From positions 20,691-84,690 of the forward strand of contig CACGRD010000001.1 in NCBI GenBank assembly GCA_902575375.1: a DNA stretch of 64,000 bases, in the 5' to 3' direction. Positions 1-64,000 of the stretch are shown here, one piece after another; the first letter of the stretch is position 1, and every line of letters begins with the position of its first letter. The DNA is from an uncultured Alphaproteobacteria bacterium. GTDB lineage: Bacteria; Pseudomonadota; Alphaproteobacteria; HIMB59; GCA-002718135. A program made the position numbers and the translations under genes. The notes below the pieces were generated by a model. The model had not been told where the DNA came from, did no database searches, and saw only the letters and a program-made list of their open reading frames with translations.

Positions 1-366
1 ACAGCAGAAAATATTGTTCAAAAAATAAGAAAAGCAAAAACAGATCCAGAACCACTGCCCGAAAATAAAACTGATTTAGAAAAAAGACCTGAAGCCGAGA
101 ACTTAATTTCCATATTTGCTTCACTAAAAGATACTTCAGTTGAAACTGTCATTAATGAATATTCTGGAAAAGAATTCTCTATTTTTAAGAAGGATTTAGC
201 TGATTTATCTGTCTCAAAATTGGAACCAATTACGAGTGAAATGAATAAACTTATGAATGATATTTCATATATCGATTCTGTTCTAAATACTGGAAAAGAT
301 AATGCAACTTCAGTTGCAGAACCTGTTTTACAAAAAACGAAAGAAATTATTGGTTTTTTGACATAA
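1..366 (+). CDS. trpS: Tryptophanyl-tRNA synthetase, C-terminal part (5' truncated by window)
   Basis: Frame +1 read manually: TAENIVQKIRKAKTDPEPLP...RPEAENLISIF...FKKDLAD...IIGFLT*; typical alphaproteobacterial TrpRS anticodon-binding domain; TAA at 364-366. Confidence 0.9.
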   Translation, partial: TAENIVQKIRKAKTDPEPLPENKTDLEKRPEAENLISIFASLKDTSVETVINEYSGKEFSIFKKDLADLSVSKLEPITSEMNKLMNDISYIDSVLNTGKDNATSVAEPVLQKTKEIIGFLT

Positions 367-439
367 AAACTCCCCAAATTTAATATTTTTTTTTATAAAA
401 TTCATACTAAAGACATATTAATAACTATATATACAGCAT

Positions 440-1003
440 ATGTTTATACAAACTGAACAAACACCTAATCCGCAAACGTTAAAGTTCCTTCCCGGTAAAG
501 TTGTGATGGAAGAGGGAACAGCTTTTTTCCAAAATGTTGAAGAAGGATCAAACTCTCCGTTCGCGAAGCGTTTATTTGAATTAGAGGGTGTGGAAGGCGT
601 ATTTTTTGGCAGTGATTTTATTACTATAACGAAAAACCAATCTTTAGATTGGCAAGTTATGAAGCCATTAATTCTAGGATCTATTATGGATCACTATAAC
701 TCTGGTGATGTAACGATTAATAATCCAAAAAAGAATGATGATACTTCATTAAAGGTCGATGAAAATGACACAGATATTGTCAAGCAGATTAAGGAATTAC
801 TAGATACCAGGGTTAGACCAGCTGTAGCAATGGATGGAGGCGATATTGTTTATGACAGTTTTAAGGACGGAGTTGTCTATCTGCATATGCAAGGCGCATG
901 CTCTGGTTGCCCAAGTTCTACCGCTACACTTAAAATGGGAATAGAAAATATGCTCAAGCATTATGTTCCTGAGGTCCAAGAAGTTAGACCAATTGATGCA
1001 TAA
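440..1003 (+). CDS. nfuA: NfuA/NifU-family Fe-S cluster carrier
   Basis: MFIQTEQTPNP N-terminal domain plus NifU-C motif RVRPAVAMDGGD...GACSGCPSS. Confidence 0.92.
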   Translation: MFIQTEQTPNPQTLKFLPGKVVMEEGTAFFQNVEEGSNSPFAKRLFELEGVEGVFFGSDFITITKNQSLDWQVMKPLILGSIMDHYNSGDVTINNPKKNDDTSLKVDENDTDIVKQIKELLDTRVRPAVAMDGGDIVYDSFKDGVVYLHMQGACSGCPSSTATLKMGIENMLKHYVPEVQEVRPIDA

Positions 1004-1985
1004 ACTTTTTTTATATCCAGTTCTCATCATTGGACTCGTAGCTGCAATTCCAACCATTGCCTTTGAGGAAAAACCATCAACACTAGATGTCAAATACAAA
1101 TTAAATGCAGAGCTAGATGAACTTGTGTTAAATTACTGCAAGACTTATGACTCATACACGATTAACAAACTTTATTCAGAAAAAGATATCCTAAAAAACG
1201 ATATTCTAAATAAATTAAAGAAAAAGAAATTTTTAGTAAATATTAAAACTAAACCCTTAAATCCAAATTCATATTCTGGTATTAAAAATAATGCAAAAGT
1301 TAATTTAGTTACAAATTTATCTGAAGTAGACTTTCTGCATTTAAATGAACAAAAACAACAATTTGTTAAAACAGTTTTACCATTAATCATAAACGAAAAC
1401 CAAAAAATCTTATCAAACAGAAATGATCTAATTGTTTTACGTGATAATCTTGCTGAAAACAATTCACTAAATAATTATGAACTAAATAAATTAAGAAAAA
1501 TTGCTGAAAAATATAAAATAGAATTTGATAACGAGCATAAAATGGAAATTATTGATAAACTTCTTTTAAGAGTCGAAATTATTCCAAATTCTATTGTTTT
1601 AGCTCAAGCTGCAATTGAAAGTGGTTGGGGATCATCTAGATTTGCGAAGGAATACAATGCACTATTTGGTGAATACACATACGATAATACTAAAGGTGTT
1701 GTTCCGCTGGAAAGAGAAAACGGTGAGACGCATTTAATTAAAGCATTTAACTCTTATAATAATAGTGTTGCGTCATATTTTAATAATATTAATTCTCATT
1801 ACGCGTATGAAGATTTTCGTGAAATCCGAAATATAATGAGAGAAAGAAATAATTTCTCAAATGTTCAACTACTTGTTGAAAGATTATCTACTTACGCAGA
1901 AGATGAAAATTATATTAAAACAATTAAACAAGTAATTAAGACTAACAACTTTAGTATTTTTGATCAAAAAATTATTTCTTATTAA
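996..1985 (+). CDS. Bax/FlgJ-like GH73 glucosaminidase (peptidoglycan hydrolase), exported
   Basis: LAQAAIESGWGSSRF...NALFG and YAEDENY motifs; signal-like N-terminus from ATG 996, which overlaps the nfuA stop (ORF track start 963 less likely). Confidence 0.8.
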   Translation: MHKLFLYPVLIIGLVAAIPTIAFEEKPSTLDVKYKLNAELDELVLNYCKTYDSYTINKLYSEKDILKNDILNKLKKKKFLVNIKTKPLNPNSYSGIKNNAKVNLVTNLSEVDFLHLNEQKQQFVKTVLPLIINENQKILSNRNDLIVLRDNLAENNSLNNYELNKLRKIAEKYKIEFDNEHKMEIIDKLLLRVEIIPNSIVLAQAAIESGWGSSRFAKEYNALFGEYTYDNTKGVVPLERENGETHLIKAFNSYNNSVASYFNNINSHYAYEDFREIRNIMRERNNFSNVQLLVERLSTYAEDENYIKTIKQVIKTNNFSIFDQKIISY

Positions 1986-3014
1986 TTAAAAATAGAATTG
2001 GTGCCCAAACCATCTCCAATTTCCATTACTATCTTTAACAGTACAATTCATTCTCGATCTTCCAGGTGATAATTCTCTTGCAAGTCTTATTTCAATCCTT
2101 TCATTAAATTTATAAATTTCTCTATTCACCTGACCTTTGCTATCAAATATAAAACAATCTAGAGATTGAGCTTTCTTTTCATCAAGAAGAGAAAAACCTA
2201 TGAATGGTGGGTTTTGGTTAATTGTTGGATTATTAGGTATAAAGTCATAAACTCCTAAACCCTTGGACGATGCAGCAAACTTAACTCTATCTATTTCTCC
2301 ATATTTTTCATTTAAGGAAAACCTTGGCAGGTAATACATATTTGAAGTTTCATTAATTATTCCAGAATGCTGACCAAATGCAACTTTAAACTTATATTCT
2401 TTTACTAACTCAATAATTTCATCCGTTGTCTCTCCATAAGGAAATGCAAATAAAGTTGGTATTTCTCCAAGCTCTTTTAAAAAAATTTTATTAGATGTTT
2501 CTATTTCATTTCTTACTTCTTCAATACTAATATCTGGCATATGAGCATGTGTATGTGAGTGCGCCCCAATTACCACACCTTCTTCTTTAAGTTTTCTTAT
2601 TTGATCCCAGTTAATATATTTTTGATTATTTGAAATTGTTCCTGTTGTTACAAATAAGGTTACGGGAATATTGTTTTTTTTAAATAAAGGCCATCCAACT
2701 TCTAGAAAAGACTTATCAGCATCATCAACGCTTATACCAATGGTGTTTTCTGGAAGATCTCCGTCATTAAGAATTGTATCAATGATAAAATCTAATGATT
2801 TAATCGTATATTTTTCTTTAGTTAGTTCTTCAATGTGACTGTTAAGTTGATCAATTGTGACACTAGTTGAAGGATATTTTGAAACTCCAAATTTATGATA
2901 CATAAATACTGTAGCTGAATTTTTTACCTCATTTGCAAAAGTTCCACTTACTAATAAAAAAGTTAAAGAAATACTTTTTAAAAATAGTAATAGAATGTAG
3001 TTATGTAATTTCAT
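1986..3014 (-). CDS. Polysaccharide deacetylase (CE4/NodB family), exported
   Basis: MYHKF, ISVDDA, HSHTH and FAFPYGE motifs; N-terminal signal peptide. Confidence 0.88.
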   Translation of the reverse strand: MKLHNYILLLFLKSISLTFLLVSGTFANEVKNSATVFMYHKFGVSKYPSTSVTIDQLNSHIEELTKEKYTIKSLDFIIDTILNDGDLPENTIGISVDDADKSFLEVGWPLFKKNNIPVTLFVTTGTISNNQKYINWDQIRKLKEEGVVIGAHSHTHAHMPDISIEEVRNEIETSNKIFLKELGEIPTLFAFPYGETTDEIIELVKEYKFKVAFGQHSGIINETSNMYYLPRFSLNEKYGEIDRVKFAASSKGLGVYDFIPNNPTINQNPPFIGFSLLDEKKAQSLDCFIFDSKGQVNREIYKFNERIEIRLARELSPGRSRMNCTVKDSNGNWRWFGHQFYF

Positions 3015-3626
3015 ATGTTATTGTTTCTAGATGTTATATCACCATTACCAGAGTTTTGTGTAATTGATGACAATAAAGTAATATTACAGGAGAAAATTAT
3101 TCAAAACGAAACAGATAGGTTAAGTGATAATTTAATTCAATCTTATATAGCAATAGATAAACGTTTTAACTTAACACAAAATCTTAAAAAAATTTCCACA
3201 ACAATTGGTCCTGGATCGTATACAAGTTTAAGAGTTGGTTCAGCATTTATATCAGGTCTTATGATATCTCGTAAAATCCCTTACTATCCACTATCAATTA
3301 CTGACATTCTAAATTTTAATTCAAAAAAAACTTCTAAAAACAATTTAGGAGTATTTATAACATCATCAAATAATCAGCAATTTTTATGTTATAAAAATAA
3401 AGATAACATAATGGAATATAATAAAATTGAAAATAATAAATACTCAATTCCCAAACATATCGAGTTAATTTTTTTTAATAAGACTGAAATTAATGAAAAT
3501 AATAAGTTAGAACAAATTCAGTTTTCTTTTTTTGATGAATTTTATAAAAATTATAATAATCTAATCTTTAAAAAAAATATTATCATTAAACCAATTTATA
3601 TATCAAATAATCAACTGCTAAATTGA
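3015..3626 (+). CDS. tsaB: t6A biosynthesis protein TsaB (divergent)
   Basis: GPGSYTSLRVG motif; position upstream of rimI-miaB. Confidence 0.85.
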   Translation: MLLFLDVISPLPEFCVIDDNKVILQEKIIQNETDRLSDNLIQSYIAIDKRFNLTQNLKKISTTIGPGSYTSLRVGSAFISGLMISRKIPYYPLSITDILNFNSKKTSKNNLGVFITSSNNQQFLCYKNKDNIMEYNKIENNKYSIPKHIELIFFNKTEINENNKLEQIQFSFFDEFYKNYNNLIFKKNIIIKPIYISNNQLLN

Positions 3627-4102
3627 ACAGTATTAGTCTAATAAATAAAAAGGAGCTATCTTCAGTCATTAAGTTTATGAATGATAATATTGATGAATAT
3701 AGTTATTTTAAAAAGATAGGATGGAGTCTAAAAAATATTGAAAGTCAATTTAACAAAGTTAATAATTATTCTCTTGGATATTTTAAGGCTAATAACCTAG
3801 TAGGATTTTTAATTGGTGATGCAATTAAAAATGATAAAGATTACGAATTAGAATTACATATTTTACTTGTATCAAAAGACCAAAGAAGAAAACAAATTGC
3901 GACTAAATTATTAAATTATGTTGAAACAAATATAATTAATTTTTCACAGATTTTCATTGAGGTTGCTGAAGATAATTTAGATGCGATAAGTTTTTATAAA
4001 AAAAACAACTTTGTTTTTTTAAATTTTAGACATAATTATTATAGATATAATGATAAAAATGTTCATGCTAAATGCTTTATAAAAAAAATTAATCATGAGT
4101 GA
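3623..4102 (+). CDS. rimI: RimI-like GNAT acetyltransferase
   Basis: RRKQIATKLL, IEVAEDNLDAISFY and RHNYY motifs; tsaB-rimI-miaB synteny; TTG start in TTGA overlap. Confidence 0.8.
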   Translation: MNSISLINKKELSSVIKFMNDNIDEYSYFKKIGWSLKNIESQFNKVNNYSLGYFKANNLVGFLIGDAIKNDKDYELELHILLVSKDQRRKQIATKLLNYVETNIINFSQIFIEVAEDNLDAISFYKKNNFVFLNFRHNYYRYNDKNVHAKCFIKKINHE

Positions 4103-5399
4103 TAAATATATTTATATAAAATCATATGGTTGTCAGATGAATGTATATGACAGCAATCGTATTAAAGATTTATTTTCAAATAAAGGATACAAGGTAACTG
4201 ATGATATCTCAAAGGCAGATTTAACTGTTTTGAACACGTGTCATATTAGAGAAAAGGCAGTTGAGAAAGTTTACTCTGATATTGGTAGGGTTAAAAAAAT
4301 TAAAGATAAAAAACAAAACATGAAATTAGTAGTTGCCGGTTGTGTAGCTCAAGCAGAGGGTCTCGAGATAAAAAAAAGATCACCGTCAGTTGATTATGTT
4401 GTAGGACCACAATCTTATCACAAACTTCCTAATATGATCGATAGAGTGGACGAAGTAGAAAATAGTGAATTTTTACAAAATGAAAAATTTAAAAACTTAA
4501 TTTTTAACTCTTCAAATTTATCATCTGAATTTTTATCTATTCAAGAAGGATGTGATAAATTCTGTTCTTTCTGTGTAGTGCCATACACCAGGGGGCCAGA
4601 ATTTTCTAGACCAGTTAATGATATTGTAGAAGAGACAAAAAAATATGTTTCAAATGGAATTAAAGAAATAATTTTACTAGGTCAAAATGTTAATGCCTAT
4701 CATGGTATTGCCTCTGATGGAAAATCAAAGGATCTTGCTTATTTGATTAATAAAATAGGTGAAATTGAAGAAATTAAGAGAATTAGATATATGACATCTC
4801 ATCCAATAGATATGAAAGATTCTCTAATTAATGCGCATGCCGACAATACAAAACTAATGCCATTTCTTCATCTACCTATTCAATCTGGCTCCGATAAAAT
4901 TTTAAAAAAAATGAATAGAAAACATACAGTTGAAGATTATTTAAAAATTGTAGAAAAAATAAGAAATGCCCGCCCTGATATCGCTCTTTCATCAGATTTT
5001 ATCGTTGGCTTTCCTGGAGAGACAGATAAAGATTTTGAAGATACAATGAAATTTATTGAAAAAGTTAATTTTGTTATTGCTTACTCATTTATTTATAGTC
5101 CGAGACCAGGAACACCTGCTCAAAATAAAGATAATATTAATATATTAGATAAAAAAGCACGTTTAAGTGCATTGCAATCTTTACTTACACAACAACAAAT
5201 AAATTTTAATAAGTCATTTGTTAATAAAGGTATGGAAGTATTATTTGAAAAAATTGGTAGACATAAAGACCAATTTATAGGCCGTACAATTTATAATCAA
5301 AGTACATTTGTTAATTCCAAAAAAGATTTACTAAATCAAATTATGAATGTTAAAATTATAAACTCAACTAATTTTGCTCTTGAATGTCAGATACATTAA
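4095..5399 (+). CDS. miaB: tRNA-i6A37 methylthiotransferase MiaB
   Basis: SYGCQMNVYDS, NTCHIREKA, radical SAM CDKFCSFC. Confidence 0.97.
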   Translation: MSDKYIYIKSYGCQMNVYDSNRIKDLFSNKGYKVTDDISKADLTVLNTCHIREKAVEKVYSDIGRVKKIKDKKQNMKLVVAGCVAQAEGLEIKKRSPSVDYVVGPQSYHKLPNMIDRVDEVENSEFLQNEKFKNLIFNSSNLSSEFLSIQEGCDKFCSFCVVPYTRGPEFSRPVNDIVEETKKYVSNGIKEIILLGQNVNAYHGIASDGKSKDLAYLINKIGEIEEIKRIRYMTSHPIDMKDSLINAHADNTKLMPFLHLPIQSGSDKILKKMNRKHTVEDYLKIVEKIRNARPDIALSSDFIVGFPGETDKDFEDTMKFIEKVNFVIAYSFIYSPRPGTPAQNKDNINILDKKARLSALQSLLTQQQINFNKSFVNKGMEVLFEKIGRHKDQFIGRTIYNQSTFVNSKKDLLNQIMNVKIINSTNFALECQIH

Positions 5400-6343
5400 A
5401 TAAGAACGAAAATCTGGAATTAGAATTAGATGATAATACAATTTTAAGTAATTTATTTGGAATTAATGATAGAAATTTATCTCTTATAGAGCAGATTAAT
5501 CAAGTTAAAATTCAATATCGAGGAAATAAAATTAAAATTTCAGGTAATAAGAAATCAATTTTTGAAACTAAAAAAACTATTCTTAATTTATTTAAAGAAG
5601 CACAAAATGGTGCTGAAATAGATGAGGATAGAATAAGGGATAATAAAAGTTTAATATCTATGAATATAAAATCAGACAAACAGATGGATCTATTTATTCA
5701 AACTAAAAAAAGGAAAATTATACCAAGAACTGAGATACAAAATAAATACCTTCAATTACTAAATACTAAAAATATTACATTTGCTATTGGACCAGCCGGA
5801 ACTGGAAAAACTTATATGGCTGTTGCGAAAGCTGTTTCGGCCCTTCAAGATGGAAAAGTAAATAAAATTGTTTTATCCAGACCAGCTGTTGAAGCTGGTG
5901 AAAAATTAGGTTTTCTTCCAGGGGATTTAAAAGAAAAAGTAGATCCTTTTTTAAGACCTATATACGATGCTTTATATTCAATGCTTCCCTATGAACAAGT
6001 GGAAAAAAAATTACTTAATAACACAATTGAAATAGCACCTATCGCATTTATGAGAGGAAGAACTCTTGAAGATTGTTTTATAATTCTAGATGAGGCTCAA
6101 AATACAACAAAAACTCAAATGAAAATGTTTTTAACAAGACTAGGTAAAAATAGTCAAATGGTAGTTGTAGGTGATATTACGCAGATCGATCTTGTAAGTG
6201 AAAAAGATTCAGGACTTAAAGATGCTTTAAAAAAATTAAAGAAAGTAAATGACATAGGTTTTATTGAATTATCAGAAAAAGATGTCGTTCGACATGATTT
6301 AGTAAAAAAAATTATTAATGCATATGAAAAATATAAAAGTTGA
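5384..6343 (+). CDS. phoH: PhoH-like ATPase (YbeZ)
   Basis: GPAGTGKT, RPAVEAGEKLGFLPGD, FMRGRT, DEAQN. Confidence 0.95.
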   Translation: MSDTLNKNENLELELDDNTILSNLFGINDRNLSLIEQINQVKIQYRGNKIKISGNKKSIFETKKTILNLFKEAQNGAEIDEDRIRDNKSLISMNIKSDKQMDLFIQTKKRKIIPRTEIQNKYLQLLNTKNITFAIGPAGTGKTYMAVAKAVSALQDGKVNKIVLSRPAVEAGEKLGFLPGDLKEKVDPFLRPIYDALYSMLPYEQVEKKLLNNTIEIAPIAFMRGRTLEDCFIILDEAQNTTKTQMKMFLTRLGKNSQMVVVGDITQIDLVSEKDSGLKDALKKLKKVNDIGFIELSEKDVVRHDLVKKIINAYEKYKS

Positions 6344-6797
6344 TTTTTTTTCTGAATCAAAAAAATGGCCAAGACGAATGCCAAAAATTAAAACTATTAC
6401 TAACAAAACTATAAATATGATGCTATCTTATTTTAAAAAAGATTATAAATTAGAATTAAACATAATTTTAACAAATAAATCAAAAATGATAAAACTTAAC
6501 AAAATCTATAAAAATAAACAATCAGACACAGATGTTCTTACTTTTATTTCTAAGATTTCAAATAAAAATGTTGGAAAAATTTTATATTGTGATATTTTTT
6601 TTTCAATTGATACTATTGAAAAATTTATACGTAGGAATAAAATTAGCATATATGATCATTTTAACCATTTACTGATCCATAGTTTATTACATATTAATGG
6701 ATATGATCACAAAAAGAATTTAGATTTTAAGAAAATGAAAAAAGAGGAGATAAAAATTTTAGGATCAATTGGTATTAATGATCCCTACACAATTTGA
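6318..6797 (+). CDS. ybeY: rRNA maturation endoribonuclease YbeY
   Basis: TDVLTF and HSLLHINGYDH (HxxxHxxGxDH); start may be ATG 6324. Confidence 0.92.
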   Translation: MHMKNIKVDFFSESKKWPRRMPKIKTITNKTINMMLSYFKKDYKLELNIILTNKSKMIKLNKIYKNKQSDTDVLTFISKISNKNVGKILYCDIFFSIDTIEKFIRRNKISIYDHFNHLLIHSLLHINGYDHKKNLDFKKMKKEEIKILGSIGINDPYTI

Positions 6798-7645
6798 TGA
6801 ACACAAATAACGCTGATAAAACATCCAGTTGGAAAAATTGGATAATCAAAAAATTACTATCTAATGATTCAACAAAAGAAGATATCTTAAATTTTATCGC
6901 CAACGATGAAGACGATAAAAATCTTGAAGATCTTAATGATAATAATGAAAAAAATCTAATCAAAAACATCGTAAATTTGAATGAAAAAAGTGTTGAAGAT
7001 TTAATGATACCAAGAAGTGAAATAATAGCTCTAGATAATGACAAATCTTATAATGAAATTTTAGAACTCATTAAAGAAGAGGGGCATTCTAGATTTCCAG
7101 TATATAAAAAAAATATGGACAATGTAATCGGCTTCTTTCATATAAAAGATTTTATTAAATCATCACAAGACACTTTTCAAATGAACGAAATTATAAGAGA
7201 TGTTTTATATGTTGCGCCAAAATCACCAATTTTAGATTTACTAAAAACAATGAGATCATCTAGGATTCATATAGGACTTGTTGTTGATGGAGTTGGAGGT
7301 GTAGACGGATTGGTTACGATAGAAGATTTAGTTGAAGAAATTGTTGGAGAGATTGAAGATGAGCATGATGCTGAGGATGAGGAAGAATTAGTTTTTAAAA
7401 AATCAATTAATTCAATAACCGTAGATGCTAGTTATAGAGTAGAAGATTTAGAGGAATATTTTGCTATTAATATACCTAGAAATGAGGATGATGAAACTTC
7501 TTCTGTAGGCGGTCTAGTATATGAAAAAATAAATAGGATACCAAAAAACAATGAAATAATTGATTTTAATGATGAACTTAGGATTAAGATTATTAAATCA
7601 AACAATAGAAAAATTGAAATAGTTGAAGTAAATAAAAATAATTGA
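6794..7645 (+). CDS. corC: CBS-domain Mg/Co transport protein CorC/TlyC
   Basis: MIPRSEI, HSRFPVY, GLVTIEDLVEEIVGEIEDEHD. Confidence 0.9.
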   Translation: MMNTNNADKTSSWKNWIIKKLLSNDSTKEDILNFIANDEDDKNLEDLNDNNEKNLIKNIVNLNEKSVEDLMIPRSEIIALDNDKSYNEILELIKEEGHSRFPVYKKNMDNVIGFFHIKDFIKSSQDTFQMNEIIRDVLYVAPKSPILDLLKTMRSSRIHIGLVVDGVGGVDGLVTIEDLVEEIVGEIEDEHDAEDEEELVFKKSINSITVDASYRVEDLEEYFAINIPRNEDDETSSVGGLVYEKINRIPKNNEIIDFNDELRIKIIKSNNRKIEIVEVNKNN

Positions 7646-9096
7646 TTACTTTAATTTATTTAGCATTAGGACTTCTAACATCACTTTTATTTCCTCCATA
7701 TTTCTTCTTTCCGTTAGGTTTTATAATCTTCCCGTCTCTGTGTCTGTTATTAGATTCAAATAGAAAAAATAACAGTAATTTAAATATATTTAATAATTTG
7801 TCATTTTTCGGCTTTGGTTTTTTTATAAATTATTTATTTTGGCTTAAAAATCCCTTTTTTGTTTTTGAAGAAACAAAAATTTTTTTCCTAGTTTTTCTAT
7901 TATTAATAATCTTATTATCTTTAATTTTAAGCTTAATATTTACAATAATTTCAAGTTTAGGAAAAAAAATTCCAATATTTTTTTTGATTCCATTTATGTT
8001 TACTATTACTGAATATATAATTTCAATTATTTTTTATGGATTCCCCTGGTTTACATTTTCTTTGGTTATTTCTAGTAATGAATATCTACTTATTTCATTA
8101 AAATCTTTTGGAACATTAATCTCAAGTTATTTAATAATTCAAATATTCTGCTTACCTTTTATTTTTATTACTAAAGTAAATCTAAAAAAAGAAGTGAGAT
8201 ATTTTTCATTTTTTATTGCTTTACCAATAATTATTCTATTGATCTTAAATGTTAATTTTAAAAATGATAACTTAAAAACCAAAACTATAGATTTAGAAAT
8301 TTTTCAATTAAATTTTAAAAATAATGATAAATCTTTTGTACCAGAAAAAAAACTAAATATAATAATAAATAATATTCAAAAAAGTACTGCAGATTTGCTA
8401 ATATTTGGTGAAAATAATTTGCCTTATCTTTTGGACAATCTTAATCTAAAAATCTTAAAAGATTCTTTAAAAGAAAATCAAGTATTGATTATTGGTGCTA
8501 CAAGATTTGAGAACAATAAATATTACAATAGTCTAATCAGTATTACCAAATCAAAAGTAAATTACTTTGATAAAAAGATACTTGTTCCTTTTGGGGAATT
8601 CTTACCCCTAAGAGATTCGCTTAATTTTTTAGAGAGAATAGTTGGTCCAAATAATTTTTCAAGTGGTAATCAGCAGAGATTAATTAATTTACCAAATAAT
8701 ATAAGTTTTATCCCTGTAATTTGCTATGAGATAGTTTTTTATTGGAAACTCTTAAATAATTTAAATTACAATAGTAATTTTATTATAAATATAACAAATG
8801 ATTTTTGGTTTGGTAAATACATAGGTCCATATCAGCATTTCTATTTAACTAAAATTAGAGCTGCAGAGTTTAATAAACCAATAATACGTGTATCTAATAA
8901 TGGGATATCTGCTGTAATAAATAATAAAGGTAGTATAATAAAAAACACTGAACTAAATAATACTGAAAAATTTAAATATAAATTATATCTTCAAGATAAT
9001 ATTAATTTTTTTAATTTACATTTAATACTTAAAATTTATTTTTTAATTATTTTTCTTTTATTTACTTTATATTATTTAAGAAAAAATGTTGAGTAG
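7642..9096 (+). CDS. lnt: Apolipoprotein N-acyltransferase
   Basis: Multi-TM N-terminus; catalytic E/K/C in GENN, KKILVPFGE and ICYE; GFPW. Confidence 0.93.
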   Translation: MITLIYLALGLLTSLLFPPYFFFPLGFIIFPSLCLLLDSNRKNNSNLNIFNNLSFFGFGFFINYLFWLKNPFFVFEETKIFFLVFLLLIILLSLILSLIFTIISSLGKKIPIFFLIPFMFTITEYIISIIFYGFPWFTFSLVISSNEYLLISLKSFGTLISSYLIIQIFCLPFIFITKVNLKKEVRYFSFFIALPIIILLILNVNFKNDNLKTKTIDLEIFQLNFKNNDKSFVPEKKLNIIINNIQKSTADLLIFGENNLPYLLDNLNLKILKDSLKENQVLIIGATRFENNKYYNSLISITKSKVNYFDKKILVPFGEFLPLRDSLNFLERIVGPNNFSSGNQQRLINLPNNISFIPVICYEIVFYWKLLNNLNYNSNFIINITNDFWFGKYIGPYQHFYLTKIRAAEFNKPIIRVSNNGISAVINNKGSIIKNTELNNTEKFKYKLYLQDNINFFNLHLILKIYFLIIFLLFTLYYLRKNVE

Positions 9097-9742
9097 CAAT
9101 TATTCAAATCGGTTATTTGGAAGGACAAGAGGAAGAAGCAAGAAAAAAATTAATTTAAAAAAATATTATGAAACGGTAGATAAATACAAGTTTCAACATT
9201 TTAATGAAGAAACAGAATACATCTTGGATATAGGTACCGGTTATGGTGAAACCAGTATATTTCTTGCAAAGCAATTCCCAGATAAAGTTATTATATCTTG
9301 TGAAAAATATATTGATGGAAATATAATCTTACTTAAAAATATTGAAAACAATAAGATAAAAAATATTCTATTACATAATGGAAATGTTTATGAAGTTTTA
9401 GAAAGAGCTAATAAAAAATATTTTAAACTTGTATGGATATTTTTTCCTGATCCTTGGCCAAAAAATAGACATGCTAAGCGCAGATTGATAACTAGTGATT
9501 TTTTAATAAAACTTCATAAAATTTTAAAGGAAAATAGTGAGATACTAATAGCTACAGATTCAAAAATTTATCTAAGATTTATTCTAAATTCAATTTATAA
9601 TTGTAAGGAGTTTTTTCTCTGGTTGAACCAATCAAAAATGAATTTACACATAAAGGATTATTACGATATTGAGACAAAATATTATAAAAAAGCAATTAAT
9701 TCTCAAAGAAAACCATCTTTATTCATTTTGAGAAAAATATAA
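9086..9742 (+). CDS. trmB: tRNA (guanine-N7)-methyltransferase
   Basis: LDIGTGYGE, FFPDPWPKNRHAKRR, ATD. Confidence 0.93.
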   Translation: MLSSNYSNRLFGRTRGRSKKKINLKKYYETVDKYKFQHFNEETEYILDIGTGYGETSIFLAKQFPDKVIISCEKYIDGNIILLKNIENNKIKNILLHNGNVYEVLERANKKYFKLVWIFFPDPWPKNRHAKRRLITSDFLIKLHKILKENSEILIATDSKIYLRFILNSIYNCKEFFLWLNQSKMNLHIKDYYDIETKYYKKAINSQRKPSLFILRKI

Positions 9743-9744
9743 GC

Positions 9745-9772
9745 TTGAAATTCCGTAAAATATTAATATACG
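9745..9772 (+). promoter_or_regulatory. Putative sigma70 promoter of the nusA operon
   Basis: TTGAAA (9745-9750)-N16-TATACG (9767-9772), just upstream of the hairpin. Confidence 0.4.
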
Positions 9773-9782
9773 CACTATTATT

Positions 9783-9808
9783 AAGGTGGGTTATCCCACC
9801 TTTTTTTT
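9783..9808 (+). terminator. Intrinsic terminator/attenuator before nusA (rimP-leader-like)
   Basis: AAGGTGGG-TTAT-CCCACCTT perfect 8-bp stem with T8 (9801-9808) overlapping its base, ending 6 nt before the nusA ATG. Confidence 0.8.
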
Positions 9809-9814
9809 ATAATT

Positions 9815-11353
9815 ATGGCTAAAAAAAAATATAATGTAATTAGAGAAGAAATGCTCCAGGTTGCGTCCAATGTAGCACAAGAAAAAAACATTGATCAAGA
9901 TTCAGTTTTTTCAGCGATGGAACAAGCATTAGAAAAAGCAGCAAGAGTTAAATATGGTCAAGAAATTGACATAAGAATTTCTATAGATAGAGCTACTGGA
10001 GATATTAAGTTAAATTCATATCTTGAAGTGGTTGAAAGTATTGATGAAGAATTTCAATCTAGACAAATTCTTTTAGAGGATGCTAAAAAAACTAATCCAG
10101 ATATTAATTTAGGAGAATTTGTTATAAAAGCATTACCACCTATTGAATTAGGCAGAGTTGCTGCACAAAATGCAAAAGGAGTAATAATTCAAAAGGTAAG
10201 AGAAGCTGACAAATCTAATCAATATGAAGAATATAAAGATAAAGTTGGTGAGATAGCAGTCGGTATAGTTAAAAGAACTGAATTTGGAAATTTAATTATA
10301 GATTTAGGTAAGAGCGAAGCAATAATTAAAAGAGAAGAACTCATTCCAAGAGAAACATTTAAAAATGGTGATAGAGTTAGGGCTTATATTTACGAAGTAA
10401 AGAACGATGTAAAAGGCTACCAAGTTTTCTTATCAAGAACACATCCTCAATTTTTATCAAAATTATTTTTTCAAGAAGTACCAGAAATATTCGAAGGAGT
10501 TATTACTGTTAAAAGTGTTGCAAGAGATCCTGGTTCAAGAGCTAAGATTAGTGTTTTTACAGAAGACTCTACTATAGATCCAGTAGGCGCTTGTGTTGGA
10601 ATGAGAGGTTCAAGAGTACAAGCTGTTGTAAATGAATTGCAAGGAGAGAAAATAGATATTGTTACATGGTCAGATAATCAAGCTACTTTTTTAGCAAATG
10701 CTCTTGCTCCTGCAGAAGTTAGTAAGATTTTCTTGTATGAAGAAAAAAATAAAGTTGAGGTTGTAATACCTGATGATCAATTAAGTCTAGCAATTGGAAG
10801 AAAAGGTCAAAATGTTAAATTAGCTTCTAACTTAACTAGCTTAGAAATAGATATACTAACTGAAGATGAAGAATCAGAAAGAAGACAACAGGAATTTAAG
10901 GAAAAAAGTATTTTATTAGCTGAGACGCTTGATGTTGAAGACGTTATTGCTCAACTACTTGTAACTGATGGTTATACAACTGTTGAGTCTATAGCTACTG
11001 AAACTTTAGATAATTTAGAAAAAATAGAAGGCTTTGATACTACACTAGCTCAGGAAATAATTGATAGATCTAGAAACTTTGTGCAAGAAAAAGCAGAGTC
11101 AGACAAAAAACTTATAGATGAAAATATCAGTGATGAAAAATTAAAAAACTTAAAGGGTATGAACAATAGTATTTTAGCAAAACTGGCAAAATCAAATATT
11201 CTCAATGTTAATGATTTTGCAGATTTAGCTACGTTCGAACTTATAGACAAAGAAGAAGGTATCTTAAGAGAATTAGATCTCGATGAAGAAATAGCTAATA
11301 ATATGATAATGGAAGCAAGAAGTTTCTGGTCTGAAGAACAAAACAAGGATTAA
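9815..11353 (+). CDS. nusA: Transcription termination/antitermination factor NusA
   Basis: LSRTHP, ARDPGSRAKI, DPVGACVGMRGSRVQAV, AIGRKGQNV. Confidence 0.98.
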   Translation: MAKKKYNVIREEMLQVASNVAQEKNIDQDSVFSAMEQALEKAARVKYGQEIDIRISIDRATGDIKLNSYLEVVESIDEEFQSRQILLEDAKKTNPDINLGEFVIKALPPIELGRVAAQNAKGVIIQKVREADKSNQYEEYKDKVGEIAVGIVKRTEFGNLIIDLGKSEAIIKREELIPRETFKNGDRVRAYIYEVKNDVKGYQVFLSRTHPQFLSKLFFQEVPEIFEGVITVKSVARDPGSRAKISVFTEDSTIDPVGACVGMRGSRVQAVVNELQGEKIDIVTWSDNQATFLANALAPAEVSKIFLYEEKNKVEVVIPDDQLSLAIGRKGQNVKLASNLTSLEIDILTEDEESERRQQEFKEKSILLAETLDVEDVIAQLLVTDGYTTVESIATETLDNLEKIEGFDTTLAQEIIDRSRNFVQEKAESDKKLIDENISDEKLKNLKGMNNSILAKLAKSNILNVNDFADLATFELIDKEEGILRELDLDEEIANNMIMEARSFWSEEQNKD

Positions 11354-11355
11354 AA

Positions 11356-13593
11356 TTGGATAAAGATAAAGGTAAAAAAAAGCCATTAAAACTATCTTCA
11401 TCAGGGAGATTACAAATAAGAAAAAATCTTGGTCCAGCAGGTGATAAAGCAAGAACTAGTGGTAGTAAAAAAACAATACAAATTGTTTTTAAAAATAAAA
11501 ATAATCAACAGAAAAGTTCATCTACAACCCAATCTAATTTCAGAGGATCATCAAGCCTAAGAACACCTAGACCAGGAATTAATTCATCACCACAACCAAA
11601 CTTTTCCTCACCTAATAAAACTAGAAACTTTGATAATAAAAATAAAAAAACTGTAGATAAAAAAACCCAACAAAAAAAATCAACTCTTAGACCACTTGAA
11701 GATGACTTTAGTAAATCTGATGCTAAAAAAATACTAGAACAAGAAGAACAAGAATTTGATAAATTTCCGAGCTTAGCTAAAATAAAGAGAGCTAGAGAAA
11801 AAGAAAAACTAAAATCTGCAAACGAATCAGACGATAGCAAAATTTCTAGAGAAATTTCCATTCCTGATTTTATTACTGTTCAAGATTTAGCAAATAGAAT
11901 GGCAGAAAAAACTGCTGATGTAGTTAAAGTCCTAATGAAAATGGGTGTTATGGCAAATGCTACTCAATCATTGGAATCTGATACAGCTCAACTAGTTGCT
12001 GAAGAATTAGGTCATAAAGTAACCGTCGTTAAAGATGATGATGTATTAAATGACATCAAAGACATTGAAGACCCCGAAGATAGTCTTGTTAAAAGAGCTC
12101 CTGTAGTGACAATCATGGGCCATGTTGATCATGGGAAAACCTCTTTACTGGATGCATTTAGAGATAGTAGTGTAGTATCTGGTGAGGCAGGAGGTATTAC
12201 ACAGCATATTGGTGCTTATCAAATCAATAATAATAATAAAAAAATTACATTTATTGATACTCCAGGTCATGCCGCCTTCTCAAATATGCGAGCTAGGGGA
12301 TCTAAGACAACTGATATAGTTATACTTGTTGTGGCAGCTGATGATGGAATTAAACCTCAAACAATTGAATCTATAGCTCATGCAAAATCTGCTGAGGTTC
12401 CAATAATAGTTGCTATTAACAAAATTGATCTACCAGGAGCAGACCCAGATAAAGTTAGAAATGAATTACTTAGTCATGAAATAATTGTTGAAAAACTAAG
12501 TGGTGAAGTTTTAGATATTGAAGTGTCAGCAACTAAAGGAACAAATTTAGATAAATTAGAAGAGGCGATTCATTTACAAGCAGACCTTCTTAATCTCAAA
12601 GCTAATCCTGATAGAAAAGCTAGAGGATCTGTAATTGAATCTAAACTAGAAAAAGGCAGAGGTTCAGTTGCAACTATCCTAGTACAAAAAGGAACATTAA
12701 AAGTAAGTGATATATTTGTATCAGGATCTGAGTGGGGGAAAGTTAAAGCTTTAATTGATGACAAAGGTAAAAATATAAAACAAGCTGAACCATCAGTGCC
12801 AGTAGAAGTTCTGGGATTTGACTCTAACCCATTAGCTGGTGATGATTTTATTGTAGTTGAAAACGAAGGTATTGCTCGTAAAATTGCAGAATTTAGATCA
12901 AGTAAACTGCAAATTCAAAAAAATACAGTGGCTAAATCAAATGTTGAAGAGATGTTTGCCCAGATTAATAAAGGTGAAGCAACAAGTCTTCCAGTAGTAA
13001 TTAAAACTGACGTTCAAGGTTCTGCAGAAGCAATTGAAAATTCAATAACTAAACTTTCAACTGATGAAGTTAAGGTCAATGTTATTTATAAAGGTGTTGG
13101 TGCAATTACTGAGAGTGATGTTACTTTAGCCGGTTCAGGAAAAGGTTTTATTGTTGGTTTTAATGTTAGGGCACTACCTCATGCAAGAGATATAGCAAAA
13201 AGAGATGGTGTAGATATTAAATATTATTCAATTATTTATGAACTTATTGATGACGTAAAAAATCTTTTAACAGGTTTATTAAAACCTGATATTTCTGAAA
13301 ATATTACTGGTAATGTTGAGATTCGCGAAGTTTTCAACATATCTAAAGTTGGAAATATTGCAGGTTGTATGGTTAAAGATGGTCTTATTTCTAGAAAATC
13401 ACAAATAAGAATTCTAAGAGATAATATTGTAATTCATAAAGGACAAATTAGTAGTCTAAAAAGATTTAAGGAAGAAGTATCAGAGGTCAAATCTGGTTTT
13501 GAATGTGGTGTAATGCTAGACAATTATAGTGATATTAAAGTAGGCGATATTATTGAAACATTTGAAGAAGTTTCTACAAGTAGAAAGTTATAA
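11356..13593 (+). CDS. infB: Translation initiation factor IF-2
   Basis: GHVDHGKTS, DTPGH, NKID; TTG start. Confidence 0.98.
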   Translation: MDKDKGKKKPLKLSSSGRLQIRKNLGPAGDKARTSGSKKTIQIVFKNKNNQQKSSSTTQSNFRGSSSLRTPRPGINSSPQPNFSSPNKTRNFDNKNKKTVDKKTQQKKSTLRPLEDDFSKSDAKKILEQEEQEFDKFPSLAKIKRAREKEKLKSANESDDSKISREISIPDFITVQDLANRMAEKTADVVKVLMKMGVMANATQSLESDTAQLVAEELGHKVTVVKDDDVLNDIKDIEDPEDSLVKRAPVVTIMGHVDHGKTSLLDAFRDSSVVSGEAGGITQHIGAYQINNNNKKITFIDTPGHAAFSNMRARGSKTTDIVILVVAADDGIKPQTIESIAHAKSAEVPIIVAINKIDLPGADPDKVRNELLSHEIIVEKLSGEVLDIEVSATKGTNLDKLEEAIHLQADLLNLKANPDRKARGSVIESKLEKGRGSVATILVQKGTLKVSDIFVSGSEWGKVKALIDDKGKNIKQAEPSVPVEVLGFDSNPLAGDDFIVVENEGIARKIAEFRSSKLQIQKNTVAKSNVEEMFAQINKGEATSLPVVIKTDVQGSAEAIENSITKLSTDEVKVNVIYKGVGAITESDVTLAGSGKGFIVGFNVRALPHARDIAKRDGVDIKYYSIIYELIDDVKNLLTGLLKPDISENITGNVEIREVFNISKVGNIAGCMVKDGLISRKSQIRILRDNIVIHKGQISSLKRFKEEVSEVKSGFECGVMLDNYSDIKVGDIIETFEEVSTSRKL

Positions 13594-13605
13594 TGTTTTT
13601 TTACA

Positions 13606-13971
13606 ATGGATACGCAAAGACAAATTAGATTTGGTGAACTAATAAGGTCATTACTAAGTGATTGTTTATTAAAAGAAGATTTTTTTGATGAAAATATTAA
13701 CTCTTCATCCATCACAATTTCATTTGTCAGAATGTCCAAGGACTTAAAGATAGCAAATGTATATTTCATGCCCCTTGGTGGTAAGGACAAAATACAAATT
13801 TTAGAAGTTTTAAAAGACAGAAAATATATTTTTCAAAAATTTCTATCAAAGGCAAAAATCAATTCAAAATTTACACCAAAACTTTCTTTTTATTTAGATG
13901 ATACATTTGATGAAGCAGAAAAAATTGAAAACCTTTTATTAAATAAAAATGTCTTAAGAGATATTAAGTAA
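13606..13971 (+). CDS. rbfA: Ribosome-binding factor A
   Basis: MSKDLKIANVY, FTPKLSFYLD; infB-rbfA-truB synteny. Confidence 0.93.
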   Translation: MDTQRQIRFGELIRSLLSDCLLKEDFFDENINSSSITISFVRMSKDLKIANVYFMPLGGKDKIQILEVLKDRKYIFQKFLSKAKINSKFTPKLSFYLDDTFDEAEKIENLLLNKNVLRDIK

Positions 13972-14876
13972 TGATTTCAAAACAAGGTTGGATAAATTTA
14001 TACAAACCCAAAAATATTACATCTTTTAAAGCCATTAATTCAATAAAAAAAAAATTTTTAATTAATAAAATTGGTCATGCGGGTACTTTAGATCCTATGG
14101 CAGAAGGTGTGTTACCAATAGCTATAGGAAAAGCAACAAAACTAATTCCATATATTTGCAATATGAACAAAGAATATGAGTTTACAGTAACTTGGGGCAT
14201 TCAAACAACAACAGATGATGCTGAGGGTGAAATTTTATTTAAATCAAGTTACCTCCCTAAAAGAAAAGAAATAGAAAAAAAAATTATTAATTATATTGGT
14301 CTTATAAGTCAGATACCTCCAAAAGTTTCAGCAGTTAAAATTAATGGTAAAAGAGCTTATAAATTATTTAGAGAAAATAAAAAATTTACGATTCAACCAA
14401 AAAAAGTTTTTATCGAAGATCTGTGTATTACTGATCACAGTATTAACAAAACGTCATTTAAAATTTTATGCGGGCAGGGCTTTTATGTTAGAAGTCTAGC
14501 TCGTGATTTAGCTATAGATCTTAAAACATATGGACACATTTCTTCATTGAAAAGGTCAAAAGTAGGTAAATTCAGTGAAAAAAATTCGATTTTACTGGAC
14601 GATCTTGTAAAAATAGGACAAACGCACGAAGAAATTAATTGTATCTCCACTACAATTTCTATGCTGGACGACATCTTGGCTTATGAAATTGAAGAAAAAT
14701 TAGATATTGAAAATTTATCTTTTGGAAGATCTATTAAAATTGATGAAAGAAAAATTATAAATCCTTCGTCAATAAACTTAGATAAAAAAAATATTTTTTT
14801 ATTTAAGAAAGGAGACATTGTCTCGATAGGCAAATTAGATGGTAATTTGTTTAAACCAAATAAAATATTAATATAG
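13971..14876 (+). CDS. truB: tRNA pseudouridine(55) synthase
   Basis: [25 protein letters not shown]. Confidence 0.96.
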
Positions 14877-14884
14877 GAGTATCG

Positions 14885-15154
14885 ATGTCGATAACAAAAG
14901 AAAATAAAAAAAGTCTTATTGATGAATATTCTAAAAATGAAAAAGATACTGGATCAGCAGGTGTTCAGATAGCTGTTTTAACAGAAAGAATAAAAAATTT
15001 AACTGAACATTTTAAGACTCACAATAAAGATAATCATTCAAAAAGAGGACTAGTATCATTAGTCAATAAAAGAAAAAAATTATTAAACTACTTATCTAAA
15101 AAAAATAAATCTGAATATTCAGATTTAATAAAAAAGTTAAATATTAGAGGTTAA
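14885..15154 (+). CDS. rpsO: 30S ribosomal protein S15
   Basis: [21 protein letters not shown]; AGGAG SD. Confidence 0.97.
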
Positions 15155-15176
15155 AAAAAGAGGATAAATAAAAATT

Positions 15177-17261
15177 ATGTTTGATGTGAAAATTGTAGAA
15201 ATTGAATGGGCTGGAAGAACACTTAAATTAGAAACTGGAAAAATAGCAAGACAAGCTGACTCAACAGTTATAGCCACTTATGGTGGTACGACAGTTATGT
15301 GTAATGTAGTTGCTGCAAAAGAAGCAAATCCTGATATGGATTTTTTCCCCTTAACAGTAAATTATCAAGAAAAATATTATTCTGTAGGAAAAATACCTGG
15401 TGGTTTTTTTAAAAGAGAGGCTAGACCAACTGAAAAAGAAACATTAGTTTCTCGATTAATTGATAGACCAGTTAGACCTTTATTTCATAAAGATTTTAAA
15501 AATGAGACCCAAGTTACTTGTACTGTTTTATCACATGATCAAGAAAATGACTCAGATGTTGTAGCAATGGTAGCAGCAAGTGCTGCATTAACTTTATCTG
15601 GTTTGCCATTTTTAGGCCCACTCGGAGCAATTAAGATTGGTTTTATAGACGATGAGTTTGTTGTTAACCCGAGTAAGAGTCAATTATCAAATTCTAAACT
15701 AGAATTAGTATTGGCAGGGACTAAGGAAGGTGTACTAATGATCGAGTCTGAAGCTCACGAGCTTTCAGAAAAACAAATGCTAGATGCAGTAGTTCTTGGT
15801 CAAGAAAATTATAAAACAGTGATTGAAGCAATAATTTCCTTAGCTAAAAAAGCGGCAAAAGAACCTTGGGAACTTAAAGAAAAAGATGAAGAAATTAAAA
15901 ATCTACCATCTAAGATCAACGAAGACTTTGGTAAAGATTTTATAGATGCTTATAAAATAACTGAAAAACAAAAAAGATCAGAAAAATTATCTTCGTTACG
16001 AAACGAAATTTCTGAAAAATTTGTAAGTGAAACACTCTCACCAGTACTGGTTTCAGATGCTATAAAAAATGTAGAAAAAGATATAGTTAGAGGAGAATTA
16101 ATTAATACTGGTAATAGAATTGATGGAAGAGATACAAAAACAGTCCGTCCAATTGTGTGTGAAACTGGAGTTTTAGAAAGAACTCACGGGTCTGCATTAT
16201 TTACAAGAGGAGAAACACAAGCTCTTGTAGTTTCAACTTTGGGAACTGGACAAGATGAGCAAAGAATAGATGCAATTGATGGTGAATATACAGAGAATTT
16301 TATGCTTCATTACAATTTTCCACCTTACTCCGTTGGAGAAGTTGGAAGAATAGGTTCTACCAGTAGAAGAGAAATAGGACATGGAAAATTAGCATGGAGA
16401 GCTATTCACCCAATGTTACCTTCAAAAGAAAAGTTTCCTTACACTTATAGAGTTGTATCCGAAATTACAGAATCTAATGGATCTAGTTCTATGGCAACTG
16501 TTTGTGGCACCTCAATGTCTTTAATGGATGCAGGAGTGCCTTTAGAAAGACCAGTAGCAGGTATTGCGATGGGCTTAATTAAAGAGAATGATAAATATGT
16601 GATATTATCAGACATACTTGGTGATGAAGATCATCTTGGTGATATGGATTTTAAAGTTGCAGGAACTTCTGAAGGAATAACTTCATTACAAATGGATATT
16701 AAAATAACTAGTATCACAGCTGAAATTATGGATGAAGCATTAGCGCAAGCTAAAGATGGACGCTTCCATATACTTGGTGAAATGGCTAAAGCAATTGATA
16801 AACCTAATCAATCGATTTCTCAGTACGCTCCTACAATAACTAATCTACAAATAAACAAAGATAAAATTAGAGAAGTTATTGGTAAAGGAGGAGCAGTTAT
16901 TAGAGAAATATCTGAAACGACTGGAGCTAAAATTGAAATTAATGACGAGGGTTTAGTGAGTATTGCAGCTGTAGATCAAAAATCTGGAAATGATGCATTA
17001 GAATGGATCAAAGGTATTGTCGAAGAGCCAGAGATTGGTAAAATTTATGTTGGTAAAGTTATAAAGATAATGGACTTTGGTGCTTTTGTTAATTTCATGG
17101 GATCTACAGATGGTCTTGTTCATATTAGTCAATTAAAAAATGAAAGAGTAGAGAAAGTTGAAGATGTTATTAGTGAAGGAGATATCGTTAAAGTAAAAGT
17201 ATTGGATATCGACTCAAGAGGAAAAATAAAACTTTCTATGAAAGCAGTTGAAGCAGAATAA
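15177..17261 (+). CDS. pnp: Polynucleotide phosphorylase
   Basis: [37 protein letters not shown] and S1 domains. Confidence 0.98.
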
Positions 17262-18003
17262 AAAACTTAAATTACCAAAATTAATTGGGCACAGAGGTTT
17301 AAAAGATCTGTGTCCAGAAAACACTTTAGAATCTATCTTAAAGGCATTTGATTTAGGTTTAAGTTTTGTAGAAATAGATGTCAAGATTTCTAAAGACAGA
17401 GTTCCAATTTTATTACATGATGACACACTTGATAGAACTACTAATGGAAGTGGACTTGCAATTGATTATGATTATGAGAACATAAAAAAACTTGATGCTG
17501 GAAAATTTTTTTACAAAAAAAATACAAATATTTTCGTTCCAAAATTAGAAGATATTCTAAGTTTGTGTGCTAATAATAATGGTAATTTAAATATCGAATT
17601 AAAACCCAATAAAAATTTTGAAAAAGAAAATGTTTATCAAATATATAAGATTATAAAAAACATTAATCAAATAAATATTTTTTTTTCCTCATTTGATATG
17701 ATTTCTATTTTAGAAATTTCAAAACTTTACCCCCAATCTATACGTAGTTTTTTATTACATGATTTTAAAGAATATAATATTGATGATTTGATTAGCATTT
17801 CAATTAAACATGATTTAAAAATTTGTGGATTAAATATAGATCTTGTTACAGCTGACATTATAAAAAAAATTAAAGAATCCAATATGGCTATAACTGTTTA
17901 TTCAGATAAAAATATAAATTTATCTAGTGCTAATGATATTTTCTCCATAGGTGTTGATAGTATTTTTGTTGATAATCCTTTAGATTTATTGGGAAAATTT
18001 TAG
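17248..18003 (+). CDS. ugpQ: Glycerophosphodiester phosphodiesterase (UgpQ/GlpQ family)
   Basis: [29 protein letters not shown]. Confidence 0.9.
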
Positions 18004-18773
18004 AACTTATTGGGCATTCCAATAATATTGTAACCACAGTCAACATAATGTACTTCACCAGTAACTGCAGAAGATAAATCACTAATAAAGTATAAAGCAG
18101 ATTTACCAATTTCATCTAATTTTGCATTTCGTTTCAGTGCTGAATGTTCTTCTGTGAATTTAAACACCTCCCTAGCATTATTTATTGCCGCACCAGCAAT
18201 TGTTCTCATAGGTCCTGCTGAGATTGCATTAACACGAATATTTTTAGTACCTAAATCCACACTCAAGTATTTTACACTTGTTTCTAAAGCGGCTTTTGCA
18301 ATTCCCATTAAATTATAATTTGGTATTACTTTATTTGACCCATAAAAAGTAAGGGTGAGAATACTTCCTCCATCGTTCATTATAGGTTCAAAATTTCTTG
18401 CAAGACTAGTTAAAGAAAAACATGATATTTCCAAACAATTAATAAAATTATCCTTCGTACTATCAACATATCTTCCATTTAGCTCTGACTTATCTGCAAA
18501 TGCAACAGCATGAATTATAAAATCAATTGTGCCCCATTCTTTTTTTATAATTTCTACCGATTTGTTTATTGAGTCATTATTATTAAAATCACACTCTATT
18601 AATATTTTTGAATTAATTTTTTCAGAAAGTGGTTTCACTCTCTTCAATAATATTTCATTTTGATAACCAATGGCTATTTCAGCACCATTTTCAGCTAGTT
18701 GTTTTGCTATTCCCCATGCAATTGAATGATTATTTGCAATACCAAATACTAAACCTTTTTTATTTTTAAGCAT
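18000..18773 (-). CDS. fabI: Enoyl-ACP reductase
   Basis: [34 protein letters not shown]. Confidence 0.96.
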
Positions 18774-19983
18774 GATATTTTGAAAATACTAATGTTGCAT
18801 TTGTACCGCCAAAACCAAAACTATTCGACATCACATGCTCTATTTCAACATCATTTTCCGTTTTTAAAAGAATATTACAATCTTTGGCACTATCATCAAG
18901 ATTTTCAATATTAGCAGAACCACTAATAAAATTATTTTTCATCATCAATAAACTATAAATTGCTTCATGCACACCAGTTGCCCCTAAAGAATGACCAGTC
19001 AAAGATTTTGTTGAGCTCATTTTAGGAATATTGGAAGCAAAAACATTTTTGATTGCTTCCAATTCTTTTACATCTCCTATTGGAGTGCTTGTTCCATGTG
19101 TATTTATATAATCAATTTTACCATCAATATTTTTTAATGCTTGCTTCATGCATCTTTCTGCTCCCTCTCCAGAAGGCTGTACCATATCGTATCCATCTGA
19201 GGTTGCTCCATATCCTGTTATTTCACCATATATTTTAGCACCTCTAGCTTTTGCATGCTCTAATTCTTCAAGTACTAAAGTTCCACCCCCTCCAGCTATT
19301 ACAAATCCATCTCTATCTGCATCATATGCCCTTGAAGATTTGTTTGGAGTAGAATTATATTTTGATGACAAAGCACCCATTGCATCAAATAAAATTGATA
19401 AAGTCCAATGGAGCTCTTCACCTCCTCCAGCAAAAACAATTTTTTGTTTCCCCATCTGAATGAGCTCATATGCATTACCAATACAATGTGAACTTGTTGA
19501 ACATGCTGAAGTAATTGAATAGTTAACTCCTTTAATTTTAAAAGGAGTCGCAAGAGTTGCAGAATTTGTACTAGACATTGCTCTAGGTACCATAAATGGC
19601 CCAATTTTTTTTGAACCCGAATTCTTTCCAACTTCAGAAGATTTAAATAAATTTTGTGTAGATGGACCGCCTGAACCAACAATTATACCAGTCATTTCAT
19701 TTGAAATATCACTATCCTCTAGTCCTGAGTCATCTATAGCATCTTTCATCGCAATATAGTTGTAGGCAGCTCCATCACCCATAAACCTTAGCAATCTTCT
19801 ATCAATTTCATTACTTATATCTATATTTGGTTTACCGTGAACAAGACTTCTAAAAGAAAACTCCTCATACTCTTCAGCACTTGTTATCCCAGATTTCAAA
19901 TTTTTAAGACTGTCTATAACATCTGATTGATTATTACCAATACATGATACTATACCTAAACCTGTTACTACTACTCTATTCAT
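18766..19983 (-). CDS. fabB: Beta-ketoacyl-ACP synthase I
   Basis: SACSTS active Cys, [21 protein letters not shown]; fabA-fabB-fabI order. Confidence 0.96.
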
Positions 19984-19986
19984 TAC

Positions 19987-20493
19987 TTATTTCTCAGGTG
20001 AAAATAAACCGACTTTCATATCTTTAGCTTCATAAATTGTTTCACCGTCAGCTTTTAAAATACCATCTCCAACTCCTAAAATCAATTTTCTTAGTATAAG
20101 TCTTTTAAGAGATATATGGTAAGTTACTTTTTTTACTTTTTGTAATACTTGACCAGTAAATTTAACTTCACCAACTCCTAAAGCTCTACCCTTTCCTGGT
20201 TGGCCAAGCCATCCTAAATAAAAACCAAGTAATTGCCACATAGCATCTAAACCTAAACAACCTGGCATTACCGGATCATCTTTAAAATGACATTCAAAAA
20301 ACCATAAGTCTTCTTTAATATCTAATTCTGCAATAACCTCACCTTTAGAAAATTCTCCGCCAGTCTCATTTATTGAAGTAATTCTATCAAACATTAACAT
20401 TGGAGGCATTGGAAGTTGAGCATTACCTTTTCCAAAAAGAACACCTTTTGCACAATCAATTAATTGATCGTAGGTAAATGAATTTTGTTTCAT
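19987..20493 (-). CDS. fabA: 3-hydroxydecanoyl-ACP dehydratase/isomerase
   Basis: [33 protein letters not shown]. Confidence 0.97.
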
Positions 20494-20498
20494 AATTT

Positions 20499-20527
20499 AA
20501 ATTAAACTTTTTTTATGTATTTATCAA
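20499..20527 (-). promoter_or_regulatory. Putative sigma70 promoter for fabA (leaderless geometry)
   Basis: Minus strand TTGATA (20527-20522)-N17-TAATTT (20504-20499)-N5-ATG (20493). Confidence 0.45.
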
Positions 20528-20532
20528 TTAAC

Positions 20533-21285
20533 TTAAACTGATTTTAAATAACAATCATGTTTACTTTTAATAATAATATTATCAATGCTTAATTTTTTTC
20601 CATCAGAAATTGTCATTATATTAGTTTCATCCTTTAAATTTAAATAGAAATTAATTATTTTTTGAGCAGCAATCAAACCTGCTAACCCTGCCGAAATACC
20701 TGAAATACCTACTAAATCACATCTGGGAAGATCAACATCATCTTTGTTAGGAAAGATACAATTTAAACATAGATGATTATTTTTATTTGAATTATTGAAA
20801 AGAATTATTTGTAAATCGTGTCTTAATGCAGAGGAGTATAAAAAATTGATTGAGTTTTTAAGACAATATTCATTTAATAATTTAGAACTTACCCAATCAT
20901 CAGTTGCATCGACAATTATAGAACATTCTTTTAAAGAATTTAAATTTAAAGAATTAATATTTTCATTAATATTATGAATTTTACATTCACTATTGATTAA
21001 TTGTAATTTATTTTTAGCTACATCAACCTTTTTTCTTCCAATATCATTTAAATTAAATAAAATTTGTCTATTAAGATTACTTTTTTCAACAATGTCTCCA
21101 TCTACTATTAACAATTCTTTTATTCCGGAGTTGACTAAATATTGACTTAAAGGACATCCTATACCTCCCATACCCACAATACCAATTTTTATATTTGATA
21201 ATTTTTTTAGGTTTTCTTCAGAAAATTCTTTTAAAATAAATAATCTACTGAAAATTTTATATTCTTCTTCAGAGTAATTATTCAT
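20533..21285 (-). CDS. ThiF/MoeB-family adenylyltransferase
   Basis: GMGGIG, DGDIVEKSNLNRQ, DATD, CLNC. Confidence 0.88.
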   Translation of the reverse strand: MNNYSEEEYKIFSRLFILKEFSEENLKKLSNIKIGIVGMGGIGCPLSQYLVNSGIKELLIVDGDIVEKSNLNRQILFNLNDIGRKKVDVAKNKLQLINSECKIHNINENINSLNLNSLKECSIIVDATDDWVSSKLLNEYCLKNSINFLYSSALRHDLQIILFNNSNKNNHLCLNCIFPNKDDVDLPRCDLVGISGISAGLAGLIAAQKIINFYLNLKDETNIMTISDGKKLSIDNIIIKSKHDCYLKSV

Positions 21286-21289
21286 AATT

Positions 21290-22459
21290 TTATATAGACT
21301 TATAAATTTGTTTTATAATTTGCTTTGCACAATTTACCTTTGTCATTTTCTTAAATTTTTTTATCTGTTTTTTTGTAATTATTGATATCCGATTATAATC
21401 TGAACCAAAAACTTTATTTTTACTATCGATTTTATTGTAAACCATCATATCACATTTTTTATCAACTAATTTTTTTTTGGCATTATCAATGCTTCCTGTT
21501 TCTGCAGCAAAACCTACTAAAAATTTAGGTCTTTGAGTTTTGCTTTTTCCAATTTTTTCTAAAATATCAATATTCTTATAAAGACTAATATTCAATTTTT
21601 CATTTTTTTTAATCTTGGATTTATTTATTTTTTTATTTTTGAAATCAGATACTGCAGCAGTAAAAATTCCTATATCAATTTTAGAAATTTTTCTAATTTT
21701 TTGATACATTTCGTTTGCTGATTTTATTTGAATAAATTTTAAATTTGGTGGAGGATCTAAATTTGTTGGTCCAGATATCAAGGTTACATCCGCTCCATAT
21801 AAAACTAATTGTGAAGCAATTTCATAGCCTTGTTTTCCAGAAGATTGATTTGAAATAAACCTAACTGGATCAATCATTTCAATTGTTGGTCCTGCAGTTA
21901 CTAGGCATTTTTTATTTTTTAACAAATTAACATTTTCTAGTCTGTTTAAAATTCTATTTACTATATTTTTTGAGTTATCAATTCTACCTAAACCAAATTC
22001 TCCACACTTTAGATTTCCAACTGTAGGGCCAATAAAATCATGACCGCTATCTTTTAATAATCTCACATTTTTCTGATTAATTTTATTATACCACATAAAA
22101 CTATTCATTGCAGGGACAAACAAAATTTTTTTATTTGAAGCAAGCAACGTATTAGAAGCTAAATTATCTCCATATCCATTAGCAAATTTTGCAATAGAAT
22201 TAGCTGTTGATGGACATACAACTATTAAATCATTATCTCTTGATAAATTAATATGAAGCATCTTATTTTTTTTCTCATCTTCATCAGTAAATATTCTATT
22301 TTTAAGTAATTTTTTTATATCTGATATTTTTAAATATTTCTTTGCCTCTTTAGTTAGAATGCAACTAATTTTAACTTCATTGATATTCAGCAAAGCAATA
22401 ATTTCTTTACATCGAGATGCAGCAATAGAGCCAGTAATTATTAATAAAATTTTATTCAT
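21290..22459 (-). CDS. coaBC: Phosphopantothenoylcysteine decarboxylase/ligase
   Basis: TGSIAA, PAMN, CGEFGLGR, TAGPT..IDPVRFISNQSSGKQG, GFAAET. Confidence 0.96.
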   Translation of the reverse strand: MNKILLIITGSIAASRCKEIIALLNINEVKISCILTKEAKKYLKISDIKKLLKNRIFTDEDEKKNKMLHINLSRDNDLIVVCPSTANSIAKFANGYGDNLASNTLLASNKKILFVPAMNSFMWYNKINQKNVRLLKDSGHDFIGPTVGNLKCGEFGLGRIDNSKNIVNRILNRLENVNLLKNKKCLVTAGPTIEMIDPVRFISNQSSGKQGYEIASQLVLYGADVTLISGPTNLDPPPNLKFIQIKSANEMYQKIRKISKIDIGIFTAAVSDFKNKKINKSKIKKNEKLNISLYKNIDILEKIGKSKTQRPKFLVGFAAETGSIDNAKKKLVDKKCDMMVYNKIDSKNKVFGSDYNRISIITKKQIKKFKKMTKVNCAKQIIKQIYKSI

Positions 22460-23190
22460 TACAGTTTATAGCCAGTATGTATTGCTATAATTCCATTAAA
22501 TAGATTAATAGTTTCGACTTTAGTAAATCCACATTCACGTAGATTTTTGCTAAGTTCTTCTTGTGATGGAAACAAATCAATACTTTCACTCAAATATTTA
22601 TAAGCATTCATATCTCTAGCAACTATTTCTCCTAACAGAGGTAAAATCTTTGATTTGTAAATTTTATATGAACTTGATACCAAAGATGATTTAGGTGTAC
22701 TAAATTCTAGGCAACAATATTTACCACCAGGTTTAAGAACTCTGTAAGCCTCTTTTATAGACAATAAATACTCTGTCACATTTCTTAAGCAGAAAGAAAT
22801 AGTATATTTATCAAAAAAATTATTTTCAAAATTTAACTTTTCAGCATTACCAATAAAATATTTTATATTTTTTTCTTTTCTTAATCTTTTTCTTCCTTCT
22901 AATAACATTTCTTCATTTAGATCTAAAAGATAAAGACTGGTTGATAAATTTTCTTTTAAAATTTCGCTGGCAATATCACCAGAACCAGAACCAACATCCA
23001 AGATAATTTCATTTTCTTTTAGATTAACAGTTTCTACAAATCTTTTTTTCCATAAACGATGCATACCTAAACTCATTAAATCATTCATAATATCGTAGCT
23101 TGGAGCTACGCTTGAAAATACATTCTGAACAAGTTTAGTCTTTTGTTTTGAATTTACTTTTGTATAACCAAAATTATAATCTTTTTTCAT
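22459..23190 (-). CDS. ubiE: Ubiquinone/menaquinone C-methyltransferase
   Basis: YDIMNDLMSLGMHRLWK, RVLKPGG, YKYLSESI. Confidence 0.95.
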   Translation of the reverse strand: MKKDYNFGYTKVNSKQKTKLVQNVFSSVAPSYDIMNDLMSLGMHRLWKKRFVETVNLKENEIILDVGSGSGDIASEILKENLSTSLYLLDLNEEMLLEGRKRLRKEKNIKYFIGNAEKLNFENNFFDKYTISFCLRNVTEYLLSIKEAYRVLKPGGKYCCLEFSTPKSSLVSSSYKIYKSKILPLLGEIVARDMNAYKYLSESIDLFPSQEELSKNLRECGFTKVETINLFNGIIAIHTGYKL

Positions 23191-23191
23191 T

Positions 23192-24010
23192 ATGCCAGAA
23201 TTACCTGAAGTTGAAACTACAGTTAAAGGACTTAGTGTAATATTGAGTCAAAAAATATCTAATGTTAAAATTCATACTTCAAAACTTCGTTTTAAAATTC
23301 CAAATAATATAATTAATATACTACGTTACTCCAAGATATCCAACCTTAGACGTATAGCAAAGTTCATAATCATAGATTTAGATACAGAATATTCTCTAGT
23401 AATACATCTAGGAATGTCCGGAAGATTAAAAACTGTTAATAAAAGCTACAAACGAATAAAACATGATCATTTTGTTATGTACTTTTTAAGTGGAATGATA
23501 CTTGTTTATCATGATCAAAGGAAATTTGGATTTATAGATATAATAAAAACAAAAGATCTACAAAAACAAAAGTATATATTTAGTTTGGGTGTAGATGCAC
23601 TGAGTCCAAATCTTACAGCACAAATGATATTTGAAAAAATTTCAAAATCTGAGGTCCCAATAAAGCAGATTTTACTAAATCAAAAATTAATTGCTGGTAT
23701 AGGTAATATCTATGCATCGGAAATTCTATTTGATTCTAAAATTTCACCACTTACTTTAGGTAAGGATTTAGAAATTAGTCTCATTATGAAACTAATTAAG
23801 TCTATAAGAAAGATTTTAAAGAAAGCAATTAAACATGGGGGTTCCAGTATAAGAGATTATAGGTCTACTGACGGTACATTAGGAAACTTTCAGTCAAATT
23901 TTAAGGTTTATAATAAAGAAGGAAAAAAAATAGGTGGAGATAAGGTTAAAAAGATCGTTCAATACGGAAGATCTACTTTTTATTGTCCAAAACTTCAAAA
24001 TAACAAGTAA
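23192..24010 (+). CDS. mutM: Formamidopyrimidine-DNA glycosylase (zinc finger degenerate)
   Basis: MPELPEVE, HLGMSG, GIGNIYASE (H2TH), GRSTFYCP. Confidence 0.96.
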   Translation: MPELPEVETTVKGLSVILSQKISNVKIHTSKLRFKIPNNIINILRYSKISNLRRIAKFIIIDLDTEYSLVIHLGMSGRLKTVNKSYKRIKHDHFVMYFLSGMILVYHDQRKFGFIDIIKTKDLQKQKYIFSLGVDALSPNLTAQMIFEKISKSEVPIKQILLNQKLIAGIGNIYASEILFDSKISPLTLGKDLEISLIMKLIKSIRKILKKAIKHGGSSIRDYRSTDGTLGNFQSNFKVYNKEGKKIGGDKVKKIVQYGRSTFYCPKLQNNK

Positions 24011-24028
24011 TTCTATATTAAATATTAA

Positions 24029-24056
24029 TTGACTTAATTTATTTTGAATTTATAGC
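24029..24056 (+). promoter_or_regulatory. Putative sigma70 promoter for rpsT (leaderless geometry)
   Basis: TTGACT (24029-24034)-N16-TATAGC (24051-24056)-N6-ATG (24063); no SD. Confidence 0.5.
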
Positions 24057-24062
24057 ACGCAT

Positions 24063-24323
24063 ATGGCTAATCATGCTTCTGCAAAAAAAAGATCTAGACA
24101 GAACAAAACTAGAAATACTATTAATTCTCAATATCTATCTAAATTTAGAAACGCTCTAAATAAATTTAAATCATCAGTAGAGGGAAAAAATGAGGAAGAA
24201 ATCCAAAAATCTTTCAGCAATGTCAACTCAATAATGGCCAGAGCGTCAAAAAAAGGTATTTTTAAAAAAGAATACATATCCAGAAAGTTATCCTCTTTAT
24301 CAAAACAAATTTCAAAAAAATAA
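24063..24323 (+). CDS. rpsT: 30S ribosomal protein S20
   Basis: MANHASAKKRSRQ, KGIF, SRKLSSL; mutM-rpsT-dnaA synteny. Confidence 0.96.
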   Translation: MANHASAKKRSRQNKTRNTINSQYLSKFRNALNKFKSSVEGKNEEEIQKSFSNVNSIMARASKKGIFKKEYISRKLSSLSKQISKK

Positions 24324-24400
24324 TTTTTTTTTATTTTTTTCACTTTTCTTCTTGCTAAAAATACTTAAAGGGTGTTGATTAGGTAAATTAATTTGGTGAT

Positions 24401-24440
24401 AAAATTTTACGACTTTAGATTTTTTGCGTAAAATTTTTTT
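24401..24440 (+). repeat. Perfect 11-bp inverted repeat in the dnaA upstream region
   Basis: AAAATTTTACG (24401-24411), 15-nt spacer, CGTAAAATTTT (24427-24437), then TTT. Confidence 0.7.
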
Positions 24441-24469
24441 AAGCTATAAAATCATCTTGTTGGGGGAAA

Positions 24470-25864
24470 ATGGATAATTCATCTACTATATTTGACGACA
24501 GTAAATGGTTATCTTTTAAAAAAAATCTTAAAAAAAATGTTGGTGATTCTGCCTTCAACAATTGGCTAAAACATTTAAACTATGTTTCTGTTGAAGAAAC
24601 TACCATAACATTTTCTGTACCAACAAAGTTTTTAAGAGATTGGATAGTTAATAACTATTCTGACAAGATAAAAAGAGAAGCAATAAATCATCTTGAAAAA
24701 GTCGATACTATAAAATTTGTTGTTAAACCCTCTGGAGGAAGAATAGTTCCAGGCACAACAAGGACTATAAAAAGCAATGATAATCATTGGAAATCCTCAA
24801 TGGATTTAAGATCTAATCAATCATCAACATATCCTAACGAATTTGGAGCTCCGTTAGATCCCCGATTTACTTTTGAAAATTTTGTTGTTGGAAAACCTAA
24901 TGAATTAGCTTTTGCAGCTTCTCAAAGAGTATCTGAAGCAAACAAAATTACGTTCAATCCATTATTTCTATGCGGTGGTGTTGGTTTAGGAAAAACTCAT
25001 TTGATGCATGCTATAGGTTGGAAGATAAAAGAACAACAACCAGAGAGAAAAGTTATTTATCTATCAGCAGAAAAATTTATGTATCAATTTGTTAGAGCGC
25101 TCAGATATAAAGATACATCTGCATTTAAGGAACAGTTTAGATCCATAGATGTACTTATGATTGATGATGTCCAATTTATAAGTGGAAAAGATAATACCCA
25201 AGAAGAATTCTTTCATACTTTCAATGCTTTAATTGAGCAAAATAAACAAATAGTGATATCAGCAGATAAAACGCCTACCGACCTTGATGGAGTTCAAGAA
25301 AGATTAAAATCTAGATTGGGTTGTGGTCTTGTAGCCGACATTCACCCAACAACATACGAACTTAGACTTGGTATACTAATAGAAAAAGCACACAAAAGAG
25401 GGGTAGAGATCCCTCCAAAAGTTTTAGAATTCTTGTCACATAGAATAATTTCCAATGTTAGAGAAATGGAAGGCGCTCTAAATAGACTAGTTGCTCATGC
25501 AACATTAGTAGGAACAGCTATTACCGTTGAAACAGCTCAATTAGTACTTCAAGATTTATTAAAATCTTCTAATAAAAAAATAACAATTGAAGAAATTCAA
25601 AAGAAAGTAGCAGAGCATTTCAATATTAGGATTACAGATATGCATTCACCAAGAAGATCCAGATCTATTGCAAGACCCAGACAGATTGCAATGTACTTAG
25701 CAAAATCCATAACATCTAGATCTTTGCCTGAGATTGGCAGGAAATTTGGTGGAAGAGATCATACGACTGTAATGCATGCTGTTAAGAAAATTGAAGAACT
25801 TAAGCTATCAGATGTTAATTTTAATGAAGACTTAGAATTGCTAAAAAGACTTATAGATTCTTAA
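24470..25864 (+). CDS. dnaA: Chromosomal replication initiator DnaA
   Basis: FTFENFVVGKPN, GGVGLGKTHL, IDDVQF, GGRDHTTVMHA. Confidence 0.99.
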   Translation: MDNSSTIFDDSKWLSFKKNLKKNVGDSAFNNWLKHLNYVSVEETTITFSVPTKFLRDWIVNNYSDKIKREAINHLEKVDTIKFVVKPSGGRIVPGTTRTIKSNDNHWKSSMDLRSNQSSTYPNEFGAPLDPRFTFENFVVGKPNELAFAASQRVSEANKITFNPLFLCGGVGLGKTHLMHAIGWKIKEQQPERKVIYLSAEKFMYQFVRALRYKDTSAFKEQFRSIDVLMIDDVQFISGKDNTQEEFFHTFNALIEQNKQIVISADKTPTDLDGVQERLKSRLGCGLVADIHPTTYELRLGILIEKAHKRGVEIPPKVLEFLSHRIISNVREMEGALNRLVAHATLVGTAITVETAQLVLQDLLKSSNKKITIEEIQKKVAEHFNIRITDMHSPRRSRSIARPRQIAMYLAKSITSRSLPEIGRKFGGRDHTTVMHAVKKIEELKLSDVNFNEDLELLKRLIDS

Positions 25865-25887
25865 TTTTTTTTATCATATGCTTAGTC

Positions 25888-27003
25888 ATGAAATTTAAAA
25901 TTCTCCGTTCAAATTTTTTTAATACTTTATCTCATCTACAGGGGATAGTTGATAAAAAAAATTCATTACCAATACTATCTAATATATTAATTGAGGCCAA
26001 AGATAATACATTAACATTGTCATCAACAGACATGGATCTCTCTATTATTGAAAAAATTGATTGTAATGTGTTTGAAGATGGTGCAACAACGATAAATTCT
26101 CAAATTTTATACGATATAGTAAGAAAAATCGATGATAATAGTGAAATAGAAATTATTTCAAATGATGGCAAATTATTAACCTTACGATCCAATGTATCAA
26201 GGTTTTCATTAGCATGTCTGCCTAAAGAAGATTTCCCAATAATTGATCAAAATAATTCTGGCGTTAATATTAAAATTAATTCACAGATAATTTTCAAATT
26301 AATTGATAAAACTAAGTTTGCCATATCAAACGAAGAGACAAGATATTTCTTAAATGGTTTATATTTTAATATAAATAAGGAACAAAATAAAAATATTGTT
26401 ACTCTTGTAGGAACTGACGGGCATCGTTTAGCAAAATTTAGTCATAACATAGAAGATAATATAGACGAGGTATCTGGAGTGATTATTCCAAAAAAAACTA
26501 TCTATGAGTTATCAAAATTACTATCAGAAAGAGATCAAAGTGTTTTGATTTCAATAAGTACAAACAAAATTATATTCACAATAGGCAATATAGTATTTAT
26601 TTCAAAATTAATTGATGGAAGTTTCCCAGATTATAAAAGAGTTATTCCAAAGGATAATTCAAATATTTTAAAAGTTAATAGAGAAATATTACTGTCAGCA
26701 GTAGATAGGGTGAGCACAATTGCTAATGAAAAATCACCTGTAATTAAATTTAAGTTATTACAAAATGTACTTAATTTAAATACAATTAATAATGAAAGCA
26801 GTACCGCTTCTGAAGATTTAAAAATCAACTATAATGGTGATGATATTGAAATTGGTTTCAATTCAAAATATATTATGGATATTGTTAACAATTTAGAAGA
26901 TGAGGAAATTTCAATTAAATTGAAAGATAATACATCTCCAATAATTGCAACTGAAAACTCAAATAGCAATTTAGTTTATGTTTTGATGCCAATGAGAGTT
27001 TAA
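25888..27003 (+). CDS. dnaN: DNA polymerase III beta clamp
   Basis: LPILSNIL, EETRYFLNG, TDGHRLA, FPDY, VLMPMRV. Confidence 0.98.
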   Translation: MKFKILRSNFFNTLSHLQGIVDKKNSLPILSNILIEAKDNTLTLSSTDMDLSIIEKIDCNVFEDGATTINSQILYDIVRKIDDNSEIEIISNDGKLLTLRSNVSRFSLACLPKEDFPIIDQNNSGVNIKINSQIIFKLIDKTKFAISNEETRYFLNGLYFNINKEQNKNIVTLVGTDGHRLAKFSHNIEDNIDEVSGVIIPKKTIYELSKLLSERDQSVLISISTNKIIFTIGNIVFISKLIDGSFPDYKRVIPKDNSNILKVNREILLSAVDRVSTIANEKSPVIKFKLLQNVLNLNTINNESSTASEDLKINYNGDDIEIGFNSKYIMDIVNNLEDEEISIKLKDNTSPIIATENSNSNLVYVLMPMRV

Positions 27004-27006
27004 AAT

Positions 27007-30551
<3,545 letters not shown>

Positions 30552-30557
30552 ACTTTA

Positions 30558-31787
30558 ATGAATACAATTTTACTCGGAAATTTAATCAAAATAAGATGGA
30601 TAGCAATTTTTGGCCAGTTTTTAGCAATTTTTTTTGTATCCTTTGTTATAAAAATTCAAATTCCCTTTTTTGAAGCTCTTACAATAATCTTATTATCAGT
30701 AGCAGTAAATTTTTATTCTTATTACGAAGAAAGAAAAAATAAATCTATTAGCAACACAAAAACTTTTTCATATTTACTTTTTGATACCTTGCAATTAGGT
30801 TTTTTATTATTTTTGACAGGAGGAATAATTAATCCTTTTTCAATATTAATTTTAGCACCAGTAATTACATCTGCATCATATCTGCCTGCATTAATGACAG
30901 TTATTCTTTCAACTATCTCAATAATTATTATAATAACATTAAATTTTATTTATACCCCTCTTGATCTAGGCCCTAAATTTTTTTTACCAAATCTTTATAG
31001 TTTTGGTTTAGTTGCCTCATTAATTATTACAGTAATTTTTATTGCTATCTATGCCTATTTATTTGCAAGTTCGTCGAGAAAAATTTCAAATGCACTTTCA
31101 GTTTCAAAACTACAAATTCTAAATCAAAAGAAAATGACTGAAGTAGGTTCTCTTAGTGCTGCTGCAGCTCATGAATTGGGTACTCCACTTAATACAATAT
31201 TTTTAATTTTAAATGATTTATTAAAAGAAAAAAAATTAATTGAAGATAAAAATATAGCTAAAGATATTGTATTGCTAAAATCACAAGCAGAAAGATGTAA
31301 AGAAATATTACAAAGTTTTTCTAAAAACCCTCTTAAATTAAAAGACAATTTTTTAGAAAAAGTAAAAATATCTGATTTAATTAAAATAAACTTTGATAAA
31401 TTTAATAAAAATAAAAATCTAACTTTAAAAATTAATCCTTCAGAGTCTGAGCCTGAAATTCTTTATAGAGACGAAATAATGTATGCTTTAGGTAACATAA
31501 TCCAAAATGCAATATTCTACTCTATCAATACAACTAAAGTTGAATTAAACTATGAAAAAACAATAGTTAAAATAACTATATCAGATGATGGAAATGGCTT
31601 TTCTAAAGATATAATTGATAAATTAGGAGAGCCATATGTTTCGAAAAATAATCAGGGAATGGGATTAGGTATATTTATAGCAAAAAACCTAATTGAAAAT
31701 ATGGGAGGTAACCTTGATTTTTATAATTCTAAAGAAGACAATGCTGTTGTTGAAATTAATTTTGATAACTCTATCTTAAATATATGA
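30558..31787 (+). CDS. regB: Redox sensor histidine kinase RegB/PrrB/ActS
   Basis: GGIINPF quinone-binding motif, AAAAHELGTPL, ERCKEIL redox Cys, GMGLG. Confidence 0.93.
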   Translation: MNTILLGNLIKIRWIAIFGQFLAIFFVSFVIKIQIPFFEALTIILLSVAVNFYSYYEERKNKSISNTKTFSYLLFDTLQLGFLLFLTGGIINPFSILILAPVITSASYLPALMTVILSTISIIIIITLNFIYTPLDLGPKFFLPNLYSFGLVASLIITVIFIAIYAYLFASSSRKISNALSVSKLQILNQKKMTEVGSLSAAAAHELGTPLNTIFLILNDLLKEKKLIEDKNIAKDIVLLKSQAERCKEILQSFSKNPLKLKDNFLEKVKISDLIKINFDKFNKNKNLTLKINPSESEPEILYRDEIMYALGNIIQNAIFYSINTTKVELNYEKTIVKITISDDGNGFSKDIIDKLGEPYVSKNNQGMGLGIFIAKNLIENMGGNLDFYNSKEDNAVVEINFDNSILNI

Positions 31788-32311
31788 ATATGAAATTACT
31801 GATCGTAGATGATGATCTTCCTTTTAGAGAAAGACTTACAAGATCTATGGAAAAAAAAGGATTTGAAGTAATATCTTCTCCAGGTTTTAAAGACTCAATA
31901 TCAAAGGTTAATGATAACAACTTTGATTATGCAGTTGTTGATATGAGATTAGAAGATGGGTCTGGATTAGAATTAGTCAAAGAATTGCAAAAGATTAGTC
32001 CTCAAACCAAATCACTTCTTTTAACTGGTTATGGAAATATCGCAACTGCAGTAGCTGCAATTAAATCAGGAGCAATCGACTATCTCCCAAAACCAGCAGA
32101 AATTGATCAAATTTATGATGCTCTTACTAATTCTAAAGAAATACTACCTCCCCCACCAGAAAATCCAATGACTGCAGATAGAATTAGATGGGAACATATT
32201 CAAAGAGTGTTTATACAGTGTAATAGAAATGTGTCTGAAACGGCTAGAAGATTAAGAATGCATAGACGTACATTACAGAGAATACTGAATAAACATGCAC
32301 CAAGAGAATAG
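31784..32311 (+). CDS. regA: Response regulator RegA/PrrA/ActR
   Basis: LTGYGNIATAV, PPPENPM, WEHIQRV, NVSETARRLRMHRRTLQRIL. Confidence 0.97.
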   Translation: MNMKLLIVDDDLPFRERLTRSMEKKGFEVISSPGFKDSISKVNDNNFDYAVVDMRLEDGSGLELVKELQKISPQTKSLLLTGYGNIATAVAAIKSGAIDYLPKPAEIDQIYDALTNSKEILPPPPENPMTADRIRWEHIQRVFIQCNRNVSETARRLRMHRRTLQRILNKHAPRE

Positions 32312-33326
32312 CACAACTTTATCCATAGTAATACCTGTTTATAACGAAGTTAACTTTCTTGACGAACTCTTCAATCAATTAATATTTTTTTTTAATAATA
32401 AATATACTGAAATTATTTTTGTTGATGATGGTTCAGATGATGGTTCCTCCAAATTGTTAACACAATTAAAAAAAAAAAATAGCTACAAATTTTCAATTAA
32501 AATTTTAAGACTTGATAATAATTCAGGTAAAGGAAAAGCAATTCAGATAGGTATAAAAAATTCAAATGGAGAATATGTCTTGCTTCAAGATGCAGATTTA
32601 GAATTAGACTGCAAAGATGCTAAAGAAATGTTTGAAATGATTTCTGCTAAAAAAGAAATAAAATGTATTTTTGGTAGTAGATATTTATCAGGAAAATTAA
32701 GGAAAAATAATTATTTATTTAATAACCTTTTAGGAAAAATAAATTCCTTAATATTCAATGTATTTTTTTCACAATCATTAAGTGATGTTCATTGTGGATT
32801 AAAAATTTTACACAGAAGTGTAATAGAAAAAATTCAACTTACTATAAATGATTTCGGTATTGAGATTGATCTAGCTTCACAAATAGTAAGAAATAACTTT
32901 TTTATTTATGAATATGGTGTTTCATATTTTTTTAGATCAAAAGTCCAAGGAAAAAAAATTACATGGACTGATGGTTTAAAATCTTTTTATTATCTTTTTA
33001 AAGTAAGATTTTTTGATAATTCTGCTTCAACAAATTTATCAATTGCCTATTCCTCAGCTTATATGGCATTTGTAGGATCATATTTTGGTATGGGATTAGG
33101 TAATAAATTATTTATTTTTTTATTTTTTATATTAGGATCTGTTTTAGGAATTCACTTTAAGTTAATGACCTCAAGCTTAATTTTTCTATTTATTTATATC
33201 GGATCTTTTTTTGGAAAAGGACAAGGAAAAGTATTATCAGTGATTATCTTTTTTATATTAGGTATATATATTGCAAATAAATTAAAAAAAATTTTCCAAA
33301 AAACAAAATATAAATTAATTTTTTAA
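32295..33326 (+). CDS. GT2 (DPM1/GtrB-like) glycosyltransferase with C-terminal membrane repeats
   Basis: IPVYNE, VDDGSDD, GKGKA, QDADLE, GSRY; hydrophobic C-terminal ~90 aa. Confidence 0.88.
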   Translation: MHQENSTTLSIVIPVYNEVNFLDELFNQLIFFFNNKYTEIIFVDDGSDDGSSKLLTQLKKKNSYKFSIKILRLDNNSGKGKAIQIGIKNSNGEYVLLQDADLELDCKDAKEMFEMISAKKEIKCIFGSRYLSGKLRKNNYLFNNLLGKINSLIFNVFFSQSLSDVHCGLKILHRSVIEKIQLTINDFGIEIDLASQIVRNNFFIYEYGVSYFFRSKVQGKKITWTDGLKSFYYLFKVRFFDNSASTNLSIAYSSAYMAFVGSYFGMGLGNKLFIFLFFILGSVLGIHFKLMTSSLIFLFIYIGSFFGKGQGKVLSVIIFFILGIYIANKLKKIFQKTKYKLIF

Positions 33327-33374
33327 TTATAAATTTTTTAGTAATTAATGTATTAGTTTATTAGATATTTCTTC

Positions 33375-34079
33375 ATGTTCAATCATTTTAACAAAATAAG
33401 CAAAGAATACTTTACATATAAAAATAGTATAAGTTATCAAAATATATATACTGAAATATCTAATCAAATTAACCCAATTATAAAAAATAAAAATATTTTA
33501 GATATTGGAAGTGGTGGAAATATTTTTTATAATTATAATTTAGCTAATAAGTTATATGCCTTGGATATATCTGAAAATATGCTCAAAAATCTAAATAATA
33601 GTAAAATTACAAAATTAATCCAAGATGCAAGAGACTTATCAAATATTAAAAAAGGTTCCGTTGATGTAGTTTTAATGATTTTTGCAATACATCACATAAA
33701 TGGACCAGACTACAAAAGTACAATAAGATCTCTTCAAAAGGTTTTAAGTGAGGCAAATAAGGTAATTAATACAAAAGGCGAAATTATAATAGTTGAGCTA
33801 ACTTTAAACGATTTTTTTTACTTATTACAAAGATTAATTTATAAAATTACTTTTAAGATATTAAATATTTTCAAAACTGATATGGTTTTCTTCTATAGTA
33901 AAAAAATAATAGAGGAAGGTATAAACTCAATAGGAATTAAAACTAAAGTAACTGTTATTGATTTAAAAATGTCTGGTTGGCTAGATCCCTGTCTAGGAAC
34001 ATTTCCTGGTATTATAAAAATACCTGCTTTTATGATGCCTACACAATTAAGGTTCTTCTATCTAAAAAAAAATAATTAG
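33375..34079 (+). CDS. Class I SAM-dependent methyltransferase
   Basis: ILDIGSGG, LDIS, QDA, AIHH motifs. Confidence 0.8.
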   Translation: MFNHFNKISKEYFTYKNSISYQNIYTEISNQINPIIKNKNILDIGSGGNIFYNYNLANKLYALDISENMLKNLNNSKITKLIQDARDLSNIKKGSVDVVLMIFAIHHINGPDYKSTIRSLQKVLSEANKVINTKGEIIIVELTLNDFFYLLQRLIYKITFKILNIFKTDMVFFYSKKIIEEGINSIGIKTKVTVIDLKMSGWLDPCLGTFPGIIKIPAFMMPTQLRFFYLKKNN

Positions 34080-35386
34080 TTATTTTCTTTATTGAAATTA
34101 AGTAGTGATAAGCTTAGACCGATTATAAAAAAAGTTTCTATTCCATGCCAATTTTTCAATAAACTTCCTGTTGACATAATAGGCCAAAATATAACTGATA
34201 ATGCAATGAATGAATAATTCTTATAAGCAAAATTTTTACTACTTATTACTATATAAAAAATAAAAGCAACATAAATTATTAAACATAAAAAACCAATCAA
34301 TCCATTTTCAGTTAACCATTGTAAATAAAAGTTATGAGGATGACTCCAGCATCTTTCTCTTTTAAACTCTTCAACAAATTTACAACCATAATTGAAATTA
34401 TTCATTCCAATACCAGTAAGAGGATAAGATTTTACCATCTCTAAGGATAAGCTATATGTTTCGTAGTAGGCAGATTGATCAAAATTTTTTAATACTTCTA
34501 AAAAATTTGGTTGTACATTAATTAGTTTTTTGCATTCAGATAGTTGATTACAATTCGGATCAAATTTCTCAATTGTTAGGCCTAAATGACCTGGCTTAGA
34601 ATCAATAACTTTAAAGTTATTATAGTGATCATGTAAATTTATAGTAAGATAACAAATAGCTAAGCAAATTATAGAACTAATAATAAATATTATTCTATAA
34701 TTTTTTAATAAAGTTATACTTAAAATCATTGCCAAGAAAAATGTTGCTGCAGCCATTCTTTCTCCAGATATAAAAGTAAGATACCCACACAATGACAAAT
34801 AGATAATTGATATAACTAAAAAAATTATTTTTTTATCAAATAATATGGTAATGCCTATAAAGCCAAATATAAAAAATTTCGCTATGTAAGAACCAGGGAC
34901 CATATCCAAAAACGGACCAGATAATCTCCCATATATTTCGGCTTTTCTACTGAAGATATCATCTCCAAAACCATTTAGTGGATGATAATTTAAAAATTGA
35001 TATATGGAGTCAAACAAAACAATTAAATTAGCAAACAATACTATTAAGATTACATTCTTAATCAATTTATTTGTTTTTAATAACCACAAGTACATAATTA
35101 TTGGTAGTAAGAGCATTCTTCCAAAAATAAATGACTCTCCAAAGGATTTATAAAAATTTAATGAAACTAAATTTAACAGTAATAGACATATCCAAAAAAA
35201 AAGAGAATAATAAGTAAAATTATTTGATAGTAAGTTGATATTATATTTGTAAAGATAAATTATAAATATTAGACAAACAACGAAAAGACTTAAATCTGGA
35301 ACCGCTGGACCTGTTATTAGTGTTATAGGAATTAATGCGATTAATATATAAGGTACAAAAATAAAATCTTTTTTAATTTTAAGCAT
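34076..35386 (-). CDS. O-antigen ligase (Wzy_C/WaaL) family membrane protein
   Basis: Multi-TM; RLSGPF, SGER, TGIG, HPHNFYLQWLTENG. Confidence 0.85.
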   Translation of the reverse strand: MLKIKKDFIFVPYILIALIPITLITGPAVPDLSLFVVCLIFIIYLYKYNINLLSNNFTYYSLFFWICLLLLNLVSLNFYKSFGESFIFGRMLLLPIIMYLWLLKTNKLIKNVILIVLFANLIVLFDSIYQFLNYHPLNGFGDDIFSRKAEIYGRLSGPFLDMVPGSYIAKFFIFGFIGITILFDKKIIFLVISIIYLSLCGYLTFISGERMAAATFFLAMILSITLLKNYRIIFIISSIICLAICYLTINLHDHYNNFKVIDSKPGHLGLTIEKFDPNCNQLSECKKLINVQPNFLEVLKNFDQSAYYETYSLSLEMVKSYPLTGIGMNNFNYGCKFVEEFKRERCWSHPHNFYLQWLTENGLIGFLCLIIYVAFIFYIVISSKNFAYKNYSFIALSVIFWPIMSTGSLLKNWHGIETFFIIGLSLSLLNFNKENN

Positions 35387-35394
35387 TTTTGAAC

Positions 35395-36318
35395 TTAATC
35401 TTTTATTAATTTTAAAAAAGTATCCTCGAGATTACTTTCATATGTATTAATTTCTGTAAATTCAATCTTTTCCTGATCTAACAATTTTATTATTTCATTT
35501 AATGATGTTTTATTTTTATCATACTCGATATTCAAAATATTTTCATTTAGATTATATTTAAATCTTTTAACACTGTTGGGAATCAATTGTTCTTTTTTCA
35601 ATATAAATGATACTTTTTTAATAGAAATTAAACTTAGAAGATTTTTTTTTGAGTCACTAGCTATAACTCTTCCTTCATTTAAAATAGTAATATAATCACA
35701 TAATTGCTCAGCTTCCTCTAAGTAATGAGTAGTTAAACATATAGTAGTGCCTGAGTTATTTATTTTTTTAATATAATTCCACACTGAAGATCTTATATCT
35801 ATATCTACTCCTGCAGTTGGTTCATCTAAAATTAACATTTCGGGACTATGAACAAGTGCTTTGGCAATCAGAAGTCTACGTCTCATGCCGCCAGATAGCG
35901 TCCTTGCATAAGCATTTCTTTGATCCGTTAATTTTAAATTATCTAAAATTTCTTCAGTTTTTCTTTTATTTTTTGGAATACCATATAGCCCTGCTTGTAA
36001 TTCAAGCAATTCTACGGGGGAAAAAAAAGGATCAATATTTAATTCTTGAGGTACAATTCCTATTTTAAACTTACTTTTTTTAGAATCTTGATCAATGTCA
36101 ATTCCACATATTTTAACAATACCATTACTTTTTTTAACCAATCCCCCTAATATATTGATAAATGTTGATTTTCCTGCCCCGTTAGGACCCAATAAACCAT
36201 AAATACTATTTTTTTTTATTTTTATATTAAAATTAATGAGAGCTTCAATTTTATTTGATTTTTTGAAATAAATTTTATTTACGTTTTCTGCATCAATTGA
36301 ATATTTATAGTCTGACAT
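35395..36318 (-). CDS. ABC-2 type transporter ATP-binding protein (YadG-like)
   Basis: GPNGAGKST, LSGGMRRR, LDEPTAGVD, TTHYLEEAE; no permease adjacent. Confidence 0.9.
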   Translation of the reverse strand: MSDYKYSIDAENVNKIYFKKSNKIEALINFNIKIKKNSIYGLLGPNGAGKSTFINILGGLVKKSNGIVKICGIDIDQDSKKSKFKIGIVPQELNIDPFFSPVELLELQAGLYGIPKNKRKTEEILDNLKLTDQRNAYARTLSGGMRRRLLIAKALVHSPEMLILDEPTAGVDIDIRSSVWNYIKKINNSGTTICLTTHYLEEAEQLCDYITILNEGRVIASDSKKNLLSLISIKKVSFILKKEQLIPNSVKRFKYNLNENILNIEYDKNKTSLNEIIKLLDQEKIEFTEINTYESNLEDTFLKLIKD

Positions 36319-36349
36319 TAATATAGAATCTTATATATTTAAAATTACA

Positions 36350-39091
36350 ATGAATAAAAAGAGTAGATTGATACTAGTTGATGGATCAGCATACATTTTT
36401 AGAGCTTATTATGGTCTGCCTCCTATGAATCGCGCTGACGGAACCCCTATAAATGCTGTTTTTGGGTTTACTAATATGCTTGTAAAACTCATAGAAGATT
36501 ACAGTAATGACAAAATGATTGTAATTTTTGATGCTGCTAGAGAAAATTTCAGAAATAAAATTTATCCTGAATATAAAGCTAACAGAGGTGAAGCACCAGA
36601 TGATCTTATTCCTCAATTTCCACTAATCAGAGAGTGTGTAAAAAGTTTTAATATTCCTCAATTAGAAATAGAAGGATTTGAAGCTGATGATTTAATTGCT
36701 ACCTATGTTAAGTTGGCTGAAAAAGATGAAATTGAGACTATCATAGTTTCCTCAGATAAAGATTTAATGCAACTTGTTAGTAATAAAGTCACAATGCTTG
36801 ATCCAATGAAAAATAAAAAAATTGAAATAAAAGATGTTGAGGAAAAATTTGGTGTTAAACCTAATAAAGTTATTTTTATCCAAGCTTTAACAGGCGACAA
36901 AGTAGATAATATTCCGGGCGCTCCTGGAATTGGTCCAAAAACAGCTTCTCAGTTAATAAATGAATTTAAAGATATTGATGGTTTAATTAAAAATCTTGAT
37001 AAAATTAAACAAGAAAAAAGAAGAAATATTTTAGCAGAATCAGAAAATGACATTAGATTAAGTTTAAAACTTGTAACACTTAAAAACGATGTCCAAATAA
37101 CTGAGACCATTAATAGAATTAGAACTTATAATGAATTAAAAAATGAAAATAATAATATCTTTAATTTTCTTAAAGAGCAGGGCTTTAGATCAACATCTGA
37201 AAGATTAAAATCTAATTCTTTTATATCTAGTGATAATGATAATATAGTTCCAAAAAAAGAAATAAAACCAAAATATCAATTAATTAATTCAAAGAATCAT
37301 TTTGAAAAAGTTTTAAGTGAAATTAAAAAAAATGGTATTTGCGCTATAGATACTGAAACTAATTCACTCGATATAGAAAAAGCTAAATTAGTTGGTATAT
37401 CAATTTGTAGCAGTGAAAATATTTCTTATTATATTCCTATAAACCATACCAGTTTAGATGGTTCTAAAAAAATTGATAACCAGTTAGAGGAAAAATTTGT
37501 AATTAATCATATTAACAAAATATGTGAAAATGAATCTATCTTAAAAATTGGGCAAAATATAAAATATGATATTAGAATTTTAAATAAGTATGGAGTAATT
37601 TTTAATTCAATTGCAGATACAATGTTAATTTCCTATTCAATTGATAATGGAATTTTTAAACATAATTTAGATGATCTATCATTTAATCACTTAAATCATA
37701 CTACAATTAAGTATAAGGAAGTTGTTGGAACAGGGAAAAATGAAATTACTTTCGATAAAGTAACTATTGATAAAGCAATTAATTATGCTGCAGAAGATTC
37801 TCTATTAACATTCAGGCTTTTTCATCATCTTTACCCTCGTTTAATAAAAGAAAAGGCTAATTTTGTTTATCAAAATATTGATTTACCTCTTGTAGAGGTA
37901 TTATCTTCAATCGAGGCAAATGGTATTGAGGTAAATAAAGATTTTTTAACAAGCCTTAGTAATGAATTTGAGAATGAAAGTAAAAAACTTGAAAAGAATA
38001 TTTATAAACTTTCAAAAGAAGAGTTTAATATTGGCTCGCCTAAACAATTAGGAGAGATATTATTCGTTAATCTTAAAATACCTGGTGGTAAAAAAACAAA
38101 ATCAGGAACATATTCTACTGATTCATCAACTTTAAATAATTTAGCCTTAGATGGATTTGAAATTGCACAACTCGTTCTTGATTGGAGAGAATTAACAAAA
38201 CTTAAATCAACTTATACAGATGCTTTATTTAGATTAACAGATGATAAAAGTAGAGTTCATACATCATTTGGTTTAGCTAATACTTTAACAGGTCGATTAA
38301 GTTCTACAGACCCAAATCTTCAAAATATCCCAATTAGAACAGAAAATGGAAAAAAAATAAGAACAGCTTTTGTTAGTGGAAAAGGAAAAAAATTAGTCAG
38401 TTTTGATTATTCTCAAATAGAGCTTAGATTAGCCGCAGAAATTTCTAGTGATAAAAATTTTATTAAAGCTTTTAAAAACAATGAAGATATTCATGCATCA
38501 ACTGCTAAAGAAATATTTAATTTAAACGATAGTCAAATAAATAACGATTATAGAAGAAAAGCAAAAGCAATTAATTTTGGTATTTTATATGGAATTAGTC
38601 CATATGGTTTAGCTAAACAACTTGATATTTCCAATACAGAAGCAAAAGATTATATAAATGAGTATTTTATTAAATACCCAAAAATTAAAAAATATATGGA
38701 GCATCAAATTGATTTCGCAAAAACAAATCAATACGTTGAAACAATTTTTAAAAGGAAAATTAATATTAAGGGAATTGCCGATAAGAATTTTGCTGTTAGA
38801 GGTTTTGCAGAAAGACAAGCCATTAATGCACCAATCCAAGGTAGTGCAGCAGACATTATAAAGTTAGCAATGATAGAAATTCATAAGGAAATAAAACTTA
38901 AAAATATTGAGGCTGAAATGCTTTTACAAGTACATGATGAACTAATCTTTGAAGTCGAAACTAAAAAATATGACAATTTAGTAAGTAATGTAAAAAAGAT
39001 TATGGAGTCTGTACATTTAAAATACAAAGATTTTTCAGTTCCACTCACTGTTGATTTCGGTGCTGGTAATCATTGGGGACAGGCACATTAG
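36350..39091 (+). CDS. polA: DNA polymerase I
   Basis: 5'-exonuclease VDGS..FRAY/EADD, 3'-exonuclease DTET, polymerase DYSQIELR, KAINFGILYG, LQVHDEL. Confidence 0.99.
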   Translation: MNKKSRLILVDGSAYIFRAYYGLPPMNRADGTPINAVFGFTNMLVKLIEDYSNDKMIVIFDAARENFRNKIYPEYKANRGEAPDDLIPQFPLIRECVKSFNIPQLEIEGFEADDLIATYVKLAEKDEIETIIVSSDKDLMQLVSNKVTMLDPMKNKKIEIKDVEEKFGVKPNKVIFIQALTGDKVDNIPGAPGIGPKTASQLINEFKDIDGLIKNLDKIKQEKRRNILAESENDIRLSLKLVTLKNDVQITETINRIRTYNELKNENNNIFNFLKEQGFRSTSERLKSNSFISSDNDNIVPKKEIKPKYQLINSKNHFEKVLSEIKKNGICAIDTETNSLDIEKAKLVGISICSSENISYYIPINHTSLDGSKKIDNQLEEKFVINHINKICENESILKIGQNIKYDIRILNKYGVIFNSIADTMLISYSIDNGIFKHNLDDLSFNHLNHTTIKYKEVVGTGKNEITFDKVTIDKAINYAAEDSLLTFRLFHHLYPRLIKEKANFVYQNIDLPLVEVLSSIEANGIEVNKDFLTSLSNEFENESKKLEKNIYKLSKEEFNIGSPKQLGEILFVNLKIPGGKKTKSGTYSTDSSTLNNLALDGFEIAQLVLDWRELTKLKSTYTDALFRLTDDKSRVHTSFGLANTLTGRLSSTDPNLQNIPIRTENGKKIRTAFVSGKGKKLVSFDYSQIELRLAAEISSDKNFIKAFKNNEDIHASTAKEIFNLNDSQINNDYRRKAKAINFGILYGISPYGLAKQLDISNTEAKDYINEYFIKYPKIKKYMEHQIDFAKTNQYVETIFKRKINIKGIADKNFAVRGFAERQAINAPIQGSAADIIKLAMIEIHKEIKLKNIEAEMLLQVHDELIFEVETKKYDNLVSNVKKIMESVHLKYKDFSVPLTVDFGAGNHWGQAH

Positions 39092-39101
39092 AATACATTT
39101 T

Positions 39102-39230
39102 ATGGAAATAAAAAAAAAAATTAAGAAAAGAAATCCCTTTGCTCAAGATTTAAAACTACCTAAGTACAAACAAAGAATTGTTAGAAATAAGAAAACTTAC
39201 TCAAGAAAAGGAAAAAAAAAGGTTATTTAG
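39102..39230 (+). CDS. Small basic ArfA-like protein (42 aa; missing from ORF track)
   Basis: Manual translation MEIKKKIKKRNPFAQDLKLPKYKQRIVRNKKTYSRKGKKKVI*; fills the polA-grx gap; N..A..L..P.Y.QR...NKK..Y.RKGK pattern resembles the ArfA core. Confidence 0.7.
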   Translation: MEIKKKIKKRNPFAQDLKLPKYKQRIVRNKKTYSRKGKKKVI

Positions 39231-39466
39231 AATTCTTCATCAAAGGTATTCATTTCAAACCATTTTTCAAGTTCATGATACCCTCCAATTTTTTCACCAT
39301 TTAAAATTATTTGAGGAAAAGTTTTAGCGTTCGGAAACTTTTCAAAAAAATCTTCTCTCGTATAATCTGTATCAAGCATATAAATCTTTGGATTAAATTT
39401 AGCTAACCGTAGTTTAGCTCTATCACAGTATCCACAATTAGTTTTAGAGTATATCTCTGCTTCCAT
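39227..39466 (-). CDS. Dithiol glutaredoxin associated with RNR
   Basis: CGYC, TFPQI, IGGY; ATG 39466 in TGATG overlap with the nrdB stop (track uses TTG 39469). Confidence 0.9.
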   Translation of the reverse strand: MEAEIYSKTNCGYCDRAKLRLAKFNPKIYMLDTDYTREDFFEKFPNAKTFPQIILNGEKIGGYHELEKWFEMNTFDEEF

Positions 39467-40455
39467 CAAAATGCTTCATCAAAACTTAAAGCTCTATCTG
39501 TAGGTCGTTGATATTCAGATACCCTTTTTTCAAAAAAGTTAGTAACATTTTGTACATCTAAAGCTCTCATAAAATCAAAAGGATTTTCTGTTTTAAAGAC
39601 TCTGTCAAATTCAAATAGGTCAGCAATTCTGTCTGCAACAGCTTCAATATATTGACACATTAAGTCTTGATTCATACCAATTAAATCTACTGGTAAAGCA
39701 TCTCTTACAAATTCTTTTTCGAATGCTACTGCTTCTCTAACAATTTCTTCAAATTGTGATTGAGGCACATCTGAGGGTATCAAAGACAAATCACTAATAT
39801 CTGCATCAGTTAATGTTTTATTATTAAATTTATCTCTTAAAGTTCTAAACATAAGAGATGAGAAACTAAAATGCATTCCTTCGTCTCTTGCAATCCAGTC
39901 GTTAGATAAGGCTAAACCAGGTAATAACCCTCTTTTTCTGAAATAATATATTGCACAGAAAGAGCCAGCAAAAAATAAACCTTCAACTAATCCAAATCCT
40001 ATTAGTCTTGTTAATAAATTTTGACTACCATTGAGCCATTTTGATACCCATTGTGCTTTATGGTTAATACATGGTACGTTTTGTATTGCATCAAAAAGCA
40101 TGTCTTTTTCTTTTGCATCTTTTACATAAGCTTCAATTTGTAGACCATACATCTCTGCATGAATTGATTCATTCAACATTTGTATAGATATAAAACATCT
40201 TGCTTCAGGAATTAAAATTTCTTTGTAGAACCTACTTGCTAAGTTTTCATTAATCATTGCTTCGGAGTTAGCAAAATATGCAAGTACGTGCTTAATAAAA
40301 TGCTTTTCACCATCATTTAAAGTTTCAAGATCTCTTAAATCATCTTGCAAAGATACTTCTTCAGTTGTCCAAAAGGCTTGTATATGTTGTTTGTATCTAT
40401 CCCAAATTTCTTGGTTTTTTATTGGAAATATTGATTTAACTCCTTTTGATATCAT
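39466..40455 (-). CDS. nrdB: Class I ribonucleotide reductase beta subunit (eukaryote-like, first ligand Glu)
   Basis: FWT, ESIHAEMY, VEGLFF, RDEGMH, NFFEKRVSEY, terminal F. Confidence 0.96.
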   Translation of the reverse strand: MISKGVKSIFPIKNQEIWDRYKQHIQAFWTTEEVSLQDDLRDLETLNDGEKHFIKHVLAYFANSEAMINENLASRFYKEILIPEARCFISIQMLNESIHAEMYGLQIEAYVKDAKEKDMLFDAIQNVPCINHKAQWVSKWLNGSQNLLTRLIGFGLVEGLFFAGSFCAIYYFRKRGLLPGLALSNDWIARDEGMHFSFSSLMFRTLRDKFNNKTLTDADISDLSLIPSDVPQSQFEEIVREAVAFEKEFVRDALPVDLIGMNQDLMCQYIEAVADRIADLFEFDRVFKTENPFDFMRALDVQNVTNFFEKRVSEYQRPTDRALSFDEAF

Positions 40456-40469
40456 TCTTTACTCCTTCT

Positions 40470-43223
40470 TTATGCACTGCAAGTTTCGCAATCTTCTGGT
40501 TCATTGTTTTGTTTAATAGCAGTATTTATATAAGCATCTTTTGCTGCTTTTTCTGATGAAACTGTAACTTTTACAGCATCAACTGCTGATCTACTTCTGA
40601 GATAATACATTCCTGTTTTAAGACCTTTTTTCCAAGCATACATATGCATTGAATTAACTTTCCCAAATGTAGGCGTTGAAAGCCAAAGATTCATTGATTG
40701 GGTTTGATCAATAAATGGTGCTCTATCTGCTGACATATCTATGACAGTTTTTTGTGATACTTCCCAAACTGTTTTATAAACTTCTTTAAGTTCAGTTGGA
40801 ATTTCATTTATGTTTTCAACAGACCCATTTTCTAAAATTATTTTGTCTCTCATATCTTTATTCCACAGTCCTCTTTGAGAAAGTTCATTCACCAAATATC
40901 TATTTACAAGAAGGAACTCACCTGAGAGCGTTTGTCTTTTATATATATTAGAGGTTTGTATTTGGAATGTTTCAGTGTTACCTAATATAATGCCTGTTGA
41001 CGCAGTTGGCATACAAGCTGTGGTTAAAGAGTTTCTCACACCGTGCTCTTTAATTTTAGTTCTTAGCGAATCCCAATCCCATTTTGAAGACGGGTTAACA
41101 TTCCACAGATCAAATTGAAATTTACCTTCCGAAATTGGTGAATTTTTAAATGTTTCGTATGTTCCCTTTTCTTTTGCTAATTCACATGAAGCTTCTAAAG
41201 CTCCAAAGTAAATTGTTTCAAAAATTAATTTATTTATTTCTTTAGCCTCTTCAGAGTCATAAGCTATTCCTAACTTGAAGTAGACATCTGCAAGACCCTG
41301 TATTCCTAAACCTATTGGTCTGTGTTTATTATTAGATCTTTCCGTTTTATCAGTTGGATAAAAATTAATATCAATTACTTCATCTAAGTTTTTTGTGGCC
41401 AATTTTGCTGTTTCATAAAGAGCATCATAGTCATATATTAATTTTTTATCTGATTTTTTTACAAATTTTGGCAGAGCTATAGAAGCCAAGTTACATACAG
41501 ATGTCTCGTTCTTATCAGAGTATTCAACTATTTCTGCACACAGGTTTGAAGATTTAATAACACCAATATTTTTTTGGTTGGACTTGTTATTGATTGAGTC
41601 CTTATAGAGCATATAAGGCTGTCCTGTTTCTATCTGCGCTTCTATAATTTTAGACATTAGATCTCTTGCTTTAATTTTTTCTAAATGCTTCATTTCATTT
41701 TCATACTTAGTGTAAAGTTTTTCAAACTCGTCACCATATACATCTGAAAGACCCGGACATTCATGTTCACTCATAAGTGTCCATTCTTCATCATTTTCTA
41801 CTCTTTTCATGAATAAATCAGGTATCCATAAAGCATAAAACAAATCTCTCGCTCTAAATTCTTCGGCACCCGTATTTTTTCTAAGTTCTAGAAATTTCTC
41901 AATGTCAGCATGCCAAGGTTCTAAGTAAACTGCGAAAGAACCTTTTCTTTTTCCTCCACCTTGATCAACTGATTTAGCAGTTTCATTAAAAATTTTAAGA
42001 AATGGAATAAGACCATTAGATTTACCATTTGTTGATTTTATTCTACTTCCGCTTCCTCTAATGTTGTGAGCATGCATTCCGATACCGCCAGCAGTTTTTG
42101 ATATTAGCGCACAATCTTTGATAGTATTAAAAATACCTTCAATAGAATCATCTTCCATACCTATTAAAAAGCATGATGATAATTGCTGCATCTTTAATCC
42201 ACTATTAAACAATGTTGGAGTAGCATGTGTATACATACCACTAGATAGACTTTTATAGGTTTCTTTTATTTTATCTAAATTAAACTCGTTGCCTGTAACT
42301 GTTAAAGTTACTCTCATCCATAGGTCCTGAGGTCTTTCAATTGTTCTATTATCAAACTTTAACAAATAAGCTCTAATTAGTGTTGTAAGGGCAAAATAAT
42401 CAAATGTATAATCTTTGTCATAATCAATTATTGATTCTATTGCGCCAGCATTTTCCATCACTTTTTTAAAATACTCTTCTCTTAATAAACCATCATCGTA
42501 TAAATTTTTTGTTGCTATTATAAAACCTGGGGTTTCTTTATGTAATGAATTAACTTTTATTCTTGCGGCAAGATATGAATAATCAGGATGCTCTACTGTT
42601 AAAGCTGCTGCAGTTTCAGCAAGATAAGTGTCAATTTCAACAGAACTAATATCACTATACAATCCTGGAACTGCTTTTTGAACAACGACAATTGGATCAA
42701 TATTTAATCCAGTTGATAGAACTGAGACTCTGTTGGTTATTTTATCCAGTGAAATCGGCTCTTTACTTCCATCTCTTTTAGTTACCATCATTGAAGAAGC
42801 TTTTTCTCCAACTTGCTCTTTGAGTTTTTTAGTGTGATATCTAGAAGCTGCTCTTTGTTCTCTATATAGGACATATGCTCTAGCAACTTTATGATGCTCA
42901 TCTCTCATAAGTGCTAATTCCACTTGATCTTGTATATCTTCAATGTGAATCATGTCACCATCAGCAATCCTTCTTGTTAGAGCCGAGACAACTTTATGTG
43001 TTAAAGCTTCAACAGTTTTATGAATTCCATCTTGTTGTTCTTTTTCTTTATTTTTGTCATTTCTAATTTTTGTTTGTGCTAAGAATGCTTTTTTTATAGC
43101 ATTTGAAATTTTATCTGATTTGAAGGGAGTGATAGCTCCATCACGACGTACCACACTTAATGTTAAAATATTTACACTTTTTTCTTCCGGGATTTTTGCC
43201 GATACCTGTAGAATGTCTGCCAT
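40470..43223 (-). CDS. nrdA: Class I ribonucleotide reductase alpha subunit with two ATP cones
   Basis: ATPTLFNSG, LSSCF, SNLCAEI, VCNLAS, GMYYLR, C-terminal CETC; cones start VVRRDG and VTKRDG. Confidence 0.97.
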   Translation of the reverse strand: MADILQVSAKIPEEKSVNILTLSVVRRDGAITPFKSDKISNAIKKAFLAQTKIRNDKNKEKEQQDGIHKTVEALTHKVVSALTRRIADGDMIHIEDIQDQVELALMRDEHHKVARAYVLYREQRAASRYHTKKLKEQVGEKASSMMVTKRDGSKEPISLDKITNRVSVLSTGLNIDPIVVVQKAVPGLYSDISSVEIDTYLAETAAALTVEHPDYSYLAARIKVNSLHKETPGFIIATKNLYDDGLLREEYFKKVMENAGAIESIIDYDKDYTFDYFALTTLIRAYLLKFDNRTIERPQDLWMRVTLTVTGNEFNLDKIKETYKSLSSGMYTHATPTLFNSGLKMQQLSSCFLIGMEDDSIEGIFNTIKDCALISKTAGGIGMHAHNIRGSGSRIKSTNGKSNGLIPFLKIFNETAKSVDQGGGKRKGSFAVYLEPWHADIEKFLELRKNTGAEEFRARDLFYALWIPDLFMKRVENDEEWTLMSEHECPGLSDVYGDEFEKLYTKYENEMKHLEKIKARDLMSKIIEAQIETGQPYMLYKDSINNKSNQKNIGVIKSSNLCAEIVEYSDKNETSVCNLASIALPKFVKKSDKKLIYDYDALYETAKLATKNLDEVIDINFYPTDKTERSNNKHRPIGLGIQGLADVYFKLGIAYDSEEAKEINKLIFETIYFGALEASCELAKEKGTYETFKNSPISEGKFQFDLWNVNPSSKWDWDSLRTKIKEHGVRNSLTTACMPTASTGIILGNTETFQIQTSNIYKRQTLSGEFLLVNRYLVNELSQRGLWNKDMRDKIILENGSVENINEIPTELKEVYKTVWEVSQKTVIDMSADRAPFIDQTQSMNLWLSTPTFGKVNSMHMYAWKKGLKTGMYYLRSRSAVDAVKVTVSSEKAAKDAYINTAIKQNNEPEDCETCSA

Positions 43224-43261
43224 TTAAATCCTATCCATTTTCAAAAAATTATTGTCGAAAA

Positions 43262-43307
43262 ACACAATATGTAGTGCCGCCGAAAAGGGACAATACAACA
43301 TTTGCTC
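43262..43307. promoter_or_regulatory. NrdR box(es) upstream of nrdA
   Basis: ACACAATATGTAGTG (43262-43276) fits consensus acaCwAtATaTwGtg; weaker second copy ATACAACATTTGCTC 31 nt away (43293-43307). Confidence 0.75.
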
Positions 43308-43320
43308 AATATCGCAATAA

Positions 43321-43335
43321 GAACAAAATAAGAAC
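43321..43335. promoter_or_regulatory. Alphaproteobacterial LexA (SOS) box
   Basis: GAAC-AAAATAA-GAAC (GAAC-N7-GAAC; GTTC-N7-GTTC on the nrdA strand). Confidence 0.7.
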
Positions 43336-43360
43336 ATAAATATTTTTTTTCTCATGTCAA
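43333..43360 (-). promoter_or_regulatory. Putative sigma70 promoter of nrdA-nrdB-grx
   Basis: Minus strand TTGACA (43360-43355)-N16-TATGTT (43338-43333), overlapping the LexA box. Confidence 0.55.
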
Positions 43361-43511
43361 TCCCTTACTTAATTCATATTTTCAGGAGGCAAACAAGTTA
43401 TTGAAATATTTACATTTACTTATCAACTTAAGTCACATTTTGTTAAATTTATTTACTGAGTCATTTTTTCTTTGAACTTAAATCTGCCATAAATTATTAA
43501 TAAAAGGTAGT

Positions 43512-44196
43512 ATGACTAAGATAGCATTGGTTGATGACGAGCAGTCGATTCTCACATCAGTATCTCTTTCTCTCCAAAGTGAAGGGTTTACAGTAGATAC
43601 ATTTCTTAATGGAGTTGAGGCCCTAGAGGCTCTTGAAAGCAAATCTTATGATTTGGGATTGTTTGATATTAAGATGCCTAAAATGGATGGAAATGAACTT
43701 CTTTCAAAAGTGCGTTCGAGCAAGATTGAAAATCTAAAAGATCTTCCGATTATTTTTTTAACATCAAAAGATCATGAACAAGATGAGATTATTGGATTAA
43801 GAATGGGAGCTTCAGATTATATAAAAAAACCTTTTTCACAAAAATTATTAAATGAACGCATAAGAACAGTACTAAGAATTCATAACAATAGAACTGAAGA
43901 ACAAAAGGATAATAATATTAAAAAACAAAATTTTATAAAAGGTGATTTAATACTAGATGAAGATAAACAATTATGTTTTTGGAAAGGTATAGAAATTGAA
44001 CTTACGGTTGCAGAGTTTAATTTAATTAAATCTCTTGCTCAGTATCCTGGAGTAGTAAAGGATAGAAATCAATTAATGGACGCTATGTATGGTGATTCTA
44101 TATACGTTGATGATAGGACTATTGATAGCCATATAAAGAGATTAAGAAAAAAATTCAGATCTTATGATAATTCTTTTGACCAAATAAGAACAAGAT

Positions 44197-44225
<29 letters not shown>
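43512..44225 (+). CDS. chvI: Response regulator ChvI
   Basis: DIKMPKMDG, IFLTSKD, KPFSQ, VYVDDRTIDSHIKRLRKK-type winged helix. Confidence 0.93.
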
Positions 44226-47219
<2,994 letters not shown>

Positions 47220-47227
47220 GAGTTAAT

Positions 47228-48397
47228 ATGAAAAGATCTTATTTATTTACAAGTGAATCAGTTTCTGAAGGCCATCCAGATAAAGTTTGTGATAGAATTT
47301 CAGATATGGTTGTTGATACTTATTTATCTTCTGGCGATCCACAAACACGCGTGGCTTGTGAGACTTTGACTACCACCAATAAAGTAGTTTTAGCTGGTGA
47401 AGTAAGGGGGCCATCTGTTTCTAAAGATCAGATTATATCTCAAGTTAGAGATTGTATTAAAGATATTGGTTATGAACAAGATGGCTTTCATTGGCAGAAT
47501 TGTGATATTGAAAGTTTTCTTCATGAGCAGTCAGCTGATATTGCTATGGGTGTTGATTCTGGTAGCAATAAAGATGAGGGCGCAGGCGATCAGGGAATCA
47601 TGTTTGGTTTTGCTTGTAAAGACACTGAATCATTAATGCCAGCACCGATACATTATTCTCATCAAATATTATATAAAATGGCACAAGCTCGTAAAGATGG
47701 ATCTGCATCTGGTCTAGAACCTGATTCAAAAAGTCAAGTTACAATGCTTTACGAAAATGGAAAACCAAGCAAAGTTACTTCTTTAGTTATTTCTTCACAA
47801 CACAAAGAAGGTTTATCTCCAGAGGAAGTAAAAGAAATTGTTAAACCTTACGTATATGAGTGCATACCTAATAACTTGTTAGAAGGTCTTAAAGACGAAG
47901 AATTCTATGTTAATCCCACAGGTAACTTTGTAATTGGAGGCCCTGATGGTGACTCTGGTTTAACTGGTCGGAAAATTATAGTTGATACATATGGTGGTGC
48001 AGCGCCCCATGGTGGTGGTGCATTTTCAGGAAAGGATCCATCTAAAGTTGATAGATCTGCAGCATACGCAGCTAGGTACTTAGCAAAAAATGTTGTTGCA
48101 GCGGATTTAGCTGATGAATGTACTATACAGTTATCTTATGCAATAGGAGTATCAAAACCTTTATCGGTATATGTAAATACTAATGGAACAAATAAAGTTG
48201 ATGAACAGAAAATTGAAAAATCTGTACAAGATTTATTTGATCTAAGCCCAAGAGGAATAAGAGAACATTTAAAACTTACAAATGCAATATATGTTCCAAC
48301 TTCTGCTTATGGCCATTTTGGTAGAGAACCAAGTGACAAAGGACATTTTACTTGGGAAAAAACTGATTTAGTGGAAGTTCTAAAAGGTATTGCATAA
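47228..48397 (+). CDS. metK: S-adenosylmethionine synthetase
   Basis: [28 protein letters not shown]. Confidence 0.98.
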
Positions 48398-48403
48398 TAA
48401 AAT

Positions 48404-48850
48404 TTGCAAAAATTAAGTAATCAAATTTTAGATCTTCGTGAACTTGAAAAACTCTCCACTAATTTATGTAAAGACATATCTGTTGGAGATATTTACTTAT
48501 TTCAAGGAGAGCTAGGTGCTGGTAAAACAACATTTATAAGATTATTAATTAATAATCTTTTTGTATTAAATAATTTACCAAAACCATCTTCCATTACTAG
48601 CCCAACATTCCCTATTTTGATAAGCTATGAATTGAATTCATCGCAAATCTATCATTATGATCTTTATAGAGTAAAGAGCCTAAAGGAGTTAGAGGAATTA
48701 GATTTCTTCGAAAATTTAAATAACAATATTACATTTATAGAGTGGCCTGAAATGTTAATTAGTTTACCGCTAAACAAAAATCATTATTTAATAAATTTAG
48801 ATATGATTTCGGAAACTAAAAGAAAAATTAATATTTGTTTTAAACAATAG
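48404..48850 (+). CDS. tsaE: t6A biosynthesis ATPase TsaE
   Basis: GELGAGKTTF, SPTF, HYDLYR, IEWP; TTG start. Confidence 0.95.
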   Translation: MQKLSNQILDLRELEKLSTNLCKDISVGDIYLFQGELGAGKTTFIRLLINNLFVLNNLPKPSSITSPTFPILISYELNSSQIYHYDLYRVKSLKELEELDFFENLNNNITFIEWPEMLISLPLNKNHYLINLDMISETKRKINICFKQ

Positions 48851-48854
48851 TTTA

Positions 48855-49772
48855 ATGAATCCTGATCATATTGATTTAGAAAAAATTGAGGACGGATTAT
48901 CAAACAAATTAATTTATAGAATTACTGAAAAAGAGAATACCAAAATAATAATTGATTTTTCTAAAGATAAACAAGAGTTTAAAAATTTCCTTACTGTTTA
49001 TGAAATATTACAAAAGATTAATATATCAATTCCTAAGATATATGAAGTTAATCAACAACAATATAAAATATATATGCAAGATTTTGGAAAAAATAGATTT
49101 AATAAAATATACAATAAAGATAATCTTTATAAACTTTTAAAACTAGCTGTAGAAAATATAATTGTTATCCAAAATGAATCAAATTTAAAAAATTTAAAAA
49201 ATTTAAAAGAATACACCTTTGAAGATTTAAAAATTGAACTTAAAGAGTTTGTTACTTATTATATTCCTAACAACAAAAATTTAAATTTTCCAACTTCAAA
49301 ATTTTATGAATCATGGAAAAGTATATTTTATTCTCAAAATTATAATATGAAAAATTTTGTTCACAAAGACTTTGAATTTGTTAATTTATTTTTTTTAGAA
49401 AATTGTGAATCACATTTACAATGTGGAATTATTGATTTTCAAAGTGCTTTTAAGGGATTTATAGGATGGGATCTAATATCACTATTAGAAAATCCAAGAA
49501 TTAATTTTACACGAGATTACAATCATAAATTAATTGAATATTTTTATGAGAACACTTCAATTATTGAAAATTTAAATACTTTTCTGGAGCAATATTATAT
49601 TTTAAGTTTAGCTCGACAGACTCGACTACTTGGCAGATGGAGAAAATTAATTAGAACAAATAATGATAATAAATACTTAAACTATTTAAAAATAACTAAA
49701 TCTAGAACAATAGCGACATTAAATAATATTAAAAATTATGAACTAAGATCAATGTATGAAAAGTATTTATAA
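48855..49772 (+). CDS. amgK: APH-family phosphotransferase, probable anomeric MurNAc/GlcNAc kinase AmgK
   Basis: QDFG, HKDFEFVNL (HxDxxxxN), IIDFQ, WDLISLL; tsaE-amgK-murU synteny. Confidence 0.75.
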   Translation: MNPDHIDLEKIEDGLSNKLIYRITEKENTKIIIDFSKDKQEFKNFLTVYEILQKINISIPKIYEVNQQQYKIYMQDFGKNRFNKIYNKDNLYKLLKLAVENIIVIQNESNLKNLKNLKEYTFEDLKIELKEFVTYYIPNNKNLNFPTSKFYESWKSIFYSQNYNMKNFVHKDFEFVNLFFLENCESHLQCGIIDFQSAFKGFIGWDLISLLENPRINFTRDYNHKLIEYFYENTSIIENLNTFLEQYYILSLARQTRLLGRWRKLIRTNNDNKYLNYLKITKSRTIATLNNIKNYELRSMYEKYL

Positions 49773-49775
49773 TTT

Positions 49776-50456
49776 ATGAAAAATTTTACGTTAATGATTT
49801 TATGTGCTGGTTTTGGATCAAGAATGCTGAATTTGACACGCAGTACCCCAAAACCTCTTTTAAAATATAAAAATAAAGTATTATTAAAGAACACAATTGA
49901 TTTCTTTACTAATATTGGGTGTGATGAAATCTTAATAAATACACACTATTTACATCATAAAATTAAAAAGTATTTGGACAAAAATTTTAAAGAATATCCC
50001 ATTCAGATTATCTATGAAGAAACAATACTTGGCACGGGCGGAGGAGTAAAAAATATTTTCAAATTTACAAAAAGAAAAAAAATATGTGTAGTTAACTCTG
50101 ATATTTTTTTCACTAAAAAAAATAAATCAAATATCAAATATTTTCTCAATAATTATCAAGATGTATCTCACTGTAAGATGTTGTTGTCTAAGGATATGAA
50201 TTTTTTAGGTTTAAAAAAAGAAAATGGTGACTTTAATTTAAAAAGTAATGTAGTCACAAATTGGAAAAATAAAAATCAAAAATTATATTATTCTGGCCTT
50301 CAAATTGTATCTAAAAATATCTTTAATTATAGAAAAAAAATATTCCCTATGAATGAAATTTGGACAAAACTAATAAAAAAAAATCAAATCAAAGGTTATA
50401 TAATTCCTTCTAAAATTAGACATATTGGGGATAAAAAATCAATTTTAGAAAATTAG
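49776..50456 (+). CDS. murU: Nucleotidyltransferase, probable MurNAc-1-P uridylyltransferase MurU
   Basis: MILCAGFGSRM, PKPLL, INTHY, LGTGGGV, NSD, YSGL. Confidence 0.78.
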   Translation: MKNFTLMILCAGFGSRMLNLTRSTPKPLLKYKNKVLLKNTIDFFTNIGCDEILINTHYLHHKIKKYLDKNFKEYPIQIIYEETILGTGGGVKNIFKFTKRKKICVVNSDIFFTKKNKSNIKYFLNNYQDVSHCKMLLSKDMNFLGLKKENGDFNLKSNVVTNWKNKNQKLYYSGLQIVSKNIFNYRKKIFPMNEIWTKLIKKNQIKGYIIPSKIRHIGDKKSILEN

Positions 50457-50502
50457 ATTTAATTTAGCTTGATAAAAAATAAATATTTCTTACATAATAT
50501 CT

Positions 50503-50823
50503 ATGTCTACTCATGTAACAAACGACCAAACTTTTGATAATGATATTTCTACTAATGATGTGCCTGTGGTAGTAGACTTTGGTGCAGAATGGTGTGGTCC
50601 ATGTAAAGTACTTGACCCAATTTTAGAAGAAATTGCTGCAGAAAATAAAGATAAAGTTAAAATATATAAAATGAACATTGATGAAAATCCTATGACACCA
50701 CAAAAATACGGTATTAGAGGTATTCCTACAATAATGATTTTTAAAAAAGGTGAGTTAATCGATACTAAGGTTGGCAGTCTTCCCAAAACGGCATTAGAAA
50801 CCTGGATACAATCCAATTTATAA
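50503..50823 (+). CDS. trxA: Thioredoxin
   Basis: WCGPC, YGIRGIPT. Confidence 0.97.
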   Translation: MSTHVTNDQTFDNDISTNDVPVVVDFGAEWCGPCKVLDPILEEIAAENKDKVKIYKMNIDENPMTPQKYGIRGIPTIMIFKKGELIDTKVGSLPKTALETWIQSNL

Positions 50824-52077
50824 TAGTTTTTTTCTAATTTTTCCTACCAAATACAAAGAACCAGTTATTAAATATATTTTTTGTTGATTAGATCTAAAAT
50901 ATTTTAAAGCATCATTTATACTATTTATTTCCTCACATTTAATAGAATGAAAATCACAAATTTCATTTATTTGTTTAGTTTTAAATGAATTTTTTTCATC
51001 TGGAATTTTTATAGCTAAAACTTTAGAGACACTTTTTTTTATTTTACTCAAAAATAAACTTGCTTTCTTATTATTTAACATTCCAAACAAGACTATAGGT
51101 TTTATCCTTTTAGTTTTTAAAAATTCTTTTAGTTTATCAGCTCCATCAATATTATGCGATCCATCAAGAATTATTTTTTTATTTTTATAATCAATAATTT
51201 CTAATCTTCCTGGCCATACAGTTTTTTTTATCGCTACATTAATTTCTCTTTTATTTAATCTATAACCCATATTTTGCATAATTTTTGCAAAATAAATAGA
51301 TATTGATGCATTTTCTTCCTGATGTTTTCCATTTAATGAAGGTTGACTATAGAAATATTTTTTTCCATCTATTTTTATCTCAAACTTATTTTTTAATGAT
51401 TTTGTGACTCGAAATTCTTTTCCATAAAAATATTTATTTTCAAATTTATTTAATTTTTTTTGAATGTGATCTTTTAATTCTTTTTTTTGTTTGCCAACTA
51501 ACACAAACTCACAATTCTTTACTATACCCAATTTCTCATTAGCAATTTTCTTAAGTGTTTTTCCTAAAAATTCCTCATGATCAAAACCAATTGGTGTTAA
51601 AATACTACAAATTTTTTTTGGTATTATGTTAGTTGCATCTAATCTACCTCCTAATCCTGTCTCTAAAATAAGAAAGTCAGATTTTGATTGTTTAAACAAT
51701 ATGAATGCTGCAGCTGTTGTTATTTCAAAGAAAGTTATTGGTTTATTTTTATTTATTTTTTTTACAAATTTTAGAGTTTCGTAAAGCTTCTTTGTACTTA
51801 CTTCTTTATTATTTAGAATTATTCTTTCATTAAACCTAGATAAATGTGGAGATATATATGCATCACATTTATACCCATGCTTCAACAAAATATTTCTTAT
51901 GAAACTTTGAACAGATCCTTTTCCATTTGTTCCTGCAACATGGATTGTTTTTGGCAGATAATCTTGAGGATTACCTAATTTTTTTAATAATAATTTTAAT
52001 CTGTCTAATGAAAGATCAATATATTTAGGATGAAGCTTGACCAGTTCATCTAACAACTTTTCTGTTTTAGATTTCAC
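50818..52077 (-). CDS. folC: Folylpolyglutamate synthase/dihydrofolate synthase
   Basis: HVAGTNGKGS, SPHL, ETGLGGRLDATN, WPGRLE, LDGSHN, GSLYL; GTG start. Confidence 0.96.
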   Translation of the reverse strand: MKSKTEKLLDELVKLHPKYIDLSLDRLKLLLKKLGNPQDYLPKTIHVAGTNGKGSVQSFIRNILLKHGYKCDAYISPHLSRFNERIILNNKEVSTKKLYETLKFVKKINKNKPITFFEITTAAAFILFKQSKSDFLILETGLGGRLDATNIIPKKICSILTPIGFDHEEFLGKTLKKIANEKLGIVKNCEFVLVGKQKKELKDHIQKKLNKFENKYFYGKEFRVTKSLKNKFEIKIDGKKYFYSQPSLNGKHQEENASISIYFAKIMQNMGYRLNKREINVAIKKTVWPGRLEIIDYKNKKIILDGSHNIDGADKLKEFLKTKRIKPIVLFGMLNNKKASLFLSKIKKSVSKVLAIKIPDEKNSFKTKQINEICDFHSIKCEEINSINDALKYFRSNQQKIYLITGSLYLVGKIRKKLL

Positions 52078-52080
52078 TTA

Positions 52081-52923
52081 TTAACTAATATGATTTAATA
52101 CTTTGTACAAAGTTTCTTTGAGGTCTTTCCTATGAGAAACAATATCTACCATTCCATGATCTTTAAGATATTCAGCTTTTTGAAAATCTATAGGTAATTC
52201 TTCTCTGATGGTGTCTTGTATAACTCTTTTACCTGCAAAACCTATAGTAGCACCTTGTTCTGCTATTGTTATATCACCTAACATTGCAAAGGACGCTGTC
52301 ACTCCACCAGTAGTAGGTTCAGTAAGAACAACTATGTAAGGTATATTATTTTCATTTAAAAGATCAACAGCAGCAATTGTTCTAGGCATTTGCATTAAGC
52401 TTACAATTCCTTCCTGCATTCTTGCCCCACCGGATGAAGTAACAATTACGTAAGGCAATTTTTTTTCTATAGCAATTTTAGCTCCTTTAACTATTGCTCC
52501 ACCAACCGCTCTACCCATAGAACCACCCATGAATTCAAAATTCATTAGTCCCGAGATAATTTCTTTGTCTTTAATTTTTCCTTTTATAAGAATAAAAGCG
52601 TCATCTCTATTTGTTTTTTTTCTGTATTCTTTTAATCTATCTTTATATTTTTTTTTATCTGTGAATTTCAGTGGATCATCTGAGATTTTGTCTGGGATAA
52701 TTTCACTATAATCACCATTTTGAAAAAATAATTTTATCCTATCTTCTACAGACATTCTAAAATGATAATTGCAATTTACACAAACAGATAAATTTTCTTT
52801 TAAATCTTTATGATGAATCATATTTCCACATGACACACAATTATTCCATAATTTCTCTGAAACACTTCTTCTTTTTACAAGCAAGGATAGTTTAGGTTTT
52901 ACAAAATTTGTTAACCAATTCAT
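52081..52923 (-). CDS. accD: Acetyl-CoA carboxylase carboxyltransferase beta
   Basis: C4 Zn ribbon, FMGGSMG, SGGARMQEG, PTTGGVTASF. Confidence 0.97.
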   Translation of the reverse strand: MNWLTNFVKPKLSLLVKRRSVSEKLWNNCVSCGNMIHHKDLKENLSVCVNCNYHFRMSVEDRIKLFFQNGDYSEIIPDKISDDPLKFTDKKKYKDRLKEYRKKTNRDDAFILIKGKIKDKEIISGLMNFEFMGGSMGRAVGGAIVKGAKIAIEKKLPYVIVTSSGGARMQEGIVSLMQMPRTIAAVDLLNENNIPYIVVLTEPTTGGVTASFAMLGDITIAEQGATIGFAGKRVIQDTIREELPIDFQKAEYLKDHGMVDIVSHRKDLKETLYKVLNHIS

Positions 52924-53714
52924 ACTTTAGTTCCATCTTTCAAATCTTTTGAAAATTTATTAATTTCTGACAACATCTTATCTTTGTTACTTAAATTCTC
53001 TTCAATAATTTTAATTATACTTGAACCAACAACTGCTCCATCAGCTATTTTGCATATATTGTTTACATCAGTTGAGTTTTTAATACCAAATCCTGGTACA
53101 ACTGGTAAGTTCGTGTGTTTTTTGATAAAAGCAACTGATTTTTTAAGTTCATTAAGATCTGCAGATTTTTGTCCAGTAATTCCCATAACACTAACATAAT
53201 ATAAAAAACCACTAGCATTTTTTAATATTAACTTAAGCCTTTCTTCATCAGTTGTAGGAGTAATTAATCTAATTAAATCAATCTTACTTTTTTTAAGTTC
53301 ATTGATCAAATCTTCGTCTTCTTCTGGTTGTAGATCTACAATTATTAAACCATCAACTCCATTTTCTTTGCATTTTTTTACAAACTTCTCAATTCCAAAA
53401 TATAGAATCAAATTATAGTAACCCATTAAAATAATAGGGAGATCATCTTTTGTTTTTTTTGCCTCGGAAGCTAAAGAGAAAATTTTTTCTAAATCAACTC
53501 CTTTATTTATTGCTCTATTACTTGATAACTGAATTGTTGGACCGTCAGCCATAGGATCAGAAAAGGGCATTCCAATTTCCATAATATCAACTCCATTATT
53601 AATTATTGTCTTAATAATTTCTAAACTTGTTTCGAAATCAGGATCACCTCCTGTAACAAATGTGACTAGTTTTTTTTCATCATTTTTAAATGCCTGACTA
53701 ATTAAATTAGTCAT
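52920..53714 (-). CDS. trpA: Tryptophan synthase alpha
   Basis: EIGMPFSDPMADGPTIQ, GITG, GFGI, VVGS. Confidence 0.97.
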   Translation of the reverse strand: MTNLISQAFKNDEKKLVTFVTGGDPDFETSLEIIKTIINNGVDIMEIGMPFSDPMADGPTIQLSSNRAINKGVDLEKIFSLASEAKKTKDDLPIILMGYYNLILYFGIEKFVKKCKENGVDGLIIVDLQPEEDEDLINELKKSKIDLIRLITPTTDEERLKLILKNASGFLYYVSVMGITGQKSADLNELKKSVAFIKKHTNLPVVPGFGIKNSTDVNNICKIADGAVVGSSIIKIIEENLSNKDKMLSEINKFSKDLKDGTKV

Positions 53715-54923
53715 TTAAATCTTTATGTTTAATTCATCAGCTATAGTAAAAATATCTTTATCTCCTCGACCACACATGTTCATCACAATAATTTTATCTT
53801 TACTATAGTTTTTTGCTATTTTCTTTAAAACTGCTAATGCATGCGCTGGTTCTAAAGCTGGAATTATGCCTTCTAATTTACAACAATATTGAAAAGCTTC
53901 CAGCGCTTCTTTGTCTGTTGCCGACATGTATGAAACTCTTTTTTCTTCAAATAAAAATGAATGTTCCGGTCCAATTCCTGGATAATCCAAGCCTGCAGAA
54001 ATGGAATGTGCTTCCTGAATTTGCCCAGATTTTGATTGTAGTAAATATGTTTTATTTCCATGCAAAACACCTGGCTTACCACCTGTCAAACTTGCTGCAT
54101 GCTTATCAGTTTTTATTCCATGTCCTGCTGCTTCAACAGCAATCATTTCAACATTTGAGTCATCTAAAAATTCATGAAACAACCCTAAAGCATTTGAACC
54201 ACCACCAATACATGCCATTAATAAATCTGGAACCTTTCCTTCTAGTTCTTCAAGTTGTTTACGAACTTCTTTGCCAATTACAGATTGAAAATCTCTAACC
54301 ATAGCTGGGTATGGATGTGGTCCTGCAGCAGTTCCAATTATATAAAAAGTATCTTTAACATTTGTTACCCAATCTCTTAATGCTTCATTCATTGCATCTT
54401 TGAGTGATTTTGATCCAGTTGAAACTGATCTTATTTCTGCGCCAAGTAATTTCATTCTAAAAACATTTGGAGATTGCCTTTCGATATCTTTTTCCCCCAT
54501 ATAAACTATGCAAGGTAAACCAAATAGAGCACATACTGTAGCTGTAGCGACGCCATGCTGACCTGCTCCTGTTTCAGCTATTATTCTAGACTTACCCATT
54601 TTTTTTGCCAACAAAATTTGCCCCATACAATTATTGATTTTATGAGCACCTGTGTGATTTAACTCATCTCTTTTGAAATAAATTTTTGGACCCTCAAGAT
54701 CTTTACTTATTCTTTCAGCAAAGAAAAGGGGACTTGGCCTACCAACATATGTTTTTAAATAATAATTAAACTCATCAATAAAATTCTTATCATTTTTTAT
54801 TTTTTCATATTCTTTTTCTACTTCAAGGATTAAAGGCATTAAGGTTTCTGAAACATATCTACCTCCAAATTGGCCAAAATAACCTTTTTCATTTGGATAA
54901 CTTTTATATGTATTTTTAAGCAT
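53715..54923 (-). CDS. trpB: Tryptophan synthase beta
   Basis: [40 protein letters not shown]. Confidence 0.98.
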
Positions 54924-55545
54924 TTTTTAATTTATCGATAAAATTATTTATAATGTGATTATCTTTAATGCCAAGCTCTTTTTCTACTCCAGAGGATAAA
55001 TCTATACCAAACGGACTGACATCATTAAGAATTTCCTGAATATTTTTTATACTAATCCCACCTGATAAAAACCATGGTTTGTCAGTATTTAGATTTTTTA
55101 ATATATTCCAATCAAAACTTTTAGAATTACCTCCAGGTAACTCATTTTTCATCGGTTTGTAATCAAATAAAAAGTAATCTGAACTATTGTATTTACTAAT
55201 ATTTCTTAAGTCATTTATGTTACTAATAGATATTGACTTAATTACTTTCACTCCAATTCTTTTTAAAGTTTTGATATATTCCTCATCTTCTGATCCATGT
55301 AATTGTATGTATTTCAATCTAACTTTTTTTATTATATCTTCTATTTCATTAATATTTTTATTAACAAAAACACCCACACCATTAATATTTAAATTTTCAG
55401 ATTTTTTTTGTAAATTACTCGCATCTTCAATTGATATATTTCTTGGGCTTTTAGGATAAAATATCATTCCAAAAAAATCTACATTATTATCCTCACAACA
55501 AAGAAGTGTATCTTCATTTTGTATTCCACAAATTTTTGTTATCAT
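54916..55545 (-). CDS. trpF: Phosphoribosylanthranilate isomerase
   Basis: KICGI, SPRN, QLHG, FDW, DLSSGVE. Confidence 0.95.
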
Positions 55546-55547
55546 TA

Positions 55548-56231
55548 TTAAATTAAACTTTTATTAATTTCTTTTAAAGTTTTAAGTGGATCTCTGGATT
55601 TAGTTATAGGTCTTCCTATGACCAAATAATTTGCTCCTAGATTTATTGCATTATTCGGAGTTTCAACTCTTTTTTGATCATCACTATTTAATTTATTACC
55701 AACTCTAATCCCAGGGGTAATGATTATAAAATTTTTTCCAACTATTTTTCTGATATATTTTATTTCCTGAGGGCTGCATATAACTCCGTCAAGTTTATTT
55801 TTTTCTGCTTCTTTTGCAAATTTTTTTACTAATGCTGATACATTTTTTTGATTATAATATTTTTTAGTTTGATTACTATCTAAGCTTGTTAAGATTGAAA
55901 CCCCTAATATCTTTGTGCTTTTTTTACTTGTTCTAGAAGAACTCATCATATCATCACCACCAGATATATGGACTGTGGTAAAAAGAGGTTTTATTTTAAT
56001 TAAAGCTTGCAATCCCTTTTCTACTGTATTTGGTATATCGTGTAACTTTAAATCAAGAAATATTTTGGGACAAACAGAATAAACTTTTTTATAACCCTCT
56101 AAACCAAAATTATAAAAAAATTCGTAGCCAATTTTAAATGCATAAACATCTCTTTTTAAGATTTTTACTAATTTTATTGTTTTATTTAAATTATTGCTAT
56201 CTAAAGCTACAATTATTTTTCTAGACTTCAT
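55548..56231 (-). CDS. pyrF: Orotidine-5'-phosphate decarboxylase
   Basis: VALD, FLDLKLHDIPNTV, TPGIR, DDQKR, VIGRPI. Confidence 0.97.
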   Translation of the reverse strand: MKSRKIIVALDSNNLNKTIKLVKILKRDVYAFKIGYEFFYNFGLEGYKKVYSVCPKIFLDLKLHDIPNTVEKGLQALIKIKPLFTTVHISGGDDMMSSSRTSKKSTKILGVSILTSLDSNQTKKYYNQKNVSALVKKFAKEAEKNKLDGVICSPQEIKYIRKIVGKNFIIITPGIRVGNKLNSDDQKRVETPNNAINLGANYLVIGRPITKSRDPLKTLKEINKSLI

Positions 56232-56529
56232 CTTCTATATGAGAATCAGTAAAACCATTTATTTTTCTATGCAATATTTTTCCAATTTTAAAATGTAATT
56301 TGAAGCTTTTATTTTTAAATAATTTTTCATTTGTTTTTGGATTTCTTACTATTTTTTCTTTATTAATTTTTCTACTTATTGTTCCAAATCCTCTTATCTC
56401 AATATTCTGACCTTTTTGTAATGAATTTGACAATTTTTTTATAAATATATCAAAGAGGTCATCAATATCTTCAGAACTTAAATTAGTATGTTTTTTTTGT
56501 AATTTTTCTAGGATTTGAGATTTTAACAT
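56221..56529 (-). CDS. ihfB: Integration host factor beta / HU-family protein
   Basis: MLKSQI, IEIRGFG, RNPKT, HFKIGK; follows rpsA. Confidence 0.85.
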   Translation of the reverse strand: MLKSQILEKLQKKHTNLSSEDIDDLFDIFIKKLSNSLQKGQNIEIRGFGTISRKINKEKIVRNPKTNEKLFKNKSFKLHFKIGKILHRKINGFTDSHIEDEV

Positions 56530-56534
56530 TAATC

Positions 56535-58235
56535 CTATTTTTTTAATACTGAACCTAAAATATCACCTAAGGACGCTCCAGAACTACTTGATCCAAATTT
56601 GTTAAGAGCTTCTTTTTCATCTCTAATTTCTAGTTCTTTAATTGAAAGATTTATAGTTCTACTTTTAGTATCTATGGATAAAATTATTGAGTCAACTTTT
56701 TCATCGAGTGCAAATCGCTCAGTTTTATTTTCATTTTTATCATTAGATAAATTTGATTTTTTTATAAAACCAAATATTTGTTTTTCATTATCTAATTCAA
56801 TTTTTAGACCTTTTTCATCAATATTAATAATTTTACCAGTTATTTTTGATTTTATGGGATTTGCCTCAATAAAATCTTGAACGGGATCGTTATTTAAATG
56901 TTTGACCCCTAGGCTAATTCTTTCTTTATCTGCATTTATATCAAGTATTTTTACTTTTATTTTTTCACCTTTTTTTAAGTCTTTAATAATTTTTTCACAT
57001 TCTTTCTCTTCCCAGCTTAAGTCTGATATATGAACCATACCATCTATTTCATCTATAACTTTAACAAAAATTCCAAAGTCTACTATGTTTACTATTTCTG
57101 TTTCAAAAGTATCATTAATATTAAATTTATCTTTAAGTTTAGTCCATGGATTTTCTTTCATTTGTCTTAAACTACAATTTACTCTCTTTCTATCATTGTC
57201 GATGTCTAAAACTAAAACCTCTATTTGATCATTGATGTTAACAATTTTCGAAGGATGAGGAGGTTTTTTTAACCAACTAACTTCATTTAATGAAATAACT
57301 CCATCAAAATTATTATTAATAATCAAGTGCACATTATTATCATTCATACTAATCACTTTAGCTGAAACCTTATCATTTACTTTAATATTATCATTCACTT
57401 TATCCCATGGATTTTCAGTTAATTGTTTGATCCCAAGACTTAACCTTGATAGCTCTTCATCAAATTTCAAAACTTTTATTTTTATTGTAGAATTTAATTC
57501 TAGAATATCTGAGGGACTGTTAATTTTTGTCCATGATATATCTGTTACATGTACTAATCCATCAATACCTCCTAAATCTATAAAGGCACCATAGTCAGTT
57601 ATATTTTTTACCTTGCCTTCGATTATAGATCCTTCTTTTATATTTTTAAGAAGTTCAGATCTTTGCTCTTTTAATTCATTTTCAGTAATAGCTTTTCTTG
57701 AAACTACAATATTCCCTCTGTACTTGTCCATTTTAAGAATCATTAGTTCTAATGGCTTATTTAACAACTCTTTTGTATCTTTAATTATCTGCCTAGTTTC
57801 TATTTGACTACCAGGTAAAAAAGCAACTACACCATTTAAATCTACACTCATTCCACCTTTCACCCTATTAAAAGGGACGCCTGTTACGACTTTATTTTCA
57901 TTAAAACTATTTTGAAGATTATGCCAAGCCTGCTGTTTAACCGCTTTTTCTCTTGAAAGTAATGTTTCACCATTAGCATTGTCTACATTTTCAATAAAAA
58001 CTTCGGTTTCGTCTCCAACTTCAACTTCTATTTTTTGCCCTGGTCTTGAAAACTCACTTAGAGGTATTCGACCTTCACTTTTAAGTCCAACATCAATAGT
58101 AACAACTTCATTTTCTATTGAAATGACTTTACCTTTTGTAATACTTTTTTCTTTCGCAGAGGAATTTTTTAGTGAGTTATTAATAAGAGTGTCATACTCA
58201 GAATTAGAAATTTTGGTTTGAGGTTGTTGATTCAT
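56535..58235 (-). CDS. rpsA: 30S ribosomal protein S1
   Basis: DVGLKSEG, AFLPGSQ, VKNITDYGAFIDLGGIDGLVH; repeated S1 domains. Confidence 0.97.
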   Translation of the reverse strand: MNQQPQTKISNSEYDTLINNSLKNSSAKEKSITKGKVISIENEVVTIDVGLKSEGRIPLSEFSRPGQKIEVEVGDETEVFIENVDNANGETLLSREKAVKQQAWHNLQNSFNENKVVTGVPFNRVKGGMSVDLNGVVAFLPGSQIETRQIIKDTKELLNKPLELMILKMDKYRGNIVVSRKAITENELKEQRSELLKNIKEGSIIEGKVKNITDYGAFIDLGGIDGLVHVTDISWTKINSPSDILELNSTIKIKVLKFDEELSRLSLGIKQLTENPWDKVNDNIKVNDKVSAKVISMNDNNVHLIINNNFDGVISLNEVSWLKKPPHPSKIVNINDQIEVLVLDIDNDRKRVNCSLRQMKENPWTKLKDKFNINDTFETEIVNIVDFGIFVKVIDEIDGMVHISDLSWEEKECEKIIKDLKKGEKIKVKILDINADKERISLGVKHLNNDPVQDFIEANPIKSKITGKIINIDEKGLKIELDNEKQIFGFIKKSNLSNDKNENKTERFALDEKVDSIILSIDTKSRTINLSIKELEIRDEKEALNKFGSSSSGASLGDILGSVLKK

Positions 58236-58236
58236 A

Positions 58237-58872
58237 TTAAATTTTATCCAACAATACCTTTATTTGTTTAATTGTATCTGTGAAACTACCACTATTATCT
58301 ACCATGTGTGCACCCTTAGGTATTACTAGAGGTGAATGTTTTCTGAGTTTATCTTGTTTATCTCTCAATTTAATATCTTTCAAAATTTTTGGGTATATAG
58401 ACTTTTCACCACTATCAATCAACTGTTTATATCTCCTTTTAGCTCTAATTTCAGGATTTACGTCTATATATAGTTTTAAATCAGCGTTTTTGAAAACTAC
58501 AGATCCAATATCTCTACCATCAATAACAAAACCTTGTATTTTTTTATTTTTATTTACAAAATTATACTGGAGCTTATTCACATAGTTTCTTACACAATCG
58601 TGAACAGCTATTTTTGAAGCAAGTCTACTTATAACTTGTGTTCTTATATTTTTACTGTTTCTAAAAGAAATTTGATGAATATTTTTTAATTTATTTTTAA
58701 TTTTATTAACATTTTCAATATCTATTTTTTCAATAGAAAAAATTAATGCCAACCTCCTATACAAAATCCCTGAATCTAAATGATTTAATTTCCATTTTTT
58801 TGCTATGTATTTTGCAATTTTTTCCTTTCCAGAAGCCGCAGGACCATCAATAGTAATTATTAATTTTTTCAA
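58237..58872 (-). CDS. cmk: Cytidylate kinase
   Basis: IDGPAASGK, LDSGILYR, DGRDIG, RAKRR; TTG start. Confidence 0.95.
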   Translation of the reverse strand: MKKLIITIDGPAASGKEKIAKYIAKKWKLNHLDSGILYRRLALIFSIEKIDIENVNKIKNKLKNIHQISFRNSKNIRTQVISRLASKIAVHDCVRNYVNKLQYNFVNKNKKIQGFVIDGRDIGSVVFKNADLKLYIDVNPEIRAKRRYKQLIDSGEKSIYPKILKDIKLRDKQDKLRKHSPLVIPKGAHMVDNSGSFTDTIKQIKVLLDKI

Positions 58873-60167
58873 CGAAAATTACCACCGATATTATTAAATT
58901 CATTTTTAAAAGTAGGAAAACTTGTATTTATAGAATCTGAGTCTTTAATATTCAAAGGACCTAATCTTGTTCCCATTATACAAAATGCCATAGCTATACG
59001 ATGGTCAAAATCAGTTTGTATTAAATTATTTTTTATTTGATATTCTTTACTAGGAAAAATAAATAAGTCATCATTTTCAGATTTACAATTAACACCACAA
59101 TTTTGTAGGTTTAGTAAAATTAATTTTAGTCTATCACTTTCTTTAACTCTTAATTCTTTTAATCCACGAAATACACTTGGTGAATTAGCAAATGAAGCAG
59201 CTATTGATAGAATGGGATATTCATCTATCATTAAATCTGCAAATTCAGGACCTAACTCGCAACCATGTAAACCAGAACTTACAACTTCAATATCACAAAT
59301 ATTTTCATTATTATTTCTTCTGTTGTTGATCAATTTTATTTTAGCACCCATCTTTTTTAAAGCTAAAATTATTCCATTCCTAGACGGATTATTATTAATG
59401 TTTTTTACAATTATTTTTGAGTTTTTATTGATAAGCGCACATACAATAAAAAAAGCACTACTTGAAAGATCATTTGGTACATCAATATTATTAGCAACCA
59501 GTTCTTTTTGGCCAATGATTTTTATAACTTTTTTATTACCTATATTTTTCATTTCTATATTCGCACCAAATGATTCTAACATTATTTCTGTGTGATCTCT
59601 TGTTACTTTGTTTTCAATTATACTTGTTTCACCTTTTGTGTTTAAAGCAGCTAGCAACAAACCGGATTTAATTTGAGCGGAAGGAATTTTTAAATTAAAA
59701 TTTACAGGTTTTAAATTACTACTTTCAATAGAGAGTGGTAAAGATCCATTTGTTGTATAAATTTTAGCATTCATTTTGGTCAAAGGATCTGCAATTCTTT
59801 TCATAGGTCGACTGGATAATGATTTATCACCTGTTAAAACAGATTTAAACTTTTGAGAAGATAACAGCCCTGTTAGTAATCTAGCACTTGTTCCAGAATT
59901 TCCCAGATAGATTTCTTTCTTAGCTGCTCTTAATGAATTTAATCCTTTGCCATGGATTATTATTTTATTTTTATTTTCTGCAATATTTACCCCCATAGAT
60001 TTAAGTGCATTGAGTGTATGCAAAACATCTTCAGATTTTAAAATATTATTTATTTCACAAACACCATTTGATACGGAGGGTATTATTATAGATCTATGTG
60101 ATATAGATTTATCACCTGGTATTTTTGGCATACCATTAATGCCTTTTGTAATAATATTACTTATCAT
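58869..60167 (-). CDS. aroA: EPSP synthase (class II)
   Basis: PGDKSISHR, GNSGT, SAQIKS, RDHTE, RVKESDR, DHRIAM. Confidence 0.97.
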   Translation of the reverse strand: MISNIITKGINGMPKIPGDKSISHRSIIIPSVSNGVCEINNILKSEDVLHTLNALKSMGVNIAENKNKIIIHGKGLNSLRAAKKEIYLGNSGTSARLLTGLLSSQKFKSVLTGDKSLSSRPMKRIADPLTKMNAKIYTTNGSLPLSIESSNLKPVNFNLKIPSAQIKSGLLLAALNTKGETSIIENKVTRDHTEIMLESFGANIEMKNIGNKKVIKIIGQKELVANNIDVPNDLSSSAFFIVCALINKNSKIIVKNINNNPSRNGIILALKKMGAKIKLINNRRNNNENICDIEVVSSGLHGCELGPEFADLMIDEYPILSIAASFANSPSVFRGLKELRVKESDRLKLILLNLQNCGVNCKSENDDLFIFPSKEYQIKNNLIQTDFDHRIAMAFCIMGTRLGPLNIKDSDSINTSFPTFKNEFNNIGGNFR

Positions 60168-60168
60168 A

Positions 60169-60912
60169 CTAAAGCTGAAAATTTGAGCCTAAATAAAATT
60201 TTTTAATTTTTTCATCTTTAGCAGCTGATAGTGGGTCACCTTCATAAAATATTGCTCCTTCATTAACAATATAAACTTTATCCACAATTTTTAATGTTTC
60301 TCTAACATTGTGATCAGTAATTAATATTCCTATATTCCTTTGTTTTAATTTTTTTATTATTGTTTTAATCTCTTCTATTGAAACTGGATCAATCCCTGTT
60401 AAGGGTTCATCGAGAAGCAAATATTTTGGATTTGTAGCAAGTGTTCTTGCAATTTCGAGTCTACGCCTTTCTCCTCCAGATAACACAATCGATTTCGATT
60501 TTCTCACGTGATTTATATCGAACTCATTTAAAAGATTTTGTAATAATATGTTTTGTTTATTTTTATCTTTCTCCTGAATTTCAATTATTGATAAAAGGTT
60601 ATCTTCTACATTCATACCTCTAAAAATTGATGCCTCTTGAGGCAGATAGCTTATGCCTAGTTTGCCTCTTAAATAGATTGGTAAATTTGAAACATCTAAT
60701 TTGTCTAATATAATACTACCACTATCTGGCTTAACTAGACCAACTATTATGTAAAATGTTGTAGTTTTTCCAGCACCGTTTGGACCCAATAGTCCCACGA
60801 TTTCGTTTCTATTTATTGAAATACTTATATCTCTTACGATTTGTTTGTTACCATAGGTTTTTGAAATTTTCTTAATTGATAAACCATTATCTAAAATATT
60901 GAATTTACTCAT
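60169..60912 (-). CDS. lptB: LPS export ABC ATPase LptB
   Basis: GPNGAGKTT, YLPQEASIFR, LSGGERRRLEIAR, ITDHNVRETL. Confidence 0.97.
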   Translation of the reverse strand: MSKFNILDNGLSIKKISKTYGNKQIVRDISISINRNEIVGLLGPNGAGKTTTFYIIVGLVKPDSGSIILDKLDVSNLPIYLRGKLGISYLPQEASIFRGMNVEDNLLSIIEIQEKDKNKQNILLQNLLNEFDINHVRKSKSIVLSGGERRRLEIARTLATNPKYLLLDEPLTGIDPVSIEEIKTIIKKLKQRNIGILITDHNVRETLKIVDKVYIVNEGAIFYEGDPLSAAKDEKIKKFYLGSNFQL

Positions 60913-61666
60913 TATTTTGAATTATTACTTTCACCTTGTTTTGATTATTTGATTTAATTTTATATGAATTATTTCTTGTATCAAGAGTGCCATAGTCACC
61001 AGTTATTTTTTCTTCATCACGAATTATTATGACATCATCTATTAATTCAATAATTGAGGTATTATAGTCAAAATTAATTTTTTTAGCATACATTTCAGTA
61101 TCATTATTTTTGATATAAGAGATATTTTTATCAATTACTTCTAAATAAGTTATTTCTTTTTCATTATTATTTTCAGAGAATTTTCCATTAATTGTTTCTG
61201 CTTTAATAATTATATTTTCATTAACTAATTTAGAGTTTATACCTTTTAACAAAAAATCACCATTAAGATTATTAACTTCTATAAAACCATCTGAGAACAT
61301 TTTAACATCACTAGTTATTAATTGTGATTCTTCTCCCTCAACTTTTATTTTTTCAATTTTTACTTTAAAGTTTAAAAAATTACCATTTCCAATTATTTCA
61401 AATTCATTAGACTTAAAATCTACATTACCATTTGCATCAAGTTCTGTAATATCATACAAACTTTTATCAAAATTTATCTTTACTTCATCTGCACTCAATG
61501 TAAAATTATCGGAAATAATATTTACATTTTTTTTTAATAAATAAAACTTCTCATTTTGAAAGACCTCAATACCATCTTCTGTGGTAATTTCTGTTTCACC
61601 TATCTCTCTTGCATTTAATGTTATTGAAATCAGAAATATTATTATAATTTTTACAATTAATTTCAT
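60905..61666 (-). CDS. lptA: LptA/OstA-like periplasmic beta-jellyroll protein
   Basis: Signal peptide, beta-strand repeats, position between lptC and lptB. Confidence 0.7.
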   Translation of the reverse strand: MKLIVKIIIIFLISITLNAREIGETEITTEDGIEVFQNEKFYLLKKNVNIISDNFTLSADEVKINFDKSLYDITELDANGNVDFKSNEFEIIGNGNFLNFKVKIEKIKVEGEESQLITSDVKMFSDGFIEVNNLNGDFLLKGINSKLVNENIIIKAETINGKFSENNNEKEITYLEVIDKNISYIKNNDTEMYAKKINFDYNTSIIELIDDVIIIRDEEKITGDYGTLDTRNNSYKIKSNNQNKVKVIIQNNE

Positions 61667-62112
61667 TTTAATATTATATTTGAATTACCATAAAAAATTA
61701 TTATATTACCTTTATCATGTATATTGAAACCATCAGAACTAATTGTAGCATTTTTTGATTTAAACATTGACTTTGTTCTACTTTTTGCTGTTTGTTTATC
61801 TCTATTAAAAATTACTTTTTCAGTCTCAATACTAAAATCATTTGACTTAAATCTAACATTTTTATTTAATAATACTTCATCTTTATTTAAAAAGTTACCT
61901 TGAGAAGCAGTTATATAAATATTCTTTGACTCATTATTTATGGCAAATTTTGGTTCAGAAATATCTGCATTAGAAAAGTTATTTTTTGTGTTTTCTATAA
62001 TAATATTATTTAGATTTATTTGTTTGTAAAAAATAATCATCAGAAATAAAAAAATTAAAATCGCACCAAAAACAATTATAAATTTTTTATTTATGTGTAA
62101 AAAGAAATTCAA
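61663..62112 (-). CDS. lptC: LptC-like LPS export protein
   Basis: Single N-terminal TM plus beta-rich domain; kdsD-lptC-lptA-lptB synteny. Confidence 0.7.
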   Translation of the reverse strand: MNFFLHINKKFIIVFGAILIFLFLMIIFYKQINLNNIIIENTKNNFSNADISEPKFAINNESKNIYITASQGNFLNKDEVLLNKNVRFKSNDFSIETEKVIFNRDKQTAKSRTKSMFKSKNATISSDGFNIHDKGNIIIFYGNSNIILK

Positions 62113-62113
62113 A

Positions 62114-63076
62114 CTAGCTCGTCAATCTCAATAAATCATGAATATGGACAATTCCCAAAGGAATTTTTTTATCACAAATAAATAAACTTGTTATTTTCTT
62201 AGTATTCATTAAATTTATTGCTTCACCTACCAACATATTTTTATTTGCTAATGTTGGATTTTTTGTCATTATTTCAGAAGCACGTTTATTTAAAAATTCA
62301 GAATTCAAATTCCTTCTTAAGTCACCATCAGTAATTATACCCACTATCTGTTTCTTGTTATTAATAACACCAATACATCCAAAACTTTTTCTTGTCATAG
62401 TAATCAATGATTTGGACATCTTTTCATCTAATTTTGCCAAAGGTAATTTTTTTCCTAAATGCATAATATCGTTTAAGTTTTTTAAATCTTTGCCAAGATT
62501 ACCTCCAGGATGTAGACTTTTAAATTGTGTGCTTTTAAAACCTCTTAGTTCTAATAGAGAAATTGCTATACAATCACCGATGATCATAGACATTGATGTA
62601 GAGCTCGTAGGCGCCAAATTTAAGGGACAGGCTTCAATTGGTTTTTTATATAAAATACCTACGGTAGCATTTTTATGCAATATACTTTTTGGGTTACTTG
62701 TGATGCTTATGAGTTTAATATTAAACCTTTTAGTAAACTGAATTATATTATTTAACTCTAAAGTTTCGCCAGAATTAGAAATTGCAACTACACAATCATC
62801 TTTTTTTATACTTCCTAAATCACCATGACTCGCTTCAGTAGCATGAACAAAATATGAAGGTGTCCCGGTTGAAGTAAGAGTTGCAGATATTTTATTACCA
62901 ATGTGAGCACTTTTACCAACACCAGTAATGATAATTTTTCCTTTTGTATTATAAATAATATTAACTGCTTCACAAAAATTATTATTAAAAGTAGATTTTA
63001 AATTTCTAATGCTAATTAATTCTCTAGATAATGTTCTGTTAGCACTATTAATTATTTTTTTATTATTTTTTTTCAT
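62114..63076 (-). CDS. kdsD: Arabinose-5-phosphate isomerase (KpsF/GutQ)
   Basis: GVGKSAHIG, EASHGDLG, SNSGET, APTSST, HPGG, TDGDLRR, CBS pair. Confidence 0.95.
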   Translation of the reverse strand: MKKNNKKIINSANRTLSRELISIRNLKSTFNNNFCEAVNIIYNTKGKIIITGVGKSAHIGNKISATLTSTGTPSYFVHATEASHGDLGSIKKDDCVVAISNSGETLELNNIIQFTKRFNIKLISITSNPKSILHKNATVGILYKKPIEACPLNLAPTSSTSMSMIIGDCIAISLLELRGFKSTQFKSLHPGGNLGKDLKNLNDIMHLGKKLPLAKLDEKMSKSLITMTRKSFGCIGVINNKKQIVGIITDGDLRRNLNSEFLNKRASEIMTKNPTLANKNMLVGEAINLMNTKKITSLFICDKKIPLGIVHIHDLLRLTS

Positions 63077-63684
63077 TAGTGTTTAAAAATATCTTGCTCT
63101 GACCAACCATTAATATCTAAATCAGTTCTATATGGAATAAAATCAAAACAGGCCTTAGCCAATTTATTTCTTTTTTCTCTTAACAACATTGAATCAAGTT
63201 TATCTTTAATTTTATGTAAATATAAAACGTCGGTGGCAGCATATTTTTGCTGTTCCTTACTTAACTCACCACCCCAATCAGAAGATTGTTCTGTTTTTGA
63301 AATTGATTTTCCTAATAATTCACTACAAAGATCTTTGTATCCATGTTTATCAGTATACGTTCTAACTAATTTTGATGCAATTTTAGTACAGTAAATATTT
63401 TTAATATTAATTTTGAAGTTGTGTTTGAATACAGCTACATCAAACCTAGCATAATGAAAAATTTTTTGAATTTTATTATTCTTAAGAATTTTAATTAAAT
63501 TTAGAGGTTTTTCAGTAGATAAGTCAATTTTTACGAGATGACATACATCATCACCATTAGAAATTTGGACCAAACATAATTTATCTCTTTTAGGATTTAA
63601 TCCCATTGTTTCGCTATCCAATGCAATAATATTAGAAACTTTAAAACTTGCTGGAAGATCTCCTTTATAGAAATTTATTTTCAT
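63076..63684 (-). CDS. rnd: Short RNase D-type 3'-5' exonuclease
   Basis: ALDSETMGL, RDKLCLVQ, FHYARFD, CTKIASK, YAATDV. Confidence 0.9.
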   Translation of the reverse strand: MKINFYKGDLPASFKVSNIIALDSETMGLNPKRDKLCLVQISNGDDVCHLVKIDLSTEKPLNLIKILKNNKIQKIFHYARFDVAVFKHNFKINIKNIYCTKIASKLVRTYTDKHGYKDLCSELLGKSISKTEQSSDWGGELSKEQQKYAATDVLYLHKIKDKLDSMLLREKRNKLAKACFDFIPYRTDLDINGWSEQDIFKH

Positions 63685-63746
63685 TTTGATTTTATTACCT
63701 GTATAATTTATATTTTTTCTCTATATCACTTATTTAATTAAAGGTC

Positions 63747-64000
63747 ATGAAATCAATAGTAATTTTTGGAGGTGCTGGTTTTGTAGGTAAGCATTTAATA
63801 AGACGTCTAACTAAAAATGGCCATAAAATAATTGTTCCATATCAAAGATCTGTACAAGAAGCTAAAATCCGACTTTTAGGTGTAACAGGACAGGTAATTC
63901 CATTTCGTTATTCTTCATTAGAAGATAAAAGGCTTAAATCTGTTTTAAATAATGCGGATGTATGCATTAATTTGAAAACTACATACGATCAAAAAAAAGG
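63747..64000 (+). CDS. NDUFA9-like NAD(P)-dependent epimerase/SDR (3' truncated by window)
   Basis: Manual translation MKSIVIFGGAGFVGKHLIRRLTKNGHKIIVPYQR...GVTGQV...ADVCINL; divergent from rnd as in other alphaproteobacteria. Confidence 0.82.
   Translation, partial: MKSIVIFGGAGFVGKHLIRRLTKNGHKIIVPYQRSVQEAKIRLLGVTGQVIPFRYSSLEDKRLKSVLNNADVCINLKTTYDQKK

Follow-up and report, generated by a model that had tools for sequence, protein, structure and literature searches.

A putative GKG-less mini-ArfA encoded behind polA in HIMB59-type Alphaproteobacteria and widespread in phages as DUF7230

The E. coli ribosome-rescue factor ArfA is made only from truncated non-stop mRNA, a mode of production that involves an internal hairpin or RNase III site and an unstable hydrophobic C-terminus. 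According to the account in PMC5378476, the hydrophobic minidomain of ArfA includes the residues Ile11, Ala18, Leu19 and Leu24. Ala18 is described there as the site of the inactivating A18T mutation, Leu19 and Leu24 as two of the three residues that contact Trp319 of release factor RF2, and Trp319, Phe217 and Val198 as the RF2 residues contacted by ArfA (PMC5378476). The residues of the KGKGS motif are reported to be helpful but individually non-essential for ArfA (PMC6299226). A review gives ArfA as confined to a subset of beta- and gammaproteobacteria (PMC8012679), and Table 1 of a 15,259-genome survey lists arfA in 0 and arfB in 2,022 of 2,376 Alphaproteobacteria (PMC11633108). Among phages, gp30 of pelagiphage HTVC027P (PMC12753301) and g10 of Citromicrobium phage RXM (PMC8953757) are annotated Pfam ArfA genes. 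In the literature searched, no chromosomal alphaproteobacterial or GKG-less form of ArfA was found. ArfT of Francisella is described as a 40-aa protein that recruits RF1 or RF2 (PMC6299226), and ArfT and BrfA of Bacillus are treated as independent inventions (PMC6299226, PMC8012679).

Here we describe a 42-codon gene behind polA in the window, that is, the whole stretch of 64,000 nucleotides that was analysed. Profile comparisons place its product in a branch of the ArfA superfamily in which the GKG of KGKGS is missing. The features of the locus are as follows.

36350..39091, + strand: polA, 913 aa, the upstream neighbour that anchors the conserved position of the small gene (Pfam)
39092..39101, + strand: 10-nt spacer from the polA stop to the ATG of the small gene (sequence)
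39102..39230, + strand: 42-codon gene for a basic peptide, assigned to the ArfA superfamily and GKG-less (sequence, conservation, pN/pS, profile homology, phrog_20887 match)
39110..39120, + strand: 11-A run in codons 3-7 (K-K-K stretch), a slippage-prone homopolymer (sequence)
39212..39220, + strand: 9-A run in codons 37-40 (G-K-K-K) (sequence)
39227..39469, - strand: convergent glutaredoxin gene (PF00462)

The polA product contains the Pfam domains DNA_pol_A, both 5'-3' exonuclease domains and the 3'-5' exonuclease domain, and its TAG stop ends at 39091. The original prediction had placed a 42-aa ORF 10 nt past this stop, and the sequence agrees: the ORF runs on the + strand from an ATG at 39102 through 42 codons to a TAG, and its translation is exactly the 42 residues quoted in that prediction. 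At its TAG (39228-39230) the ORF shares 4 nt with the stop of the convergent glutaredoxin gene, which heads a string of grx, RNR small subunit and RNR large subunit genes. No Shine-Dalgarno-like purine run was seen by eye in the 10-nt spacer (39092-39101). The encoded peptide contains 14 Lys and 4 Arg against 1 Asp and 1 Glu; its net charge is +16, its pI 11.0 and its mass 5.2 kDa. Since the window has a G+C content of 27.6% and many spurious ORFs of similar size lie nearby, a 42-codon ORF would by itself be weak evidence for a gene; conservation, codon-position bias and profile homology raise this one above chance.

The peptide was scanned against the Pfam ArfA model PF03889 (gathering cut-off 25.5 bits), and no match was obtained at E<=10. 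Seven close relatives likewise had no match to PF03889; nothing was found with this model in the peptide's own genome, and 0 of 151 genomes of the order had a hit above the cut-off, the only signals being sub-threshold noise inside long ORFs. An NCBIfam scan of the peptide also gave no match, and NCBIfam misses the canonical short ArfAs too. Because phmmer with the single peptide against the PDB returned chance matches only (TnsC, CagT), a family profile was needed to reach the structures. A word-indexed search with the peptide found 66 relatives, mostly of 42 aa. In one of these relatives, the protein P0064, the first 27 residues are the same as in the GKG-less form, after which it ends in KPKKGKGSFKRKK, an ending of the KGKGSF type, and it passes the Pfam ArfA cut-off with 29.4 bits against 25.5. 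A search with P0064 returned 1,731 proteins, including a large group of marine peptides of 35-44 aa with precomputed PF03889 hits, some of which are named ArfA by JGI.

We built one alignment of 35 GKG-less peptides (A1) and one of 37 canonical short peptides listed with a precomputed PF03889 hit (A2). Using hhalign, A1 matched A2 at 97.7% (E 1.4e-12), with a 3-column gap at the GKG. Against the PDB, A2 recovered E. coli ArfA at E 4e-6. When A1 was compared with the 177,635 PDB sequences, the best six of the seven matches at E<=10 were E. coli ArfA, with E-values of 0.13-0.67. HMMER aligned P20-Y22-Q24-R25-I26 of the peptide with Pro23-Phe25-Gln27-Arg28-Val29 of ArfA and left a 3-residue gap at the GKG. 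This is the same GKG-less alignment as had been proposed in the original prediction, and the E. coli ArfA core given there agrees with chain 5mgp_w from the PDB search. Motifs that bridge the two forms, such as KGKAS, KGTGS, KGVAS and KGKRS among others, occur among the top library representatives. The nearest Protein Atlas clusters, which we take as leads only, include DUF7230 (0.92), Phage_L5_Gp78 (0.92) and ArfA (0.91).

Profile similarity to ArfA thus holds only through intermediate sequences, since the Pfam ArfA model itself gives no match. The claim that the peptide is ArfA-like was borne out by that indirect route, through the match between A1 and A2 and the ArfA entries among the best PDB hits; it did not hold for a direct match to Pfam ArfA or for the positions of Ala18, Leu19 and Leu24, which are not conserved. 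As judged from these comparisons, the peptide is a distant relative of ArfA, homologous to its short forms and by way of these to the E. coli protein.

The best conserved part of the peptide is its middle, which corresponds to the A-site mid-region of E. coli ArfA (His21-Glu30). Y22 occurs in every sequence of the family and P20 and Q24 in at least 90% of them, and R25 and I26 are the consensus residues. KGKGS is absent: the peptide reads RNKK-TYSRKGKKK in this region, with a 3-residue gap at the GKG in every alignment. In the N-terminal part, the sequence alignments place Gln15, Asp16 and Lys21 at the positions of E. coli Ala18, Leu19 and Leu24. Only the minidomain positions Leu20 (L17 in the peptide), Ile16 (F13) and Phe25 (Y22) are kept, and the first ~10 residues of the ArfA minidomain have no counterpart. 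With these replacements and this shorter N-terminus, any activation of RF2 cannot run exactly as in E. coli. In the canonical KGKGS short peptides, too, Asp and Lys stand where E. coli ArfA has Leu19 and Leu24, so that these two replacements are a trait of the whole short-ArfA group and not of the GKG-less branch alone.

The closest relatives of the peptide by profile are found in phages. The peptide matched phrog_20887 with E 3e-5 and 24.9 bits, residues 8-37 aligning with positions 2-31 of a profile of 46 (for PHROGs there is no curated cut-off). The type members of phrog_20887 include gp276 of Sinorhizobium phage phiM19 (113 bits). The only Pfam family to come up for the peptide was DUF7230 (PF23876), at 8.1 bits (E 3.9), below the cut-off of 27 bits; an unannotated ORF of Acinetobacter phage 133 scored 48.8 bits on the same family. 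A scan of IMG/VR yielded at least 325 confirmed viral relatives, and KGKGS occurred in 0 of the best 80 of these. The original prediction had mentioned similar basic peptides in marine phages, and such peptides were indeed found, in marine and in other phages, both isolated ones and those in IMG/VR. An alignment of 37 viral relatives (A4) matched A1 at 99.3% (E 4e-20) over 40 ungapped columns, and it matched A2 at 98.5%. Compared with the PDB, A4 gave six matches in all, every one of them ArfA, and 21 of its 37 sequences matched DUF7230 at E<=0.01. On the basis of the phrog_20887, DUF7230 and A4 matches, the gene in the window belongs to a GKG-less branch of the ArfA superfamily that is partly filed by Pfam as a family of unknown function. 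With a merged profile, 1,252 cluster representatives were found at E<=0.001 among 1.84 billion. A tblastn search of isolated phages with the canonical short ArfA P0072 gave no match, presumably owing to the low-complexity filter.

In a tree of 54 peptides (44 columns), 33 of the 51 inner branches were unresolved. The canonical forms made up one clade (100/92) and the peptides of the window's own genus another (95/99), and host copies of other genera grouped with two viral contigs (97/87). With the tree so poorly resolved, it gives no readable direction of transfer between phage and host.

The bacteria that carry the gene were also compared for their known rescue systems. The named relatives are single-cell or metagenome assemblies labelled uncultured Alphaproteobacteria, HIMB59 or MarineAlpha5, and a two-piece tmRNA of the alphaproteobacterial type (alpha_tmRNA) was found together with SmpB in 5 of 5 genomes, namely the window's own and four relatives at least 90% complete. 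Both observations agree with the alphaproteobacterial host assumed earlier. Of 52 genomes of the order (the own genome and 51 that are at least 85% complete), all 52 had at most two genes with an RF-1 domain (PF00472), corresponding to RF1 and RF2; as there were never more than two such genes, ArfB was not found in these 52 genomes. The Pfam scan of the peptide itself found no GGQ-type RF-1 domain. The host's RF2 has the SPF motif. In its alignment with E. coli RF2 (E 1e-103), Trp319 and Phe217 are retained, and Val198 is replaced by Ile.

The canonical short form has a different distribution. In true Pelagibacterales, a form of 35-40 aa with KGKGSF lies elsewhere in the genome (16 of the 19 lowest-ranked loci), and cultured carriers include HIMB114, HIMB1517 and HIMB109. 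Five Pelagibacterales genomes with this form likewise had at most two RF-1-domain genes. The sister family of the window's family has neither ArfB nor the small peptide, which speaks against a simple story in which the peptide fills the gap. In the 70-aa metagenome protein P0067, a canonical and a GKG-less copy are fused head to tail.

On these comparisons, the most likely reading, and one somewhat more probable than not, is that this GKG-less ArfA-superfamily gene specifies a constitutively encoded, release-factor-dependent back-up rescue factor. The peptide would bind ribosomes with an empty mRNA channel. By homology, its Lys/Arg-rich C-terminal half (KK-TY-RKGKKK) would be placed in the mRNA channel and its conserved P-x-Y-K-Q-R-I middle in the A site; in ArfA, this segment pairs with the β-sheet of RF2 domain 2. 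It would then recruit a class-I release factor, most likely RF2, leading to hydrolysis of the peptidyl-tRNA without a stop codon, and would in this way back up trans-translation. Its contact with the RF2 switch loop would have to differ from that of E. coli ArfA.

A rather unlikely alternative is that the peptide fills the empty mRNA channel as ArfA does and recruits no release factor; it might then silence ribosomes or put them into hibernation, or be a ribosome modulator of phage type adopted by the host. This would account for the finding that Asp and Lys stand in place of Leu19 and Leu24, which grip RF2, and Gln in place of Ala18 (roles as described in PMC5378476), and it would suit a peptide whose nearest relatives are phage peptides filed as of unknown function, DUF7230 being named in 0 papers of the literature searched. 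However, the part of the peptide that is best conserved (P, Y, Q, R, I/V) is the A-site middle that pairs with the RF2 β-sheet, the Asp and Lys replacements are also found in canonical KGKGS peptides above the Pfam ArfA cut-off, and the host's RF2 keeps ArfA-contact residues. These observations count against this alternative.

The gene itself was followed through related genomes. Of 79 genomes sampled from the same family, 60 had a match to the merged family profile (A3, E<=1e-4), always a single one: 53 of the 69 from the window's own genus and 7 of the 10 from six further genera. The A1 profile gave the same picture. In the sister family, A3 at the same threshold found no match in 70 of the 71 genomes; the single match was in a genome with 4% contamination. 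Among the first 20 loci (19 relatives and the window's genome), 17 had a 42-aa ORF. Of the 16 loci in which the spacer to the polA stop could be parsed, 15 have 10 nt and one has 8 nt. The remaining three of the 20 loci (L013, L017 and L018) had extended frames of 66-100 aa, because a single A is missing from the 9-A run towards the 3' end and the reading then enters the long frame antisense to the glutaredoxin gene. P0006, P0051 and P0065 are extended-frame proteins among the relatives. In other genera, the ORF stood behind a long same-strand ORF with a polA-like tail, matched by eye, in 10 of 13 divergent loci.

Across 37 loci of the same genus, the length of the 11-A run was 10 in 25, 11 in 11 and 9 in 1, the frame being kept in all. 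The 9-A run had 9 A in 28 of these loci, 8 in 3 and 7 in 1, and its pattern was unmatched in 5.

The ORF frame had the lowest pN/pS of the six frames. In pairwise comparisons of the 20 loci it was 0.19, while the five other frames gave 0.40-1.70 and the last 100 codons of polA 0.10, and for 45 distinct sequences from 86 loci it was 0.25 (codon bootstrap 0.16-0.39) against 0.44-1.08 in the other frames; as the sequences are kin, these ratios are descriptive and no formal test. Variable sites at codon positions 1, 2 and 3 numbered 13, 7 and 22 (20 loci). The original prediction had named dN/dS and polA-linked synteny in relatives as ways to check it, and both came out in its favour: the pattern is purifying (pN/pS 0.19-0.25), and the ORF lies directly behind polA where this was looked at.

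Some genomes lack the gene cleanly. In at least three genomes of the window's own genus it is absent from an intact polA-grx junction, with the polA stop abutting the glutaredoxin stop, and the same arrangement was seen in three sister-family genomes and one genome of another genus of the own family. This clean absence marks the gene as a discrete and dispensable insert at a fixed junction. Collectively, these results show that the ORF is a genuine single-copy gene that is under purifying selection and occupies a fixed site behind polA in most genera of one HIMB59-type family.

It is improbable that the gene was captured from a phage and has no function in the host, as a neutral passenger or selfish remnant. 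Such an origin would fit the abundance of the family on viral contigs (at least 325 stretches, the best 80 of which are all GKG-less), its occurrence in isolated phages, the tree position of the host versions of other genera beside two viral contigs (97/87) and the patchy presence of the gene inside its own genus. A passenger, however, would hardly be expected as a single copy at the same site behind polA in at least seven genera, with a pN/pS of 0.19-0.25, in a streamlined genome where the junction is closed to a few bases when the gene is missing. Nor were other phage genes found near the ORF by Pfam, the flanks being polA and the grx-RNR genes.

At the RNA level, no Rfam match was obtained in the region at E<=1, the number of terminator-like sites was 0, and there was no fold signal (z-score -0.07); an RNA reading of the region was rejected on these grounds. 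The earlier claim that the peptide stops right after the core, with no hydrophobic tail, is upheld by the gene's own TAG after residue 42 and by the lack of a terminator-like site or stable hairpin. The same findings show that the expression from non-stop mRNA that characterises ArfA has no counterpart here, and E. coli-type production only from such mRNA appears unavailable to a gene that ends at its own stop and has no hairpin or terminator. The peptide is thus probably made whenever the polA mRNA is translated. Promoter-like sites numbered 3 in the region against 4.5 expected, with none on the + strand upstream of the ORF. This and the 10-nt spacer suggest that the gene is co-transcribed with polA.

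Fourteen seawater metatranscriptome runs held at least 45% of the words sampled from a 1-kb stretch around the ORF. Contigs covering the ORF were recovered from four runs of four studies; two of them bridge polA and the ORF, and two continue through the glutaredoxin gene. As they show neither strand nor level nor translation, and the libraries may hold DNA, these contigs are a hint only. In three of the four runs, the 11-A run (39110-39120) is one A shorter in the contig, which would break the frame if real. The missing A could be due to strain variation, homopolymer error or transcriptional slippage.

That the stretch is a non-coding spacer, conserved as a 3' untranslated region or terminator of polA or grx, is highly improbable: the ORF is short and AT-rich, has no Shine-Dalgarno-like sequence in front, contains homopolymer runs that shift the frame in some assemblies and is covered by RNA contigs with a 1-nt deletion, but third-position bias and low pN/pS are confined to its frame, the region has no Rfam match, terminator-like site or fold signal (z-score -0.07), and the protein profile picks up significant relatives among phages and other taxa.

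The favoured reading, a constitutively encoded back-up rescue factor, can be extended to the phage relatives. In a wider and tentative interpretation, which we regard as possible though on balance doubtful, the GKG-less peptides (DUF7230, several PHROGs and the chromosomal gene) would be a distinct, phage-spread minimal class of rescue factors that free ribosomes on host mRNAs cut during infection or by defence nucleases. One lineage of streamlined ocean bacteria would have domesticated a copy behind polA as the sole protein back-up to tmRNA. These factors would be produced constitutively, their genes being ordinary ones that end at a stop codon, and would engage the release factor differently, possibly RF1 as well as RF2; the charged residues in place of Leu19 and Leu24 and the shorter channel tail are the basis for proposing a different engagement.

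What appears to be new here, as judged from sequence comparison, is a GKG-less, stop-codon-terminated mini-ArfA that is chromosomal in HIMB59-type bacteria and widespread in phages as DUF7230. It places an ArfA-superfamily gene in abundant, genome-streamlined marine Alphaproteobacteria in which no ArfB was found and which belong to a group said to be without ArfA. The gene is unannotated and invisible to both the Pfam ArfA model and NCBIfam. The assignment provides a functional lead for DUF7230 as well as for a number of PHROGs with a wide distribution among phages. No ArfA-like peptides smaller than these, with their 35-42 residues, were met in the analysis, and the natural forms with and without GKG offer a ready comparison for the contributions of KGKGS and of the N-terminal minidomain.

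Compared with the known systems, the peptide resembles E. coli ArfA (YhdL; PF03889; PDB 5MGP, 5MDV, 5U4I, 5H5U, 7OJ0) in being small and basic. The core shared with it comprises N11, L17, P20, Y22 (Phe25), Q24, R25 and I26 and, in the C-terminal half, K30, K31, Y33, R35, K36, G37 and K38; this Lys/Arg-rich half is like the part of E. coli ArfA described as lying in the mRNA channel (PMC5378476). It differs from E. coli ArfA in having no GKG and no equivalent of the first ~10 residues, and in carrying Gln, Asp and Lys at Ala18, Leu19 and Leu24. It also has its own stop after the core, without the hydrophobic tail, the hairpin or the non-stop regulation, and its host is alphaproteobacterial.

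ArfT of Francisella and BrfA of Bacillus are analogous in function only and are likened here by description, being small basic peptides that use a release factor on non-stop ribosomes. ArfT likewise has its own stop codon and is described as lacking ArfA-type regulation (PMC6299226).

The short canonical ArfA of SAR11 and phages (35-40 aa) matches the peptide in size and architecture, with KKRNP.A.DL..PKYK.RIV followed by a basic tail. It too has its own stop straight after the core, and its hosts are also without ArfB. In contrast to the window's branch, which reads RNKK-TYSRKGKKK and lies behind polA, the canonical short forms keep KPKKGKGSF, have a precomputed Pfam ArfA hit (P0064, which was scanned, passes), and in SAR11 have a locus that overlaps the end of another gene. 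The members of DUF7230 and of phrog_20887, phrog_2701 and phrog_6310 are likewise small proteins without GKG. They are phage-borne and often have longer, less basic C-termini, whereas the gene in the window is chromosomal and sits at a fixed site.

The gene for the basic, GKG-less ArfA-like peptide behind polA contains two long adenine runs, one near each end. In the run near its start, 11 A at window 39110-39120, one A fewer was found in the RNA-library contigs of three of the four seawater metatranscriptome runs. If real, this loss would remove the ATG and bring the peptide frame into phase with polA, behind the polA TAG. The shorter run in the RNA-library contigs could stem from strain variation, from homopolymer error or from transcriptional slippage. 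The second run, 9 A at window 39212-39220, lies near the 3' end, and the removal of one A opens a frame of 66-124 codons antisense to the glutaredoxin gene. This extended frame, read through a shortened run, was present at 3 of 20 loci (L013, L017 and L018, all from relatives) and in several metagenome protein clusters, namely P0006, which has 40 members, P0051, P0065 and P0066. The extended forms of 66-124 codons may be assembly noise or else naturally occurring longer versions that carry a hydrophobic tail.

Both kinds of repeat, with and without GKG, occur together in P0067, a 70-aa protein encoded on a 2.5 kb metagenome contig, in which a canonical KGKGSF ArfA repeat is fused head-to-tail to a GKG-less repeat. 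The latter is nearly identical to polA-linked copies from other genera. Within the genus of the window itself, one genome carries a divergent second type (L092, G124:C22; NNPIAKLLKNPLWKMRVVMSKKIYNRKK...), which matched the merged family profile A3 with an E-value of 2.7e-7. It is encoded at a different locus, not behind polA, and replaces the polA-linked copy in that genome. Among the Protein Atlas neighbours of the peptide, a cluster carrying PF26884 (Mycobacterium phage L5 gp78) scored 0.92, beside the DUF7230 and ArfA clusters. This cluster may represent another branch of the superfamily.

Members of the family were also located in isolated phages and on a viral contig from IMG/VR:

L045:310-420, Acinetobacter phage 133, small unannotated ORF of the same family, 48.8 bits on DUF7230
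L044:307-432, Roseobacter phage CRP-13, small unannotated ORF of the same family
L171:3010-3144, IMG/VR contig, best viral relative, 73% identity

The ORFs of the two isolated phages overlap annotated hypothetical CDSs in another frame. The L171 copy is enclosed, in a different frame, by an ORF of 507 aa that matches a tail-fibre PHROG; the two genes may overlap here, or the contig may have been wrongly joined.

The neighbourhood of the window gene includes the following ribonucleotide reductase gene:

window 40470-43223, (-) strand, class I ribonucleotide reductase large subunit with two ATP-cone stretches

A further IMG/VR contig, L173, carries a viral version of the peptide gene at a distance of ~2 kb from genes for a ribonucleotide reductase small subunit and a dCMP deaminase. 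The viral neighbourhood resembles that in the window, with ribonucleotide reductase genes near the peptide gene in both.

Follow-up and report, generated by a model that had tools for sequence, protein, structure and literature searches.

E. coli-type Grx1 (GrxA) is the hydrogen donor for class Ia ribonucleotide reductase (RNR). How class I RNRs recruit their reductants is poorly understood, and a 2012 review states that RNR had never been seen in complex with either glutaredoxin or thioredoxin (PMC3267527). The first redoxin-RNR complex to be seen came in 2025, when cryo-EM during turnover showed Bacillus subtilis TrxA bound to NrdE through an aromatic patch on the alpha subunit (W623, F624, F625) and a hydrophobic pocket on TrxA; the sections of that report on other RNR groups predict that NrdAe-type enzymes are without the patch and "likely use alternative mechanisms" (PMC11903788). 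Genes for glutaredoxins (grx) are usually encoded apart from nrdAB, Grx::NrdB fusions occur in Francisella and a vibrio phage, a Grx::ATP-cone::NrdB protein of Facklamia ignava is an efficient reductant, and the Grx-like NrdH-redoxin, which is reduced by thioredoxin reductase, is encoded with the class Ib RNR genes (NrdEF), as set out in the corresponding parts of PMC6187632. The small subunit (beta, R2) itself holds on to the large subunit (alpha, R1) by its C-terminus. The mouse R2 heptapeptide FTLDADF and a yeast R2 peptide bind R1 at a site with two parts, a narrow subsite 2, very selective as to which residue ends the peptide, and a broad, unspecific subsite 1, and the free mouse heptapeptide P7 inhibits mouse RNR with an IC50 of 8.9 uM (peptide-binding sections of PMC3483043).

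Here we analyse a window of 64,000 nucleotides, the whole stretch of DNA under study, from an uncultured alphaproteobacterium of the SAR11 type, in which a small glutaredoxin (Grx) encoded beside nrdB ends much as NrdB does. Like the Grx::NrdB fusions, in which a glutaredoxin is held at the enzyme through beta and the beta tail, this would be a Grx dedicated to a class I RNR, but the fusions use a covalent N-terminal link whereas here a separate Grx has its own version of the beta tail. It shares with NrdH-redoxin a place beside RNR genes, but that protein takes its electrons from thioredoxin reductase and serves another RNR class, and the NCBIfam matches of our Grx included no NrdH model. As with B. 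subtilis TrxA and NrdE, we envisage a redoxin that docks on alpha for the re-reduction half-cycle, through a tail rather than an aromatic patch. In the main texts of the open-access literature searched, we found no description of a redoxin with a beta-like tail. Yeast Sml1, which a preliminary description of this DNA had cited as likewise depending on an acidic tail with a Phe end, goes unmentioned in the relevant portions of PMC3267527 and appears in those of PMC3483043 in the reference list only.

A eukaryote-type RNR and a glutaredoxin in one gene cluster

The features discussed below all lie on the minus strand:

39227..39466, minus strand: grx, encoding a 79-aa dithiol glutaredoxin with active site CGYC (C11, C14); stop at 39227-39229
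39230..39250, minus strand: C-terminal tail of Grx (NTFDEEF, residues 73-79), disordered and lying past the last helix
39466..40455, minus strand: nrdB, encoding a 329-aa eukaryote-type RNR small subunit; stop at 39466-39468
39469..39489, minus strand: C-terminal tail of NrdB (LSFDEAF), presumed to dock on alpha by homology with the mouse R2 heptapeptide FTLDADF and the yeast R2 peptide
40470..43223, minus strand: nrdA, encoding the 917-aa large subunit of a eukaryote-type RNR, with one additional ATP-cone at the N-terminus
40479..40490, minus strand: NrdA C-terminal redox pair C912-E-T-C915, the expected Grx substrate (NrdA ends EDCETCSA)
40638..40757, minus strand: NrdA residues 823-862, equivalents of subsite 2 of the yeast R1 peptide site, mapped onto yeast Rnr1

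The arrangement nrdA-nrdB-grx is best explained as one operon for a eukaryote-type class Ia RNR and its dedicated dithiol glutaredoxin. The grx ATG (39466-39464) and the nrdB TGA overlap by one base (TGATG), and the two genes are not fused: nrdB stops at the TGA, grx starts in another frame, and wherever a related locus was read on the operon strand, the two again form distinct ORFs. An Rfam scan of 39000-43700 (E <= 0.1) gave no match, so there is no sign of a riboswitch or other known RNA element in the operon.

The type of the RNR was judged from its closest solved relatives, the acidic, Phe-ended beta tail and the CxxC of alpha, and by these sequence features the enzyme is a class Ia RNR of the eukaryote type (NrdAe/NrdBe-like; the subclass name NrdAe follows its use in the pertinent parts of PMC9669993 and PMC11903788). 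NrdA matches human RRM1 (5d1y, 3hnc) and yeast Rnr1 (1zyz) at E about 1e-277, and carries PF02867, PF00317 and two stretches of PF03477. NrdB matches PF00268 at 9e-89 and the mouse and human R2 proteins at E 1e-90 to 1e-89. C912 and C915 of NrdA are invariant in an alignment of 34 sequences; a homologue search for NrdA returned only relatives of at least 85% identity and added no diversity to that alignment. Searching 300 genomes of the phylum for NrdB at E <= 1e-60 retrieved the genome of origin only, a threshold too strict to map the subclass.

A GrxA-like fold with an added tail

Automatic ORF calling starts grx at a TTG, but the true start is the ATG at 39466-39464, because homologues begin MEAE, MEVE or MDVE. 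The resulting protein matches the Pfam glutaredoxin family PF00462 over residues 4-59 (35.5 bits against a cut-off of 22.9), and the hallmarks of the family, C11-G-Y-C14, T49-F-P51 and G61-G62, are invariant or nearly so in an alignment of 59 sequences, with C11, C14, P51, G61 and G62 strictly invariant. Among 107 full-length homologues, 58 have the CGYC active site. The GRX_bact, GRX_euk and GrxA models all match, each below its own cut-off; the GrxA/Grx1 equivalogs NF008401 and TIGR02183 score 36 against 84 bits and 23.2 against 106.5 bits. The protein is thus GrxA-like but outside the GrxA equivalog by NCBI thresholds. It resembles E. coli-type Grx1 in being a small dithiol glutaredoxin with the TxP cis-Pro and the GG, matched nearly full length by both equivalog models, and differs from it in these far lower scores, in a mostly CGYC active site, in being encoded in the RNR operon and in having a tail.

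An AF2 model of Grx (pLDDT 88.5) has the topology beta-alpha-beta-alpha-beta-beta-alpha. Its last helix spans residues 63-72; residues 73-79 are coil, with pLDDT <50 at 76-79. The preliminary description had proposed that the tail extends past the normal end of a glutaredoxin, and the model bears this out: since the coil at 73-79 follows the last helix, the tail is a true add-on beyond the fold.

Grx and NrdB share an ending

Read on the minus strand, Grx ends KWFEMNTFDEEF-stop and NrdB ends RALSFDEAF-stop, as had been described, and the 10-mer TTTGATGAAG reported to be common to the two 3' ends is indeed found at 39235-39244 and 39474-39483. One might suppose that the nrdB 3' end was duplicated locally or copied by gene conversion, and that the tail is the neutral, functionless scar of that event. 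We consider this extremely unlikely. The 10-mer occurs four times in the window, where 0.7 occurrences would be expected, and reads TTT-GAT-GAA-G, the preferred Phe-Asp-Glu codons of an AT-rich genome; a string of preferred codons present in four copies provides no evidence of duplication. The codons around it are unlike in the two genes: AGT precedes it in nrdB and ACC in grx, while GCA TTT follows in the former and GAA TTC in the latter. The copy count and codon comparison together led us to reject a duplication or gene-conversion origin for the 10-mer. A scar is also at odds with the conservation of the tail described below, where the ending is kept down to 47% identity despite fully diverged linkers.

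The likeness is instead one of proteins. A C-terminal [DEN][DE]xF ends only 3 of the 1239 ORFs of at least 70 aa in the same assembly, namely Grx, NrdB and a weak case ending ...NEMF, so the resemblance between Grx and NrdB exceeds chance.

The tail is conserved among RNR-linked glutaredoxins

The preliminary description had made its case depend on conservation of the tail among nrdAB-linked Grx orthologues, and here it fares well. Of 107 full-length homologues, 106 end in F and one in Y. Positions -1 to -3 are acidic or amide residues, with D, N or E at -1 in 103 of the 107 and E at -2 in 90. Upstream, the hydrophobic anchor varies, most homologues having P at -4 together with F at -7 and 22 of the 107 having F at -4. 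The linker ahead of the tail is conserved in neither sequence nor length, and Grx relatives at 47-62% identity with unrelated linkers have kept the ending; that the terminal Phe persists while the linkers have diverged points to purifying selection on the tail. The tail is found in divergent lineages that share the gene arrangement nrdA-nrdB(-x)-grx: two families of the taxonomic order; the genome G178, where NrdB ends SFNEEF and Grx NSEEEF; and three alphaproteobacterial MAGs of 2.6-3.0 Mb, with the NrdB ends SFNEDEDF, KFEEDF and SFDEEF and the Grx ends HFDNDDF, DFQDDF and NSEEDF. These genomes are related and thus not independent samples, so the real independent events are few, with about two origins of a tail.

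The Grx tail is also under constraints of its own, because position -4, a Phe in NrdB, is Pro in the majority of Grx tails, and N at -6, present in 104 of the 107, has no NrdB counterpart. It is therefore conceivable that the tail has a function but resembles NrdB through convergence or coincidence, and that it serves some other partner or purpose, such as a protein of the glutathione system, NrdB itself, a shared protease or chaperone, or helix capping. Acidic C-termini are, after all, common among small proteins. Yet just one other protein of the genome clearly carries the motif, the adjoining NrdB, and two observations from phages, given below, weigh in the same direction. We regard this explanation as rather doubtful, though a serious contender.

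The NrdA pocket and a model for docking

If the tail mimics that of beta, NrdA should offer it the matching pocket. We took the subsite-2 residues from the structural part of PMC3483043 and mapped them through an ungapped HMMER alignment of NrdA with yeast Rnr1. All eight (S823, Q824, K825, I828, K855, S858, M859 and Y862) are identical to yeast, as against 3 of 9 in subsite 1. The corresponding pattern SQKIKSMY is present in 18 of 20 SAR11-type NrdA rows, and the other two differ by one change each (SQKIMSMY, SQRIKSMY). This near-invariance deprives a fine test of covariation between pocket and tail of its power, so that of the co-variation with NrdB that had been anticipated, the tracking of RNR type by tail type is borne out, as shown below, while residue-level covariation cannot speak either way. 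The sole hint of it is a single event in loci L123 and L124, where the pocket shows K-to-R and K-to-Q changes and the tails of NrdB and Grx alike have Asp at -1.

What the Grx tail has in common with the known R2 peptide ligands (mouse Ac-FTLDADF and the yeast Rnr2 and Rnr4 peptides on Rnr1, PDB 1zzd series) is an acidic heptapeptide with a free Phe end, carried here on a flexible segment, a cognate alpha whose Phe/carboxylate pocket is the same, and a last residue that is the most conserved. The peak of conservation at the terminal residue, combined with a variable upstream anchor, is the pattern described for subsites 2 and 1. It differs in being the natural end of a redoxin rather than part of a small subunit or a synthetic inhibitor, in that its binding is predicted, and in its mostly Pro -4 and Phe -7 anchor, which would face a subsite 1 little like that of yeast.

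From the shared acidic, Phe-tipped tail we propose that Grx probably docks on NrdA at the site that NrdB grips. Whether it does so as a monovalent mimic of the beta tail that tethers the reductant to this site is, to our minds, an evenly balanced question. In such a model NTFDEEF would be a flexible short linear motif copying the docking end LSFDEAF of NrdB. The terminal Phe and free carboxylate of Grx would enter the narrow, basic subsite-2 pocket in which the Phe end of beta normally sits, and the acidic residues of the tail would pair with the lysines of the pocket. Because Grx is a monomer with one tail and beta2 has two, its binding would be weak, in the micromolar range like that of the free heptapeptide, and would lose to the avidity of beta2. 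We speculate that the Grx tail fills pockets left free by beta, either in oligomers where alpha outnumbers beta or while the enzyme is being re-reduced between turnovers, and that a docked Grx would be kept near the mobile CETC pair at the end of NrdA and would reduce it. Mammalian RNR is reported to be mainly alpha6beta2 at physiological concentrations (quaternary-structure section of PMC3267527), so that beta-tail sites would stay free. The Facklamia fusion also speaks for the model, since there a Grx attached to RNR by way of beta makes an efficient reductant (PMC6187632). On the other hand, in the turnover structures of a class Ib RNR by cryo-EM, the beta C-terminus is bound on both sides of alpha2 (structural sections of PMC11903788), and an alpha2beta2 enzyme of this kind would leave no free site, which counts against the model. 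A complex prediction for NrdA 143-917 (34 alignment rows) with Grx (59 rows), run without controls or contacts, gave a median ipSAE of 0.21 (runs of 0.41, 0.21 and 0.07) against a mark of 0.32, which by the rule of the method speaks neither for binding nor against it.

The preliminary description had offered two versions of this idea, a tether for the reductant and a redox-linked switch that competes with NrdB, and as a whole its interpretation is partly supported. In the second version the tail would bind the NrdA pocket but regulate, Grx competing with NrdB and throttling RNR, perhaps in a redox-dependent manner. R2 C-terminal peptides do inhibit by such competition (inhibitor section of PMC3483043), the one-base overlap of grx and nrdB fits coupled, similar expression and hence two tails for each alpha pocket, and beta fills both pockets of the class Ib enzyme in turnover. 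But an inhibitor on the same message as its target enzyme would be costly in a streamlined genome, the CGYC dithiol site is intact with invariant cysteines, which is what a functional reductant would be expected to show, a single tail should compete poorly with the pair on beta2, and there is no sequence link between exposure of the tail and redox state, given that the tail is disordered in the AF2 model. We therefore think a regulatory role improbable.

If a tethering role is correct, a redoxin with a copy of the beta tail would be an alternative mechanism of the kind anticipated for NrdAe-type enzymes, one that is encoded in the sequence and testable with peptides. SAR11-type bacteria, in which it occurs, are among the most abundant organisms of the sea, and the enzyme concerned is about 60% identical to the human drug target, with the peptide site already an inhibitor target.

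Tail type follows RNR type in phages

The phage glutaredoxins of loci L038-L043, 61-79% identical to the window's Grx, have no tail. Subsite 2 is not conserved in the NrdA of L038, L039 and L041, the three in which the pocket region could be read (DQAVRNIR, DQNIAKVQ). In L038, NrdB ends ..WDDAF and yet Grx is without a tail. The Grx tree groups L038 with the window's Grx (SH-aLRT 85), but a tree with the tail-less phage Grx outside the tail-bearing clade is not rejected by the AU test (p 0.244); with this alternative standing, we do not claim that a tail was lost on transfer to phage.

A separate, monophyletic clade of 20 marine-phage Grx (SH-aLRT 94), which had no relative of at least 60% identity among 50,697 phage records, carries a different C-terminus, ..GTG[HYF][ST]L. 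The NrdB beside these glutaredoxins is of the E. coli type and ends ..G[FM][STKQ]L. In phage loci, a C-terminal G[FYHWM][STKQ]L is found in 31 of 57 NrdB and 22 of 80 Grx, but in none of 52 NrdA and none of 1279 other ORFs.

Tail type thus follows RNR type: an acidic Phe end goes with a pocketed eukaryote-type RNR, the close phage relatives beside pocketless RNRs are without such a tail, and the unrelated phage clade beside E. coli-type RNR has a different tail modelled on the end of its own NrdB. A tail that served some partner other than NrdA would not readily account for its absence from close phage relatives with a pocketless NrdA, or for a second Grx clade that copies a different NrdB ending seen on no other ORF there. 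Returning to tail-mediated docking, we tentatively extend it, while suspecting that the extension is somewhat more apt to fail than to hold: copying the beta tail may be a general means, evolved more than once, by which redoxins dedicated to an RNR locate it, with the alpha cleft as a landing pad used in turn by beta as radical donor and by Grx as electron donor. Two or more Grx lineages would have come to this independently, one with an acidic Phe end for the eukaryote-type RNR of SAR11-like bacteria and one with GTG[HYF][ST]L for the E. coli-type RNR of marine T4-like phages. On this wider reading, the tail would be the first handle, written in the sequence, on how re-reduction is organised in NrdAe-type enzymes, the type of eukaryotes including humans. 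Should the phage case also hold, mimicry of the beta tail could be used to predict which redoxin and which RNR of a genome belong together.

In the three annotated phage regions examined, grx lies apart from nrdB.

The glutaredoxin ends like the small subunit encoded beside it

Three consecutive genes, nrdA, nrdB and then a glutaredoxin gene (grx), occupy the minus strand, and polA converges on this operon from the opposite side.

Features of the operon and its surroundings (window positions)
39227-43223, minus strand: nrdA, nrdB and grx
Within 39227-43223, minus strand: nrdA, 917 aa; two ATP-cone stretches, all-alpha domain, barrel domain
Within 39227-43223, minus strand: nrdB, 329 aa
ATG at 39466-39464, minus strand: grx, 79 aa; PF00462, 35.5 bits against a cut-off of 22.9; active site CGYC
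42800-43223, minus strand: residues 1-140 of NrdA
39760-39840, minus strand: insert in NrdB, residues about 208-232, from the alignment to mouse and human R2
39102-39230, plus strand: 42-codon ORF between polA and grx

The grx ATG has one base in common with the nrdB stop codon (TGATG); a TTG start would be one codon too far upstream, since homologues start MEAE, MEVE or MDVE. The genome is a SAR11-type assembly (1.09 Mb, 66% complete), and those matches to NrdA and Grx that bear names are called 'Pelagibacteraceae bacterium' and 'Alphaproteobacteria bacterium'. The 42-codon ORF is very basic (MEIKKKIKKRNPFAQDL...KGKKKVI), its stop region meets the grx stop in a convergent overlap, and it is kept in the genus, ending ..NKKTYSRKGKKKVI in L001-L013, loci of relatives. 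It has no significant Pfam match (DUF7230, E 3.9); it looks ArfA-like.

The preliminary description had noted that Grx and NrdB end alike, and they do: the C-termini are NTFDEEF and LSFDEAF, and an identical 10-mer lies in both genes (39235-39244 and 39474-39483). This 10-mer, TTT-GAT-GAA-G, consists of preferred Phe-Asp-Glu codons, occurs four times in the window against 0.7 expected, and is flanked by codons that differ between grx and nrdB; it is therefore uninformative on duplication. What counts is the match at the protein level. Among the 1239 ORFs that reach 70 aa in the same assembly, 64 end in Phe and only three in [DEN][DE]xF, namely Grx, NrdB and one weak case (...NEMF). An AF2 model of Grx (59-row alignment, pLDDT 88.5) places the final helix at 63-72 and leaves 73-79 as coil, with 76-79 below pLDDT 50, so modelled, the tail is a flexible add-on beyond a complete Grx fold.

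Conservation of the tail

A word-indexed search returned 172 Grx matches, the best 120 of which, all at least 65% identical, were filtered for a length of 78-84 aa and a GG...W motif, leaving 107. In these 107 from the best 120, the terminal residue is Phe in 106 and Tyr in one, Asp, Asn or Glu stands at -1 (the residue before last) in 103, Glu at -2 in 90 and Asn at -6 in 104, and at position -4, 66 have Pro and 22 have Phe. The 13 that failed the filter comprise three with the same Phe-ended tail, one ending DENI and nine with other ends; of these nine, P0081, P0092 and P0098 look like different Grx types, and one terminates in what we take to be a translated sequencing adapter. The gene is found in 37 of 41 related genomes, the four without it being 56-70% complete. 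Of 30 loci fetched, all 13 read on the operon strand carry nrdA-nrdB-grx with tails, NrdB ending SFDEAF, SFDDAF or SFDESF and Grx ending TFDEEF, SFEEDF, SFNEDF or KPDDDF; the other 17 are oppositely oriented, and the view there is confined to polA plus the small basic ORF, both present in the window as well.

Beyond the order, this operon recurs in G178, the one such case among about 200 class-level genomes, with NrdB ending SFNEEF and Grx ending NSEEEF; G131 and G219 in that sample have more distant Grx, not nrd-linked and with ordinary ends. An exhaustive 50%-cluster search (150 best representatives) restricts Phe-ended acidic tails to this clade with one exception, P0283, a protein of 86 aa with a longer, unrelated linker that yet ends CFDEDF. 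Its relatives come from three alphaproteobacterial MAGs of 2.6-3.0 Mb, where grx follows eukaryote-type nrdAB; NrdB ends there in SFNEDEDF, KFEEDF or SFDEEF and Grx in HFDNDDF, DFQDDF or NSEEDF. The end has thus been kept while the fold drops to 47% identity and the linker has wholly changed. Conservation among nrdAB-linked homologues, which the preliminary description had proposed as a check, extends to G178 and the three distant MAGs. That the tail might be a neutral scar is excluded by this conservation. In one 3.0-Mb MAG, two ORFs of 312 and 240 aa lie between nrdB and the tail-bearing grx (L123:3354-4987).

The Phe pocket of NrdA and a possible docking mode

Against human RRM1 and yeast Rnr1, NrdA gives E about 1e-277, against E. 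coli R1 only 1e-73; the NrdB hits to mouse and human R2 stand at about 1e-90, and relative to these NrdB has an insert of ~20 residues between two aligned blocks (..NNKTLTDADISDLSLIPSDVPQ..). The N-terminal 140 residues of NrdA form an extra ATP-cone on this eukaryote-type protein: Pfam finds two such stretches where human and yeast R1 have one, the human and yeast alignments begin only at residue 139-145, and that to P. aeruginosa NrdA (5im3) at residue 22.

PMC3483043 reports inhibition of the enzyme by the mouse R2 heptapeptide Ac-FTLDADF, active in the micromolar range, and divides the yeast R1 peptide site in two. Subsite 1 (V342, E343, Q386, W389, L393, M721, G722, T725, F729) is broad, hydrophobic and unspecific; subsite 2 (S691, Q692, K693, I696, K723, S726, M727, Y730) is narrow, with high specificity for the C-terminal Phe and that residue's carboxylate, and K693 pairs with Asp-6. 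Placed on NrdA by hand from a HMMER alignment to yeast Rnr1, subsite 2 is identical at 8/8 positions (S823, Q824, K825, I828, K855, S858, M859, Y862) and subsite 1 at 3/9, with hydrophobic replacements. The subsite 1 pattern recurs in 20/20 SAR11-type rows of the NrdA alignment and that of subsite 2 in 18/20, the other two having one single-residue change each; both patterns are absent from all 14 phage NrdAs aligned.

On the most economical reading of these sequences, the Grx tail is a putative mimic of the beta tail and would dock at the peptide site of NrdA, mainly by fitting its last Phe, with the carboxylate, into subsite 2. Given the micromolar heptapeptide, and since Grx brings one tail against the two of beta2, binding is expected to be weak and transient, without displacing beta2. 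Mammalian RNR is reported to be mainly alpha6beta2 (PMC3267527), which may mean that sites on alpha oligomers stay free. Precedents are a Grx::NrdB fusion that is an efficient RNR reductant (PMC6187632) and B. subtilis TrxA, which docks on alpha by an aromatic patch predicted not to be shared by NrdAe-type enzymes (PMC11903788). The same source counts against mimicry in that, in the B. subtilis class Ib enzyme, beta occupies its two tail sites while the enzyme turns over. A rival reading makes the tail a competitive switch, acting at the same site as the proposed docking. Also against mimicry, Asn at -6 and Pro at -4 set the Grx tail apart; another rival has it serve an unrelated partner. A dedicated RNR glutaredoxin is already known; what would be new is the proposed recruitment by tail mimicry, and full-text literature searches found no description of a redoxin with a beta-like tail.

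Phage relatives and an independent second lineage

Six viral contigs (L038-L043) encode Grx 61-79% identical to that of the window, none with an acidic Phe tail; they end ...IIKQENNNEGHTTRSG, ...ELDGLSF, ...DLNDLSV or ...KWLEKTS.

Tail-less viral Grx
L038:4001-4267
L039:187-399
L040:3270-3491
L041:1353-1565
L042
L043

Wherever RNR is in view among these contigs it is of another type, and the basic pocket is absent from the NrdA of L038, L039 and L041, because subsite 2 reads DQAVRNIR in the first and DQNIAKVQ or DQNVAKVQ in the others. These look like genes of host origin with a tail that is different in phages. One untidy point is that L038 NrdB ends WDDAF although its Grx is tail-less. A tree by a quick method, built from 72 columns of the fold alone (103 rows), unites all tail-bearing cellular Grx and the L038-L043 Grx (SH-aLRT 91), with L038 beside the window Grx (SH-aLRT 85). 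An AU test did not reject a tree that groups the 20 tail-bearers and leaves the phage Grx outside (p 0.244); we therefore claim association of the tail with RNR type, not loss.

The order nrdA-nrdB-grx is common on 80 viral loci, 57 of which have both NrdB and Grx (47 distinct pairs). One marine-phage Grx clade is monophyletic (20 distinct rows, SH-aLRT 94) and has a C-terminal extension of ~10 residues ending ..[DE]T[GNS][YF][NT]GTG[HYF][ST]L; in most members the grx start overlaps the nrdB stop (ATGA).

Loci with the GTG[HYF][ST]L tail (grx near 4001-4243 in most)
Part 1: L048, L051, L062, L064, L065, L067, L068, L074, L078, L080-L083
Part 2: L085, L088, L090, L097-L101, L103, L108, L111, L112, L115

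The adjoining NrdB, which matches E. coli R2 at 1e-123, belongs to the E. coli type; it ends ..DTFKGFSL, KGFTL, SGMSL, EGFQL or KDFKL, and in the alignment its tail lies against ..TDDLGDFE, the end of chain 7mdi_E. Within these loci, G[FYHWM][STKQ]L is the terminal motif of 31/57 NrdB, 22/80 Grx, 0/52 NrdA and 0/1279 further ORFs (70 aa or longer); because the loci are akin to one another, these numbers exaggerate how independent the cases are. The remaining phage Grx that adjoin nrdB have no such tail, and cultured phages yielded no Grx at least 60% identical to this clade. In both Grx lineages the end of the redoxin resembles that of its own NrdB type, and the covariation anticipated in the preliminary description appears at the level of tail classes in two lineages. 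A possible trace of co-adaptation, only a hint and a single evolutionary event, comes from two loci of relatives, L123 and L124, where the Phe-pocket lysines (window K825 and K855) are R and Q (SQRIQSMY); there, Asp occupies -1 in NrdB as well as in Grx.

Follow-up and report, generated by a model that had tools for sequence, protein, structure and literature searches.

Our analysis of the window, by which we mean the whole stretch of 64,000 nucleotides, centers on a three-gene RNR operon on the minus strand, in which nrdA comes first, nrdB lies in the middle and a glutaredoxin-like gene follows. The nrdA gene (40470..43223, minus strand) encodes a class I RNR alpha subunit of 917 residues, recognized from its open reading frame and a match to PF02867 (2.9e-215); its product also matches the Pfam family PF00317, carries two PF03477 ATP-cone stretches and scores 723 bits against TIGR02506, for which the cut-off is 341. 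After a gap of 14 nt comes nrdB (39466..40455, minus strand), whose 329-residue product, P0001, is a class I RNR beta subunit (PF00268, 9e-89, 298 bits against a cut-off of 33.6) of the kind that we name E-type below. The third gene (39227..39469, minus strand) overlaps the stop of nrdB and encodes a glutaredoxin-like protein of 80 residues with a CGYC motif (PF00462, 1.2e-08).

A phmmer search against the PDB gave mouse R2 as the best match of P0001 (1h0n, E = 1.5e-90), followed by human, Plasmodium and yeast R2, and the identity of P0001 to eukaryotic-type class Ia R2 amounts to 44–45%. The AlphaFold2 model of the protein (mean pLDDT 87.4) has the ferritin-like fold of R2 structures, and the top Foldseek match to this model is human RRM2, with a target TM of 0.92 and an rmsd of 1.5 Å. 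The nearest kin of P0001 are eukaryotic and viral R2s together with bacterial relatives, a eukaryote-like NrdB subclass that we take to be the one named NrdBn in RNRdb. None of the NCBIfam NrdB models reaches its cut-off with P0001, the best scoring 160.5 bits where 309 are required.

At the position of the first metal ligand P0001 carries a glutamate, Glu65. Its codon, GAA at 40261..40263 on the minus strand, lies within HVLAYFANSEAMINENL, and the residue pairs, in an alignment that is gap-free over query residues 9–112, with the aspartate of FAASDGIVNENL (FAASD), residue 139 of the mouse R2 chain; MAFFT alignments of 151, 361 and 480 sequences recover the same column. The other ligands are in place on the same strand: Glu96 to His99, the E-x-x-H ligands of helix C (40159..40170); Glu158 in VEGLFF (39982..39984, computed from the ORF start); and the stretch Asp191-Glu192-Gly-Met-His195 (RDEGMH, computed coordinates 39871..39885), which holds the second E-x-x-H ligand pair plus a conserved Asp. 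All six ligand positions are thus Glu or His. The radical-site position is occupied by Tyr103 (TAT, 40147..40149, minus strand) in NESIHAEMY, and the second sphere of class Ia is kept, namely Trp29, Phe162, Phe166, Ile188, Asp191 and the C-terminal Tyr315. There is no lysine near Glu65, position +4 being Asn69, which is invariant in 121 of 121 sequences. An earlier note on this DNA, made from the letters alone, had described a eukaryote-like scaffold with Glu in place of Asp, an intact radical tyrosine and intact remaining ligands, and no nearby Lys, and the codon, the mouse R2 alignment, the individual residues and the superposition on human RRM2 bear out this description in each respect.

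Several further residues set P0001 apart from its Asp-type relatives. Glu65 is followed by Ala66-Met67-Ile68 (40252..40260, minus strand), where the Asp-type relatives have G-I-V; Ile89 (40189..40191, minus strand) stands where 96.5% of 339 Asp-type sequences have Tyr; and Ala163 and Tyr171 (computed coordinates 39967..39969 and 39943..39945, minus strand) replace a Ser found in 95% and a Trp found in 94% of the Asp-type sequences, respectively. Position 89 belongs to helix C and precedes the radical-site tyrosine by 14 residues, the same spacing as that of human Tyr162, a second helix-C tyrosine termed essential in a review (PMC10425756). For human R2, the same source describes a hydrogen-bond network that joins the tyrosine to the iron cluster via a glutamine (PMC10425756); the E-type retains Gln92 and has lost the helix-C tyrosine at 89.

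Glutamate at position 65 is held without exception among close relatives. It is present in the query and its 120 closest metagenome proteins (121 of 121; 87–93% identity) and in every one of 51 loci drawn from 50 genomes, a set that spans two families of the order and includes one genome of another order (80% identity); its presence in all of these rules out a sequencing error. Of the genomes, 32 use the codon GAA and 18 use GAG, and none has an Asp codon, a mixture indicating that synonymous turnover happened while the glutamate was held. On these comparisons Glu65 is under purifying selection. Outside this group aspartate prevails: it occupies the column in 146 of the best 150 representatives at 50% identity, the remaining four being three with Glu (a SAR11 fragment, P0255 and P0267) and one fragment without the column. 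Aspartate is likewise found in all 74 viral-contig relatives that cover the site (75 were fetched), in 120 of 120 bacterial relatives of P0134, including proteins named from Bacteroidota and a burkholderial genus, and, for P0255, in 104 of 113 relatives, with E-type proteins making up the remaining nine. Scoring the ligand column among relatives, a check that had been proposed from the sequence of this locus, therefore gave Glu in the E-type and Asp elsewhere, with P0267 as the sole Asp-type sequence examined that does not have Asp.

How specific is this departure from the family pattern? A comparison of 141 SAR11-type with 339 Asp-type sequences identified 21 positions that are at least 99% conserved in the Asp-type, and D65E is the only one at which the SAR11-type departs. 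Among the 48 positions conserved to at least 95%, the departures are D65E, Y89I and S163A, and lowering the conservation level to 90% adds V68I, W171Y, A199S, L281F and K304V; G66A and I67M adjoin Glu65 in the SAR11-type sequences.

Across the sequences compared here, a signature of six positions, E65, M67, I68, I/L89, A163 and Y171, defines one clade within the eukaryote-like NrdB family, for which we introduce the name E-type. Its members come from SAR11-like and other marine alphaproteobacteria, Ichthyobacteriaceae and Vibrionaceae. The search from P0255 gave nine E-type proteins of 310 or 328 residues, the named matches being from Vibrio harveyi, V. tapetis, Photobacterium damselae and Ichthyobacterium seriolicida. 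The nine proteins share FAQSEGMINENLL and RCFLALQ..NEVIHAETY, with Glu65, Ile68, Leu89 and Tyr171, and eight of them have Met67 and Ala163, P0404 having Leu67 and Ser163. Once this Vibrio/Ichthyobacterium group had been recovered, we dropped the notion that Glu65 is specific to SAR11. Scanning the V. harveyi protein against one genome per species left 80 loci, every one of which (80/80) carries the full signature. They include 16 Vibrionaceae loci with 87–100% identity to the V. harveyi protein, a single Ichthyobacteriaceae MAG (73%), MAGs titled Hyphomicrobiales, OCS116 or Alphaproteobacteria (63–64%), and records titled Pelagibacteraceae, HIMB59 or uncultured Alphaproteobacteria (61–63%). 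A rough scan found a small CxxC ORF after nrdB in 73 of the 80 loci.

Two variants of the E-type can be distinguished, an alphaproteobacterial one with Ala66, Ile89 and Val304 (63 loci and the query) and another with Gly66, Leu89 and Lys304 (17 loci). P0001 shares 61% identity with the V. harveyi E-type protein, whereas no full-length Asp-type representative exceeds 51%. In a tree of 69 rows built with IQ-TREE in its "quick" setting, the Glu-bearing rows form one group with an SH-aLRT value of 86 (19 rows), or 87 when P0255 is included, a moderate support obtained from an alignment that contains the signature columns; the alphaproteobacterial subclade has a value of 100 and the Vibrionaceae/Ichthyobacteriaceae subclade one of 96. 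The stem of the SAR11 clade measures 0.55 changes per site in FastTree. We considered P0255 and P0267 as recurrent switches to glutamate and rejected both, P0255 as a very long branch beside the E-type clade and P0267 as a separate singleton, since it falls among Asp-type rows and has none of the co-substitutions. This NrdB type is patchy in Alphaproteobacteria, with 4 of 251 evenly drawn genomes giving a match at E<=1e-40, and this patchy occurrence suggests that it spread horizontally.

What place does the E-type take among the RNRs of its hosts? The source genome, which is 66% complete, contains one NrdB and one NrdA match and gave no match to NrdI (PF07972). Five related SAR11-type genomes, 94–100% complete, each contain exactly one NrdA-family and one NrdB-family match, and class III RNR found no match in any of the five. 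Judged by gene content, E-type NrdB is therefore the sole RNR beta subunit of these near-complete SAR11-type genomes, and as their only radical generator for DNA precursors it must be functional. The Ichthyobacteriaceae MAG and two alphaproteobacterial chromosomes likewise have an E-type NrdB only, and the lineages that rely solely on this enzyme are mostly marine. V. harveyi and V. tapetis possess two NrdBs each, one E-type and one canonical (a 379-codon open frame), the E-type nrdB of V. harveyi sitting on a record titled chromosome 2.

The gene order nrdA, nrdB, glutaredoxin-like is retained at the V. harveyi E-type locus, and both V. harveyi and V. tapetis have a PF00462 match downstream of nrdB. 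Approximately 60 nt upstream of the E-type nrdA start of V. harveyi (L131, 5612–5630) lies a Fur-box-like site with three mismatches to a 19-bp sequence that we take to be the Fur-box consensus; shuffles of the 16.9-kb locus matched this consensus in 0 of 200 cases. Allowing up to four mismatches within 600 nt upstream, we found such a site in all 15 assessable Vibrionaceae loci, which are mutually related, where shuffles predict 0.07 loci in total; the 16th locus is too short upstream. The site stays by nrdA though the upstream neighbor varies between species: V. harveyi has a rhodanese-like gene there, V. tapetis a patatin-like one. A catalase gene and a sufA-BCDS cluster with a Fur box of its own (1–2 mismatches) flank the E-type operon of V. 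tapetis. The canonical nrdA of V. harveyi has no Fur-box-like site in the 3 kb upstream, even at five mismatches; the corresponding control in V. tapetis spans just 221 nt. No such site was found upstream of nrdA in 58 assessable alphaproteobacterial and Ichthyobacteriaceae loci, where 0.64 would be expected; these are lineages whose checked genomes hold no second RNR. The earlier note had tied the glutamate to iron scarcity, and the predicted sites in front of the same enzyme type in Vibrionaceae give this connection independent support.

Compared with the established classes of RNR, the E-type combines features of several. With the eukaryotic class Ia R2 proteins it shares five of the six ligands, the radical-site tyrosine, the hydrophobic pocket, the Trp/Asp transfer residues and the C-terminal tyrosine, and in both systems the partner NrdA has ATP-cones; it differs from them by Glu for Asp, Ile or Leu for the second helix-C tyrosine, Ala163 and Tyr171, and the SAR11 form differs also by a 19-residue insertion. 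Of the features that characterize class Ia, P0001 thus has the tyrosine and its Phe/Phe/Ile pocket, with Glu65 instead of Asp as the first ligand.

The pairing of Glu and Tyr (Glu65 and Tyr103 in P0001) is common to the E-type and class Id, or NrdBi (F. johnsoniae, L. blandensis, F. ignava), which has a Mn2(III/IV) cofactor. Class Id was first told apart by this very Tyr/Glu pair (PMC8463856). According to section 7 of PMC6754362, NrdBi derives from the Asp-type NrdBk by an Asp-to-Glu change plus replacement of a strictly conserved tyrosine, the class Id lysine was acquired later and in a subgroup only, and a tryptophan at +7 from the Glu is strictly conserved. The E-type resembles class Id in that its Glu, too, took the place of an ancestral Asp while a conserved tyrosine near helix B/C was lost, and in that NrdI was not found, as far as the 66% complete source genome is concerned. 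In contrast to class Id, however, P0001 has Asn69 rather than Lys at +4 and Leu72 rather than Trp at +7, and its fifth ligand is preceded by Asp191, where class Id has a Thr that sequesters the tyrosine (PMC8463856). The NrdA of the E-type carries two ATP-cone stretches, whereas NrdAi, the partner of class Id, is described as having none (PMC6370689). Among the 50 PDB sequences matched to P0001 at E<=1e-5 there are no class Id chains. Class Ic, exemplified by Chlamydia trachomatis R2c with its Mn(IV)/Fe(III) cofactor, has Glu as first ligand, as does the E-type, and holds its manganese in site 1 (PMC8463856). Class Ic has Phe where the E-type keeps Tyr103, and the identity is 22–24% (E ~1e-29). 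The low identity marks the switch to Glu as independent of class Ic, and the missing PDB match and hallmarks mark it as independent of class Id as well; the earlier note had held an independent switch to be possible.

With respect to gene arrangement, the closest parallel is class Ib. In E. coli, this class is expressed only on Fur derepression, and the enzyme from iron-uptake-deficient cells contains manganese only and permits replication at low iron (PMC8463856, section 5). The vibrio E-type resembles E. coli NrdEF in being an additional aerobic RNR preceded by a Fur-box-like site, while the canonical class Ia enzyme alongside it has no such site, and the E-type operon, like that of NrdEF, includes a small redoxin gene. 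Unlike class Ib, the E-type has Glu and not Asp as first ligand; P0001 scores 60.9 bits against TIGR04171, far from the cut-off of 355, and NrdI was not found in the source genome. Class Ie, which is metal-free and uses a DOPA radical, has three of the six ligands replaced, whereas P0001 keeps all six. R2lox is without a C-terminal tyrosine, which P0001 possesses as Tyr315, and the score of P0001 against NF006200 is 39.9 bits, with a cut-off of 194.

Based on these comparisons, we propose that E-type NrdB holds an independently evolved, iron-sparing cofactor with manganese in site 1, a proposal that could equally well prove right or wrong. Within the eukaryote-like NrdB family, the aspartate that serves as first ligand gave way to glutamate in the E-type clade, accompanied by five co-substitutions, Ile-to-Met67, Val-to-Ile68, Tyr-to-Ile/Leu89, Ser-to-Ala163 and Trp-to-Tyr171. 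Judged solely by helix positions, the signature residues appear to line site 1, and the site remodelled in this way may bind manganese, giving a Mn2 or Mn/Fe cofactor that would spare iron. Tyr103 would be kept as the radical carrier or, as in class Id, as a radical-transfer residue, and the co-transcribed glutaredoxin-like protein would re-reduce NrdA. In vibrios, the E-type enzyme would serve as a backup RNR during iron starvation; SAR11 and other marine lineages would have come to express it constitutively, as their only RNR.

The characterized natural R2 groups with Glu at this site that are named in PMC8463856, Ic and Id, use manganese, and PMC3824934 describes manganese in R2c and R2lox, which have Glu at the first-ligand site. 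We regard manganese as the best supported reading because of these Glu groups, the Ib-like arrangement in vibrios, the placement of manganese in site 1 in class Ic and the predominantly marine distribution of the lineages concerned. The cofactor could take the form of an Id-like metal-centered oxidant, an Ib-like Mn2 center with a tyrosyl radical, or Mn/Fe, candidates that are not separable by the sequence comparisons presented here.

Glutamate alone does not dictate manganese. The main rival reading, which we hold to be less likely but a real possibility, is that the E-type is a diiron-tyrosyl enzyme of class Ia chemistry with Glu in place of Asp, its substitutions tuning O2 activation, iron affinity or radical lifetime without a change of metal; Fur control in vibrios would then mark a high-affinity or stress-tolerant iron isozyme. 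All of the closest solved structures belong to diiron R2s of eukaryotes, and with Tyr103, the pocket of Phe162, Phe166 and Ile188, Trp29, Asp191 and Tyr315 retained, the class Ia second sphere is intact, as suits an ordinary tyrosyl radical. Glutamate also serves diiron enzymes of this superfamily, and an engineered E. coli protein, R2-D84E, a tyrosyl-radical R2 that bears this one ligand change, reportedly still forms its tyrosyl radical and remains diiron, making the radical, it is said, through a longer-lived peroxo intermediate. This protein, however, was made in the laboratory by point mutation of a distant subclass and has none of the five natural co-substitutions of the E-type. Iron is also favored by the lack of the class Id hallmarks (Lys at +4, Trp at +7, Thr before the fifth ligand), by the missing NrdI match in the 66% complete source genome and by the metal-uptake genes: dedicated manganese transporters are reportedly absent from SAR11 genomes (PMC4771312), and no Nramp was found in the four genomes that we surveyed. 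With a ZnuA-type binding protein in three of the four and an Fe/Mn-type SOD in all four as well, the survey of metal-handling genes as a whole did not discriminate. A Fur-controlled diiron isozyme of higher iron affinity would fit the same vibrio data, but an iron enzyme behind a Fur box, beside a canonical iron enzyme without one, would be unusual. The use of manganese by the characterized natural Glu-site groups named above (Ic, Id, R2c and R2lox; PMC8463856, PMC3824934) likewise counts against a diiron center, and the strict conservation by which each type of enzyme keeps its own residue, Asp or Glu, speaks for a difference in function.

The same conservation bears on the idea that a conservative replacement of Asp by Glu was neutral and became fixed by drift on a long stem branch, which we judge very improbable. 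The two residues are chemically alike and the SAR11 stem, at 0.55 changes per site (FastTree), is indeed long, yet D65E is the only change among the 21 near-invariant positions, and Glu has been kept in more than 200 E-type sequences even though the Asp and Glu codons lie one base apart. Moreover, among the Asp-type sequences examined P0267 alone has another residue in place of Asp, and in two divergent subclades Glu65 goes together with changes at five further positions. The chance that Glu65 is an alignment artefact or a sequencing error, and not the site-1 ligand at all, is practically negligible. The earlier note had named such a misplacement or error among the outcomes that would undo its proposal; we found no support for it, and it is contradicted by the gap-free alignment to mouse R2 over query residues 9–112, by the common column in three MAFFT alignments, by the fit of the AlphaFold2 model to human RRM2 at an rmsd of 1.5 Å and by the invariance of the glutamate across independent assemblies. 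Returning to manganese, the fuller statement, that the E-type constitutes a new class I subclass whose manganese-containing Glu/Tyr cofactor (Mn2 or Mn/Fe) evolved on the eukaryote-like scaffold independently of Ic and Id, that it acts in vibrios as an RNR for iron starvation derepressed through Fur, and that it became fixed as the sole RNR of SAR11, is one that we advance tentatively, its prospects falling a little short of even.

What is the relevance of an RNR of this kind? A literature search of full texts, with most subscription journals, figures and RNRdb outside its scope, returned no account of the Glu-ligand set in SAR11 or vibrios, and a 2021 review labels the eukaryote/viral cluster Ia-like and "largely unexplored" (PMC8463856, section 9). 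By its sequence features, the E-type is a candidate for a new class I subclass, and its six-residue signature offers a simple marker for scoring metagenomes. In vibrios, the predicted sites point to a previously unremarked, Fur-linked second RNR. Metal selection is an open question in the ferritin-like superfamily, and if the E-type uses manganese it would represent a third independent route from Asp and diiron to Glu and manganese, which would help to define the protein features that select the metal. Should it turn out to be diiron instead, it would still represent a naturally occurring tyrosyl-radical R2 of the D84E type with compensating second-sphere changes. RNR is essential and a major trace-metal demand; if the sole RNR of SAR11 uses manganese, the most abundant marine heterotrophs would make their DNA without drawing on iron for the radical cofactor, and iron quotas and models of iron limitation for these dominant ocean heterotrophs would change.

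The NrdB protein encoded in the window (329 residues, 39466–40455) was not matched at the curated cut-off by any of the NCBIfam NrdB equivalog models, the top-scoring of which, NF005550, reached 160.5 bits against a cut-off of 309. The E-type clade, marked by a six-position signature that includes glutamate at position 65 as the first metal ligand, is therefore without a dedicated annotation model in NCBIfam. Unlike the E-type protein of V. harveyi and eukaryotic R2, the SAR11-type NrdB carries a 19-residue insertion after helix F (residues 208–226, beginning KFNNKTLTDADISDLSLIP; approximately 39778–39834 in the window).

What accompanies nrdB within these operons? In a rough scan, a small CxxC ORF was located directly 3′ of the gene in 73 of the 80 E-type loci and was not found in the remaining seven (L148, L150, L152, L153, L154, L157, and L166), which belong to Hyphomicrobiales/OCS116-titled metagenome-assembled genomes and one alphaproteobacterial chromosome. 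Convergent with the end of the nrd operon in the window lies a DNA polymerase I–like ORF of 913 residues (36350–39091, plus strand), ordinary in appearance. On the minus strand upstream of nrdA, two AT-rich, palindrome-like elements, cactacatattgtg (43263–43276) and caaatgttgtattg (approximately 43291–43304), resemble NrdR boxes; we take both to be candidate sites. A gene for NrdR was found in the window's own genome and in two related genomes (TIGR00244, scores above the cut-off). In V. tapetis (locus L143), the E-type nrdA–nrdB–grx operon is flanked by a catalase gene and a sufA–sufBCDS cluster (2699–4156 and 9295–14463), the latter preceded by a predicted, near-consensus Fur box at about position 9306; a comparably strong box is predicted at the same place in another E-type locus, L146.

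Beyond the E-type clade, glutamate occurs at this position in two further singletons, P0255 (302 residues) and P0267 (493 residues), both representatives of 50%-identity clusters. P0255 sits on a very long branch next to the E-type clade and shares E65, I68, A163, and Y171 with it, yet has Tyr89. P0267 is placed among relatives with aspartate at position 65 and retains Tyr89, Ser163, and Trp171; its glutamate therefore arose independently.
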